The notes beneath the pieces were generated by a model that was not told the DNA's origin, made no database searches, and saw only the letters and a program-made list of their open reading frames with translations. A stretch of DNA of 64,000 nucleotides. It comes from Trichosphaerium sp. ATCC 40318 (lineage: Eukaryota; Protista; Tubulinea). Shown piece by piece: positions 1 to 64,000 of this stretch. The translations under genes were made by a program, and so were the position numbers. Location of the stretch: assembly GCA_038496445.1 (NCBI GenBank), contig JALMLS010000216.1, positions 496,001 through 560,000 of the forward strand. Direction: 5' to 3'. How positions within the stretch are numbered: the stretch's first letter is position 1; each line of letters opens with the position of its first letter.

Positions 1-3000
1 AGTTGTCAAACTTGCCACACCTTATAAATGTAAGCACTAGTGAAAAAAGTCTCACAAATGTACTTGGTATTGGGTCATCTAACGGAACTCTATACAAGAA
101 ACATGCCGGAGGAAATATATCCATAAGTTCTGCTGGACATGGCACTACAAGTGCATCAGCAACAAAGACAAAAATAAAGAAACATTTTTTTCGAAAAGTA
201 AAAAAATCTCTTAAAACATTTGTAATGAATGGCGGTTGTGTTGTTACCTGTTGAGGTTCCTATACCGAAACCCGATAGTATCGGACCACGATACTTCCTA
301 TCATAGAACATAATACCCATAAATATTCCAACAGCAAACATGAGACCCAAATCAAATAAGATGGCAGGCCAGAAACGGACTTGTTGAACAATAGAACGCT
401 CAAGGTTGACATATACTTGGAAAAAGAACCATGGTGTTTTCCTTTGAGAAACAAATTGTCGGTTATAAGTGTATGACAAAGCAAAAGGTATTTGTCGAAA
501 AGGTAAACAGTAAACGAATTCGATAGAATCGAAGAAAAATAAGGAACAAAAAGCAAGGTACTAACCTGACAAGATGAGGATACGATTCATAGCGCCAAAA
601 GAATACCCATACTATACAGCAACATGTAATTAATATGACAGCAACTGTAGCATGTGACCATGTAGGAAAGTCATGTTTAGAGGCAGTTACAGGATACCTA
701 AAGTATCAATCAATACACCAAAAAACAAAGAAAAATAAAAACATAAAAACATACCAGAAACCACCTACAGTGCCCAATTGAAAGATAAAACTTCCAAATA
801 GTACTGAACGTCGTTTAATAGATTTAGTTACAACTACTAGAATCAAAGAGAAAGGCCCACAAAGTACACCAGACACCTATTTCAATGAAAACATTTAATA
901 AAACGTCAAACTCGGTTTTTTTTTGTTTGATTTGAAAGGGTAAAACTTTATGACTTACGAATAACCCAAGGAATCTAGGTTTAGATTCTCTAGTTGATTG
1001 AAATAATAATCTTAGTACGAGTACAAACAGAGTTAACAGTGCCCAACCCAATATAATACCGGCAAATACTTTGACATTAACCTCAGAACTAACACTCATT
1101 CCAATAAGCCTATACAGCAAAGACGTTTTAGTATGACGCGTATTGATAGTATAATAATGACATACGCCATCGCTGAAACACTTAACATTGCTCCTGTTAG
1201 GGACCCATATGCGCTCTGAAAACACGTGAGTATTTTGTGATTTTTTGTGCGAGGATTTTTTTGTTTGTGTACCATTATTGTATCTTCATCAAAGTAGTAA
1301 GGATACAAGGTAGCCCAAGGTACTAAGAATGACATGACAAGGTATGTGGCGAAATTTATTTTACTTCCAACTTGATCGAACACAGGTGTGAAGCTCTCTT
1401 AATTAAGAATGTTTTAGTCTTCAAAAAGAAGCAATCCAAAAAAAAAAACAACATTGTTACCTGACGTAGAGTCTTCTTCTTCATCACTACTACTACTCGA
1501 TTCCTGATGTCGGCACCACTGATCATGAAGGTAGTCACTTTGCTTATTTTTACCACGATCAACATTGGATGTTGTAGTGGATACATTATCGCCAAATATA
1601 TCAGACTCCTCATCATCTTCGTCACCCAAAGTGTACTTTTCTTCTTTTTGTTCAACTTCGCCTCCAATGACTAGATAAAATACATAGTTAGTACCAACAC
1701 TACTTAAAAAATAGAGTGTTCATACCATCCAAGTAAAAATCAGCTGGGTTTATGAATGGTGGACACTTATACCCAAGGTTCTCAAAGTACTCGGCAACAT
1801 CATCAGTAGGCCCTCTTTGAAAAAAAAATTAGCGTAAGTTGACTACTTCAACAAATCGCAAAATTTTGAGAATTGTATCACCGTCGTTGACATACAAATA
1901 AACTGTTCGCCCTCCTTTTCCAAGCAATACAACGTCATCAAATAGATTAAATATCTCATAACGCGGTTGATGAATAACAGCAACGACAGTCATACCACCT
2001 CTACTTAAATCTTTCAAAACGCCAATAGTCTCCATAGCGCTTGTAGAATCAAGACCTAGATTAAATTTAGTACACAACAATCTTTTGTGAAACAGTATAG
2101 ACCAGTATGAGTCCAAGTACACTAACCTGATGTTGGTTCATCCAAGAATAAAATCATAGGATCAGATACAAGCTCCATACCGATATTAACACGTTTTCGT
2201 TGACCTCCACTAATCAATATTATTTTTTTTATTTTCAACGTGAGACACTTTACCTAATACCTCGCTTTACTACATCTCCGATGTATTGATATTTGAGTTC
2301 TTGTAAGTCTAGTATAGATAGAATATCTTCTACAACACCTTCTTTTTGCTCAGAGGATAGAGAAGCCGGTAATCTAGCTTCAGCAGAATAACCCAAAACT
2401 TCCTTTACAGTTAACTCTGTATTCATAACATCTTCCTCTACATTGACGTTAGATAATAGTGACAGCACTACACATACGTGGTACGAAACCAACAAGCTTC
2501 TTGTATCTTCTTACATCATCTTCTTTACCATTAATCTTTGTGGAGCCTAAGTACGACATTAAACCTGAAAAAACTGACTATAAAAGCCCTAAATGTTACC
2601 TGTTTTTACGCCATATGTAGCTCTACCAGATAGAGTATTCAAAAAAGTACTCTTACCAGATCCTGATGGTCCTATTGATGTTATAAGTAAATGAAGAAAG
2701 AGTACCTTTCTTTTTCTAACTAAAATTCAAGACCTTTTTGCTGAAGAACGTACCCATAATTGCAGTCAACCTACGTGGTTTGAACTCTCCAGTAACACCC
2801 TATCCAACTCATTCAATAACACACCTTATAGTACTATCAAACCTTCAGAACTTGTTTTCCAGTGCTTTTTAGACGCAAGCCAAGGTTATTGAACCTATTT
2901 ACCAAATCAACGTTTTTACTCAATTTGGGCATGGAATTTTTAATCAACGTTATGTTAACCGTACTTTAAATGAACTCCTTCGTGTCTGTTCAATCGAGGT

Positions 3001-3371
3001 ATCTAGAAAGGGATGAATACAGTCAAAAAAGGCTTGGTGCTTTGGATTTACGTTTAGGTTTAATACGGGCTTGTTGTCTTGCGTAGAGCTTCTAATAGAC
3101 TTATTTGCAATGTAATCCTCCAGAGAAGTCTTATGCTTTGCTAAAAAAGCGTTATTCAAGGACAATGACAACTGTGGGCACTGTAGTTGTACCAAACTGG
3201 TCCATTAGCTCCATATCTTCTTTAATGAAGGCTTTAAACTCGTGTGCGATGAAAAAGAACACTATCAGTAATGTCAAGAGCGTAGCATCAAACTAAATAC
3301 GTACAGATGATAAGGACAATAAGAATGCCAACCAGCAACAGCGCGCAGCTGAAAAACGCGAAAGGAAGCAT
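1..3371 (-). CDS. ABCG (White-family) half transporter with N-terminal TM segment; multi-exon; 3' end runs off the window
   Basis: Spliced exons give Walker [11 protein letters not shown] (~2630-2760), signature [15 protein letters not shown], Walker [30 protein letters not shown] and RKTPWFFFQ at the start of the ABC2 TMD. Putative start [17 protein letters not shown] at 3371. Confidence 0.9.
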
Positions 3372-3513
3372 CGTGAATGACGCGTGGCCCAATCCACACC
3401 TGCCTTCGTGCACTTTTAGGAAGGCACGAAACCGTTAAGTCAGTACAGTTTTTTCCGTTTTACCCGTTGGCACCATGAAGCGAAAATCGTTATTATCTCG
3501 GCTATGGTCGAAG

Positions 3514-5277
3514 ATGGAGCCGGTATCTAAGAGGCAGAAGCCATCTACAAAGCCTTCGGCAAGTAGAAAGCGTTCTAGAGCCACAGCACAAGTATCACTG
3601 GATGATGAAGGTTTGTTCGCCTACGCTTGTTAGTTGGTAACCTCGTACTAGTTGAAGCGTACAGAAAGCGTAAAAAGCTTGAGTATGAACGTAAAAAACA
3701 AGAACTGCTGAAACTGAATGATAGAGTTAATAAAAACGTTGAGAACCTTAAAAAGAGTACGTCATCGCATAATAATCGAAAGTGACGGTTGACACGAATC
3801 ATAGAATTAAAATATCTACCATACTTGCCTGATGAGCTTATATACGCCATAGTAATGTATTTACCGACCGTATTTAGTAGGTTGGGTATTTCTAGAATTT
3901 CTAAACGATGGTATGCCCTAAACCTCCTAAAACACCTTTCAATTAATTACCCTACGCGAAACCATTATATTTAATAGCTTTCTGCCATTTTAAATCGACA
4001 ACGAACCGTATCCGTTCAAAAATCCCTCAAACTTAAATACTAGGTACTCAATTTGCATGTCTTCAGTAACAGAAGTGAGCTTTAAACCATTTCAACCAGA
4101 ATGTGGTATTTACAAAACAGTGTACCAGACTCTATCCCATTGCAGGTACATTCTACGTTTACAATTTTTTTTTTCATGTGAAAACATTCCTCAGCTGTTT
4201 TGTTTTTTATTCCTCATGCTTTGACGCCTTATTTACTCTTTAAGGAATTTACGTATACTGGATTTATGTACACCTACAAACACACGTGTTTGCGTTTGTT
4301 TGAACCACTATATATCTTCTCTAACTCAGATAACGTCATTGACACTTCAAGATTTTACATACACTGCTAAGGGTCTTTCGTTACTGCTCTCAATGACCAA
4401 TTTGAAAGAACTAAGGTACACGCTTTTTGCAGTATTTTTAAGCGTTTCTAATTGGCTAATAGATTTAAATTACCTATAAAATATCGCGGAGGTGTCCAAG
4501 GATCAGTATCCAAACTCACAAACTTATGTTCTTTCAGGCAAGAAAAAAACAAAGTTTATTTTTGAGCCGTGATGTCCGTATTAACAATAATAGTGGCCCT
4601 GGTTGGTTGATAAAGAATATTACAGAATCACAATGTACAAATTTGACACGATTACATGTAATGACAGGTTACAGTGCGTATTTCAATGAAATGAGTTTTT
4701 TTATCAACTTTATCAATATAACTTGAACGAAAAGGTGGAACAAATAAGGATTTGTTTCTTGAAGCTTATAAACATTTGAGCAAAATGGTTAATCTCAAAA
4801 CACTTAAGTGTGTATCAGTACTACGTGAATCAGGATCAGTCTTCCAAGACATGTCAGCACTCACATCACTGAACCATTTGCGCATCAAAGGTAAATATAC
4901 TTGTTCTTTTTTTTCTCAAATTTCTTTTGTACTAATACGGATTGCATACAGGAGTTCTTAATGAATCGCTTGCAAACTTCAACATGTTGTCAGCCTTAGT
5001 TAATTTGAAGAAACTGGACTTGAGCTTTCTTACCTTCCCGAAAACCGAAATTTCGAAGCTTTCACAATTCACTTCTTTGGAAGAACTTAACCTATGCAAT
5101 CATAGCGAGCTTTCAGATGACATTTACACGACACTTATGGAACTACCTCGGTTATCTTTAATAAATTTATATGCTACAGGAGTAACTGAAAAAGGTACAA
5201 AACAATTTTTATCTGACAGACCGAATTGTACTGTTTATAGAATGAGCGAACAACAAACTACTTTATCAAATTTATGA
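3514..5277 (+). CDS. F-box and leucine-rich-repeat protein, multi-exon
   Basis: Basic N-terminus MEPVSKRQKP, F-box LPYLPDELIYAIVMYL..ISRISKRW (~3815-3910), LRRs such as LVNLKKLDLS and FTSLEELNL. Confidence 0.8.
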
Positions 5278-5482
5278 AAATAAAGTTTGTACACCTAAAT
5301 TTGTGTTGGCCTTCCTTTTCGGCTTTAACTGCACCACTGTGTCATAGACTAATTGCATGAGAGGAGAGGGAAGTGTCGAGTAGTTCATTGAAGTTCTTTT
5401 AGCTAAAAACAATTTTCTGTTTGAAATGCTGTTTTTAAGTTTTCTAGTTGCTTAATTAGCTAGTTAACGCCAGTTTCACTCA

Positions 5483-8400
5483 ATGGATGACGGTACAGAA
5501 GAAGAGAGCTCGACTTTGGTGCTAAACGAAGACTCTTCGCTATCAGAATCTTCACAAACTAGCTCTAGCTCTGCCTCTAGCTCAGGCTTCTCAGAGACCT
5601 CAGAAGATCCCAGCGGAAGTAGTGAAGAGTCCAGTGAAGAACAAAACGATGTTTCACCGCAGATACCACAAAAAGGCACCAAAACAGGTAAAAACGGTAG
5701 TAAGTACATTGGTGAGCTAAAGAACGGTAAATGCCACGGAAGGGGCACCAAAACATGGCCAGACGGAAGAAAATACGTAGGAGAATTTAAAAACAATAAG
5801 GCCAACGGCAGAGGAACTAAAACGTGGCCAAACGGAAAAAAATATGTCGGCGATTTTGTTAACGGCAAATGTACCGGAAAAGGCATCAAAACGTACCCAA
5901 AGGGTAGAAAATATGAAGGAGACTTTGTAGATGATAAGAAAGTCGGAAAAGGAATATTCACATGGAAGAACGGAACAACATACGAAGGAGATTTTGCCGA
6001 TAATGAATTTAACGGAAAAGGAAAAAAAACATGGCGTGATGGGTCTTTCTATGAAGGAGACTTTGTTAATGCCAAGTTTGAAGGTAAAGGTGTTTATCAG
6101 TTTAAGGATGGTGGAAGATATACAGGTGATTTTAAGAGGAGTAAGTTTGATGGTAGAGGTGAAATGGTTTACGCTGATGGATCAACACGTATTGGTAGTT
6201 TCAGAGATGATAAGTTCCTTGGTAGAGGAGCGAGGATTCTTCGTACAAGATCTGCTTATAGGCAACTACTACTAGGCCCTGTTATTGGTAAAGGAGATGA
6301 CGCAATTGATAGAGAAACAGGTGAAATAATAGGTGAAACTGTACCTTTAATGTCACGAAGAAGTGATCAAATAGTTCCTCCTATATTGGTTGTTTCTGAT
6401 AATCTAGCAAAGTTTAGAGAACTTAATAATGATTTATCAAGAGAGTTTGATGTTACTCTGATACCTTTTAAAAGATTAACAAAAGGGTTATCAGGATTAC
6501 GGTTTACGCATACATTAGTTATCTTAGAAATATGGACAGCTGATTGGATTATCGGATTTATGAAGAGACTACAATATAAAACATCAGCTTATTTTGATCT
6601 TATTATAGCACATGATGCGAGGTCACCTTTATCTTTACTTCAAGGTATGTAACAACACATGTCACAAAAAATAGAAAAAAGAAAGAAAAAAGAAGGAAAA
6701 ACAAATTTGAGACATTTTGGGTTTGATACTTGACAAGTTCATCAATTTATGACCTTTATTTCATATGAAATGATAACAGTTTTACTGATGATTTGTTTAG
6801 TTACATTTTATGCCAGAAGTATTCGTAGAGCACGAGTTATATGTCTTAACAAAGATAAAGACAAATCTCGTAAACGTTTTATTGATACTTTCTGTGTTGC
6901 AATTGATCCCTTAAGCAATGACGAACGACCTATTCCTGTAAAGGCAAATCAAGTTCATCAACGTCCTGAATTGGCAATACGCTATAAAGCAAAAATGATT
7001 GTTATTGGACATGGTGGTTCTGGTATGCGTCTTTGTTTAATTTCTTGTCAGCTTTCGGTATACCAATGTTTGTTACAGGTAAAACAACACTAGTTAGAAC
7101 CCTATCTAGTACCAGAAATGCGGAGCAGCTTGAATCAACGATAGGCTTCGAATCGACAAACCTCAAGTACGTTTTTTTAATGTTTTGAAACTTGTCACTT
7201 TTGACAAATTCAACCAGACTTGGTGGTGTATTATTTACAGTTTTGGATTTTGCTGGACAGATGGAATACAAGGCCGTTCATAAATACTTTTTCTCACAAC
7301 ATCTTTCAATCTATCTCATTGTGGTGCGTTCATCACTAAAAAATATATATGATACTTCGCTTACTATCTCTAGCTTGATATGACACTCACTTTGAAGCAA
7401 CTTAAAAAACAATTAAAGCACTGGTGTAAGACCCTTAATTCCCATTTAAAAGGATTAAGTACTTCGTATTCTGTTATTGTATTTGGATCAAAACTAGACG
7501 TTAGTGGAAGTGATTGGGAAAAAACTAAACCAGGATTAAGGGAAGTATTAAGAGAGTATAAGGTTGAAGCATCAATATCCTTTGGCTCAGCAAGTGGTAT
7601 GCGCATCTCCATTTCTTACCGACTACTGTACAGATGTCCACGTGAATACGATCTTTTTATGTCTTTCTCGTATTTTTCAATACCACGTGAACATACGCTT
7701 TCAATCTAATCATTTGAGTTTAGTTGGCAATACAGAACATTTAAAGTCATTGCTAAGCCAAAACGCAGAGATATTAAAACAGAAGTATCCGATAGTACCC
7801 TTCTTATTTGTACATATTAAAAGACATGTTAAAAGGTTGAGAGCGGATGCTGACTCTCTTTCTGGTAATTTAATGACAGTGTACGACATTCATAACCACT
7901 ATTGTGAAGCATATATCTAACTTTGTTAGGTCTGAACTTCTTCAAACAGAATTACCAAGTATCCCTTGTTCTCCTGTTGAGTTTGTAGCGTGCTTGGACT
8001 ACTTGGATTCAATAGGATCAATTACTTTTGATAGTGTACGTTGTTTACTATTCGAAGAAAAATCAAAAGCCAGGCCTACCTTTTGCTAATGTTTTCTTCT
8101 TTTTTAGAAATCACGTGCAATCTGTTTATACCCAAATATATTATCACAAGTTATGAGTGCATTTATAGCTCCTACAAACCACTTAAAAAGATTATTTAAA
8201 GGAGAATCAAGAACGCAAGTATCTTCCGTAGTTACTGATGAAGAAGCTAATTTTCGAATCAAAAAAATGTTTCCATCTTGCTCTGATAATGATGTAACAG
8301 TTGTTATGAGATTCCTAGAGCGTATGAATTTCTGTATGCGGTTAACGAAACGCGAAGAGGTAAGCTGGGACTTCATTTTTTTTCCTTTTTTCGTTCCATT

Positions 8401-11400
8401 TGTTTATTTTACTGTAGGTTCACTATGGTTACTCTGGATACATTATACTATCTATGCGCCCAAAGGCTGATATGCTATACTTCCCACCTCTTAAAGAAAA
8501 TGACCATAAAGTGACATTGGTTGCAATGAATGAAAAGAAACAAAACCAGCCTGTTATGGTATTAAGAAAGTTCCAAAAACGATGGAAGCTACTTCGACAT
8601 AAAAGCACTTCAGAGGATACCAATTATGACGTTGTTTCGGATGTTGATGAAGAGCATAAAGAAGGTTCACCGGTACGTTAATAACAAGAAATTATAGTAC
8701 ACAGTGGTCACTGTATATCGATACCTTACAGCCTTTTAGAGACTCCCAGACGGCCATTCACCAATACCTTCAACTCCTCGCTTTTTGTCTTGTGAAGTTA
8801 AATCACAAGAGCTCAGTTTAGAGCGATTTACAGAGTTACAGCGCCAGTTACGTTGTACGTCAATGTAATAATAGTTTTAAAGAAATTACCCCTTGCTTAT
8901 GTCTGTCTTGATAGGCTATCATAGTGTCAGTCTTAAAGTATTCTCTAATCTTGTATTCTTGACTGATTTTTATGGTAATCATATTGCGCTGTACCATGAA
9001 CATGAGGAAGAGAAACTAAGAGTTGTTGTTCGTGGTGTAGTACCACATCTCTGGAGAGAGTGCTTGGAACCTCACCTTTCTAGACTTAAACCAAAGATTA
9101 TACCTCAATGCCCGGCGGCTGTACAGAGTGGTTACTTTATTAAACCAGCAAATAAGTTACTAGGGTACAAGTGCAAGATAACTGGTACGGTTTTTGTCTA
9201 ACTTTTTCATTCATGTCAACATTGGGTTTTTTTGACTTCATGTAGGGCAAGTTGTTAAGCACCATCACTTAAAAGAAGGGTATCCTATTATACCTAATAA
9301 ATACTCTTTGTGGAGTAGTATTTCAGGTGTTGCTTTTTATAAGCAAGGAAAGTGGGTTGATAAAGGAAACGGACTAAGAATGACTACGCTCTTAAAAAAT
9401 GAGAAAACTAAAGTATGACTTAGGGTTTTTGTCTTTTTGTTAGTTGAAGCTTATGCTTAGTTTACTATGTATTTTTCCTTATTTTCATTTTAGGAGCGTC
9501 GTAAAGAGTACCTTCGAGCTCGTAATATGTTCTATAACTTTATGGGTGTTGATAAAAACTCATTTTTTAACCTGACAAAGATTGTATTTTTTGATAATCC
9601 AAGACTTGAATCAAACTTTCAAACATTCTACGATTCTTTAGTTGTTGAGAATATTATCAATGAAAAATCTGGCGGTACCTCTCACTCGATTTAATGTTTA
9701 CACATTCAGTATCTCACCTAACACAACTCTATAGAACATGCAGTTTATACTGATAAAAACAAAGAGAGGTACATAAATACAACCCTTTTTTGTGTTTTTT
9801 CTTAACACCACTTTTCAGGACTATGAGCTTTCTTCAGAATTATGTTATGCGTGTTTCAGGGAACGAGGGTATTAATCTAATCGCTGGGTTTCATGGTACA
9901 TCTGAAGTAAGCTTCCTGGATCCATAGTAAAGTAAAGCTAACTTTATTTCCTTTTCCAACAGGAAACAAGTTTTAAAATTGCAACAAATAACTTTAAGGA
10001 GCCTCACGAAATAGAAGCTGAGAGAAAAGAAAGAAGGAAGAAGAGAGAGTTAAATCCAGGTCATATTTTGATAGCTTGGAATGCGTTTATTAACAACAAT
10101 CGTAGATTTTGATCCTGACATAGTTGAAAAGAATAAACCATTAGATCCAGGTTATTTTGGTACAGTGGATTACTTCGTTTGATGAACAAATACCTCAGTC
10201 TCTAATTATTGGAAAATAGGTAAAGGGATATACTTTACACAGTATCCAAAATATGGTACGTACTTTTTTGTGTGCACGTGTTAGTGCTAACTTGTTTTGC
10301 TTTGCTTTTTAGGTTCAATGTATTCAAATATAAGAGAGGATACTGGAGAACAGTGTATGCTTATTTCTTGGGTGATGTTAGGAAAGACATATCCAGTGAC
10401 CGAGAACCCTATAAAAGATAGAGATAATCTTGTAGGAAAGGGTTGCAAGGTAAGCCATTGAGGATTTGTTTCTTGCGTTTGGCATCTTTCTAACATCTCT
10501 TTAAATAAGCCCGGATACAACTCTCATTATGCTATTGTGAAATCAAGCGTTACAAAATCTGTATACGTTCCTTGTACATATGAAGACACACCAGAAGCTG
10601 ATGAGATAGTTGTCTTCTCTAAGAACCAGGTTCTAAACTATTTGTTGTCGTGCTTTTCCCTTTAAACTAACTTTATTTTTCCAGATTCTACCTCGATACC
10701 TTGTTTATTATAAAACAGGCGGTTCTGATGATAATGAATATAATGAGTTCTTGTTGGAATACAGAGACGCAAGATCAATTGTACTATGGGTAGATGATAA
10801 ATTATCAGATGTAAACAAACAGCTTGTTAAGATGCTTGAGAGACGTGAAAGAAAAACAAAGGTAAAAAAGAAATGTTGCTTCCTTTTCTTTTCTTCGAAA
10901 ATCATTCGCTCGAAAACTAATCTGCTGTTCATCTACATTGAGTTAGCACTAATTTCATGCGCTGGTCAAGCGTTGACGTCATTTTAAAGTTGATCGCACC
11001 CCACGCTTAGTATTGAAGGCTTACTATTTTTTTGTTTGTAGGTTTTACAGATGACTTCTTCTAAAGAGTTGTTCACGTGGCTGGATACTTATAAAGGATA
11101 TTGCGGTTCTAAAATTAAAATAATAACGAATACTTATCGTCCAGAAGATGGAGAAGCATTTGCAGCACAGAAGTTACTTGTTGAGTTGAGATCAAAGAGA
11201 AAATGGAAAAGTATACCAGTTGTAGTTTTTTGTGGTACGCACCTTTGTTATCTCATTTTTCTTGTTTTTTTCTTTCAATTGTATTCTCTAGTTTTCTTCA
11301 AAAAGTAACCGTGGGTTTTTTAAATCTATTATACCATTGTGTTGGTACCAAGCATACATCCACAGCTAAGTTAGCTTGTCAACAAATGGTTTTTTGATCT

Positions 11401-11707
11401 TTGTTCTTCTGCTTTCTGTTATATACACGAGCTCCCACGTGTACTGAAATTATAGTGTATTATTAACCACGCGCTTTTGAAAATACACTATGTATTAAAT
11501 ACGCATCTCACATGTATTACACGTGCTCTTTTTCGACCAAGACCTTTTGGAAACCCTTTTAGGAAAAAAACTTGCTTTCGCAATTTCATGCCACTAATAT
11601 TCTGTTTTTGATGTGTAGGTAATACAGAACCTGTTAAGTACCTTTCTAAAAAATTCAAACAAACTTTTGTAACAAACAATCCAGGAGATGTTATGAAAAG
11701 AGTATAA
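5483..11707 (+). CDS. Multidomain Roco protein: MORN repeats - receiver-like - Roc GTPase - COR - PARP-like ADP-ribosyltransferase - receiver-like
   Basis: Eight MORN repeats; GHGGSG|KTT P-loop across intron 7023-7078; DFAGQMEY; FGSKLD; COR-like LDYLDSIGSITF and ICLYPNILSQVM; FHGTS (9892), PGYFG|KGIYFT, ADEIVVF..QILPRYLVYY; VLWVDD (10781). Last exon 11619-11707 joins in phase (FCG|NTEPV). Confidence 0.85.
5696..6230 (+). repeat. Eight tandem 23-aa (69-bp) MORN repeats
   Basis: YxGxFxxxKxxGxGxxxWxDG units read directly in ORF 5483..6652. Confidence 0.95.
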
Positions 11708-11774
11708 AAATGATAAATCAGAAAAACAAGAGAAAAAAAATTGTAAAATAAACAACAAAATAAAAAAAACAACT

Positions 11775-12270
11775 TTATTCCTGATGCCCACGGTTGTCAA
11801 TAATATCTTCTTTTATCTGGTATTGTTTATTCATTTCAACTGTATCTTGAGAATTAGGTGCGCAATTATCCAAGTTTGATGTATCACTGGGGTCCGTGAA
11901 CAGTCGAAAACCACTTATCGTTTTTCAATGAGTTTTCCCAACTTACGTATTGTGCAACAATACTCCTGGGGCGTGGTATTGGTACAAGTATCCAGATATT
12001 TTAACTTGCAATAGTTAATAGATTGTACTAGATTTCAATGAACTGTTGGTTATATCGAATGGTACATATAATGGAATCAGAGCACTTGGTGTAGTCATAC
12101 AATTAATAGAAATATACCTATTGATAACTTGCGTTGAGAAAAGGTTGGATAGCAAGAAACGCTGGGCAAGAAGTAATGTTAGTATGGGTTCGTTTCGAAG
12201 GTGAAAGGTACATTGCAATACATACTAGATAGCAGTTGAAGAGGAAAGGCGCAAGTGACAAACTTAACAT
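11775..12270 (-). CDS. Possible small spliced hypothetical protein
   Basis: Three GT-AG intron candidates, one with a CTAAC branch site, join into one open frame. There is no recognisable domain and it starts only ~55 bp after the Rab stop. Confidence 0.25.
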
Positions 12271-12325
12271 GTTAATTTCTATTTTATTTCTACAACTTTT
12301 TGTGGCTTTTTTTTTTGATTCATTT

Positions 12326-12937
12326 CTAACAATCACACTTACTTTCTTCTTGTCCTTGTTTTCTATTAGTTCTCTTTTCCTCGACTTTCACTATTGGCCT
12401 TGTTGTTGCATCTTGAATTTCTAATTGAAGAGCAGCTGTCTCAGCAAGATATTGAAAAACTTTATCGACTGTATTTTCCTCTTTTGAAGAAGTCTCGAAA
12501 TACTTCATATCTCCATTCTGCTTACACCAAGTCTTTGCCTTTTGTTCACTTACAACCCTCTCTTCTATCATATCCTTCTTATTACCAACAACAATAAATG
12601 TCACCGTACTATCCTTCTCAGCAACACCATCAATCCGAAAAAACGTTTGTTTCCACGTGTTCAAATGTTCAAATGATGATTCCGAAGTTACATCATAAAC
12701 AAGTATACAACAATGCGATCCTCTATAAAAAGCTGTAGATAACGCCTGAAAGCGCTCTTGACCCGCTGTATCCCACATTTGAAGGAAAACATTACGGTTA
12801 CCGATATTTACTTGTTTCTTCATAAAATCAGCGCCAATCGTCGGTTTATGGTTATTATTGAATCCCCCGTTGACATATTGGTCTAATAGGCTTGTTTTAC
12901 CGACGCCTGAGTCTCCTATGAGTATTATTTTTATCAT
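12326..12937 (-). CDS. Rab7-like small GTPase, uninterrupted CDS
   Basis: GDSGVGKTS, TIGADF, WDTAGQERF, FYRGSHCCILVYDVT, GNKKD, ETSSK, and a C-terminal CxC prenylation motif (KCDC). Confidence 0.93.
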   Translation of the reverse strand: MIKIILIGDSGVGKTSLLDQYVNGGFNNNHKPTIGADFMKKQVNIGNRNVFLQMWDTAGQERFQALSTAFYRGSHCCILVYDVTSESSFEHLNTWKQTFFRIDGVAEKDSTVTFIVVGNKKDMIEERVVSEQKAKTWCKQNGDMKYFETSSKEENTVDKVFQYLAETAALQLEIQDATTRPIVKVEEKRTNRKQGQEESKCDC

Positions 12938-13685
12938 TTACCTAAAAGTAGTTTAAGACAATCATGAAGACGTAGTAATTAATAATAGTGGTACCTACAA
13001 TTATTTTTATGGTGAGATGGCGTCAATGATATCGAAATTTCTTGGGATAAATTTAGATCCACAAAAAAAGTCAACTGTTGTGTTTTGTGATCAAACTTCG
13101 AGCTGAGTTGGCCAGTCACTCACTAAAATAAACGCGTAAGGCACCAACTAGAAACAGACCAAGCTAGTGAACCGTCACGCAGCATGTAAATGCTATATGG
13201 AATACGTCCTTAGTGTCTTATACGACTGTATGACATCTATGCCATGGAGATCATTTCTTTGTTTTAATTTTGTTTTTTACTGTCTTCATGCCTTGCGTAA
13301 CAAATCTCTTATCGTTCGTGATGAACTGCCCTGATTGTAAAAGGTCATGAGAAAGATTTGCTAAGTAATCAATCAGAGTAGACAAGTACACAGCTTCAAT
13401 GAAACTAATTCATATCTTTATTAACAATGATGTATTAAGAGGTTGGACAATAGTCTAACTTAGATAAACTAATACAAATGGCGAGAAATCATAAATATTG
13501 ATGGCCTTGTCTAAATAATGCTACAATACAGAGGATGTACATCAGGCAAGTGATGGAAAGCTTCAGAGACGAAGATGTTACAGTAGTTAGACTTGGATAG
13601 GTGGTCTAAACATAATAGTAAAAAAACTACCACTCTTTCATTTTGATTGATTTTTATTTTTTCTAATTTTACAAGTCTTATTTAA

Positions 13686-14099
13686 TTATAATCGGCGTTG
13701 TACTCTTTGTTGTGAATTGAATGTTATGTTAAACGTGTATGTGTAATCAAGGTAAGCTTGTCGCGAACTTCTTGGAAAGATCGATGGAGGTGGAAATGGA
13801 CCTTCTCGCATAATAGCTCGCAGTGACGTTTTGAAGAATTGTTTTGGAGCGTCAAACGTGTAGTCTCCGTTCTCATCTGGTATTTTAGATACCATATAGT
13901 CGTTCATCATTAGTTTTGTTAGTGTTTTTTGGTGCTGAAACTCGTTTGGCACAAAATGCCATTCTAGCGTTTGTATTTGTCGTATGTAGTTTTCTTGTCT
14001 TTCTATCCGCGTTTCGTAGTCTTTGACGCTTTTTTTATGAGTTTTCGAAAAGTTTTTGGCGTTAGAAAAACCAAATCGACGTAGAATTGTTTGAAGCAT
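13686..14099 (-). CDS. Hypothetical 137-aa protein, possibly mitochondrion-targeted
   Basis: Clean single-exon ATG ORF; N-terminus MLQTILRRFGFSNAKNFS is basic and lacks acidic residues, like a presequence. Confidence 0.6.
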   Translation of the reverse strand: MLQTILRRFGFSNAKNFSKTHKKSVKDYETRIERQENYIRQIQTLEWHFVPNEFQHQKTLTKLMMNDYMVSKIPDENGDYTFDAPKQFFKTSLRAIMREGPFPPPSIFPRSSRQAYLDYTYTFNITFNSQQRVQRRL

Positions 14100-14676
14100 G
14101 TTAATCTATATGTGAGTTGTTGTGAGTGCGTGTGGAGGCGTTAAATAATGATAATATTTGCCCGGAAATCAAAATCGTTATTTTCAATCAGACTTTTGCA
14201 ACCAAATTCGAAAACCAAAATTCCTTGAATAATTACGCTATGAAACAGTTTGAATATAGCAAAGGGTATGTAAGGTACTAGAAGCGCGCTCTTACTTTTT
14301 TTGGTTAAGTCGAACGTTTGGTCTTAAGTCTGAATATCCTTGATTGATAAGTAAAAATCCACTTTTCAAAATCGCAAAGATTTTGTTAATTCACACGCAC
14401 TGTGCATGTTGACGCTACAAGAAGTATTATTCGGTTAGAATATGAGTGATATAGTTTTTTTATGATTGATTTTTGAGTGATACTCAGCACAAAACCAGCC
14501 GAAACTTCTACACAGTGTCACATACAGCAGTGTGAAGGGTTTTGCTTTAGTTGTATAGACTTATTTTTTTTGTAAATAAACTTGTATACAAATTAACTTA
14601 CGAAGACTACTTAGCGGTGTAGACGCTTTTTATTAAAAATTTTTGTACATCTTTTTTTTTTTTGGGTTGCTCTTTT

Positions 14677-15502
14677 CTACGAGCCCGAAGCTATTTGTCT
14701 GTACACTTCCCATAGGCCTATAGATACGCAATTTGCCAGATTCAAAGAAGGAATATCATTTGCACGATGATTGCTGTCCTAGACAACGAAAATGTCAAAA
14801 AATATCCAACTTCGGCACTGTTCTGGTGGTAGCGTTATTCTTTTTAACGTTTAGCGTACCTCCATAGGGATTTTAATGACTGGGTAGTCTTTGAGCACTT
14901 CCTCTCCTAATAATGTGTATAGACCTTTTGTTTCGCTTCCAAATACGAGCGTTACGTCAGGTTTCTATATTAAACGCGTGAGGAACACTTAAGACGGAAA
15001 AACAATCGTACTTCTTCGGTAGTGAAGTTAGTGTCAAGTAGGCTTGTCGTAGCGAATTTTGATAAAAAGAATGGGTTTGGGAGCGTTTTGAAAGCTTTCT
15101 CTTCAAAATGTTTCCAATCTGGTATGTGTCAAAGAAAACCTGATTGTAATGATGAAAATACAGTAAACATACGATCATAAGTTGCTACGTCCACCTAAAA
15201 ACACCATTAACTTTTGTTAAAGAGATTTTCCGTACATGCGACCAATAATCCAAACCTGCACGTTTTAAGTACTTAGATTCTAAGGAGAAGCCAAGAGGAC
15301 CGACTAAATGCTATTGTCTTCGTTATAATTTTAAAATCCATTATGACGCACTAATTTTGCTCCAAAACACATACATAGGCGCCCTATATTGCCTGTGTTA
15401 CCTGGAATGTTTGGTTGCACTAAAGAGGTTAATTATTAGCTGTACTGAGTGTATCGTACCAAGCACGACATGTATCTTACGATTACGCAAGAGCGCTCGC
15501 AT
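14677..15502 (-). CDS. trmL: TrmL-type SPOUT tRNA (C/U34-2'-O)-methyltransferase, multi-exon
   Basis: Spliced exons give [50 protein letters not shown] and [18 protein letters not shown]. Not recovered by the ORF track. Confidence 0.88.
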
Positions 15503-16224
15503 GTCTTGTACGACAGTGTTCTAAAACTCAGAAATAACTTAACCGTTACCTTTTAACGTTAGAGCAAGGGCTCTGGCGACAAGAGGACACGGACGGGATG
15601 ACAATAGTTGTAAAATAGAACTTGTAACGGAACGTCGACCGGAATAAAAGTAAAGTACAGTAGAGAGTAGTATTGACTACCCTTAGTAGTTCGTATGTAG
15701 CCTCATCTTGAAAAAACAAGAGTATCACGTGTGTTGCTTTTAACAAATAATAACAAGTCTTTTATTAGCAATTATTTTAGCAATTAACAGCTGTTGAAAC
15801 ACGTGCTAGCTCAACTACACATGTAGGTGGGAAATTGATTTTTGTAAATGAGTTTGTTATGAGTTGTGGCGTCGCTTGTAATGCTGTACATCCATCATTA
15901 TTTCGCTTTTGCTTTGATTAACAATTAGACAGCAATGGTCTTTATGAGACGCAAGATTCCAGCCGCGGAACTTGGTACTACATCGGCTATGTTAATCAAA
16001 GCAAATGCGAATAAGGATGGAGGTGCGCGTTTGTACTACGCTTCAGGTTTGCAGCCCAGTCGTATTTGAGGAAACCTAAGTAACTGTTATACTTTATGCT
16101 TCGTGGTGACGTGTACTTACGTTACGTTTGTAAACCATCCCAAATGGACCATTTTGACCTACGTTTACCGAAAAAGCGATAATTCCCTTTGGATTTTCGG
16201 CCAAGCAGAATATCTGCCACAACG

Positions 16225-18069
16225 ATGGTCAAAGTTGTTGTATTCGCCTTGATACTTATTGGGTGTATGGCGTCCGTTTCATCGTTTTACATCCCTGCAG
16301 AGTGGGTTGAGCATGAAAGGGTACTATTTGAGCGTAAATAAGCAATAACAACAGTAGGTGTGGATAAGTTGGTCACCGAACTCTAATCTGGACGTGCGTA
16401 CCCTTTTTTGATTTTTCCTTATTAAACAGGTTTAGACGTACCCAATATGGGATGGCCAGCAAAGCTTAATAGAGGTACTGGTGAAATACGTACATGTGTC
16501 AGTACTAGTTGTACCAAAGCAATATGATGAGGTTAATTGCACTACATGGCACTACAGCACTCATTGTAGCGTAGGTTAAAGCTCGGCTTGGCAATTTAGG
16601 CTCAAATCTCTCGTTACACAAAATAGACCACGGAGACGTTTGGATACGCGACTGGGGACCGATATTCGCGAATGCACAGTCCGTTCAAAAAGTACGCGGA
16701 AATGTCGTTGAACTACCTTTGCGCGCGTATCTTACGCAAATACGCTAGATTTTACGCTTCGATTGGACTGCGTGGGGCTACAAAGGACATTCCAGAGACG
16801 TTAACTTATTATATGACGCGTATACATCAACTAAAGTCGCAGACGCACTTTCTTTGGATGTAATAAATGGATTTTTCGCTTCAGAAGGTATTCTAAAGCT
16901 TTTTGGGTTTTGTAACTGAAGTTTTTTTTGTAGGTGGCGATAGGGAGTTTAACGGCCTTGGTACTCTTATGGTTAGCGAAACAGTTGAGTTACAACGTAA
17001 TCCAAGCAAAACAAAGGCCGAATTGGAACAAATCTACAAAAATTTCTTTCGTGTAACAAATGTCGTTTGGCTCGGTCCAGGTCTTGCTGATGATAACCAA
17101 ACATTCAGAGGACCAATAAAAGGAACCAATTTTTTCTCTAGCGCAGGGACAGGAGGTCATATTGATGAGGTAAGCTTCATTTTATCACATTATTCGAACA
17201 CAAAATTTTGATAACAAAAAAACCGTTACTTTCTGTGCTTATACGTCTCTTTAGTTTGCTCGGTTTGTTGCTGCTGATACAATACTTCTTGCAGAAGTAA
17301 CTGAAGAAGAAAGGTCAACTGTTATTGGAAAGGCTACTCATATAAACATGGAAGCGAATTATGAGCGTTTAACACGTGCAAGAGATCAAGATGGAAAGCC
17401 ATTTAAGATTGTCAGAATTCCTTTACCTTCAAGGACTATTGCCAAGAGCTGTGTAAATAATGGTGATATATATGGTTACATCAAGGTACATTTTATATGT
17501 CATGTCAGTGTCAACACTGAGACGATTGTAGACATTTTGTTTTATTTTCTTTTTTTGGAAAAAAATTGCCGGTATTCGGTTGCTATGACGTTTAATTTGA
17601 AATTTTTTTTGCGTTATGCAAAGTTCAAGTACTTTTTAAACGACATGTAACAAAGCTTCTTGGAATTATTATATTGCCAGCGCGTTGTATTTTTTTTCTT
17701 CAAAAGCGAGGTCTTTTTTTTTTTTTTCCTCTTTTTTTTTTATTGCTAATATTGCTCTTTTACAGGATTTGAACTTTACTGATGGCACTGTAATTGATAC
17801 AGATTGTATTACAATTGTAGCTGCGTCTAGTTATTGTAACTTTCTTATTACAAATGGTGTTGTAGTCGCACCTAAATATGATATGTACGATTTCTTTTTT
17901 GGTGTTGCTGATCTTTTAACTTATGATTAGACCAACTGATGCTAAAGCGAAAGAAGTACTACAAAGCTTATTTCCTAAAAGAGATGTCATTCTTGTAGAT
18001 GACATTATCAACATTAATTTTGGTGGAGGTGGTATTCATTGTACTACACAACAACAGCCCAAAGTGTAA
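16225..18069 (+). CDS. Agmatine/peptidyl-arginine deiminase (PAD_porph family) with signal peptide
   Basis: MVKVVVFALILIGCMASVSS then IPAEW, DVWIRDWGP, EGGDREFNG, GHIDEFARF, SYCNFLITNG and the terminal GGGGIHCTTQQQP with the catalytic Cys. Confidence 0.92.
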
Positions 18070-18929
18070 ATAATATCAGTCGTAAAATAATCAGATTCTT
18101 ACTTTTTTCTCCTTACTAATCAACTCCGTGTGGCTAATCTTTTTTATCGTGCTTGCAACAAGTTCCAAAAGATGCTCATAAGAATTTGGTATAGCCTCTA
18201 AAATTTCAGCACTGATTTAGGTTAACGATATAATCGTTACTCTTTATTATCGGCGACGCTCCAGGTCAAGCTCCGTAGATAATAATTTGCAAAATTATGT
18301 CACGTTTTTGCCAGATGTCTGCCTACTTCTGTAAACTATCTTTTAGTGTATCCTTACGAAGTACTTAGCGTGATGGTAAGAACAGAAATTCATGTGCTTG
18401 CTACAAATCAGGAGTGCCTTTTAAATAATAGCGCTATTTCAGGTCAAACCCATACTGAAACTCTTACACTTGCAATATGTGTTTAGGGTACTGGGCTAAG
18501 TACCACGTTCTCTGGACAAATCACGTTTGGGTATTAACGTGGGACGGTTATAAAACCATACGAGACGAGTGTTCCAGCTACGTTAACCAGGGAGTTAAGA
18601 GTTTTGAGTTTTATCAGTTAAAGTTAGGAACTTCCAACGGAATTTGCTTCAATGTGTAATCTAATTATCGCGCAACAAGCTCTTTTATTCGCAAGCTTAC
18701 GTGTTAGGCTTATTTTGACGCTTAAAACGGCTTTTAAACCCATTTCAAATGTCAACCCTTGTACTGCCTTTATTTTGATGGTATGGGTATGCACTATGAG
18801 ATGTAACAGTTGGGTAGTGGAGTTGGACGGTGATAAAATAGTAACTTTGACAATAGATATAGAACCTACTTTCCTTTTTTGTATTTTGTAATTCCCATAA
18901 TTGCCCATAACCAAAACAACAAAACAGCA

Positions 18930-19460
18930 ATGCAACTACTCCAAATACTACTCCTCGTGTCTACATGCACATGTGTATGCCTCGCAGCATGGTATAAAAC
19001 CCTCAAGCCTCATAACCATTAGCTTACTAACGACTTTAGGTATGACGATTATAACCCACAATATGAAGATGCTCGATACTATTTCGAGTCCAGCGTAGTT
19101 AATACGTATTTGAGGAACACAAGAAACATGAACTGTCCAGCAGACAGAGAACCTAAACGTTACCAACATGTCATGAAGGCTAGCTGTACAACAAGAGGAA
19201 AAGGTTTTAACGGTGATTGCAAAGCTTGCCGAAGGGGTTACGAGGTAGTTGATATGCGTGTCGGTGGATGCCATGATTACCAAGTTGACTGTATTCCTAC
19301 ACGCGATTTGTATGTTGATGAGCTCTATGGCTTTCCATACATCACTTTGGACCACGGAGAAGACTGCGCTGTAAACATATGGTACAACTGCAGAAGAGGC
19401 TCAAGTTCAGGTGGCCAATCACGCTCAGCCAGAGGTGGTAGGAGTTCTGGTGGACACTAG
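18930..19460 (+). CDS. Secreted cysteine-rich small protein (2 exons)
   Basis: Signal peptide exon 18930-18991 (MQLLQILLLVSTCTCVCLAA) joins in phase through intron 18992-19039 to the ORF ending at 19460. Eight Cys in the mature part; Gly/Ser/Arg tail. Confidence 0.75.
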
Positions 19461-19593
19461 TAATAGTTCTGTATACTAACAATGCCAAACTGCAAGATGT
19501 TTGCGACTTTAAATAAAACTATATTTTGTATCAGTATGTACTTGGTTTTCGTGCTAGTCTTAAGTTCGAAATTATCAATTGAATCCTGGTATT

Positions 19594-21600
19594 TAAACAG
19601 TTTTATTGATTTGTGTCAATGTTTCATTTGTACAAGGCAACTGATTTAATAATAAAGTCAAAGAGGTAGATAGGAATGGGGTTTGTTGAAAGAATAAACT
19701 GGTGAGATTCCCATTCCAACGTTCTTCTAAAGTTACAACAAATAATACCAAGTAGTCCGATTACATTACAAAGCTATTTATTCATTACACTTCTATTATA
19801 CACGATTGGCTTTGTTATTAAAACGACAATGGACCCCAAGCATTTTTAAATTGGAACTCCAGCAAGTTACCAACAGCCAGGTGAATCATACCCACAACCT
19901 TGTATTGTGCGTACTCTACAATGTCAACGCATGTCCCATTGACTTTCTTCCATTCCTTTAAAAGAATAATGTCAAAATAAATAAACCTAAAAATTCAGAC
20001 TCACTTTTTTCCATTCAGGCAGGATAGGCAACAGCCTCTTTTGTTCTTCTTTTCTACGACACATCAGAAATAAAACAGAATATTCTCTTCCTAACAATAC
20101 TTACAATATGAAAGCGTTGTGCACCCGAACAGACGATAAAAATGTTTCCAGATCAAAAACCAAGGCATTTAATTTACCATCAATAATGGGTAATTTAATT
20201 TCCTTCATAAACACGCAAAACTACTTTGCATCAGATAAAAAAACAACCAACAAAACGCGCCAAACGTACGTTGTGGTCGTTATAAAATTTACCAAAGAAC
20301 GAATTGCGAAAATTCATATTATCGTAGATGCTTAGTGCAACGCGACTAAGAGAAAAGTTAAAAAAACAAATAAAAAAAAAAAGAACTCTAAACGTGTACG
20401 CACTGTGCTTCGTTTACAAGAGACTCAAAATATGCTATATTCGAACAACGTAAGTAAACAACACAAATAGGGCTTGCAATAACCCTCCACCCATCGCTAC
20501 AAGGTAAATTCAAGGCTAAGTGTAGGTAAGACTTTGCAACGAAAAATTAAATAAATTGGTACCTCTAGAATTATCAAACCAAGTGAGATTAAGAGGTGCA
20601 CAGAAAACTATTCCCTGTGCTGTCGCGATAACAAAACCAGTATTAAACAAATAATATTTGGCTAAGACTAAATGAGAAAAAACACTTTGTAACTGATAGT
20701 ACCTTCATTCACTTTACCACTCACATAGCAAAGGCATTGTGCTGAGTGAATAATTTTTGAACTAGACGACAAAATATCCTATTTTTTTCTTAGTTTTTGG
20801 GGTTTTTTCAAATAAACAGGGGAAAAACCAACGTACTTGACTTTGCCATATAGAAACCGACGAAAGATTATTCAGTTCTTGTAGAGCACAGTTATAAACC
20901 ATTTGGTCCAGTTTCGACTCTACCTCGCTCAAGACGGCGTGTAGTGCCGACTGAACGAGGGAGGCTTCAACCCTGACGCGTTTAGACTTGGCGATCTCGT
21001 CCCAAAGCAATCTATGAGACGCCAGGTCTATATGGATTAATCACAGCGTATCGGAATAGAACTTACGTCTGGTGGGGTGCATAACGGTTGCAGTAACATC
21101 AATACCATCACTAGATAAAATCTAAAGGTATTGTAAGTACATGTGTAGCGCAGTACACCCGTACTCGCTGACAACTAGCGTGCTTTTCGCTGGTGCCAAC
21201 TAAAATGCGCCACTCCTCGCTACTGTGGCGCATTTTTATAGTATTGGTCGTCAAACGATGCACATACTCTTCTTTTCTCTAACGAAACTAAGCAAGTAGA
21301 CGATTTTAAACTGCTACGCGCCAATGCAAAAAAGTTGCACAACCCTTTCGAAGCTTTGGAGAAGGGCTTTGGCGAGCGACTCGCCGATTCTAAAATAGTA
21401 GCAATCTCGTTGCTAACACTTGCAAAGTACACTTGGTCCGGAAACAAGCCTTCCGCGGTAATGCCATGGCGTTCAAGCACCTAGTTTTTGTAAACAAGGA
21501 CTCTACAAAACATTAACAATACCGAAGCGATTTTCTCGAGCTTAGACAAATAAAGCCTCTCTAGATTTATAGCTTCTGCCACCAGTTTTTTTAAAGCCAT
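19594..21600 (-). CDS. Divergent DH-PH (RhoGEF-like) protein, multi-exon; 3' end uncertain
   Basis: LVAEAINLERLYLSKLEKI resembles DH CR1; MHPTRHLASHRLLWDEIAK resembles CR3 (PVQRI..Y.LLL.EL); YYLFNTGFVIA resembles a PH strand. Phase-consistent exons extend to ~19600. Confidence 0.55.
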
Positions 21601-21773
21601 TTCGTCGAGCTTTAACTAGGTGGCACCAGTGCGTAGCGTAAGTGGAAATAAGTTGACTCACAAAAAATGAATGGCACTAAATCAAAAACGATAAAAAAAA
21701 ACTAAAACAATCGTATCACAAAATGTTGCTTATAATATGGGTTACAATAAAGAATTATGTTCTTGCGCCTCCT

Positions 21774-24104
21774 TCACATGGCTTCTACAAAGTTAGATGG
21801 GAAATATCCTGTGACTCCATTTAATTCTCCTATTAACACGTGTTAATAACCACGTTTCACGTGTCACGAAATTTGTGTTAACATCAATGGATTGATTATC
21901 CGTACCTTGCCACCAACCGGAAGGATCAGTGTTATCCATAATATTAATGATATCACCTTCAGCAAAACTCAAATCTTCCTCGCGCTCTGCGGAGTATTCG
22001 AACAAAGCCTTGGCCTGACCAATATAACCTCCTTCATAGTATTCCTCTTCGCCATACTCCTCTTCTGCGTACTCTTCTTCTGCGTATTCTTCTTCACCAT
22101 ATTCTTCTTCAGCATACTCTTCTGCGTATTCTTCTTCGCCATACTCTTCTTCAGCATACTCCTCTTCGCCATATTCTTCTTCAGCGTACTCTTCAGCATA
22201 TTCTTCTTCGCCATACTCTTCTTCAGCATACTCTTCGCCGTACTCTTCCTGTGCAGGCGCTGGTGTTGGAGCTGGGGCAGATACAGGAGGGGCACCGACA
22301 GGCCTTGGTGGTGGAGCACTTGTCACTGGTGGTGGAGCACTCACAGCTGGTGGTGGGGTGCTTACTGCTGGTGGGGAACCGGCAGGCCTTGGTGGAGGAG
22401 CACTTGTCACAGCTGGTGGTGGGGTGCTTACTGCCGGTGGCGGATTGCTTGCTACTGGAGGAGGTGTGCGGTTGACCACTGGCGGTGGATTGCTTGCTGC
22501 TGGAGGAGGTGTGCGGTTGACCACTGGTGGTGGGTTTGAAGCTGGAGGAGGTGTCCATTTTTTTCTTGGACTTGGGTTTGGTTTTGGGATTGACGCAGCT
22601 TGTTCTTGGGCTTTTTGTTCAAACCTGCTAGCAAGATTACCAGCTCCTTTTTAAACATCAGAATATATTGTAAAAAAAACCGGTTTGTCAAGCTATGCAC
22701 TAACAAACAAAAAATAGGCTTTTTTTCAAGAGCTATTTGATACGCACCTTGAGTACTTGCCATAACCTCAGCTGGCTTATCAGTAGACTTTACAGCCTGG
22801 CTTTCAGTTTGATTTTGATCCCAGTACTACGTAGGATTATTTTGGTAAATAAATAAAATAAATAGCCATGAAAGAATTTTTATGCTACACAAAGAGTAAC
22901 GACTAAAAAATAAAAATAAAAAAAAAGCACGTGTGCTTACTTTTTGGGATGCGTCTTTATCAACAATAGTATTACCAGCAGTCTTAACAGGTGCTGATTT
23001 CTCCTATAAAAAAATTATTTGCTTGTTCGCAAGCTTTGTTTCAAACCTGTTGGTTCTTTTGCCAGAAGCTAGTTGATGCATTTTGGTCGACGTATGTTGC
23101 ACCAGGATCACGGCTAAATTGTTTTACTTCTTGTGCCTTAAAACGAGTGATAAGTAACACATTAAACCAAAGAAAAATTATTTTCTTCAAATCCCAAAAA
23201 ACGTTTGTTTTTTTTGTGCCATTAGCGTGTACCTTTGTATGGAAGTTTTTTCCTTCGTTAACAGACTTTACACCACCTGATACGCCCTACATTGCACTTG
23301 TCAGTTTATGTGATGTTACAATCACGAGTGGTTTCGGAGTAAACATAGAGTTGTTTAAACTACAACATTACGCTAATACCGCGGTGTTTTAAAGCTTCGC
23401 ACCTGTTTTCTCGCGCCTGCGTCATAATTTGCACCAATGGCCATCTTTAGCTTTGATTTAATCACATCTTCGTCAATATCCTCTTCAGAGCGAGCTAGGA
23501 TTTGTACATGGATTGTGTGTTTGCGCTGCAGTGTTTGTTAGTTAACTGGTATTATTTTTGTACTAAGACGTTTAAAAAATGAATTAGCAGTTTTTTAGCC
23601 ATTTTAAAGCGCGTAGAATGGCTCAGAGCAAATCTACCGGAAAAGCACACTAAATTTCAAACACTGCGTCGTTAAAAAGCGATCGCTCGCTCTCACGCAC
23701 CCGGATAAAGTTGTACATATCAGTGCAGTGGTTGGAAAAATTTCCCTTCATCATACCTTACAAACGTTAATATTACGGTTACCAAAAGAACCTACCAGTG
23801 ACGCCTTCGCCACAGAACGGAATGTAGACAAATTTGCGAACGCTGAAGGACTTGAAACAGATGTAGAAAAACTGAGTTTTGCCGTCGTTTAATTCATCTA
23901 GCATCTCCTCGAAGCCATCGTCACCCTTTGCGACGAGTTTTATCTTGGTCGTTTTAGGAACATAACCAAAATACGCCCTTGGCGAATAGAGTGAGTATAA
24001 GCACTTCTAGTTGCTCTTAAATACCAGTTAGTGTCTGAGTTGGCATCAAATACGTCATCAAGAGCTGCTTCTATCTCAGGGTCGTTGCAATTGAGGCGTG
24101 CCAT
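21774..24104 (-). CDS. ABP1: Abp1/drebrin-like actin-binding protein (ADF-H, Pro-rich, acidic, SH3)
   Basis: ADF-H motifs DTNWAYFGY, GFEEMLDEL, KFVYIPFCGEGV, IGANY. C-terminal SH3 AKALFEYSAEREEDLSF..GWWQG|ELNGVTGYFPSNFV. Confidence 0.88.
22033..22250 (-). repeat. Coding tandem repeat of about 15 (E)EEY(G/A) units (12-15 bp)
   Basis: Read in ORF 21793..22524; on the + strand the units are ttcttcttcgccata / ctcttcttcagcata. Confidence 0.95.
22260..22555 (-). repeat. Coding proline-rich tandem repeats (PPPVVNRT, PPPAVST, APPPRP)
   Basis: Duplicated blocks such as ggaggaggtgtgcggttgaccactgg and ggtggtggggtgcttactgc. Confidence 0.85.
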
Positions 24105-24296
24105 ACGAGCAGAGTAGTCAATTCGTTTTTACACAAGAATATCGGTTGACTTGCTCGTTGTAATTTGTCACATTTTTCTCCGTGTCACAGCGAAAAGATA
24201 AAATTCTGTCACAATGGATGATTTCTATGTAGTAGGAGGTATACGCTACGCGTACGTACTACGCGGAACGTGTGGCTTATCTGAGCTGTTGTTCAC

Positions 24297-25931
24297 TTAA
24301 AAGTACAGGTTTATTTGGAGCAATAGTATTATCACTAGTAAAATTGATGGTGCCACAATACATCCTCCGCTTTGTTGTTTATGTGTGACACGTGCTGATA
24401 TGGGAGCAAACAAAGGAGCATCAGTTGCAGCGAAGAAATTCACTACTAACGGTCTTAGCTTTGACACAAGATCAAGAGCAGATTTCATATGACCGCCTTG
24501 CTTATTTTGTAGCAATAAGCCATAGTAATTCTCTTTCCTGTCGATCCACATAACAAATCCAGCTTGATCTAGACAACGAAAACGTAAGCTCCTCTTCCAC
24601 AAAAAAAAACAAACAAAAAAATCGTACTCATTTGAACATAAGTACCAGCATGAGCTCCACAGTCAGGTTGCCATGTGGCACTTTTACATTCTATCCAAGC
24701 ACCCATGCTAGCATGCCATGATTCGCCTATAAGTATACTAGGCGGAGGGTACACCCACTTCTTGTTTCGTGTCGCATCTATAAAGCAATTAGTTAAAACC
24801 CATCCAGATAAATAGCTAATCGCACCATTCTCTAAATGTTGGTACGTGTTTGGCCAAAGTGTCTTATTAAAAAATGCCTGAAACAACGTTTCAAACTGAT
24901 CAATATAAATCATCACTCCTGTACGTATTATACGACTGGAAAATAGAGGTGGTACAACAGCAGGTAACTTGAGAGGGCGCTTAACAAAAATTTCAAAAAT
25001 GTCTTCAAATAAAAGACCTGTAGCTGCCTCTGCCATTAACTCTAACCAATGTTTTAGTTTGTATCATATTGCAGTATAATAATAACCGTACCAGCAATAA
25101 GGAGATGACCACTACTTTCAAAGAAGTGGGTGTCTAAACTCAGGTTAAAGCAGTATTTTTTGAGAACAGATGCTCACCTGTTTTGTATATCATTGCCGTG
25201 TTGTAGATCTCCTGAGCGCAATCCATACTTGCTCCTTTCCTTGTTATAAGGCGAGATAAACATGGTATATCTAATACACCAATACCAGACGTAGAAGACA
25301 AGAGGTGCTACGTCACCGTTAAGATTCGTTCAATTTGTTTGGTTTTTTCGATTTATTCCACGTGCCCGAAGTGTAACTCTCCCTCGCTCATCCGTAGTGT
25401 TAGTTGTCCACCAGGGTAGATAAACTGCTGGTGAATCTGATAATTGAAGCTTCCCTAGCTCTACGAGCCGTAAAATTGTTGCCGACGCGACCCATTGCGA
25501 TGCTGTTTGTATAGAGAAAGGCTCCAATAAAACGCCTAGAAAGCAACATGAGAACAGTACAACACCAAGATAGTTGTGGTAACGCAGCGTTGATTTCGTT
25601 TTATTTTACGACGTCACGTCATGTGTTGTTAAAAGGATAAATCACGTACTATTCCTTGCGTTCCAGCGCTTTGTTTCGAATGTACCGTTACGGATGCGTC
25701 CTACTCGTAGTCTGGTAACACAGTTAAAACAGTAAAATGTATCAGAATAAGCTCTTTGGGTAGTAAAATGCGTTGCGTTGCCTCGTACCCATAGTTCTCG
25801 ATACCAAAGTTTGCTATTGCCCATTTCATGTACAGGTCGGCTGCTTTAATGTTCTCATTCGCGTACGTAATGCCCACACACAAAAGAAGCGTACAAAACA
25901 ATAACAATGGTACACTAGTTTTGTATTCCAT
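24297..25931 (-). CDS. Beta-lactamase/serine-hydrolase-fold surface protein with catalytic motifs substituted; signal peptide and GPI-like tail
   Basis: FSIQTASQWVASATILRLVELGKLQLSD..YLPWW..VTLR, MAEAATG and GFVMWIDR are class C beta-lactamase-family patterns; both termini are hydrophobic. Confidence 0.8.
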
Positions 25932-26170
25932 CTAACCAGCTTAAACACGAAGGATACGTTGGCAACTTGTTGTGGGGCCTCAGGTGAATTTGAATAGCTA
26001 AATAAAAATAAAAAAGTTTGACTTTTTGGGTAAGACGTACTTCCTACACTGAGGATGCACTAAAGTGTTTTAAGGTTGAACCGACAATACACAGTTTTCT
26101 AAAGGCACAATCACGGAATCCCACTTAAGTCTTCTTCCTAAGTCTATTCAGCAACGTGGCTTTGACAGCA

Positions 26171-27660
26171 ATGGATTTGTTCGATTTAAAGGCATATTAC
26201 TACATTGGGGCTTATACCACAGCTCTAAGCGAAGGTCAAAAAATACAGAGTGACGATGAGCAAATTCGTCTTGGAAGGGATATTATATTGTTCAGATGCT
26301 TGTTAATGCGAGGTGACAATGACGCCGTATTAAACGCTATCAGCGAAAAATTTCCTCCTGCTTTGCAAGGCGTTAGATTGCTTGCGGAATACGCCAAAAG
26401 ACAAGGTACATTTTAGCTCATTTCATCATGATTACATTTAATTTCACTTGGCGTATTGCTTGTAGCTACTACGTTACTATTACGCCTTTTTACGAGCGAC
26501 AGCTTACGTTGTTTTAGCGAGTGGTGAAAAAACGACTGTATTAGAACAAGACCTAGCAACCCGTTTAACTGAGTTATCTTCTATGCTTGTAGACGAAGAT
26601 TTTCGCTTTCACGTTGCCAGGATTTACTACAACATGGGCAACTTTGAGGAAGCATACAGACAGGTGTACAACTGTACAGGCTTAGAAGGGTACGTATAAG
26701 CGCCGTTTACACTTCATTTTACAAAAAACACGTAAACAAAAAATAACAATTTATTGACGCCGTTATGTCCTTATATGCCTTAGTTTGGGTCTTCTTGCAA
26801 ACATTTACGTTGCAATGAACCGAATAGACCTCGCTCAAGAAATACATAAAAAGATGCTTGATGTTGACAAGGATGAAACAGCGCTTACACAATTGACACT
26901 TGCCACACTTGCTATTAATTCAAACCCACGTGCTGCCAGTTTTATATACCAAGACTTAATTGATAAATACGGTACGTGGTAGCTGATGTTTGGAAAGACA
27001 AAGACAAGCACACCTTTCAACGTATTTTTTTCCTTTTTTTTTTGGGCTCCTCTGACAACGAGGATGATTTACTTGGGTGACATTGTGTTGCTGTAAAAGA
27101 TTTTTTTGAGAAACTACAGTACTATGCGTTCAAATTCTTCATGTATAGCACTGTACTACGTATGGAATGTTTTACTTATTTTTTTCTGTTTAGAAGAAAC
27201 TGTCTTTTTGTTGAATGGTCTTGCTGTATCTCACATGCATCAAAAACAATGGGTAGAAGCTGATTCCGCACTTCAACAAGCACTAGAGTTGGTACGTTAA
27301 TATTCTTGCTATGATCTACTGTAGTAGTAAATACTATAAGCTAAGCTTTTGATCGCCTCAAAATTTTAGTTTTACTGTTTTTGTTTTATTGACCTTCTTT
27401 TTAGGATCCTAAGAACGCTGAAACTCTGGCAAATACTGTAGCATGTTATTATCATATGGGAAAACCTACGGCAGAGATTGACGCTCACCTAGCGTAAGCA
27501 TTTTTACTACTTTTTTTTATTCATCATTTTTTGGGTTTTTTTGACATGTTGTTTTAGTAAGGTAGTGAACACTTCTCCAAAGCATGATTGGTGCAATAAA
27601 CTTCGCATGGTTCGGGATTCATTTGATAAATACGCCCAAAAGTACAGAGATAGTAGATAG
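26171..27660 (+). CDS. COPE: Coatomer subunit epsilon
   Basis: DLFDLKAYYYIGAY, MNRIDLAQEIHKKM..DETALTQL, FIYQDLIDKY, LLNGLAVSHM, ALELDPKNAETLAN. Confidence 0.93.
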
Positions 27661-28154
27661 ATAGTTAAAACAAGAAAATGCCAATAAACCAGTTTTATGA
27701 TTAAAATTCTTCGGTTGTGTAACCTTTTTTTAAATATAAACTCAAAGAGTACATGTGTACTTGGTACTTAAATATTCTGTTGCGCCTAGATGATTAGTTT
27801 TCGTTTTTGCCTGAGTCACAAATGTACAAAAGCACCAAAAGTTTGAAACCCGTTCAAGTATTTTTAGGGTTTTTTGAAATACAATATTCCTTCTTTCTTA
27901 CCACGTAATAAATATTTAGTAAGTACCCTCAAAAGTGCTACGTTGTACAGAGGGGTTGTATGCTCATACAGAGTGTATTGACTGATTTAGGACTTCTTTT
28001 TTTGATGTTTAGTTTTCTGACAACAGCTCGGGGTTAATAGGTTTCTTCTGTTGTTCTTTAGGTTATTACACGTACTGTACGCATGAGTAGAAGCGATAGG
28101 TTCCGTATTCTGCAAATAGCATCTCACATTCAGATCAAAGCAAAAATGCCTTAG

Positions 28155-31100
28155 ATGGAAGTCAAACCTTATCCAAATTCTCAGTTGTTCTTTACAGAAA
28201 TCCGCAGTACATCAACGGGTGTAGTACACAACAGTGTAAGAAAGGTTGTATGTGGTGTGCGGAGTTTATACCTATCGAGGTTCTGTACATTGTTCTTATA
28301 AGTGTTATAACGCTTATTGGTGTTGCATTAACTTCATATCGGTGCGAAAGACTTATTGGAGGATCGTTCGGACGTTTTGGATCTAAAACTCCTGTAGGGC
28401 AAAATCAGAACGAGAGACGCCATTGACGTTACATCAAGTAACAATGACACTCGCTAGAGTGAGTAACCTCAAAAAAGAAAAAAACAATAACGTTTTCATG
28501 CAATCGTTACTTATTTATCATCTTAATAGCTCTCCACACCTTATTGGGTATTCGACATTAAAAATAAAGGCATGTTATGGGCAAACGACGCGGCAATTAC
28601 CCTTTGGGCAAAAAACGATCTTAATCATCTCCTCAAACAAGACTTCAAGACAGACATGTCAGATGCCACAAAAGCAAGATTACTTTTTTACGAAGAAGAA
28701 TTTGCGAAAAACAAGGTTCGTAGATAGATCTACAACATAACGCGCAATTGCTTCCAAAAGGGTTTGCTGAAATACAGTTCAATCGCCGGATTGATTTTTT
28801 CTCCGCTGAAGTGTAGGCCGAAAAAAGGCGTTGGGTTTTTTTTATAACACCTTAACGTGCTTACTATTACATTAGTCCGTAGAGGAGAACTGGAATTTTT
28901 ATCCGAACGGTGTTCCTACACGTGCTACTTGTATATGCCGAGGTATGTATCACGTGACTGCGTAGAGTGGTGATCCTACACAGATTTGATTTGATTTGGA
29001 ATTAATTGGATTGTAGGTATACAACATAACGGTGTGACTGTAATGCTTGTTGAGGCTATACCAGAAGCAACAAATACAATCAAAGCAGAAGAAGTTCGTA
29101 TTGTTGAAAGCATGAGGCATCTTAATAGTTGTGTATGCTTGTTTGATGAGAAAGGAGAAGAGATACTGTATCAGAACCCAATTTCCTTCGAGGTAACAAA
29201 GCATGGATCTTTTTTTTTTCTTTTTACCAAGCTCCCTATTTACGCTCTATAGACTTACGGCAATACAACGAGTCTGAGTGACCTCCTAGTATCTGATGAA
29301 GACATCTTCGGGTTCTTACAAACAGAATCAATCTACCAAGGAGAGTGTCGTATGAATACAAAGGTATTTTTCTCTCGTTTGGTCTTTTTTGTTGTGGTTC
29401 CTTTTTGTGAATTGTTTTTTGTAATTTCCTTTTTTGTAGAAAGGACAAAAGTGGTTTCTCATAAAAGTTCAGAAACTCAATGATCCTATTACTGGTAAAG
29501 ATGTTATATTGATGCATAGTACTTCTATTGAAATGCAAAAAAAAGCGGAGTCTTCTGTACAATACACAAAAGATTTCCTTGCATACATGAGCCATGAGAT
29601 ACGGTACACAACAACAAAAACGATTGAAAGAGAAAAAAAACCGTTGAGTCTACGGAGTTTCACAAAAGATTTTTGTGAGCGCAAGCCTAACTCCCTCCTC
29701 GCTATTAGGACACCTCTCAATGCTGTTATTGGTTCTGCGGAGATTATGGTTTCTGCTACAGCGTCAGATAAACTCCATGATGAGTTAGATGAAGCTCTTA
29801 CAACTATAAGATCAAGCGCACTTTCTCTTCTCAATGTTGTAAATGGTATATTGGATATTTCAAAGATAGCTCAGGGTGGGTTTGACCTTGTCCCTACGCA
29901 ATTTAAAATAACAGATTGTGTTCAAAATACTTATAATACATGTAAACTTATCGGAAAAGCACAACAAGTCACTTTAAACAAAGTTGTTTGTGAAGAACTA
30001 GAAACACAAGAATTATATCAAGACAAAGGAAAGCTTGAACAAGTTCTCATCAACTTGATCAGTAACGCTATAAGATTTACTCCAGAAGGAGGTACGTTTA
30101 AAGAGATCCATTTTACAACAAAATATTTTCTTTTAGGTTCAGCTGCACGTGATCTAACATGTGATTTTATTAAGGTGTCGTTACTTTAAAAGTGTCTCAA
30201 GATGATAAGGATATGTGTACATTTTCAGTGAGTGACACAGGATGTGGCGTTCCGGAGGACAAAATTAATAGTTTATTTGTTCCTTACTTTCAAGTTGGTC
30301 AACAATCAGGTACGCAACTTGTGACTCCCTTTGTTTTCTTTCTATTTTTTGACAACATTCTCGTTCTTTTCTTGTTTTTTGTTTGGGGCAAGTGTATCTT
30401 AAAATACTTTATATGTGTTTAAACAAATATCAACCTCATCAAGTTATTAATTAATCATGTATTTTATAGGTGGAACAGGTCTTGGTTTAAACATTTCAGA
30501 AAAAATAGTTTCATTGATGGGAGGCGAATTAAAGGTTGATAGTACTGTTGGTAAAGGATCAACATTTTACTTTTCTATACCATCGGGTCCGGATACAGGT
30601 ATAAAGAAACGCTTATCACCAAGAGAGATGGTAGATCTTGAAAAAAACCAGTAAGTAACCGTTTCCTTAGTTGAACTATAAACGTGTACTGATGATTTTT
30701 CTTCCTTAAGGAACACAACTCTTTTGATTAAAAAACCGAAAGAGAAAGCTTCGAAAATGAGTATCCTTGTTGTTGACGATAACTCTGTGAACAGATTGGT
30801 CTGTGTAGCATTACTTAAAACACTTGGATATCATGTGCGTGACCGAAATATGATTTAAAAACAAAGCATTCTTGTAATTGTGATAATTGTTACTTACTTT
30901 TCTTCGCTTCATAGAATACCTATACTGCTGTTGACGGTCAAAATGCTATTGATTTGTGGAAGGAAAAGCACCATGATGTTATATTAATGGATTACGAGAT
31001 GCCAGTAAAAAATGGTTTGGCCGCAACAAAAGGTATTAATTCTGTTTTTCTTGCCTTAAAACGAGGAGCTCTTCCAAACGTTCAACCTTTTTCATTCACT

Positions 31101-31378
31101 CACTTTCATTTCTAGAAATCCGTAGTATGTGTGGTAGTGACGTATGTCCTATTATTGTAGCTGCTACAGCGAATGTACTACCTGAACATTTAACACGATC
31201 ACTAGAAAGTGGTAGCAACTTGCACGTGATTTTTTCGTCTTAAAAGAACTTTCCTCAAAGAAAAAAAACTTACTTTGTTTTTAGGTTCCTTGGTAAACCA
31301 TATACTCGTAAAGGCCTCGAGGATGTTCTAACTGAATGCTTTTATATGAAATACCTGAGAATACCGAATACCAAGTAA
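28155..31378 (+). CDS. Cytosolic hybrid histidine kinase (PAS-like, HisKA, HATPase, receiver); start uncertain
   Basis: [25 protein letters not shown] sensor region; [10 protein letters not shown]|TPLN; [14 protein letters not shown]; DTGCG; GGTGLGL; [22 protein letters not shown]. Confidence 0.92.
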
Positions 31379-31802
31379 ATGAATAACACGTAGGAGTAGT
31401 AAGGTGAAGACAACAGCAACATGGAGAAAAAGAAACTCTCGTGCTGCATGCAATAGCAACACAGTGTAGATTCGCGAAGGAATATGTAAGGCCGATATCT
31501 ATAGACTAGAACGACATAAGAGCGCGCATGGTAAATTGTCGGGAAACAGAACTAGAATGAAACGACAAATGGATGACAAAAACCAAGAAGTAAGAAAGAA
31601 AAAACAAAGCTGTGCACATAGAAATAAACGGACTCATCCAGTAATTGTTAGAATAAATAAATCGCTAAAAAAATTTTAACGGTTTGTTTTTGAAAGAAAA
31701 GCTTAATATCTGACTGTAATGGTAGACCAAAAAACAAGGGAATAATTAAGTTATACGTGGTTTTTATTAAATGTCAACTTTTGACAATTTTTTTTTTTCA
31801 TT

Positions 31803-33965
31803 TTAGGTATTTGTTTCCTCCACTGTTCCACGTCCGTCTTCTACTGTACCAACGGATTTACTTCCACTCCTCGAATCCATGTTGTATGAAGACTTGCTAT
31901 TAACTTGATTGGAAGCACCAAAAAAGTTAAGAATCATCAAAGTAGACGCAAGTGATAACATGATGTACAAAGTCGAGATTACAATAACATGAGGAACAGG
32001 TATACCCAATACAGGTGTTGCTGCCATAAAAGACATAAGTACATATACAACTAAGCATGCACCGCCGCCAATAGCACGGATAGTAATCTAACACAAAAAT
32101 AAGCACAAAATCCGAAAAAATCAAAAAAAAAAAGCAAGAGCGGAGACACATACCCATTTCAAAGCATTCAATGACTTTGATTTCTTTGCTGATTTTGCTG
32201 ATAGTGTAGCAATAGCTCTTAGTACACGGTATCCAGTGATACTATAGAATATAACTATAACCACAAAAGTGATCACAAAGAACATTGCTTGTACTACAAG
32301 CACTGTTGTTTCAAATCCACCCAAAACAAGCTTTGTAATATCGAGACTTATCTCGAAAGCAAAACAGAAACCGACAAAAATGAAGAAGAATATACGAAGC
32401 TTAGGGATGAATGAATTCAATTTGATCATACGAGAGTGAAGAAGGTGATGCCTAAACAAGATAGTGAGTATATAAACGTAAAATTATTTTTATGAGTACA
32501 AAGAAAGATAAGTCCCGAAAAAAAAAGTCCGCCGAAAGTTTTCTTCCCTTGTAGTGCGTTTTATTGATTATTTTCCATTTTCCTTCCATACACAACAATA
32601 CCGTACGTTATATTTTGGGTAGTAATAAAGGTATTGCAAGGAAGTTGGAGAAGAAAATAAGAGCAAGAATTTGGTATTCGAATGAAAAAAATATCAGAAT
32701 AACTTAAAAAAAATACATACCATTGAAGCGTCAACAACAAGAACGATGCAGTAGTGAAAGAAGCACCAACAGTACTTAATACTTCACCAAGTCTTTGAGG
32801 GTAAACACGTCTAGACTGTAAGGGGTCTATGTAGTAAAATATGCGAACTAAAGCACAATACGTTAGCAAGCGTAGATAATAGATAAAAAGAAAAAAAATC
32901 CAACATCGCTTAACATTAGACTAACTTAGCTACAAACCCCAAAACGGAAAAAAAAATGAATGCTACATTTTAACGTACGTAAGTTCGCAATAATCTCAAG
33001 GCATAGGATAACAGTAGGTACAGGTGTAGCCCTGAGTTGACCTTTTGCATAACCATTGTATAGCCTCTTTGAAGCGAGAATGATATTAAACACTTGCCAC
33101 CCCAAAAGTGGAATTTGTATTATAAGCATATAAGCTAGAGAACCTATTACTTTGCGCTAAAAAAAGTACTATCAGAAAATAATTGTACGCTACATTTTAT
33201 GTAAATGCAAAAGATACGCATATACCGAGTCTAATACTGCTAAAAACTTACCCATTCATTGGGCTCTGGTATAATTGTTACGTTTACGAACACATTAGAG
33301 TCTACAATCTCTTGTAGAGCCATGTAGTCTTTATCGCCTATGTCAACGCATATAATTTTTATATCTGAATCATCTGATGCTGCGCCATCAGTGTTGTAGT
33401 AGGTAATTCCTCCTTGAGAGTCGTCAGACGATATTTGTAGAATAACTGCTAAAGCGCCCTCATTTGTTAATCGACTGCATTAGAAAACCAGTTAGTTTGA
33501 TAATATCAAAAAGACAAGGAGGTTCGTAGTTTGTTCGAAAATAGAAACCAACTTGTTTTGAGCTCTTCTTTGGAAACCAAATGAATCAATGGTATAGAAT
33601 AAATACTCACATGAGGCTTGGTTCCGCGCCTGTGCGGAAAAAATCATCTTTTGCAAGTAACACTACTTTTCCAGCTGCTGACTCGTTTCTCTTTGCTATT
33701 GTACCAGTTACAACCTTATTGAGGTCGGGAATACCGTCAAAACTAAATTTGAATTAGAATAACCACAAAAACCCTAAAACGCACGGTAAAATAACAGAGT
33801 TCGGTATTTCTGTTGTATTGCCATCTGGTAACACCAGTTTTAATTCGGCGCTTACCAACGGAGCAAACAGCACAGCTACAAAAATATTATAAAAACATTC
33901 TTAATCTCACTACTATCTAACGTACTTAGTAATAACGCTACTTTTACTACGGTTGTTGTTACCAT
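31803..33965 (-). CDS. Signal peptide + PA-like ectodomain + 7-transmembrane receptor-like protein
   Basis: AAGKVVLL..EGALAVIL..IICVDIGDKDY..VNVTI matches the protease-associated (PA) pattern, followed by seven hydrophobic segments and a Ser-rich tail. Confidence 0.72.
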
Positions 33966-34122
33966 TTTCTATTTTGCTTTTATACCGTGGCTATCAATCT
34001 TTGGGTACAGTGATCCGCGTTGTATAATATTGATGTATGGTGAGGTACGCCAAAAACAACTCACTTGGTGCTTAGTGTTTTAAGTTTTGTCAGTTTGAAT
34101 TAATACGAGACTTTATTCCGAA

Positions 34123-36194
34123 ATGGCAGTCCATAGGTGGTTGCAGGATATTTCCAGAGCCATCAATAGTGAAGATGGCGCTTCAATGGCACAAATATTT
34201 CGGTTGCGAAATAAACGTTTTAATAATCGATTGACTGGAGAAGCGAGGAGGGTGTGTTGCATAACAAATACCTTTTTGTGCTGATTCTTTGTAGATTTCA
34301 AATCTGACAGCCTTTTGTCAGAGCAAGCTTCCTAAGGGATGGCACGGTATATGCGCAGCGCATTTGAACTGTACGATTAACCTCGCTGATGGAGATGATA
34401 AAAAAGCGTCTACGGCTCAAATACACGTTACCAAAGCGTAAGAATCCATAATACAACATTTTTAACGCTATTAGGTTGCGTATTTCAGTTTTAAAAAACG
34501 TAAACACTACAGCATGGCTTGTGCCACTTCTAGAAACTGTGTATGTTGACTTGAGACTAGTTGCGAAGAGAGTAAGTTAATTTGTAGAATACAATCATAT
34601 TTTATTCGCTTAGCAATGCTGGCACGCTAAAACCTAATGTTTGAGAGCGTTGGGACCGCAACAAATCAATTATTAATCAGTTTAGGCAAGCAAGTTGGAA
34701 TCGTCAAACGAGAGCCTGTCAGCTGCCGCACAAGAAATGAACTACATGTTAAAAGATATGGCGATGGTTACAAGTAGTACAAAACGTGATATTCAACAAG
34801 CCATGCTTGCAATTGCAAATAATGTATTTAAGATATACTTTGAGGTACAGTCAAATACAAGCTATGTTGCTTCATTCTTTTTGATCAAAAAAAACTCGAA
34901 GACAACGCTTGCGAAATAACGCGTTTATCATCGTTCTTTTGGCTCTCCTGTTGTCTCTCTTGTTATATCACGTTGTGGTAATTCAGTATACTTACTATAG
35001 TGCATTAGTTGAAGCAGCTCAATTGGACAAGAAACGTAACGAACTTGGTGTCTAGGTCACATTTGGGTTTGCATCAATTTCCTGTTTCACATCATGTCAC
35101 ATTTGTCTATTATACAGGCCGTCTGACATTATTCAATGGTGAATGTGGAAAGGTAATGTGATTATTTAAACAATACCTAAGATGTAATAGGCTACCAAAG
35201 AATTGACGCTCGCATTTGAAAAATGTTCAAGAAATTATCCAAGACAGAAACGGTAACCTTTTTTTTTTCTTCGTTCGTCTGCCTTAAGCAGTCAGCATTG
35301 AGCTTCAGTTTTTTTGTTGGCCAGAGCCAATTTTCTTGATGTATATGTTTACAATGTCAAAAAACCTGCAATCGTGTACACGTGATATGAATACGATTTT
35401 TTTTTTCATTTGGAGGCACTAAAAATACTTGGTTTCCTCTAGTTGTCACTTGCTCTTATTTACTTTTTTTAGGTTAATCTTATTTTATTTAATTACTGCA
35501 AACCTCCTTTGTGGTAGATTTCCTAAAATGAGGTTACTTGAAAAGTACAACATGGTTGAATATGTAAATCTTGTCGAATCCGTATGTTTCTATCTTCTTG
35601 CTTCTTTCTTTTTTCTAAATTATACTAGTTGCGTTACGGAAATATAAGAGGGTTTGAGGACGCTATGCAACAGCACCGTTCTCTTTTTTTGGAGCGTGGT
35701 GTTTTTTTTATTCTAGAACGTCTTAATATTTTACTGTACAGAAACTTTGTAAAGCGTGTGTACGTCTCTGTTTATCCTGCTCACCGTTTTCTCTTTTATT
35801 TTATTCTTATTTTTTTATTAAGATACCTTGTTCTTGGAAAGAATATCAAGATGAGGATGCAGGTATTCATCGGTACGTGCAACCAACTCGAAAGCATTTG
35901 TTTTTTCGATTCGATTTGTTTTTTATTATTTTTTTGATTACCTCTGGGTCTGTTGGAGTAACAAGAACTTCCCCGTTAACAATACAATACAATGCATTCT
36001 TACTTTTACTAATTTATATCTTAGATGCTCTGCGATTTATGGGATGTGACACAGATATTGATGAGTTGGAGTGTATTTTAGCAAATTTGATATACAAGCA
36101 GCATGTCAAAGGTTACATTGCACATAAAATGAAGGTATTAGTTCTACGTAAAAGAGACCCATTCCCGGTTTACAAGGACAATTCTGATTCATAA
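34123..36194 (+). CDS. PCID2: PCI domain-containing protein 2 (Thp1/Csn12; TREX-2)
   Basis: [73 protein letters not shown]. Confidence 0.92.
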
Positions 36195-36696
36195 ACCCAC
36201 AACAATAAAACGAAAAAAAAACCCCCTAAAATAAAAACTGGCATTCTGGAACCACTGTACAAGATGACGAAGCCGAACTTTTGCTTTGTAGCATTATTAT
36301 CACTGTATATGAAGATAATAACGGTTCATTGGGTAAGAAGAAGGCCCACTTGCTAGTAGTTTTTATGAACAAAACATTTCAACATATAAGTAACAAAAGT
36401 GCTGTTAGTGAGCAGTTTTCAGAAAACCATGGTTTTGTTGTATATTGTACATGTACAATAAACAAATGCCAAGGCTGCAAGCCCAAAAGAATTTGTCGCA
36501 TTTTTTGCTCGAGTTTTCTAAAGACGAGTAAATTTTACCGTAGGTATATTCAATGAAAAGATAGCAATACACTTTACCCTATTGGTAGGTGAGTGGAATA
36601 GTATTATTCGTAATAAAGGGAAGCTTTTGGGTTCTGAAATATGGGAGTTTTCAATAGTTTAGAATATTACGTATCAAACAAGTTGGTTTCTTTTCA

Positions 36697-37886
36697 ATGG
36701 AGGAACAAGTCCTGGACGGACCATTTTGGTTTAGAATTTTAGGTAGTGTTATCGGTATTGGGTGGTTTATCGGTTTGCTTGCTTTTTGTATTAAGGCTCT
36801 ACTTTACAAGACACCTCGAAAAACAACAAAAAAGAGTAATGTCAAATCAACAGCTACAAAAAAAAAGCAATCTCAAGAACCAACTGAGACAAACAGAACA
36901 ATAGACAAGCCAACAACTGAAACAAAGGAGCAATTATCAACCAAGACAAAGAGAATAACATCCCTTCCAAGACAACAAGTTGTCGAAGAAGGCGAAGAAA
37001 CTAAGGCAACTTCAAACAATGAAGAAAATAAAGAAAAAATTATCGAATCAATGGCTGACATTCTTCACCCTGAACTATTGACAGAGATCTATAACATCAT
37101 AGTAAAGGATAATGATAGTCTTCTACAACAAAACTGGGTTTTGTTGGGTAGAAAATACGCATTTTCTTCAATGTATAACAAAAATTTGAGATACATGGAC
37201 AATATGTTACTTTTAACAAATACGGAATTTGTCCAAAAGCTAAAACATTAAAACCATACACTGAAACATGTCAATACATCAACGGTCTTCGACATGGCGA
37301 ATACACTTCAACATGGCTCAAACAAACTTCATATGAAGGTGATGAAACAAGACTAAGAAGTAAACGTCAGTACATCATGGGTATCGAAGATGGCGATGTA
37401 GAAGAGTATACATATGATGGCAAAATTGCTTTAAAATGTACAATGGTGAAAGGTAAAAAACATGGTTTGTATGAAAGAAAATATCCAGAGAAAGAAAAGG
37501 GAGAATACAACATGGGAACTAGAGTAGGTTCATTTGAGTGTGAAGAGGATACTTTCGATTTTGATGAGTGCGGTAGGATTAAAAGCTCAAAACGTTGGTC
37601 ACGTGTTGTTACTTTTACACCACCTGCTCCTTCTATAGCTAAGAATATACTATCATCTCTATCACGGTACTATGAAGTAAGCTATAAACTTAAAGCAATA
37701 CCTTCTGGATGGAATGGTATTATTACAGTAAAAAGAGAAGGAGAGCAAACGTCATTATTGACATGTGATTGCAAATTGAACCCGATAATACATCAAACCT
37801 ACGAATGTTCTAAAGGGGCTACTGACAAATGTACTTTAACAAGAGAATACACACTTTGTGATAAAGTTGATGAAGGCTGGGATTAG
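36697..37886 (+). CDS. TM-anchored F-box-like + MORN-variant repeat protein interrupted by a -1 frameshift near 37182
   Basis: ORF1 has an N-terminal TM and LHPELLTEIY..NWVLLGRKY. The -1 frame is open from ~37179 to 37886 with IHGQY, YINGLRHGEY, YIMGIEDG and VKGKKHGLY repeats. Confidence 0.6.
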
Positions 37887-38336
37887 CGAGTAGTACCCTC
37901 CTGTTTTGATTTATGAGTTCACTTTTGTAAAGTAAACAAGCTTCACAAATAAATTTCTGGTTAACACTGAACATTGTTGAGGAAACTGTTTTTTTGTCAT
38001 TTGCATAAACTATTGTTTGCTTGTTGTACAGAACCACAATGAACTGGACGCTGAAACAGCGAGTATTCAAGGTTATTGATTTGCTTAATAGTTCAGAAAT
38101 TGAAATGCAAAAATCCAAAGCCAATATCAGCTATCTCTACCACCAACTGCTCTTGGTCTATGCATGAGTACTTGATAAGAATGCATGTCACCACCTTTAG
38201 GATAAAGCGTGGGTTATTTTGGAGTCTCTCTTTGTTTTGAGGTGATACTACGAGGTAAGGATACACGCTCCAAAAAAAACAGTTCTCTTTTTATTTTTTT
38301 TTTGTTGAATCCATAATTACATTTTTCTTTTTCTTT

Positions 38337-41300
38337 TCAATCTTTAGCGTTCTCGTTCGCAGTTACTTCTTTCTTCGGTACTCTTGGTAGTGGCTAAAAA
38401 CCAAAGAAAGTCAATAAACTTTATAGATAAAAATAAGAACAACATACCCGTTGAGGAGGCTTCTTCTTTCTGTATGAGTTTGTTCTTGTCTAAAAATAAA
38501 CGTCAAAATTTCTCGTTTTTTTCTTGATTTTTCTTCCGTTTTCTTGTCTCACTTACGTTCAGATTGCTTTGTACAGATACACTCTTTCTTGGTGTTGATG
38601 ATGTTCTTCTTGATTTTTTCGGTGATGATTGCATTGACTTGCTAAGTTGAACTTGTTTATCGATTTCTTCCCATTTTTTAAACATTTTTCTTACATTGCT
38701 ATTTAAACTGCACGAAAAACATTTTTAATTAAAAAAAACCCCTTTCCGATGATGACACTGCAGTTACAGATGTAGAAAAAAATAAAAATACTTGTATTCA
38801 TTTTGTGGAGAACAAGTACAGACCAAAGAAAGAAGTTCTGGTTTTTTTTCTGATTTTTTGAGTGTTTTGTTTGTTGGTTTAACGTGCGCACCTTATCACC
38901 TTTCTTCTCTTACTATTTCGTAAAACATTCGCAGATGCAGACCTAGTGGTCACACGTCTTGTTTTTTTCGGCGATCCTGGTGGTGTAGCACTAAACAAAA
39001 AATAAAAATTAACAACATATTTTCTTCACTGTAACATTACTAGAAGTGACGGTGTTTACCTCTTGTTTGAACTGTCTGAGTCAGAAGATTCACTGGATGG
39101 TGTAGGAATATCTCCTTTTGTTTTACGTAAACTACGGCTACCTCCAGTACCACGAGACTTTCTTAAACGAGTTCTATATCCACCAATCACAGTACCTTCA
39201 CCTCTAGGATTTTGTTCCTGTCGCCATTGATCATTTGTTTTAGTTCCTCCATTCTTAAAAAACCCATCAATTAATTGTATAGCACAATATAGAACAGTAC
39301 GAGAGCAAAAACAGGAACAAACGAAGAAGAAAAGAGGAAAATGAAGTTGACTGGAGACTTTTTTTTTTCAAGTCACGTCACATACGTATGTCTTGGCGTC
39401 AGCCTCTTCTTTCTTTGGTGTAGGTCTCTTTCTTGGTGATTGTGACCTTCTCTTCTTCTTAGCAGTACCTGGTACTGTGCGTTTTTTTGACGACGGAGAA
39501 GGTACTCTACCACTTCTCGGAGGAGGCGGTGTAGGTCTATTTGGTGGAGGACTTTTAAGCCTCTTCAAACTCGCTCTTTTCTTAGGACCGCCACGTGGTG
39601 GTACTTTTTTACCGCCTTTAGGCTTTTTCCTGAGACTGGATTTTTTTGCTGCTGAGCGGCGCCGTAGGTTCTAGTGATGAAAGTCACGTGACGTGACTTG
39701 AAAAGCAAAGAAAGAACTTCTTGGGGTTTTTTTCAGTTCGAAAATCAAAAGGAAAGGGTACCTTGTTTGATCGCTTTCTAGGTGTCTTAGGTTCTGGCTT
39801 CTTAGGCTTTGGAGGTTTGGCTATGGTGTTATCACTTTCATCAAATGTTTTTCTTACACGCGGTTCAGCAAAGTGAGATCTTCTAGGACCTTTTTTTGCA
39901 CTTGGTGGCGTAGGTCGCATTGAAACACTCTTTTTTTTCTATTTGGAAAATGAGTATTTTTGTTTGAAAGAAAAAACTTTTTTTGACTCACGTGAGCTAC
40001 AGACGTATTCGCCCTTTGCCAAGTGGAATTGCGTCTGTTAGCAGAAGATGATCCAGGATCAATAGTTGCTCTTCTGTTATCACTAGCTACAGTTTTTCGT
40101 CTGCCTGGTCCTTTTGATTCCCTTTCAATGTGTATTGTGTTCTGGAAGATGGCAGTTAGTAAAAGGCCAATCGTATTTCCTTCGAAATCCTACCCTCATA
40201 TCTGATCTATCCCTCTTGTTCTTGCGGACATGTATGTTCTCACTTGACTTTGAGTGATTTCCTCTTGGGAATGCAGTAAACCGTTTGCGATCCTTCTTAC
40301 GAGATGACCCACTTATTGTTGCTGGTTGTTTCCTCTTGGTCCTCTTTTGGTTTGTCTTTGCTATGACTATAGCATCGGTACTCAACCTCTTAACCCTACA
40401 AATAAAACACTCCGTTAATATGCGTTCTTACAAAACACGTGAATGTCACGTGACTATTAATTTTCTAAAACTTTCACGGAATTTTTTTTTCGTGGGTGTT
40501 GACGTACGCATCAAGTCGCTTTTGGTCTTTTTTTTCTTGCTCCTTCTTTTTCTCTTCTTTGCGCTTTTTCTCCTCTATCCTCTTTTTCTCTTCCTTTTTT
40601 TGTTTTTCAGCATGTCAACAACCAAAAAAATTTGAAAAAAACTTTTTTCTTCAAAAAGCCAGTTTGAAAAGATCAAAAAACCCCGCCAATCAATCTTACT
40701 GTATGCGTACCATTTTTAGTTTCATTGTAGGTGAGTTCAAGTTTTTGGCCTTACTAAATATACCACTCCTGAACAGAAAAAACGTTTTAATGGTTTTTTT
40801 TATTTCAACTTTGAACTTCTTTTATACCTTCGTTTAGCCTTTGGATCTTGGATTTCGTTTCCACCAAACTTTGCAAGGTTACAAAGCAAGCAAATACGAA
40901 CCTTTCCTTCCGAAATATGTGGAAGATGCGCACGATACTTAGAGCACGTTTCACATACGACCTAAACGAGTTTAGAGAAACAAGGTTAAGAAATAAAAAT
41001 GCGTACTTTACCACAAGAACGACAATGATGGCGCCTTTTGAGTCATGTAAGTTTCAACAAAATTTATGATTACACGTGCCTGAAGAAGGTCGTAAACTTT
41101 GCCTCACATACCATACATAATGGTGCATCATTATCTTGTACCCAAACTGATGCGTGAGCAGCTGCAACGCCCTGTGATACTAAGTTAAAATTTTTCCAAG
41201 GTTACAATAACTTACAGCTCGTGATTCAACCAAGGCTTCATTAATAGCTTTTACCCATTTTTCTTTTTCTTTCACTGTGTCGGTATAAACCACAAACGAT

Positions 41301-43305
41301 TTTTTAGAAGTAATGATAGCGAACTGATTCTTGTACGCTAATAAAAGGTAAGTAAACATCTTAGATTTTTTTGTGAGTCGCACAAGCATCATCTTTTTTG
41401 TCTTCAAGGGAAGCGCCTTTTAGCTCAAGTACTTTGTGAAACGCGCTATTTAAAATGTTAGTGGACACCAATATAATTTTCACGTGTACAATTCAGCGCC
41501 ACCAGCAATGCCAGCTGCAAGCTTCTTTCCTCCGGAATATTTTTTACAATAAATTATAACATCGCTGAAAAGAAAAAAGTAACGCTCTTTATCCTCCTTT
41601 CTGCATTTCTTAGTAAGCTGTCCTTCTAGTATAAACAATCTACCAGGCTTAAGCATCTCCCAAGACTATATGTGTTAATAAGCGAATCAAACTCAAGAAG
41701 GACTTACAGCCGGTTTGTTTTTAAGGGTTTTTTCTATTTCAAGCATTTTCTGCCAGTTGTTGAACTGAGCCAAGTGCTTCTCCAAATGACTGTTAACACC
41801 TTGAACACTTTCATGTGCATCAACCAATGGTTTATAATCCACGTGTTCTTTATTCGTATTTTTTACGAGCTCTCTGAACAACAGCTAAATAAAACAACAG
41901 ATTAACTTTAAACAATTCTTTTTAAAGTTGAGGCGGTTAATGCCATCCTCGTTTCTTTTTTAAACTAACCTCATATCTGCACATGCGCTGAATAGGCTAT
42001 TGTAATATTAGCTATATCACAAGTTGTATTAATAAATAGACGAAATCACATACCATAATGAGCAAAGACTCTAAACTTTGTGATTTATCATAATCGTTAG
42101 GTACTTTATCAAGAAGATCCTAAAACAACTAATTAATTTAACCCACAACAAGTAGTTATCGTCGTTCTAAAATAAACCGTTCATATCATCTCATAATTTT
42201 TATATTCAATGCACGCCAGCACGTGATTAACAAAAACGATAAAAAATCCAAAAAACGTACAGTGATAAACTCGCAAAAAGACTTTGATTTCTCTTTCTTC
42301 TCAGACAATATTTGCACACCATTATAATAATTTGTACAATAAATAGTATACCTTTCCAAGTCAGTATTTTGTAAAATTATTCATAAAACTCCAGATAACG
42401 TACAACTTCAAGAAGGGAATCTAAATAAAAAGTAAAAACCAAATTCAGCACTTCGTTCAATAAAAATTCCGCAAGTGCTTACCAATACTTGAAATACATC
42501 GCCTAACCGCTGATCCTTTGTATCTAAGTTATTCCACTCTTGTAAACGCTTGTCAAGAGCATCGTGTATGACTTTACTCAACCGTTGTATTTCCTACAGA
42601 CAGGTTACGAAAAAACCAAAAAAAAAACAACCGCAGTTATTTTTGAATAAAAACACGTGACCACGCGCTACATTCAAAAAATACAGTTACTTCTCGTAAT
42701 TATAAAATCCACAAGCTGCATGTATTTAAATCCACTAAAACTGCAGACGTTGCAATATTTTCTTTCAAACGGCGTTAAATCACGTGTTTGTTTTATATCG
42801 CGCATTTTTTTTTGTTTTGGGTTTTGCTTATGTAAAGTACCTCTATGCCTCCAAATATTTGTCTCAGCTCCTCTGGTTTAAACTCTGCAGCGTCTGTAAT
42901 TGGCTTTTGAAAATACTACAAAATTATAAGCCGGCTGTGTCCGAATAACGTCTTCATCAAAAAAAGAGGCTGAAAAATACAGCTTTATGATGTTATTGCT
43001 TTTTTGTGTTGTTTAATTTTTTCCTTTCTTTGACGCTTTAACGCTTTGTATGAAAGACAGTACCTCTGTAGTTTGATTCAAATACTTTAAATAAGTCCCT
43101 TCAGTATGTAGAAGCTCTTTTGCGAGTTTCACTCTGCTTGCTTTCTTGCCTGGAGTAGGCGCATTAAATTGTATACTGAACATATAACACCTATCTAAAT
43201 TATCTCTATCGTACGTCTTAGACTCAGAAATTCATCGTGAGCGTAATATCGCCTGAAAGCGCTTTGGATAATCCTAATATCCTCACTAACAATCTCGCCT
43301 TGCAT
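38337..43305 (-). CDS. FGD-like RhoGEF: IQ - DH - PH - FYVE with a long basic Pro/Lys/Arg-rich tail
   Basis: IIQSAFRRY; KELLHTEGTY; SLLIMPIQRMCRYELLFREL; ERYFFLFSD; WVQD..CMVC..RRHHCRSCGRVVCETCS. Confidence 0.88.
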
Positions 43306-43739
43306 ATTTTATGCTTTTTAAGGTGTTTGTTAACCTGTGTTTTTTTTTCTTGTTAGGCTCCGGTTAGTAGTGTCGTTTTAATAGTTTTGTGATCTCTTTT
43401 AAGTCCGATTTGGTTTGCTTCTCTCTGAAACAGATCCTCTAATGCACCGTTTGTTCTACTATATTGTCTTTGTGCTCTCGTTTAGATAGCAACTTGGTTA
43501 AATAGGGATAAGAACATTGTTATGCTTATCACGTGATTTTTTTGGCAAGAAAAGAGAATGAAGAATTCTTCTTCGGTGAAGCCTTTACGGAACTTCTGGT
43601 ACTTGTACGAAACCTTTACTGCGCGTTCAAGTCATTTTTAAGATCTTTTTTGGATGAATGAAAATATAGTGGCTTTTAGCGACTACAAGTACACTGAGAG
43701 TACCTACCAACTATTATTTATTTCTCATGGGGTTTTACC

Positions 43740-44068
43740 ATGAACATAAATAAAAGCTCAGTACATGTCGTTGTCAAAGCAAGTATCGAAACATTTAAGT
43801 CTTTTGATGGGACTACCTGTAAGTTTACAAGATTCTAAGCATGAAACTTTGTACTCACATTTAAGTTGTTTTAATAGCAGGTGATACATCTGGTATGATA
43901 GTTGGAGGTAGTGTTGGCACATCGGATGATATAGTTTACAAAGCGCTGTTTGCGTTTTGGGAGGTTTTGTGAGCGTAGGAATAGTGTTTGCTAGCGTTAA
44001 ATACGTTCAGATTTCGGATTGCTTAATTAGAACCTTCTTCAAGAAACCTAGCCCGAAAACAGACTAAG
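43740..44068 (+). CDS. Possible small spliced ORF or gene remnant
   Basis: MNINKSSVHVVVK..GTTS joins in phase across a GTAAGT..TAG intron to GDTSGMIVGGSVG..AFWE. No homology recognised. Confidence 0.25.
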
Positions 44069-45045
44069 TGACGATTGTTGCATGGGGCAATTAGTATGGG
44101 ATGCAAACCACATGAGGCGGTAGTATCACTTGTAGTCGGAAGCACATGTATAAGTGGGATCGGCAGCGTAAGTGACTAGCTATTATTAAGCACGTGAAAA
44201 ACAGCTAAAACTTGAATTTGTGTAAGTACGCTGTCAATGTTCTTGAACTGTCCGTTCTACTGTGATGCTTAAGAAAGTACAATAATATTCTTAGTAAAGA
44301 AGCTAGCAAGTCACAATTGATTTGACGATAAATAGAATATTTGACAAAGGGGTGGCTTTAAAGAAAAACGTGTTTTGAAGGCCAGCGTGTGATTTCAGTT
44401 TAACTGCGTCGTAAGTAGTAGTTTGGCGTGGCTATGTAATCTGTACACGAGCGTTTACAACACGTGGTGCCTCCAAGGCTCAGCCTTACAGAAAAACACA
44501 GCTTCTTTCCTCACATGTTTAAAACTCCTATTTGAGTCACGTTTTAATGTTGAGGAGACTTTTTTGTTGTTTTGGGAATAGACGGTTAATTGTTAAGAAA
44601 GATTCAAACTGTGGTTTTTAATATTACAGTAGCTACATCACAGCGCGACTACGAAACAAAAAGGAAGGTTAACGTTTTGGCAACGTGTGATTATTGACAT
44701 ATCTGGCACTTTCTGACTATTCAAAAATATCTTCCCAAACTATCCCAACGTACTTCTCAACAAAAGTCTACGCGGATCCGACGGTTATTTTAATAAATGG
44801 TGAGCTTAAACACAAAATCTATGAAGTATTCTGGTCATTGTGAAAAGAGGAGTGTAGGTGTAGACCTAGTAATATGCTTTACTTCTTTTTGTTGTTAGGT
44901 TTTTTTTCGTGGATTGCACATAGGAAAACGTGACGTTATAGTTTTACGACAATACAACAAGATTTAGTGAATATGTGAACGCAAATGTCGCTGAACTTAA
45001 AACCATATCTTCACAACACCAACAAGAACAACAACTAAAACAACA

Positions 45046-46121
45046 ATGACTTCAATTGGCCCTATCTTTATCAAGAACAAGAACAGCGGTTTGGTTATGG
45101 ACTGCAAATACTTTAGCGATGCTGACTGCACTCCCGTCATTCAATACGGACGCAAAGGTGAATCTTATGATAACCAGCTCTATACCGCTGAGAAAGTCGG
45201 TGGTACCTTCGAGAAACCTATTTATAAGATCATCTGTCACTTCTCAGGAAAGGTACATTGTACTTTTTTTAGAAACCTGTTGATTTACCTAACTACCTCA
45301 CTAGGTATTGGATATTTCTGGTGCTAGTTGCGAAAACGGTGCCCCTCTTATTGAATATCACTACCACAATGGTGAAAACCAACAGTTTTACATGGAAGCC
45401 CAAGGAGAACGTATGTGTCCATTCTTTGTTTTTTGTTCTGTGAATGTTTTTGTCTTTTTAGCTTGGAAGTCACGTGACCAAGTTTTTCGTTTCTTGTGGT
45501 TTTTTATTGTTAACTTCTCTTCTAGATACCGTATTTGTCAATGTACGATCAGGTAAAGCTTTGAGCGTACCTGGATCATCAGATGCTCCAGAGACTCAAA
45601 TCGTTCAAGAGGAAAGAACGAACGCCGATAACCAACTGTGGGAAATTGTTTACCCAGAAGGTAAAGGATTAACTATTTGTGTTCAAGACGCTGCCATCAA
45701 GGTTGAGTACATCGTACCTCCTGATCTCAAGGACAACACTATTTATCGCGAGTCTGTCACCTTCACCAACAAGCTCCCTATCCCACTCAATGATTGCAAA
45801 GCCATCATCGATGTTGATGAGAACTCTCCTTTCCATAGCGAGAGCATGTCTACCGGTGGCGTTAGCATGGATCTCGATGCCATCACCTTCGACTTTGGTT
45901 CTATCCCAGCTAACGGGTACGTCACACAACCACTTCAAGAACTTGGATTAACGTCTGCGTTTAGATCGAAGACCAAGTACTGGACATTCAGCTTCCCTAA
46001 ACTCGATAAGGATATGCCTGACACGAAGTTCCAAGGTATCTTCCAACTCGCTCCATTCTACAAGATCGATTACTCGAAATGGGGTGGAACTTCAAAGAAA
46101 CTCCCAGTAACTGGAAACTAA
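45046..46121 (+). CDS. Ricin-B (beta-trefoil) lectin with a C-terminal beta-sandwich-like domain; no signal peptide
   Basis: Three subdomains: NSGLVMD..NQLY, SGKVLDI..NQQF, SGKALSV..NQLW. Three exons; C-ending codon bias. Confidence 0.88.
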
Positions 46122-46476
46122 TCTTCTGCGAGTTGCAACCCCAGCACCTTTAGCAAGCTTGTATCTTGAGCTTACAATAAATTACCTTCATTACTGTTTC
46201 ATAGTTAAATTTCATTGTAATCGAACATTGTTTGAGTGCAGAAGGTGAGAGCCCTTGCACGGTAACACTTCACGAATGTAGTTTATAATTATAACACGTG
46301 TCTCAGTTTGTGGTATTATGAAAATATCCTTGTACAAGTACTCAAATACTCACCAGAAAGCTATAATTATTGGTATTCAGTAAAAACAACAGAGGTACTT
46401 AAAGAAATACTTTGACGTTTTATCAAAAACCTGTGGTTGAAATTCTCCATCTGGAATTCAAAACAGCGCCGTAGTA

Positions 46477-47256
46477 ATGTCAGTTAAACGCCATTCATGT
46501 ATTGAACAACGAATTGCTATTTATAGTTTTCCTTGTGAGATAATAACGTACATTCTATGTTATTTAGATAAAGAACAACGTATTAACACTACAACGGTAT
46601 CTCACCTATTCAATAGCATCATAAGACAAAACGTTGGTTTTGTAAGATTATTCCTACACGACCCATTTGACGTTTATCGTCTCAAGGACAGCCCGCTACT
46701 CCGAAACACTCCAATTACTTGTCGATTATTAAATTTGTCCGCAGATCATTTGGCTTGCCTTTCAGGTGTTCACACTATTAACCTACAATGGTCAACAATA
46801 ACTGATGAAGGTATACTTGCATTGGTAAATGGGGGAGCACAACCGATTCACACCATAAACTTACAAGGAACGAAGATAACAGATATCTCACTTCAGGCTC
46901 TCAAAGACGTTCACAAGATTGACCTTTATGGTTGTAAAAACATAACCGTTAAAGGCATAAGCGCTCTCAAAGATGTACACCATATAACACTTAGATGTCC
47001 TCCTGATGAATGGCTTAAACATCTTGCTAACGTTCATACTGTTTGTATTCTTAAAGGCAGTGAAGAAATGACAGATAACGGTATACGACATTTGACAGGA
47101 GTTAAAAGATTGTACCTTACAGAATGCGTTAACATAACTAACTCAAGTTTGGAGAGCTTGATAGACCTTGAGTACGTCTATCTCAAAGATTGTCCAAATA
47201 TTTCATACCATTGTGTAAAAAACATTGAATCTCTCATCAAAATGGAAATCCGGTAA
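46477..47256 (+). CDS. Intronless F-box + LRR protein
   Basis: FPCEIITYILCYL F-box; repeats LSGVHTINL, LKDVHKIDLYGC, LTGVKRLYLTEC. Confidence 0.85.
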   Translation: MSVKRHSCIEQRIAIYSFPCEIITYILCYLDKEQRINTTTVSHLFNSIIRQNVGFVRLFLHDPFDVYRLKDSPLLRNTPITCRLLNLSADHLACLSGVHTINLQWSTITDEGILALVNGGAQPIHTINLQGTKITDISLQALKDVHKIDLYGCKNITVKGISALKDVHHITLRCPPDEWLKHLANVHTVCILKGSEEMTDNGIRHLTGVKRLYLTECVNITNSSLESLIDLEYVYLKDCPNISYHCVKNIESLIKMEIR

Positions 47257-47292
47257 ATACAAACTACAAATACGTAGGCGGTAAATCCGTGA

Positions 47293-47557
47293 TGAAAAGA
47301 GATGTTTTCTGGTTACAAATATTTCAAATATTACTAATATTCCAAATATTATGAAATAAATGTAACACTTGAAACAAAACAGAAAAGCGCGACCAAACTA
47401 CCGTAGAACGCTTTTCAGGTGTTTAGCGTAACTTTTAACAACCGACTGACAAAAAGTTTGGCAGGTTTTTCAACAATTTCGCAACATTTAAAACATTTGC
47501 AATATTTTAAATATTTGAAATATTTTGAAATATGTAAACATCTCTAAAGACTTTTCA
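47293..47557. mobile_element. Candidate foldback/MITE-like non-autonomous element
   Basis: AGAGATGTTT (47298) and AAACATCTCT (47536) are inverted termini. Inward lie inverted arrays of 9-10 bp AATATTT-type units, and an internal GAAAAGCG/CGCTTTTC inverted repeat. Confidence 0.4.
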
Positions 47558-47891
47558 AATTTCGCTCAAAATCTGTATGTTGTTGAATGTATCTTCAAGG
47601 GCGTTGCTCATGGGGAGACCTAAGTATACTATTCTTAACTGTAGTCTTCAATTGCGTTCTTCTTGAGAAGTTTAAGTTTTTACCTTACTTTTGAAGCTCG
47701 CGGCTTTCGATTTTTTACGAATTTTTTTCGCGTGGCTGGAACAAATCATACCGCTATATTATCGTAGGGAATTGCTAAAATAGAAGTTCTGCTATTCTCG
47801 GTTAGCCAAATAACTTTTTTACAAAAGTTCCAAATTGGTTCGTTTCTCTTTTGTATTCTTTGATTATTTTCTTTACCAGTAGCACGCGAGA

Positions 47892-50800
47892 ATGCGATAC
47901 CTTACGTCTGTAGCCATACTGCTCGTATACGTTTGTTTCAGCGCATACGCAAGTAAATGCGATAATGCATTCGTAAGTGTTGTTTTCTACGCCCAATAAG
48001 CGTTTGAGAGCAATTAGAGTCATTTTTATGTTTTTATTCACTTTTCGCTTTTTACTGGCGGATAAATAGATTAAACTCATATTGATGCGTAGGTAGCACT
48101 GTCTCAGCCATCCAATGGTCCTTTGACCCAAGCCCTACTATCATCAAGCGGAAAATGGTTTGGAGATATCGGTAGGCATAGCTAGCGCCACAACTTTGTC
48201 TTAGAGCGCTAACTGTTCACACAGGAAACTATGACAATTGCCTTCTTGAAAAAAAAGCTGTCCATTGCTTGTTGCAATTCCCTCTAGCAGCAACGCTACC
48301 ACCTAATACAACAGCACCAGATGCAACGTACGCCAGGCCGGAGAAACAATCTTCTTAATTCTTTGGTGCTTTGATGAAATGTTATTGTCTAATGTAGCTA
48401 CTAGTATTTCATGGGGTCTGTGTGTACCTAGTGAGTGCTCTTCGAGCACATTACAACAAACTTTACAGACAACAATCCCATTTTATCTGAGCGTGTTACT
48501 TCCACGTGCTGCTGGTATGTATACTTGATTCGTTTAAGATTGAAGTGCTCTTTGTCTTAAAATGCTTTTAGGAATTGGTGATACAATAAAGCATATAGCA
48601 AATATATCACACGTGACATGCAGTAACGATCCAAAACAATCACTTACATCTGGTAACAAGTCGCTCTCAATATTGATCACTCATTGTTTTTATCTTTGGG
48701 GAGTATTGTTGTTATATCTGTGATAGCTATACTATCTATAGCCGTTTTAATAAGCACAAGTATTGATTATATTATCTACAGAAAGGTTTACAATTCTTTT
48801 TTCTTTTTTGGCTCTGATTTTTTGACTTAGAAAATATCTTTCAGTAAAACCAAAGCTAACCAGCAGTTGTACGTTCCTGTTGGAGAAAATAATATTCAAG
48901 AAGACGAAGTTAAAGTTCCTTCAAAGAAGATACTGAGCAAGACCGAGGACATACTTACTAGTTTCTCGTTCCTCAGAAACTTTGAGTATTTAACAGCAAC
49001 TCAAAAAGGAAATATGGGAGCTCTAAATGGTCTACGGTACGTAATATATTTGTTGAACAATAAAAAGCGTTTATAACACTGTATAGTGTTCTCAGTATGG
49101 TCTGGGTTATCGCAGGACACTCATTTGTTTGTACGTGGAACAAACTATCTTTTTGGTTTTGTCTCATTTTTTTCTGTTTTAGACTGGGTTGTTGTTGCGG
49201 GTGGACCTACAATAAGCAACTTTCCTTACCTCTTAAAAGCATTCCAAAGACCATCTTTTCAATTTATCCTGAACGCTCCATATGCAGTTGATACGTTCTT
49301 TTTTTTGAGTGGTACGTCCTCTTATTTTCTTTGATCATTTTACGAGCTGATACTTGAATCGTAGGATTTTTGATTGCTTACTTCTTGTACACAACCTTCC
49401 AATCAAAGGGAAACTTGTCGGTCTCTGAATGGATAATGTTATATGGCACGTGCCCTTTTCTTTAAACGCAATAATATGTTTATTCTCGATTTAGTGCATA
49501 GATGGTTGAGGCTTACACCTTTACTTGCATTTGCTGTATTTGTGTACACATATTTGCTACCAGAAATAGGAAGTGGTCCATTTTGGTACAACATTGATTG
49601 CAAAACGAAAACCATGTTTATAAGTGTTTAGGTCATCTTTCAGAGGTGTTTTTGAAGCGACAGAGGTTGATCATTGTAAGCGATACTGGTGGTCTAACTT
49701 ACTTTATATTAATACATTCGTACCTTGGACAAAGGTAAAAAGATATAAATGAATAACATAGTACTAAAGTACTAATCCAAATGAACAGGGATTTTCACAA
49801 TCCTGTATGCAGTGGACCTGGTACTTGGCTAATGATATGCAATTTTTCGTGATAACACCACCTCTTATTTATCTTTACTATAAAATCCCTGTTGCTGGCC
49901 TATCAGCAATGTTGATTATAGTACTGGTTTGTAGTTTTACAAGGTATTACTGTGAGACTTTAGGTTTTTTACAAATATGCTAATAGCTTCGAAGGTTTTC
50001 TATGACTCTTAGATACGATATACCTCCAACTCTATTCGCTGGAATTAATCCGTCATCAACCCTCGAATCACAAAACTATGCTCTAAGGGAGTATACTCGT
50101 GCGTGGTACAGGATTGGTTCATACATGGTAAGTTTTCTATTAACAGTCACAAATATACTAAAGAGAGTATGCTTGTAGATAGGTGTAGTTTTCGGTTTAG
50201 TGTATCAACACAAGTCTAAACAGAAAACAAAATTATGGATAGCATCTATCATGTGGCTAGGTGTATGTGGGGGCATGTTTGCATGTATTTTTGCGACAGT
50301 GGGATTAACAAGAGAGCACCCACGTGCGTACGACTATCACAAATAGTATCCAACTTGCTTTCTTGCAAGTTGTCCGCGTCTAGTACATAAAACCTCTTGA
50401 ACTCTAACATGCTTTATAGAGGTATGGTCTACATTATTTACAAGCTTTTATAGCGCTTTTGAAATTGTGGTGTGGGCAACAGCACTGGGCTTTTTAGTGT
50501 TTACACTACTTACAGGTAATTACAATCTCCTATTTACCATAAATATGGGTTTTTAGTGTTGAACGTTGACCAACTTTTCTAAGGTCAGGGAGGATATCTT
50601 GGCGACTTTTTAGCAGCACATATTTGGCTACCATTAGCTAGACTTACTTATGGAGCTTACTTGTTCCACCCTATTTGGTACGCGGCCGCAAAACAGTTTT
50701 TAGCAAAAGAGACAAGTTGCACGCAGTTTTTCTGACATTTGCTCTCTTCCCTTTTAGGATCACTCTTGTAAGCACAAGTACTCATTCTGTTGAGAGTTAT

Positions 50801-50953
50801 TCTGATATTACGCTTGTCTACAAAGTACTTGGAAATGTACTCATTGCGTACCTGATTTCTTTTATCACGTATATGATATTAGAGCGTCCTTTTATGAACA
50901 TAGAGAAGTGGTCTTTTAGTTTTTTGCATAGAAAGAAGCCAACGTACGCTTAA
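47892..50953 (+). CDS. NRF-6/OACYL-like membrane O-acyltransferase (NRF domain + Acyl_transf_3)
   Basis: Signal peptide, GDIGNYDNC, LNGLRVFSMVWVIAGHS, AVDTFFFLSG, YVHRWLRLTP, WWSNLLYIN, CMQWTWYLANDMQF, PLARLTYGAYLFHP, ERPF. Confidence 0.92.
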
Positions 50954-51343
50954 AATAAAAAAATAAAGCATAAAACACTGAAAAAAGTCTGTACATGCTA
51001 TCAAACAGCGATACGCAAGTTTTCTTTTACTGTGTAGCGGGCAAAACTAATCTAAAATTGGCTGAAAAGTCGTTTCTTTTCGGTTTTGAGTAGCGACTGA
51101 TTTTTTAGAAATGTTTTGTACGCTACTGAGAATCTTACTTAGTGTACTTTTACACAGGTTAGACCGTTATTTTGTTTTTGCTGCAAAGAGTCAAAATTGT
51201 CACCCAAAGTTGAACAAAGTTGAAAAAAGTCGTTTCGATCATTTTTAGATCATAATGTACTCCTAGTGTACGTATATATGAAGGTTGATAAAAAGCGCTT
51301 ATAATTAAGAAAAAGAGAAAGTTGTTTGTTTGATCGTCGGTAA

Positions 51344-54300
51344 ATGGATAGAAATCAAGGCGAATGGAAGACTACGGGTAAGAAGAGATCCACAACGCAA
51401 AGGCAGAGGCTTCCAAAAACCACAGCCTCTTCTTCTGAAGACGATACGCAAGCATGGCGCGTTGCGGTATCTCCCGCGAGCGTTCACGGGCGTGAAAACG
51501 TTCGATTGAAACACAGAGTATTTCTAGGTGCGTTACGGTCTAAAAATTGCTCTTTTAAATCTTATAGGCGGAACTAAGCATCTCACGGAAGATGAGCTGT
51601 TTTCTTGTGTTACTAAAATCATTAAAGAAATTGGCATTCCTGGTGAGGTCGTAGACGTACACGTAGTGCGAAAAGATGGTGTGTTTAGCAACCAGTTGTT
51701 TTCATAAAACATTTTTTTTTTTTGTAATTTGAATACTTATCCATCAATCAGGTGTTCCTCAAGGTCACGGTTATATAAACGTGAGTAACCCTGAAATTGC
51801 TACGAAATTAATCGAGATTGAGTGGTTGTATTGCACTAGTGTTAAGGTACGAAAAAGAATAAACCAAATAGACGCTAAAACAAATATTTGAGTGTCTTTT
51901 TGTAAATGTTTTAAAGCGACAAACTCGTTTTCGTTTCTTTAGAAAATATTTTGTTTTTTGTTGTTGTTCTGACTTTTTATGGCATAGGTGCAAGTACGGC
52001 CTTACTTTAGCAGGCCTGAATACATTGAAAATGATCTACGTGTTGAGCGTACTCTAGTATCTATGAATCAGACACCTAGTCACGGTACTGGTATAAAAAT
52101 AGAGGAAACAAGAAGCAAGGTACGTTTTTTTTTGTTTGGTTTTTTTTTTGTTTTACATAAATAGTAATCAATTCATGAACCCTTATCTGTTTCTAAACAA
52201 TGCCCACAATAATATTTACGCTTGTGAGACTTGTTTGTTATTACTTTGAAAGAAAGAAAAGCGTTGGCAATGTAAGCATTTTCAAGTACTTATTATGAGC
52301 TGTAGAAAGGACCACTGAACCTAGGAGAGAAGCTTACGCTCGTATTAAAAATAGTGAATAAGAGCCCACAACCTGCTGTCCTACAAGAGGTTGTATCAAT
52401 TCCTAAACGACCAGAATTTCGGGTGTACCCAAATTTTAGACCTTTGCAATACAAGAACAGTACGTCAGATGCTTAGAATTAATCAAAATTTATTTTCTTG
52501 ATCAAATTGAATAGTATTAATTTTTTCATAAGGTCCAGAGGTTCAAGCGAACAATGCGCAGTTCAGGGTACGTCTAAATAGCTTTTTTTTTTGATTTTTT
52601 TTTCTTTTTTCATTTCACTTGAGATTAATCTAAACGTTTTTAATTAGCAAGTATCAGTACCTGCTGGTGGTTCACATAGAGTTCACGTAATTTTTGATCC
52701 GAAAGAACCATTTTTGAGACATGGGTTGTACAGGTAATTTGCGGATACTTATTTTTATTTGTTTATTTTTTCTTCTTTTTGTTTTTGTTATATTTCGTTG
52801 TCTTTGATGAGAAGCACTCTGGCAGGGGCCATATGAGGGACTGACATTTATGTCATCTCTGTGAATTTACACCAGAGCGCTGAGACAGTCTAAACTAAAG
52901 CGAAACACTAATTTTAAGTAATTTTTCTTTTTATTAAAGTCCATTTTAGGCTTGTTATTGCGTTTCGGTTCGCGAACTTTGCAGTGTCTAAACATATTAA
53001 AGTAGAAGTATCTCATACACAAGGTATGTCCACATTCGATGTCCAAAATATTTTGACACTTTGTTTAGAATTAGCACTTCTACAGCCTAAAACAAAGTAT
53101 GTTATTAATGAGGACAACGAACATGATAACCAACGTGTTATTGTACCTGCTTTCCCACCAAGCCGTAAGACATCTCCTCAATTACGAGCGATAATAATGG
53201 GATCACGTATGGTCGAAGGACTTAAGGAATATGCCATACCTGAGTCCATAGCAGTACGAAACTCTTAGTTTTGGTTAAGTTTCGTAAACTAATATTTTCA
53301 CTGAAGGGAAAGAAACAGACGTTCAAGGATAAGAATCTTAACCCTTGGGGTGCTCAGCAAAATTATCGGTCACGTATGCACGATTTGTTATGGTTTGAAG
53401 AGGCAAAACGAAAGAAACTTATGAGACAAACATATTTGTACAATGTGTCATTAGAAAATGTCACTTCTTACAACAAGTACGGTTTTTGTTGAGGAGTACA
53501 TCTTGCTTATTTATACATTTCTTAGAGGAGGTAAGACTGTTGAAATTCAGAAAGGTGATGACGCTTTGTTGCGTGTATTTGTACCAGGGTTAGCTGATAG
53601 TAGGCCTTATGTGGAAACTGGTGACATTGTCTATGCTTGGACTGAAAAAAGTATTATTCTTTTGTTGCTTGTTGTTACATTTCTCATATTATGGTAGATG
53701 CAGATGTCGAATTTGAGGGTGTCGTATTCCGTATAGATGCGGGCCACTGTTACCTTATGTTTTCGAAGGACTTTCATGACCGTGTCACTCCTGGAGACCG
53801 ATTTGTTATAAAATTTACATTAAACAGAAATCATTTCCGGTTTATGCATAGGGCGGTTGATAATGCTAATATTGATCTTGTATGGCCTGAATATAATGGT
53901 ACTGTTTATTTAAAGTTACCACTTTGGGCACTTACTTATTTAAAAAGGTGCATCGACCTTGAAAGGTAAAAATAGTGTAATTTCTGCAGATCAACTTCGA
54001 TGGTTTGATAAGGCCATCTCTAATAATCCAACTCAAGTATCTGTAATTCTTAGTGTTCTCAACACACATCCACCCATTGCGTACGTTAATTGTAGGACGT
54101 ATAACCCTACAACACCAAGAGAGCTAGACTTTAATTGTTCTTCCGATTTTTTTTGTTTTTGTATCTTTTTCTCACCTTTTTTCATAGTCGGGAGCCATTT
54201 TTATTATTCGGTCCATTTGGCACTGGTAAATCAAGGACGTTGGTTGAGATGATAATGCAAATTCTTTATAGTCAGGAAAACTCAAAAGTGCTTGTTTGTG

Positions 54301-57300
54301 CTGCATCTGAGAGGTTAGTAAAATTATCATTTTATAGTCCTTGTATCTTATTGATTTTATTATAGTGCTGCTGATGTTTTCACAACTAATCTTTGCCGAT
54401 ATGGCGGTATTACGCCACATAATTTATTCCGCCTTTATGCAAGAAACCATCCTCGGTTTGCTGTTAAAAAAGGCACAGTGCCTTTTACGTACTATAATGA
54501 TGCTCAAGAATCATTTGGTATTCGTCCTTTACCTCAGTTACAAGCATGTAAGATAATTGTATGTACTAGGTACGTTGTGCAGATGCTTAAGCTTTTTTAG
54601 GATCTCGTGTGTTGCACTAACTTTTCTAACTTTTTTATAATAGCTTGTCTGCTGGTTATCTTTGCAATACTGGCATTGATAATAGTCACTTTACACATTT
54701 AATACTTGATGAAGCAACACAAATGAATGAAGCTGAAGCTTTGATTCCTATCTCTTTAGTAAGCAAGAATTGCATAATTGTGATGGCTGGTGATGAAAGA
54801 CAGGTTAGTAAATTAAATTTTACTTTTTTTTTTGTTGCTCAACTTTACGCTAGGTCGGCCCTAAATTACATGGTCGTGCTGTAATTGATCAAATGTTATC
54901 AAATTCTGTTATGGGCAGGTTAAAAGAACTGAAGTTATACAAACGAGTACGCAGTGGTGGCACAGTTTATTGTATTTTTTGGTGGTTTTTTTTGCTTTTT
55001 GTTTTATTGTGTTTTGATTATTAAATTCTTTATTTAGCCTACAGCACGTTGTACAACGTTGAGTGTAAATTATAGAACTAATAGAAGCCTTCTTCGAGTT
55101 ACTTCTGATCTATTCTACCAGTCAAAGATCAAAGCAACAGTAAACAAAGAGTTTGGCGCAATTTCTAAATGGGATAAACTACCATCTACAAAGTACCCTT
55201 TAATGTTCTTTGGTATTGAAGGTAGAGGTGTCAGGTATGTTCATTTCCTTTCTTTCTCACCGTTTTCTTCATCTCGTTAATTAAATATACGTTAGGGAGG
55301 GTGATTCACCTAGTTTCTACAACCCACATGAAGCAATAGAAGTTTCTGATTTAGTTGAAAGTATGTTGCAACAAAGTGTCACAGAAGATGATATTGGTGT
55401 AATAACACCATACTATAAACAGGTAGCATATATACACTAACATCTAAGACTGTATTTCGCTAATTTGTATGTGTCAAGGCTCAAAAAATTCGTTTCTTGC
55501 TTAAACGCAGAGGAATCTCGTAAGTTCTTTTTTCTCCAAAGAGAAAGCCTTGAACGAAATGCATTTTCTTAACTACTTTCTTTGTAGGCGTATTAAAGTT
55601 GGTGATGTTTCCTCTTTTCAAGGCACTGAGAAAAAGGCTATCATCCTTTCAACAGTCCGTGTATCAAAGAACTGGCTTGATTATGATAAGAAGAATGGTC
55701 TAGGCTTTTTGTTTAACCCTCAACTTCTCAATACAGCTATGACCCGAGCTATTGCTCTTGTAGTTGTAGTGGTACGCCAAAGAATGCCTTTATTATAGAA
55801 CGAACTTTAATATCGTTATAACAGGGTGATCCGTACCTGCTAAGCATGGATATGTGTTGGAAACGTATACTTGAGAACTGTAGGCACAATGGCGCCTATT
55901 TTGGACCAGATTTGCACAAAGAGTATCTAGAGAGTAGAGCTAAACAAGAAAAGCGGCGGTCAAGGTCACTATCGCGGAGATCTCGCTCACACTCAAGAAC
56001 AAGCATGGATACAGGCGTATGTTACATGTCAAGTATTTATGGCTTATATTGTGATAGCATGAGTCCAGCGTATCGGAATACTCTTCTTCGAGTAGTACTT
56101 ATTCGTATTCAAGCTCTTTGAGCTCAGTAAGCACAATAAGTACGCGATCAGAGAACAATAATCATCGAGGAAGATCAAAAACAAGTAAGTATACCTAGTC
56201 AATTTACTATGCTTGTATTGACCTTTTCTGTGTTACTAGCTGTTCCTCAGCAAGCTATAAGTTGGAGTGCAGTGGCAAGACGATCTAAAAGCGTTGGTAT
56301 GTAAACCCCTGTTAGTTAGAGTTCTTTTCTTTTTTATTCTTTTCGTTTGTTTTTTGTAGAATAGCGCAAAGTATTTTGTACTTTGTTGTTGTTTTTTACG
56401 CGTTCTTGTTTTACTGAGCCATAGACTCTGATTCAGCTCCTGAGATGGAGCCATCGCGGTTAAGACCTATAGGCCCACCAAGAGGTGCTCTTACGAGAGT
56501 GTAGCTAATTATGACGACTGTTTTTTGCTAAATCTTCTTTTTAGCTCGTGGTACAGATCCTGTAGCTACACCTGCTAGTTCTGTTGCTAGTTCAAGACGT
56601 AGTTCTATAGATTCTATGGCCTCCTGGACATCAGAGGTACTTTCTCAAGATTCGAAACTACCTCGATCTTCAAGCGTAAGTCACAGAATCTATCCCACTG
56701 GGTGCTCAAGTTTTTTGGCTAGGATGTTTCTTTGAGTTCTCGAATGAGTTCGTTCCCGCCTCCTGGATTCGGTAGTGTCGGACAGTACCCAGAATCTGAT
56801 AGTAGTTACCACTCACACGCGTCTCACGCTTCACATGCCTCTCATGCTTCTTCTCCCTTCCATGCTGCTGGCTATGCATCAGTACGATTTAAATAGCCTT
56901 AAAATCCTCGTCATCTCATTCTTCTCTCAGGTTTACTCGCCGTTCGGTTTTCCTTCGACAGCGAAGTCTAACTCTTCTTTCAACTTCCCACATGAACAAG
57001 CTCCTCCAAGTGAACCCATGACGCTCTTTTCAGAGGTACAACACCTAGAGCTAACTTTTTTTTTTGTCCTTTACAAGTAACTTAACATTATCAATTAAGC
57101 AACAACCCAATCCAATTGGCCCAAGTTTGGCACCTAAATCAAACGAACTACTCGGGTTTGACTGTATCTACACAATAAGAGAATCAGGTCACAACTTTGT
57201 ATTTAAATCGCCTACACTACGTGCACCGAACCTAGTAGTTTATAGCAACCCAAAAGACTTGGAAGTCCATATTTCTCTATTTGGGCTACAACCTATCATA

Positions 57301-57558
57301 CAGCAAGTAGGCGATAAACTTTCAATGCAATTTACAATATGCGGGCATTTACAATCAGCTGTGTATAGTTACGGCGTTACACCAGCTAATTTACTTATTG
57401 TTATACCGTATGGTTACGATGAGAAGGCTGTTGATGTTTCAAGGAATGAAACGTTACTTCGGATACGTATACCAAAGAGTATGCCTCTTAGGAGGCGTAT
57501 AGAACCACGACAGTTCCCTGATGGATTAATGGAGCCTTTTAGTTTAATGAACCTTTAA
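51344..57558 (+). CDS. Upf1-like SF1 RNA helicase (HELZ/MOV10/SDE3 group) with N-terminal RRM and C-terminal HSP20-like domain
   Basis: RVFLGG..GHGYINV (RRM); NYRSRMHDLLWFEE; VPGLADSRP; FGPFGTGKS; LILDEATQ; AGDERQ; NYRT; GVITPYYKQ; FQGTEK; LLNTAMTRA. Confidence 0.9.
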
Positions 57559-57909
57559 AAAAGACGATTCTTTTTTTTTGCTGCTTTTTTTTTTTGCTGG
57601 TTTGGCTGTGGCTGTGTATGATTGCTTATATAATGTGTGATGTATGTAATTTTAGTGTTTGTACTTGTAACTTTTGCACATTGACAAGTGTTGCAGCAGA
57701 AAAAAAAAAGGAGAAAAAGAAGAAAATAATAATAATTAATTACAAAACACTGGTCTTTGCTTGGAAATTTGTTACTTCACTGTTAAGTCAATTGCATATT
57801 TACAATATAAATACCTGAGATTACAAAAGAGTATAGAAGACTACAGGCATTATGAAAGAGACAGTTATAAACGCTATGCAAACTTTGATGTTAAAAAGAA
57901 GGTTACATA

Positions 57910-58345
57910 ATTATTTAAACATTTCAGTACATCTCACGTGCCTACAACCACGGAGGTCCAATACCTTTACATCATCAGTGTTTGATAGGTTGATAGTATG
58001 TGCACTTGCGAGGCTTTCCATGCATGTCCAGTGATCCCTCTACAACCTGATAGGTCTATTTTATGTACTCCACGCAAAGCTGATACACCTTTATCTGTTA
58101 CAGCTTACAACTTAGACCAATTGTGTGTACACCTGCTAAGGGCATCACATCGGAATCTGTCACCTTTGTTTGACTCAAATCAATGCAACGTGCCTGCTAA
58201 GGATGAAATACCGGCATCTGTTATTTGCATGCAACCCTAACCTATTGTGTTCACCTTTCCTGCCAACTTATACAGCATGTTATCTGTAACTTCAGAATAA
58301 GGAAGTGTTATATGTGGTGTTCCTACAAGAGAAGTGATTCTAGAT
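57910..58345 (-). pseudogene. Degenerate LRR gene related to the F-box/LRR at 46477
   Basis: Minus strand reads EVTDNML, ITDAGISSLAG, LAGVHTIGLS, LRGVHKIDLSGC and AHTINLS, with in-frame stops and several frameshifts. Confidence 0.7.
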
Positions 58346-59021
58346 GATAGGCAAAATGGAGGCTAAACTTGGTTGAGAGTTTACAAGTACAATAAAGAAA
58401 GTACCAAAGCAAGTGAGAAATAGACAGCTTTAAAAAAGAAGAGTTGAAACAGCAAACAAACACGTTGCATATGCGAATTGGTGAGATTTATACGCAGAAT
58501 AAAGACTATTCTGATTCTGTTACCGATTACATACACCGACTTGCGGAAAAGTTCGTAAAGATTAATCTAGAGAACAAATTTGCAACGATATTGTCAATGT
58601 AGGTGTGAGTTAAATCAATCGTAAAAGTTGACTTTTTCTTTCAAAATACCTTGTTTTGTTTGTGTTTTTTTTGTAGTTGGTTGCTAAGTTGAAGCGATGT
58701 AAGCAAGCGGTATAGACTGATTTTGGCACAGCTGTAAAGCTGCACATCCTTATACCGATTGAGAAGCTGAAGATTGAAATACTTCGCAGCCACTTTGAAA
58801 AGTAATGGAAATTTAAGAAAAATCAAAGTTGGCCTAGTTTTCGATGCTTACCATGTTTGTTTCGATCAAAAAGCCCAACCGGGAACTAACACAATAAAGA
58901 CTACTCGGTATTTTATACCATTGACCAAACACTTAAGTCTTACAAGAATACACAAAGGTTTTCTTGGCTCAGTCTTTTTTTGTGTTTTTGAATAAAGTAA
59001 AACGCGAAACTTCAACACAAC

Positions 59022-59273
59022 ATGGCAACAACCAGTACAGATAAGAAAAATACACCTGCTCCTATTCCGCACACTCCTGGAGGATATGAGAAACAATGCG
59101 AACGTAAATGCTCAGTGCCTGTTACACGCGATTGGCCGCCTCAGAACCTCAAGGATTGGCCTGTTAAAGACGATCCCGACGATAGGTGCTCAATGGGACG
59201 TTATTTCATTACATTTGCATGTACTGTATGTGGATATTGCCCAAACTGTACAACAAGTTGCATTAGCACTTAA
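59022..59273 (+). CDS. 83-aa cysteine-rich microprotein
   Basis: Single-exon ORF with CA-rich start context (caacacaacATGG), similar to the lectin gene; eight Cys, including CTVCGYCPNCTTSC. Confidence 0.6.
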   Translation: MATTSTDKKNTPAPIPHTPGGYEKQCERKCSVPVTRDWPPQNLKDWPVKDDPDDRCSMGRYFITFACTVCGYCPNCTTSCIST

Positions 59274-59672
59274 TTTGACTCCTAAAAAGTAAACTAATGA
59301 TTATTTTACGAAAGAGTTTATTTTAGTATTTGCTATTTTTACCTCACATGTGTAAACCAGATTTTCTACTTAACACCCCACGCTTTGGGACAGCATACCT
59401 AGAATCAAATACATACCATTTGAGTGCCCGAAAGGTTAAATAAACCACGTGGAGCACAAAATCGGCTGTAACAATTATTGAGCTTTTTTTTCATGTTCTT
59501 TTAACGTCGTATTAACTAAGATCAGTACGTATTCGTAATGACCCGTCTTGCGGAGCGTGAATTGTTCAGGCGTGCATTAGTGCACATAATTATGTAAGGT
59601 TTTAGATCTCGTGGAGGTTGTGAGCATGGAGTGTTTGAGCATTAAAAGTCAAAAAAGATTAACATATTAACG

Positions 59673-60126
59673 ATGGCAACAAATCAATCACCGAGGTTTC
59701 CTCAGCTGAAGGTAATTGGTTATTTAGTACTTAATATACATAACCACATGACCAGCTATTGTAGTAGATAAAGAAGAGTAAAATCGGCTGTAGGCTGGAG
59801 GTTTATGGTTGTTTAAGTTGCGTACTGAAGAAAAGATGAAACTTGGCTACGAAGACTACTTGACAGAATCCCATGAGAGATATAATCGCGAGCTAGAAAA
59901 CCATGATGTACATTAGGAAAGGCCTATGCTGAATTGAAAAAGCTCAACTTGAGAACTGCAATGGCAAGGTTGAACGCCAGATGAAGAACGCTAAGGAAGT
60001 TGAGGCCAGAGGTTTCAAGACTTCTTACAAACTTTGGCGAGTGACCTTAGTCTTGACCCTCATCAAAACTTGGAATCTTTGTAAGCTTCCTTGGAGAAAG
60101 CATTAGGCAGTCTACATTTTGAATAA
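59673..60126 (+). pseudogene. Probable degraded coiled-coil protein gene
   Basis: ATG exon with a GT donor, then purine-rich coding-like segments (YEDYLTESHERYNREL, FQDFLQTLASDL) broken by stops and frameshifts. Confidence 0.3.
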
Positions 60127-60576
60127 GTTTAAATAAAGTTCATGCTTCGTTGATTGTTTTTTTTCAAAATAAAGCTTCCTATTTTTTTCTGAGTGTTACT
60201 GGTACGCCTTGTTGTTTAGTTATTCATACCTAATTTTCGCTACAAGTCCATGAGCGTGCTTTTAAACCAATTAGTGGTATGACATTACGTTATCTTTAAA
60301 ACGAGGTGAGCTCTATGGGAAGTTTTGATCTTCTTTGCATTTATTTTACAACTATTTGTTTTTGGAATTCAGGCATCTTTAACCTGTGGTCCAAGACAAC
60401 ATGATACACATAACTCGTATACTTTACAACATATTTATCGAGTATTGCATGACTTACACCGAACAAAGAGAGAAAAGTAAGAACATGGCTGAGACATTGA
60501 AGTGAATTTTTGTTTTCGAGAAAACGTCTTTCTAGCTTCTTGATCACCACGCCCTGTTATTAGTTAAACAGTTTTA

Positions 60577-61497
60577 TTAGGGTGTCTTGTACATTGTAAG
60601 ATTTACAACATTGCTTGTAACAATTAAACGGCGTTCATAAATACTACAAGCACTATAGCGATGTTGTTCCCTTAAAATGTCAACCATAGCAAACACCTGA
60701 ACAGGAAACACAGATGGTGTTTTAGAGTTGGCAATATAAACATGATCAAGTCTACCTTGAAGAGATAAGGTATCAAGAGGTACAGAGTTACTTGCAAAAC
60801 TAGCAAACCTGCTTTGAAAAAGAAATGGTATTTTAAAGATAAGTCTATTTCCTGGATACAATGTTTTGTTAAAGTCACGTGACTGTACAAAACTAATAAT
60901 CTCATGGTTCTCCCTATAGTTATCTAGGAACCTATTTGAATTCTTGACTAGAGGGTTCCAAACATAAATAGCACTTCCACCTTCAATGGCATGACAGTCA
61001 TCAAGATTTGCTCCATGACCAAGGTGTACCATCTCTGGTGTTGTACCGATATTCTCAAGTGTAAGTGTGAGTGTTAATGTCTGTCCTTTATGAACATGTT
61101 TGTTGTCACAACTCAACTCTGAGACTATGTTTGGGCGAATTCTGTTTTGATACTTTTCTTTCCATGTGACTGCACCAAGATTACATACAGTCTCTTGAGC
61201 TTTTATTTTCCAAAACATTTGTTGATCAGGATCGTTTGCTAAAGTTTTATGTATAGCATTATATACTTCTTCACCCTCAGGACCCCATTTGTGATGGTAT
61301 AGGCTTTTATAAATGTAATTTGAATCAGTTCGTATTGTTTCGCAAAGATAACGGTTTGATTGTTGTAATGAACCCAAATCTGTCCATGTCAGGTTGTTTC
61401 TAACGATAATACTTAAAAGTAGCTCGAGAGGTAGTAACAATAGTTCTGCAGTATCTGTGGCGTTACTGTCGACTGATGCGATGCGATTGGTAGTCAT
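60577..61497 (-). CDS. Intronless F-box protein with a C-terminal Ig-like beta-sandwich
   Basis: LLLLPLELLLSII F-box, WKEKYQNR, then KGQTLTLTLTLENIG...SNVVNLT. Confidence 0.8.
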   Translation of the reverse strand: MTTNRIASVDSNATDTAELLLLPLELLLSIIVRNNLTWTDLGSLQQSNRYLCETIRTDSNYIYKSLYHHKWGPEGEEVYNAIHKTLANDPDQQMFWKIKAQETVCNLGAVTWKEKYQNRIRPNIVSELSCDNKHVHKGQTLTLTLTLENIGTTPEMVHLGHGANLDDCHAIEGGSAIYVWNPLVKNSNRFLDNYRENHEIISFVQSRDFNKTLYPGNRLIFKIPFLFQSRFASFASNSVPLDTLSLQGRLDHVYIANSKTPSVFPVQVFAMVDILREQHRYSACSIYERRLIVTSNVVNLTMYKTP

Positions 61498-61864
61498 TCG
61501 AATGCCATTTAGTTAAGTCAACCAGTTCTGTTTCAACAACTAGCTGTTGACGAAAAAAATCGCAGGAATTTCAAGCGAACTAATGCAATACGCAAACCGT
61601 CACAAAAATTGTAAAAACAAGACAACAGCAAAACAATGCACAGGTGTTTTTTTGGGTCACGTGGTATTAGTCATGACTATCTTTGATGAATATGGCAAGT
61701 ACGTACACATACCACGGAATATACTCTACATAGATATTAGTCTAGGTTACAGACAAAAAATACTTTGCCCGGTCGAACTTTTGAGCGAAAACTAGATTTT
61801 TTTTGTAATTTCTTTTTTGTCGTTTGTAACGAATTCATTTTGATTGTATTCTAATTAATTCACA

Positions 61865-63271
61865 ATGGCCGCTACAACGATGAGAGCTGCTGTATTCAAT
61901 AGTCTAGGACAACCTAAAGACGTAATAGAGGTTAAACAACATCCTAAACCTATTTGTGGTGTGTACAAAATGGAATCTCTTCTATTCCCTTTATTAACGC
62001 CTAATATGTATTTAGGGAAGAAGAAAGTTCTTATTAAAACGAAATATTCCAGTTTGAACCCAAAGGATTGGAAGGTAGCGTAGTTCAGTACAATTAAACG
62101 TTAAAACACCTTTTGACGCATTTCTAGGTACTGACGCATGGTTTTCTAGCGTTTTTGCATGGTGTTTTAAAAACGTTCCCTGCTATAACAGGAACAGACG
62201 GCTCAGGCATCGTAGAAGCCGTAGGCGTAGATTGCAAACGAATTAAAGGTACGACCAACTTTCAATTTACAAGTAACTTCAAGTATCTTTTCAGTACTAA
62301 CTCAAATCTGTAGTTGGTGATGAGGTTATGTATGGTGGTTTTCAAAAAGTAGATGGTCGTTGTATGGCAGAGTACGTCGAGTTACCTGAAGATGATGTTG
62401 AGATAAAGCCATCTAACTTGACATTCCAAGAAGCTGCTTGTCTCCCTGTTGTAAGTTGGGGTTTTTTCTCGATTTTTTAATGTTACGATCACGTGATTAA
62501 TTTCTTTTGTTTTTCATGTTTGTAGTCTAATTTTAATTTGTTTAGATTGGTATTACGGTCATTCAAGCGTTTATGTATACTGCAAAGTTAAAAAAAGGTG
62601 ATCGCGTTTTAATTATTGGCGGAAGTGGAAGTGTTGGTTCATGTGCTACCCAACTTGCTAAGAGTATGGGTTGTCATGTCACTTCTATATGTAGCGGTAA
62701 GAATAAAGAGTATTGTGAAAGTATTGGCGCGGACGATGTAATAGATTACCGTAAAGAAGACTGGAAAGTAACGCAAAAAGTACGGATTGGTTGCTTGTTT
62801 TCTTGTTGACATTTCTTTGTCAGAAAGCAGGGTATAATCTAGTCTTTGACTGTGTCGGGTACAATTGGGATACTATCAAAAAGAATGCCATTGCTTCCAG
62901 TAGTGGACAATACATCACAATTGTTGAAGAAAAAGGCATGAAAACAATAGGTAAGCTTAAGACAATCATCCACAAAAAAGAAAGTGCTAATGCTATGCGT
63001 TTAAGGCAACTTTTTGAACCATGCAGCAACTGTTCATTGGCGAAGTAATCTCGGCGGCATTGGCGCCCCAGGATTCCATCACGTAATGATGAAAGGTACA
63101 AGAAAGCGTTGGACAGATCTCCGAGAATTAGCAGAGAAGGGTATTTTAAAACCTGAAATCGCAAAAGAATACGAACTTGATGATATCATTGAAGCTTTTG
63201 ATGACTGTATGAACAATAAGATGAGAGGAAAACTGGTGATCAAAACGAACAGTAGTGACGATGAGGTTTAA
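61865..63271 (+). CDS. MDR-family NADPH:quinone oxidoreductase (zinc-free, RTN4IP1/ceQORH-like)
   Basis: SSLNPKDWK, GTDGSGIVEAVG, KPSNLTFQEAACLP, VLIIGGSGSVGS, GADDVIDY, GKLVI. Confidence 0.92.
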
Positions 63272-63572
63272 AAGAAGAATGTAGTTGGTAGTTAATAAAT
63301 TGGTGTCTATTAATTAAGAAGCAATGACCGCAAATTTTATAGGAAAACGCACTGTGCTATTAATTTGTCCTGTTCTCTTATAAATGCCCGCTGATCATAT
63401 CCTTCACAAGCAGATATCAAGGAAGTTCATTAAGAAAAATAACTAGCGAGATTCATAGGTTTACGAGGCAACGATGATTGGGCTAAACGGTGGCTTTCAT
63501 TAATGAAAAACAACAATACAGACAGTTTGGGAACATAATTTATTGAGGTGCCTTCAAGCGATAAATAACTGT

Positions 63573-64000
63573 TTAAAACAATACGCTGAGGATTACAATA
63601 ACAAGAGCAAAGGAAACTTGCAACATAGTAGAGGAAGAAGGTGCAAGAGATGGTTCAGGTGTAGGTGCAACAGATGTTGGTGCAACAGTTGTTGGTGGTT
63701 TAGCACAGTTATCAGCAGGATCAGCTGTGGTAGGACCAGGGATACCAGTCAAACTCATTGAGGTGACTTCTGCGGCAGCAACATTGAATGTTTCAATGAT
63801 AGTCATGTTAGCAGGGTCAGACAAGTCAACCTTGTAGATGACAGCAGCGCCTCCAGTGTTCTAAAAGAAAGATAAGTAAATATGCTTTCAAAACTACTTG
63901 AAATTGACGGTAAAGTCGCCGACGTGAAATGTGAATCAAAAGAGATCGGTTACGTACTTCAGCTACCCAAGCTTCATCTTCGCCAACGACGAGGTTCTCT
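63573..64000 (-). CDS. 3' end of a probable GPI-anchored surface protein (5' part outside the window)
   Basis: AWVAE|NTGGAAVIYKVDLSDP (propeller-like blade), a Pro/Thr stalk and hydrophobic tail SSSTMLQVSFALVIVILSVLF. Confidence 0.7.

Follow-up and report, generated by a model that had tools for sequence, protein, structure and literature searches.

The window analysed here, a stretch of 64,000 nucleotides in all, contains at 5483..11707 (+) a predicted gene of 23 exons, whose single open frame encodes 1442 amino acids (aa) and proved free of stops in a frame and GT..AG check. All 22 introns are of the GT..AG type, measure 46-384 nt, and agree in phase at every junction, and an exon-by-exon comparison found the model colinear with intron-free relatives. 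The encoded domains follow the order MORN, linker segment, Roc, divergent COR, PARP-type ADP-ribosyltransferase (ART) and C-terminal pseudo-receiver. The features are as follows.

5483..5690 (+): Ser/Glu-rich low-complexity N-terminal tail of ~70 aa, read from the sequence
5705..6256 (+): MORN array, seven canonical 23-aa units and one degenerate unit (Pfam PF02493, E=3e-43)
6371..6961 (+): beta/alpha segment that links MORN to Roc across intron 1 and to the eye looks like a degenerate small GTPase
6645..6800 (+): intron 1, 156 nt, phase 1, predicted; joins MORN to the rest
6989..7780 (+): Roc GTPase, exons 2-6, with G1-G5 motifs; the best Pfam match of exon 4 is Roc (E=0.004)
7780..9184 (+): divergent COR, recognised with the relatives' profile (COR-A in exons 6-9, COR-B in exons 10-11, CP motif at the end)
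9494..10712 (+): PARP-type ART, exons 13-21, with His1138 (9892), Tyr1197 (10231) and Glu1282 (10603)
10775..11704 (+): pseudo-receiver, exons 21-23; a family profile matches each of exons 21, 22 and 23
Exons 1-6 (+), predicted: 5483-6644, 6801-7022, 7079-7166, 7218-7323, 7374-7596, 7724-7880
Exons 7-12 (+), predicted: 7930-8035, 8108-8359, 8418-8672, 8740-8854, 8915-9184, 9246-9412
Exons 13-18 (+), predicted, the 3' introns seen in RNA contigs: 9494-9674, 9735-9768, 9819-9906, 9963-10059, 10106-10159, 10220-10255
Exons 19-23 (+), 3' introns seen in RNA contigs: 10313-10449, 10510-10629, 10685-10861, 11042-11234, 11619-11707

An F-box/LRR gene (3789-5277, +) lies upstream, with 205 nt between its end and the Roco start codon, and a Rab7-like GTPase gene (12326-12937, -) lies directly downstream. 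The latter is intron-free, so intron-free coding stretches of 600 nt do occur in this genome. No paralogue of the Roco-ART gene was found within the 64-kb window.

A first-pass annotation of this DNA had proposed that 5483-11707 is one spliced gene, and the open 23-exon frame agrees with that proposal; RNA supports the splicing of the 3' introns, and the MORN join is predicted. Two contigs from one public run (X1, RNA-like by inference) are 99% or more identical to the gene. They splice out introns 10160-10219, 10256-10312, 10450-10509, 10630-10684 and 11235-11618, imply a sixth (10862-11041), and join the exons of the ART Tyr and Glu to the receiver, with a mutual overlap of only 12 nt. Their cover is confined to the 3' third, with none 5' of 10104 and thus none for exons 1-16. 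The full-length join accordingly stands on the open frame, not on RNA, and profile and homology searches were run with single exons of the gene or with natural relatives, exon-wise Pfam searches being too weak for most exons. The motifs quoted earlier (GHGGSGKT, DFAGQ, SKLD, FHGTS, GIYF and DEIVV) were all found where they had been placed. A pseudogene is ruled out by the open frame together with the spliced RNA, and the full architecture, MORN included, very probably resides in one protein.

Exon 22 retrieved 13 proteins from among 1.84 billion representatives. The best match (P0001), from the amoebozoan Trichosphaerium sp. ATCC 40318, is a fragment with ART and receiver that scores above the Pfam PARP cut-off. 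A single 879-aa ORF (L005) runs from the Roc G4 motif, i.e. the C-terminal half of Roc, through COR to ART; it is colinear with exons 5-21, and the K|V site that intron 21 occupies here is interrupted there too, by an intron of the same phase. P0015, whose contig is intron-free and has 60% GC, combines Roc (48 bits), PARP (48 bits) and receiver in one ORF. At L007:116-781, this ORF reaches 113 codons upstream of the called start, and Roc is preceded by a degenerate domain resembling RhoA (E=5e-4). In L004, COR-B-like sequence is linked to ART over what looks like a frameshift within an A run. P0016 (on a contig of GCA_041443065.1) has COR-like sequence and ART, and a gene called as Roc lies immediately upstream of it. 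Long insertions separate COR from ART in P0016, which carries Trp at the position of the ART His and is possibly inactive. Because L005, P0015, L004 and P0016 all carry linked parts, the Roc-COR-ART-receiver core is judged to be a real conserved fusion, present across several unrelated samples. Judged by these relatives, the host is probably an amoeba. A chance neighbourhood of Roc and PARP is ruled out, as the two are fused in relatives. Three further candidates were discarded: L001 and L002 from the metagenome scan are spurious (glycosyltransferase loci), and P0005 is a chance repeat match.

The first exon encodes tandem 23-aa beta-hairpin units, as expected of MORN repeats. A model of this exon has pLDDT values mostly >90 and matches Trypanosoma brucei MORN1 (TbMORN1) with Z 20.9 and rmsd 2.5 over 187 aligned residues. 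Eight repeats had been counted before; seven are canonical units, but the eighth is degenerate. The units are 33-71% identical at the DNA level and form no 69-bp array, which rules out a recent tandem expansion. The confinement of the MORN block to a single 1.16-kb exon had also been taken as a hint of domain shuffling. While that exon is indeed intron-free, a longest exon of >=1162 nt has P=0.023 under uniform intron placement, and exon 1 also encodes ~70 aa before and ~130 aa after the MORN block. Since its length is only mildly unusual and its limits do not match those of the block, exon 1 constitutes weak evidence for shuffling. Better evidence of N-terminal swapping comes from P0015, which shows no MORN match and has the degenerate Rho-like domain in its place; this suggests that the N-termini of Roco-ART relatives may be exchangeable. 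MORN repeats are known as protein-interaction and oligomerisation modules (PMC7725318), and no record of them as pathogen sensors was found in the literature searched.

The Roc domain has its motifs in place. In G1, GHGGS (7007) is joined across a phase-1 intron to KTT (7081), giving GHGGS|GKT with Lys463, and it is followed by G2 (STIG, 7135), G3 (DFAGQ, 7246), G4 (SKLD, 7488) and a G5-like SAS. G1 to G3 are canonical. All PDB matches of exon 4 are to the LRRK2 Roc, though at E>=0.11, in line with the weak Pfam match of the same exon. The Roc of P0015 scores above the Pfam cut-off, and LRRK2, ranked first, and C. tepidum Roco both rank above Rabs, so that the domain is closer to Roc than to Rab or Ras. 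The Roc domain reported earlier is thereby upheld.

The region directly C-terminal of Roc is a COR, with moderate support. Exons 8, 11 and 9 match the relatives' COR profile (E of 5e-15, 2e-13 and 4e-4), and the alignment of that profile with two bacterial proteins annotated as COR spans 193 columns, with E=3e-4 and the motifs in order. The top Pfam match is COR-A for three relatives and COR-B for a fourth, each time below cut-off; COR profiles gave no match in the PDB, and a search for Roc-COR homologues in the 483-1538 aa class found nothing. The description of this region as COR-like can thus be retained at that moderate level. Roc, COR and output domain lie on one polypeptide in the intron-free ORFs of relatives, and here in the open spliced frame. 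By these sequence characters the gene belongs to the Roco family, its COR being moderately supported.

The ART has the motifs FHGTS (9889, His codon 9892), GIYF (10225) and DEIVV (10600, Glu codon 10603), and exons 15-20 are 55-90% identical to L005. In relatives, the domain reaches 38-55 bits against Pfam PARP (cut-off 26.7). An ART profile built from four relatives and searched against the PDB found PARP4 first (E=1.5e-8), followed by PARP2, ZAP, PARP12 and PARP1, and Atlas feature matches for the ART were PARP clusters, the best at 0.92. Profile alignment to PARP4 and PARP2, combined with exon-by-exon mapping, puts the His, Tyr and Glu in PARP register, and these residues with their surrounding motifs are invariant in the four relatives and the present gene. 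The gene's ART is thus classed as a PARP-type member of the H-Y-E group, as first read, with PARP4 as the nearest solved ART.

An H-Y-E triad need not mean polymer formation. At the acceptor site (PARP1 numbering, by PARP4 register), M890 and K903 each correspond to Tyr here, and Y986 to Ala. Changes at this site limit PARP4 to mono-ADP-ribosylation, and K903A alone makes PARP1 a mono-enzyme (PMC10711553). As the chain-extension residues are replaced here as in PARP4, we infer a mono-ART, and the domain is probably active as such. A poly-ADP-ribose polymerase of the PARP1/2 or tankyrase type is ruled out by sequence, the M890, K903 and Y986 positions all being replaced. Exon 16 encodes a highly charged Lys/Arg/Glu insertion (10022-10058) between the His and Tyr motifs. 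Relatives are ~15-20 aa shorter at this point, which falls within or close to the donor loop; an influence of the insertion on the choice of targets is possible. Viral contigs were scanned with a stretch of the ART, with its profile and with the Rab next to the gene, and nothing useful emerged.

The C-terminal domain keeps the WVDD acidic pocket of a receiver. Its strand 3, placed by predicted secondary structure in exon 22, ends in Thr-Asn where the phospho-Asp belongs, which makes it a pseudo-receiver; Thr/Ser-Asn occupies this position in nearly all of 14 aligned relatives. A relative's C-terminal model (pLDDT 75-94) has the (beta/alpha)5 receiver fold, with Z 12-13.5 and rmsd ~2.2-2.4 against receiver domains. 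When P0015 was modelled by AlphaFold with 10 sequences, the receiver was the sole confident domain; Roc-COR was not folded confidently, and the ART region had pLDDT mostly <50. Receiver-like domains had been announced in the plural. The C-terminal one stands, but the segment between MORN and Roc (6371..6961) is not matched by the family receiver profile (E=0.43), and Pfam and PDB searches with it were blank as well. The structure model of this segment is of low confidence, its pairwise comparison with the Rho-like N-terminal domain of P0015 gave E=0.11, and a comparison with a six-sequence Ras profile over 500 shuffles gave no signal, the positive control having failed as well.

The Asp-less receiver family also occurs on P0013 (Mastigamoeba TRAPPC10, aa 1390-1525) and P0011 (a DENN protein, aa 598-750), and this attachment to other proteins indicates a mobile module. 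It has no Pfam match and may represent an unnamed amoebal domain family. Two-component parts are present in the organism, as a HisKA histidine-kinase domain lies at 29440-30186 (+; E=2e-13).

The same ART subfamily was found at the N-terminus of two proteins of Chlamydiae metagenome-assembled genomes (MAGs), L008 (1-5649) and L009 (5845-10044). These ARTs are 29-40% identical to those of the relatives and possess H-Y-E. The ART is followed by LRR in L008, and by ankyrin, DUF294 nucleotidyltransferase-like and TPR domains in L009. While the ART motifs are alike, the chlamydial ART is N-terminal and without Roc-COR. Environmental chlamydiae often live in amoebae, and the subfamily may possibly be shared between host and symbiont.

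The order of repeat, Roc, COR, enzyme and accessory domain, with G1-G3 intact, is that of known Roco proteins (LRRK2, LRRK1, DAPK1, MFHAS1, Dictyostelium GbpC/Roco1-11 and C. tepidum Roco). However, MORN stands here for LRR or ankyrin, ART for the kinase and a pseudo-receiver for WD40, and the COR is divergent. Bacterial LRR-AP-GTPase-COR proteins, with at least 24 effector types, were proposed as counter-invader systems (Kaur et al. 2021, PMC8195603). They share the repeat-Roc-COR-effector layout and have swappable effectors, including TIR, with several paralogues per genome, whereas the present gene is eukaryotic and spliced. Neither COR+ART nor MORN strings occur in the available part of the supplements of PMC8195603, and PARP is absent from the AP-GTPase source file as available. 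Brown-algal LRR-ROCO proteins are candidate immune receptors (PMC3341825, PMC11378527) that belong to an expanded family with a variable repeat N-terminus, some with C-terminal enzymes (peptidase, DUF900). Each LRR is its own shuffled exon in these genes, whereas the whole MORN array lies in one exon here; neither PARP nor MORN is mentioned in PMC11378527. Among ARTs, PARP4 (vault PARP) and H-Y-E mono-ARTs (PMC10711553) resemble the present one in triad and altered acceptor site. No BRCT, WGR, VIT or vWA domain was found here, and the likeness to PARP4 is a profile match that need not reflect orthology.

Effector swapping on Roc-COR is therefore already known from bacteria (PMC8195603) and brown algae (PMC11378527). 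What appears new is a Roco with an ART output, of which no printed version was found in the literature searched, a body that excludes most subscription journals; the closest papers that mention both Roc-COR and PARP/ART do not link the domains. This accords with the earlier remark that the architecture was not recognised from characterised proteins. A sensor-NTPase-effector layout like that of innate immune receptors had been noted too. The layout is analogous, but the NTPase is a Ras-like Roc GTPase rather than NACHT or NB-ARC, so no STAND core is present, and the same layout is known from bacterial and algal Rocos. The likeness to NLR/STAND receptors is thus one of layout only.

In established Roco biochemistry, as for C. 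tepidum Roco, Roc-COR switches between a dimer that is nucleotide-free or GDP-bound and a monomer bound to GTP, and the enzyme next to it is under its control (PMC6337361). We propose, as the best explanation on the whole but a tentative one, that the gene belongs to an amoeba-type Roco subfamily in which a Roc-gated mono-ART replaces the kinase and acts most likely in defence. The MORN array would bind a protein ligand or scaffold and thereby localise or cluster the protein. Roc-COR would alternate between dimer and monomer as in C. tepidum Roco and gate the adjacent ART, with the non-phosphorylatable receiver serving as a brake or docking site, and the ART would move single ADP-ribose units from NAD+ onto itself or onto protein targets. 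By analogy with that cycle, we lean towards an ART gated by Roc. Most likely, the protein would serve cell-autonomous defence or would signal in conflicts with bacteria that the cell has ingested, with endosymbionts or with giant viruses.

Defence as the main role is slightly favoured, just short of an even chance, because the N-termini vary and the ART subfamily occurs in two Chlamydiae MAGs; LRRK2-like trafficking is nearly as likely. The counter-invader proposals for bacterial LRR-Roc-COR proteins and the candidate immune Rocos of brown algae speak for defence by analogy. The same enzyme and switch might instead serve housekeeping signalling in the manner of LRRK2 or the Dictyostelium Rocos, in which MORN would recruit the protein to membranes or cytoskeleton and the ART would modify host trafficking proteins, e.g. 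small GTPases, by ADP-ribosylation in place of phosphorylation. This is a serious if less probable reading. It is modelled on the membrane recruitment and Rab modification of LRRK2 (PMC6337361), and MORN is a scaffold module. The core and the intron position are kept across distant organisms, which fits stable signalling equally well, and the one available run (X1) contains the transcript and bears no sign of a challenge experiment. Moreover, the same receiver family sits on the trafficking proteins TRAPPC10 and DENN. On the other hand, conflict genes more typically show such features as variable N-termini and an ART subfamily in common with proteins of chlamydiae. A bolder version of the defence proposal, unlikely as it stands and drawn by analogy, would see here an amoebal class of innate-immune receptors, in which the sensors at the N-terminus (MORN, pseudo-Rho) can be exchanged and a Roc-COR GTP switch triggers a mono-ART. 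If true, an NLR-like system would have been built from LRRK2-type parts, its ART subfamily being one that proteins of chlamydial endosymbionts also carry.

All these readings that include MORN depend on intron 1. Its donor is strong (7.6 bits, equalled by one of 225 exonic GT sites), no weaker than the true donors, and precedes the exon-1 stop (6650-6652) by 5 nt, in the phase required by exon 2. That a top-scoring donor should fall there argues against the MORN exon being a separate gene, or a short isoform, that ends at 6650-6652 with the Roc-COR-ART-receiver gene starting downstream. Nor is there an AATAAA in the gap between the exon-1 stop and exon 2, and 6801-7022 has the score of coding sequence when read in the Roc frame. 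In favour of separation, RNA cover is absent across the join, the acceptor at 6801 is weak (1.7 bits) and a stronger one at 6817 would break the frame if joined to the 6645 donor, P0015 lacks MORN, and intron 1, the only clearly A-rich intron, is in this respect like the 3' end of the gene. On this evidence a separate MORN gene is improbable, and the predicted splice from exon 1 to exon 2 is very probably correct. An alternative exon 2, with the 6817 acceptor and an extra intron at 6870-6943, scored slightly worse. Use of the 6645 donor with the 6817 acceptor would yield a short MORN-only product ending at 6912-6914 (window 6645-6914), possibly a truncated isoform.

Least probable is a decoupled switch or a weak or vestigial ART, leaving a scaffold or an ART that merely hydrolyses NAD+ or modifies itself: the divergent COR, SKLD as G4, the loss of the ART His in one relative (P0016) and the degenerate receiver would fit, but the canonical G1-G3 and the invariance of H, Y, E and their motifs stand against it.

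Even for LRRK2, the way in which Roc-COR governs its output domain is a matter of debate. A Roco that naturally carries an enzyme using NAD+ would offer a simple, kinase-independent read-out of the coupling between Roc-COR and output. If the preferred defence role is true, the protein would be a rare example, among free-living amoebae, of a dedicated receptor-effector, and ADP-ribosylation would be linked to amoebal conflicts with chlamydiae and giant viruses.

Elsewhere in the window, a ricin-type beta-trefoil lectin domain (45462-46118, +; E=3e-7) and a second F-box/LRR gene (46441-47253, +) were observed.
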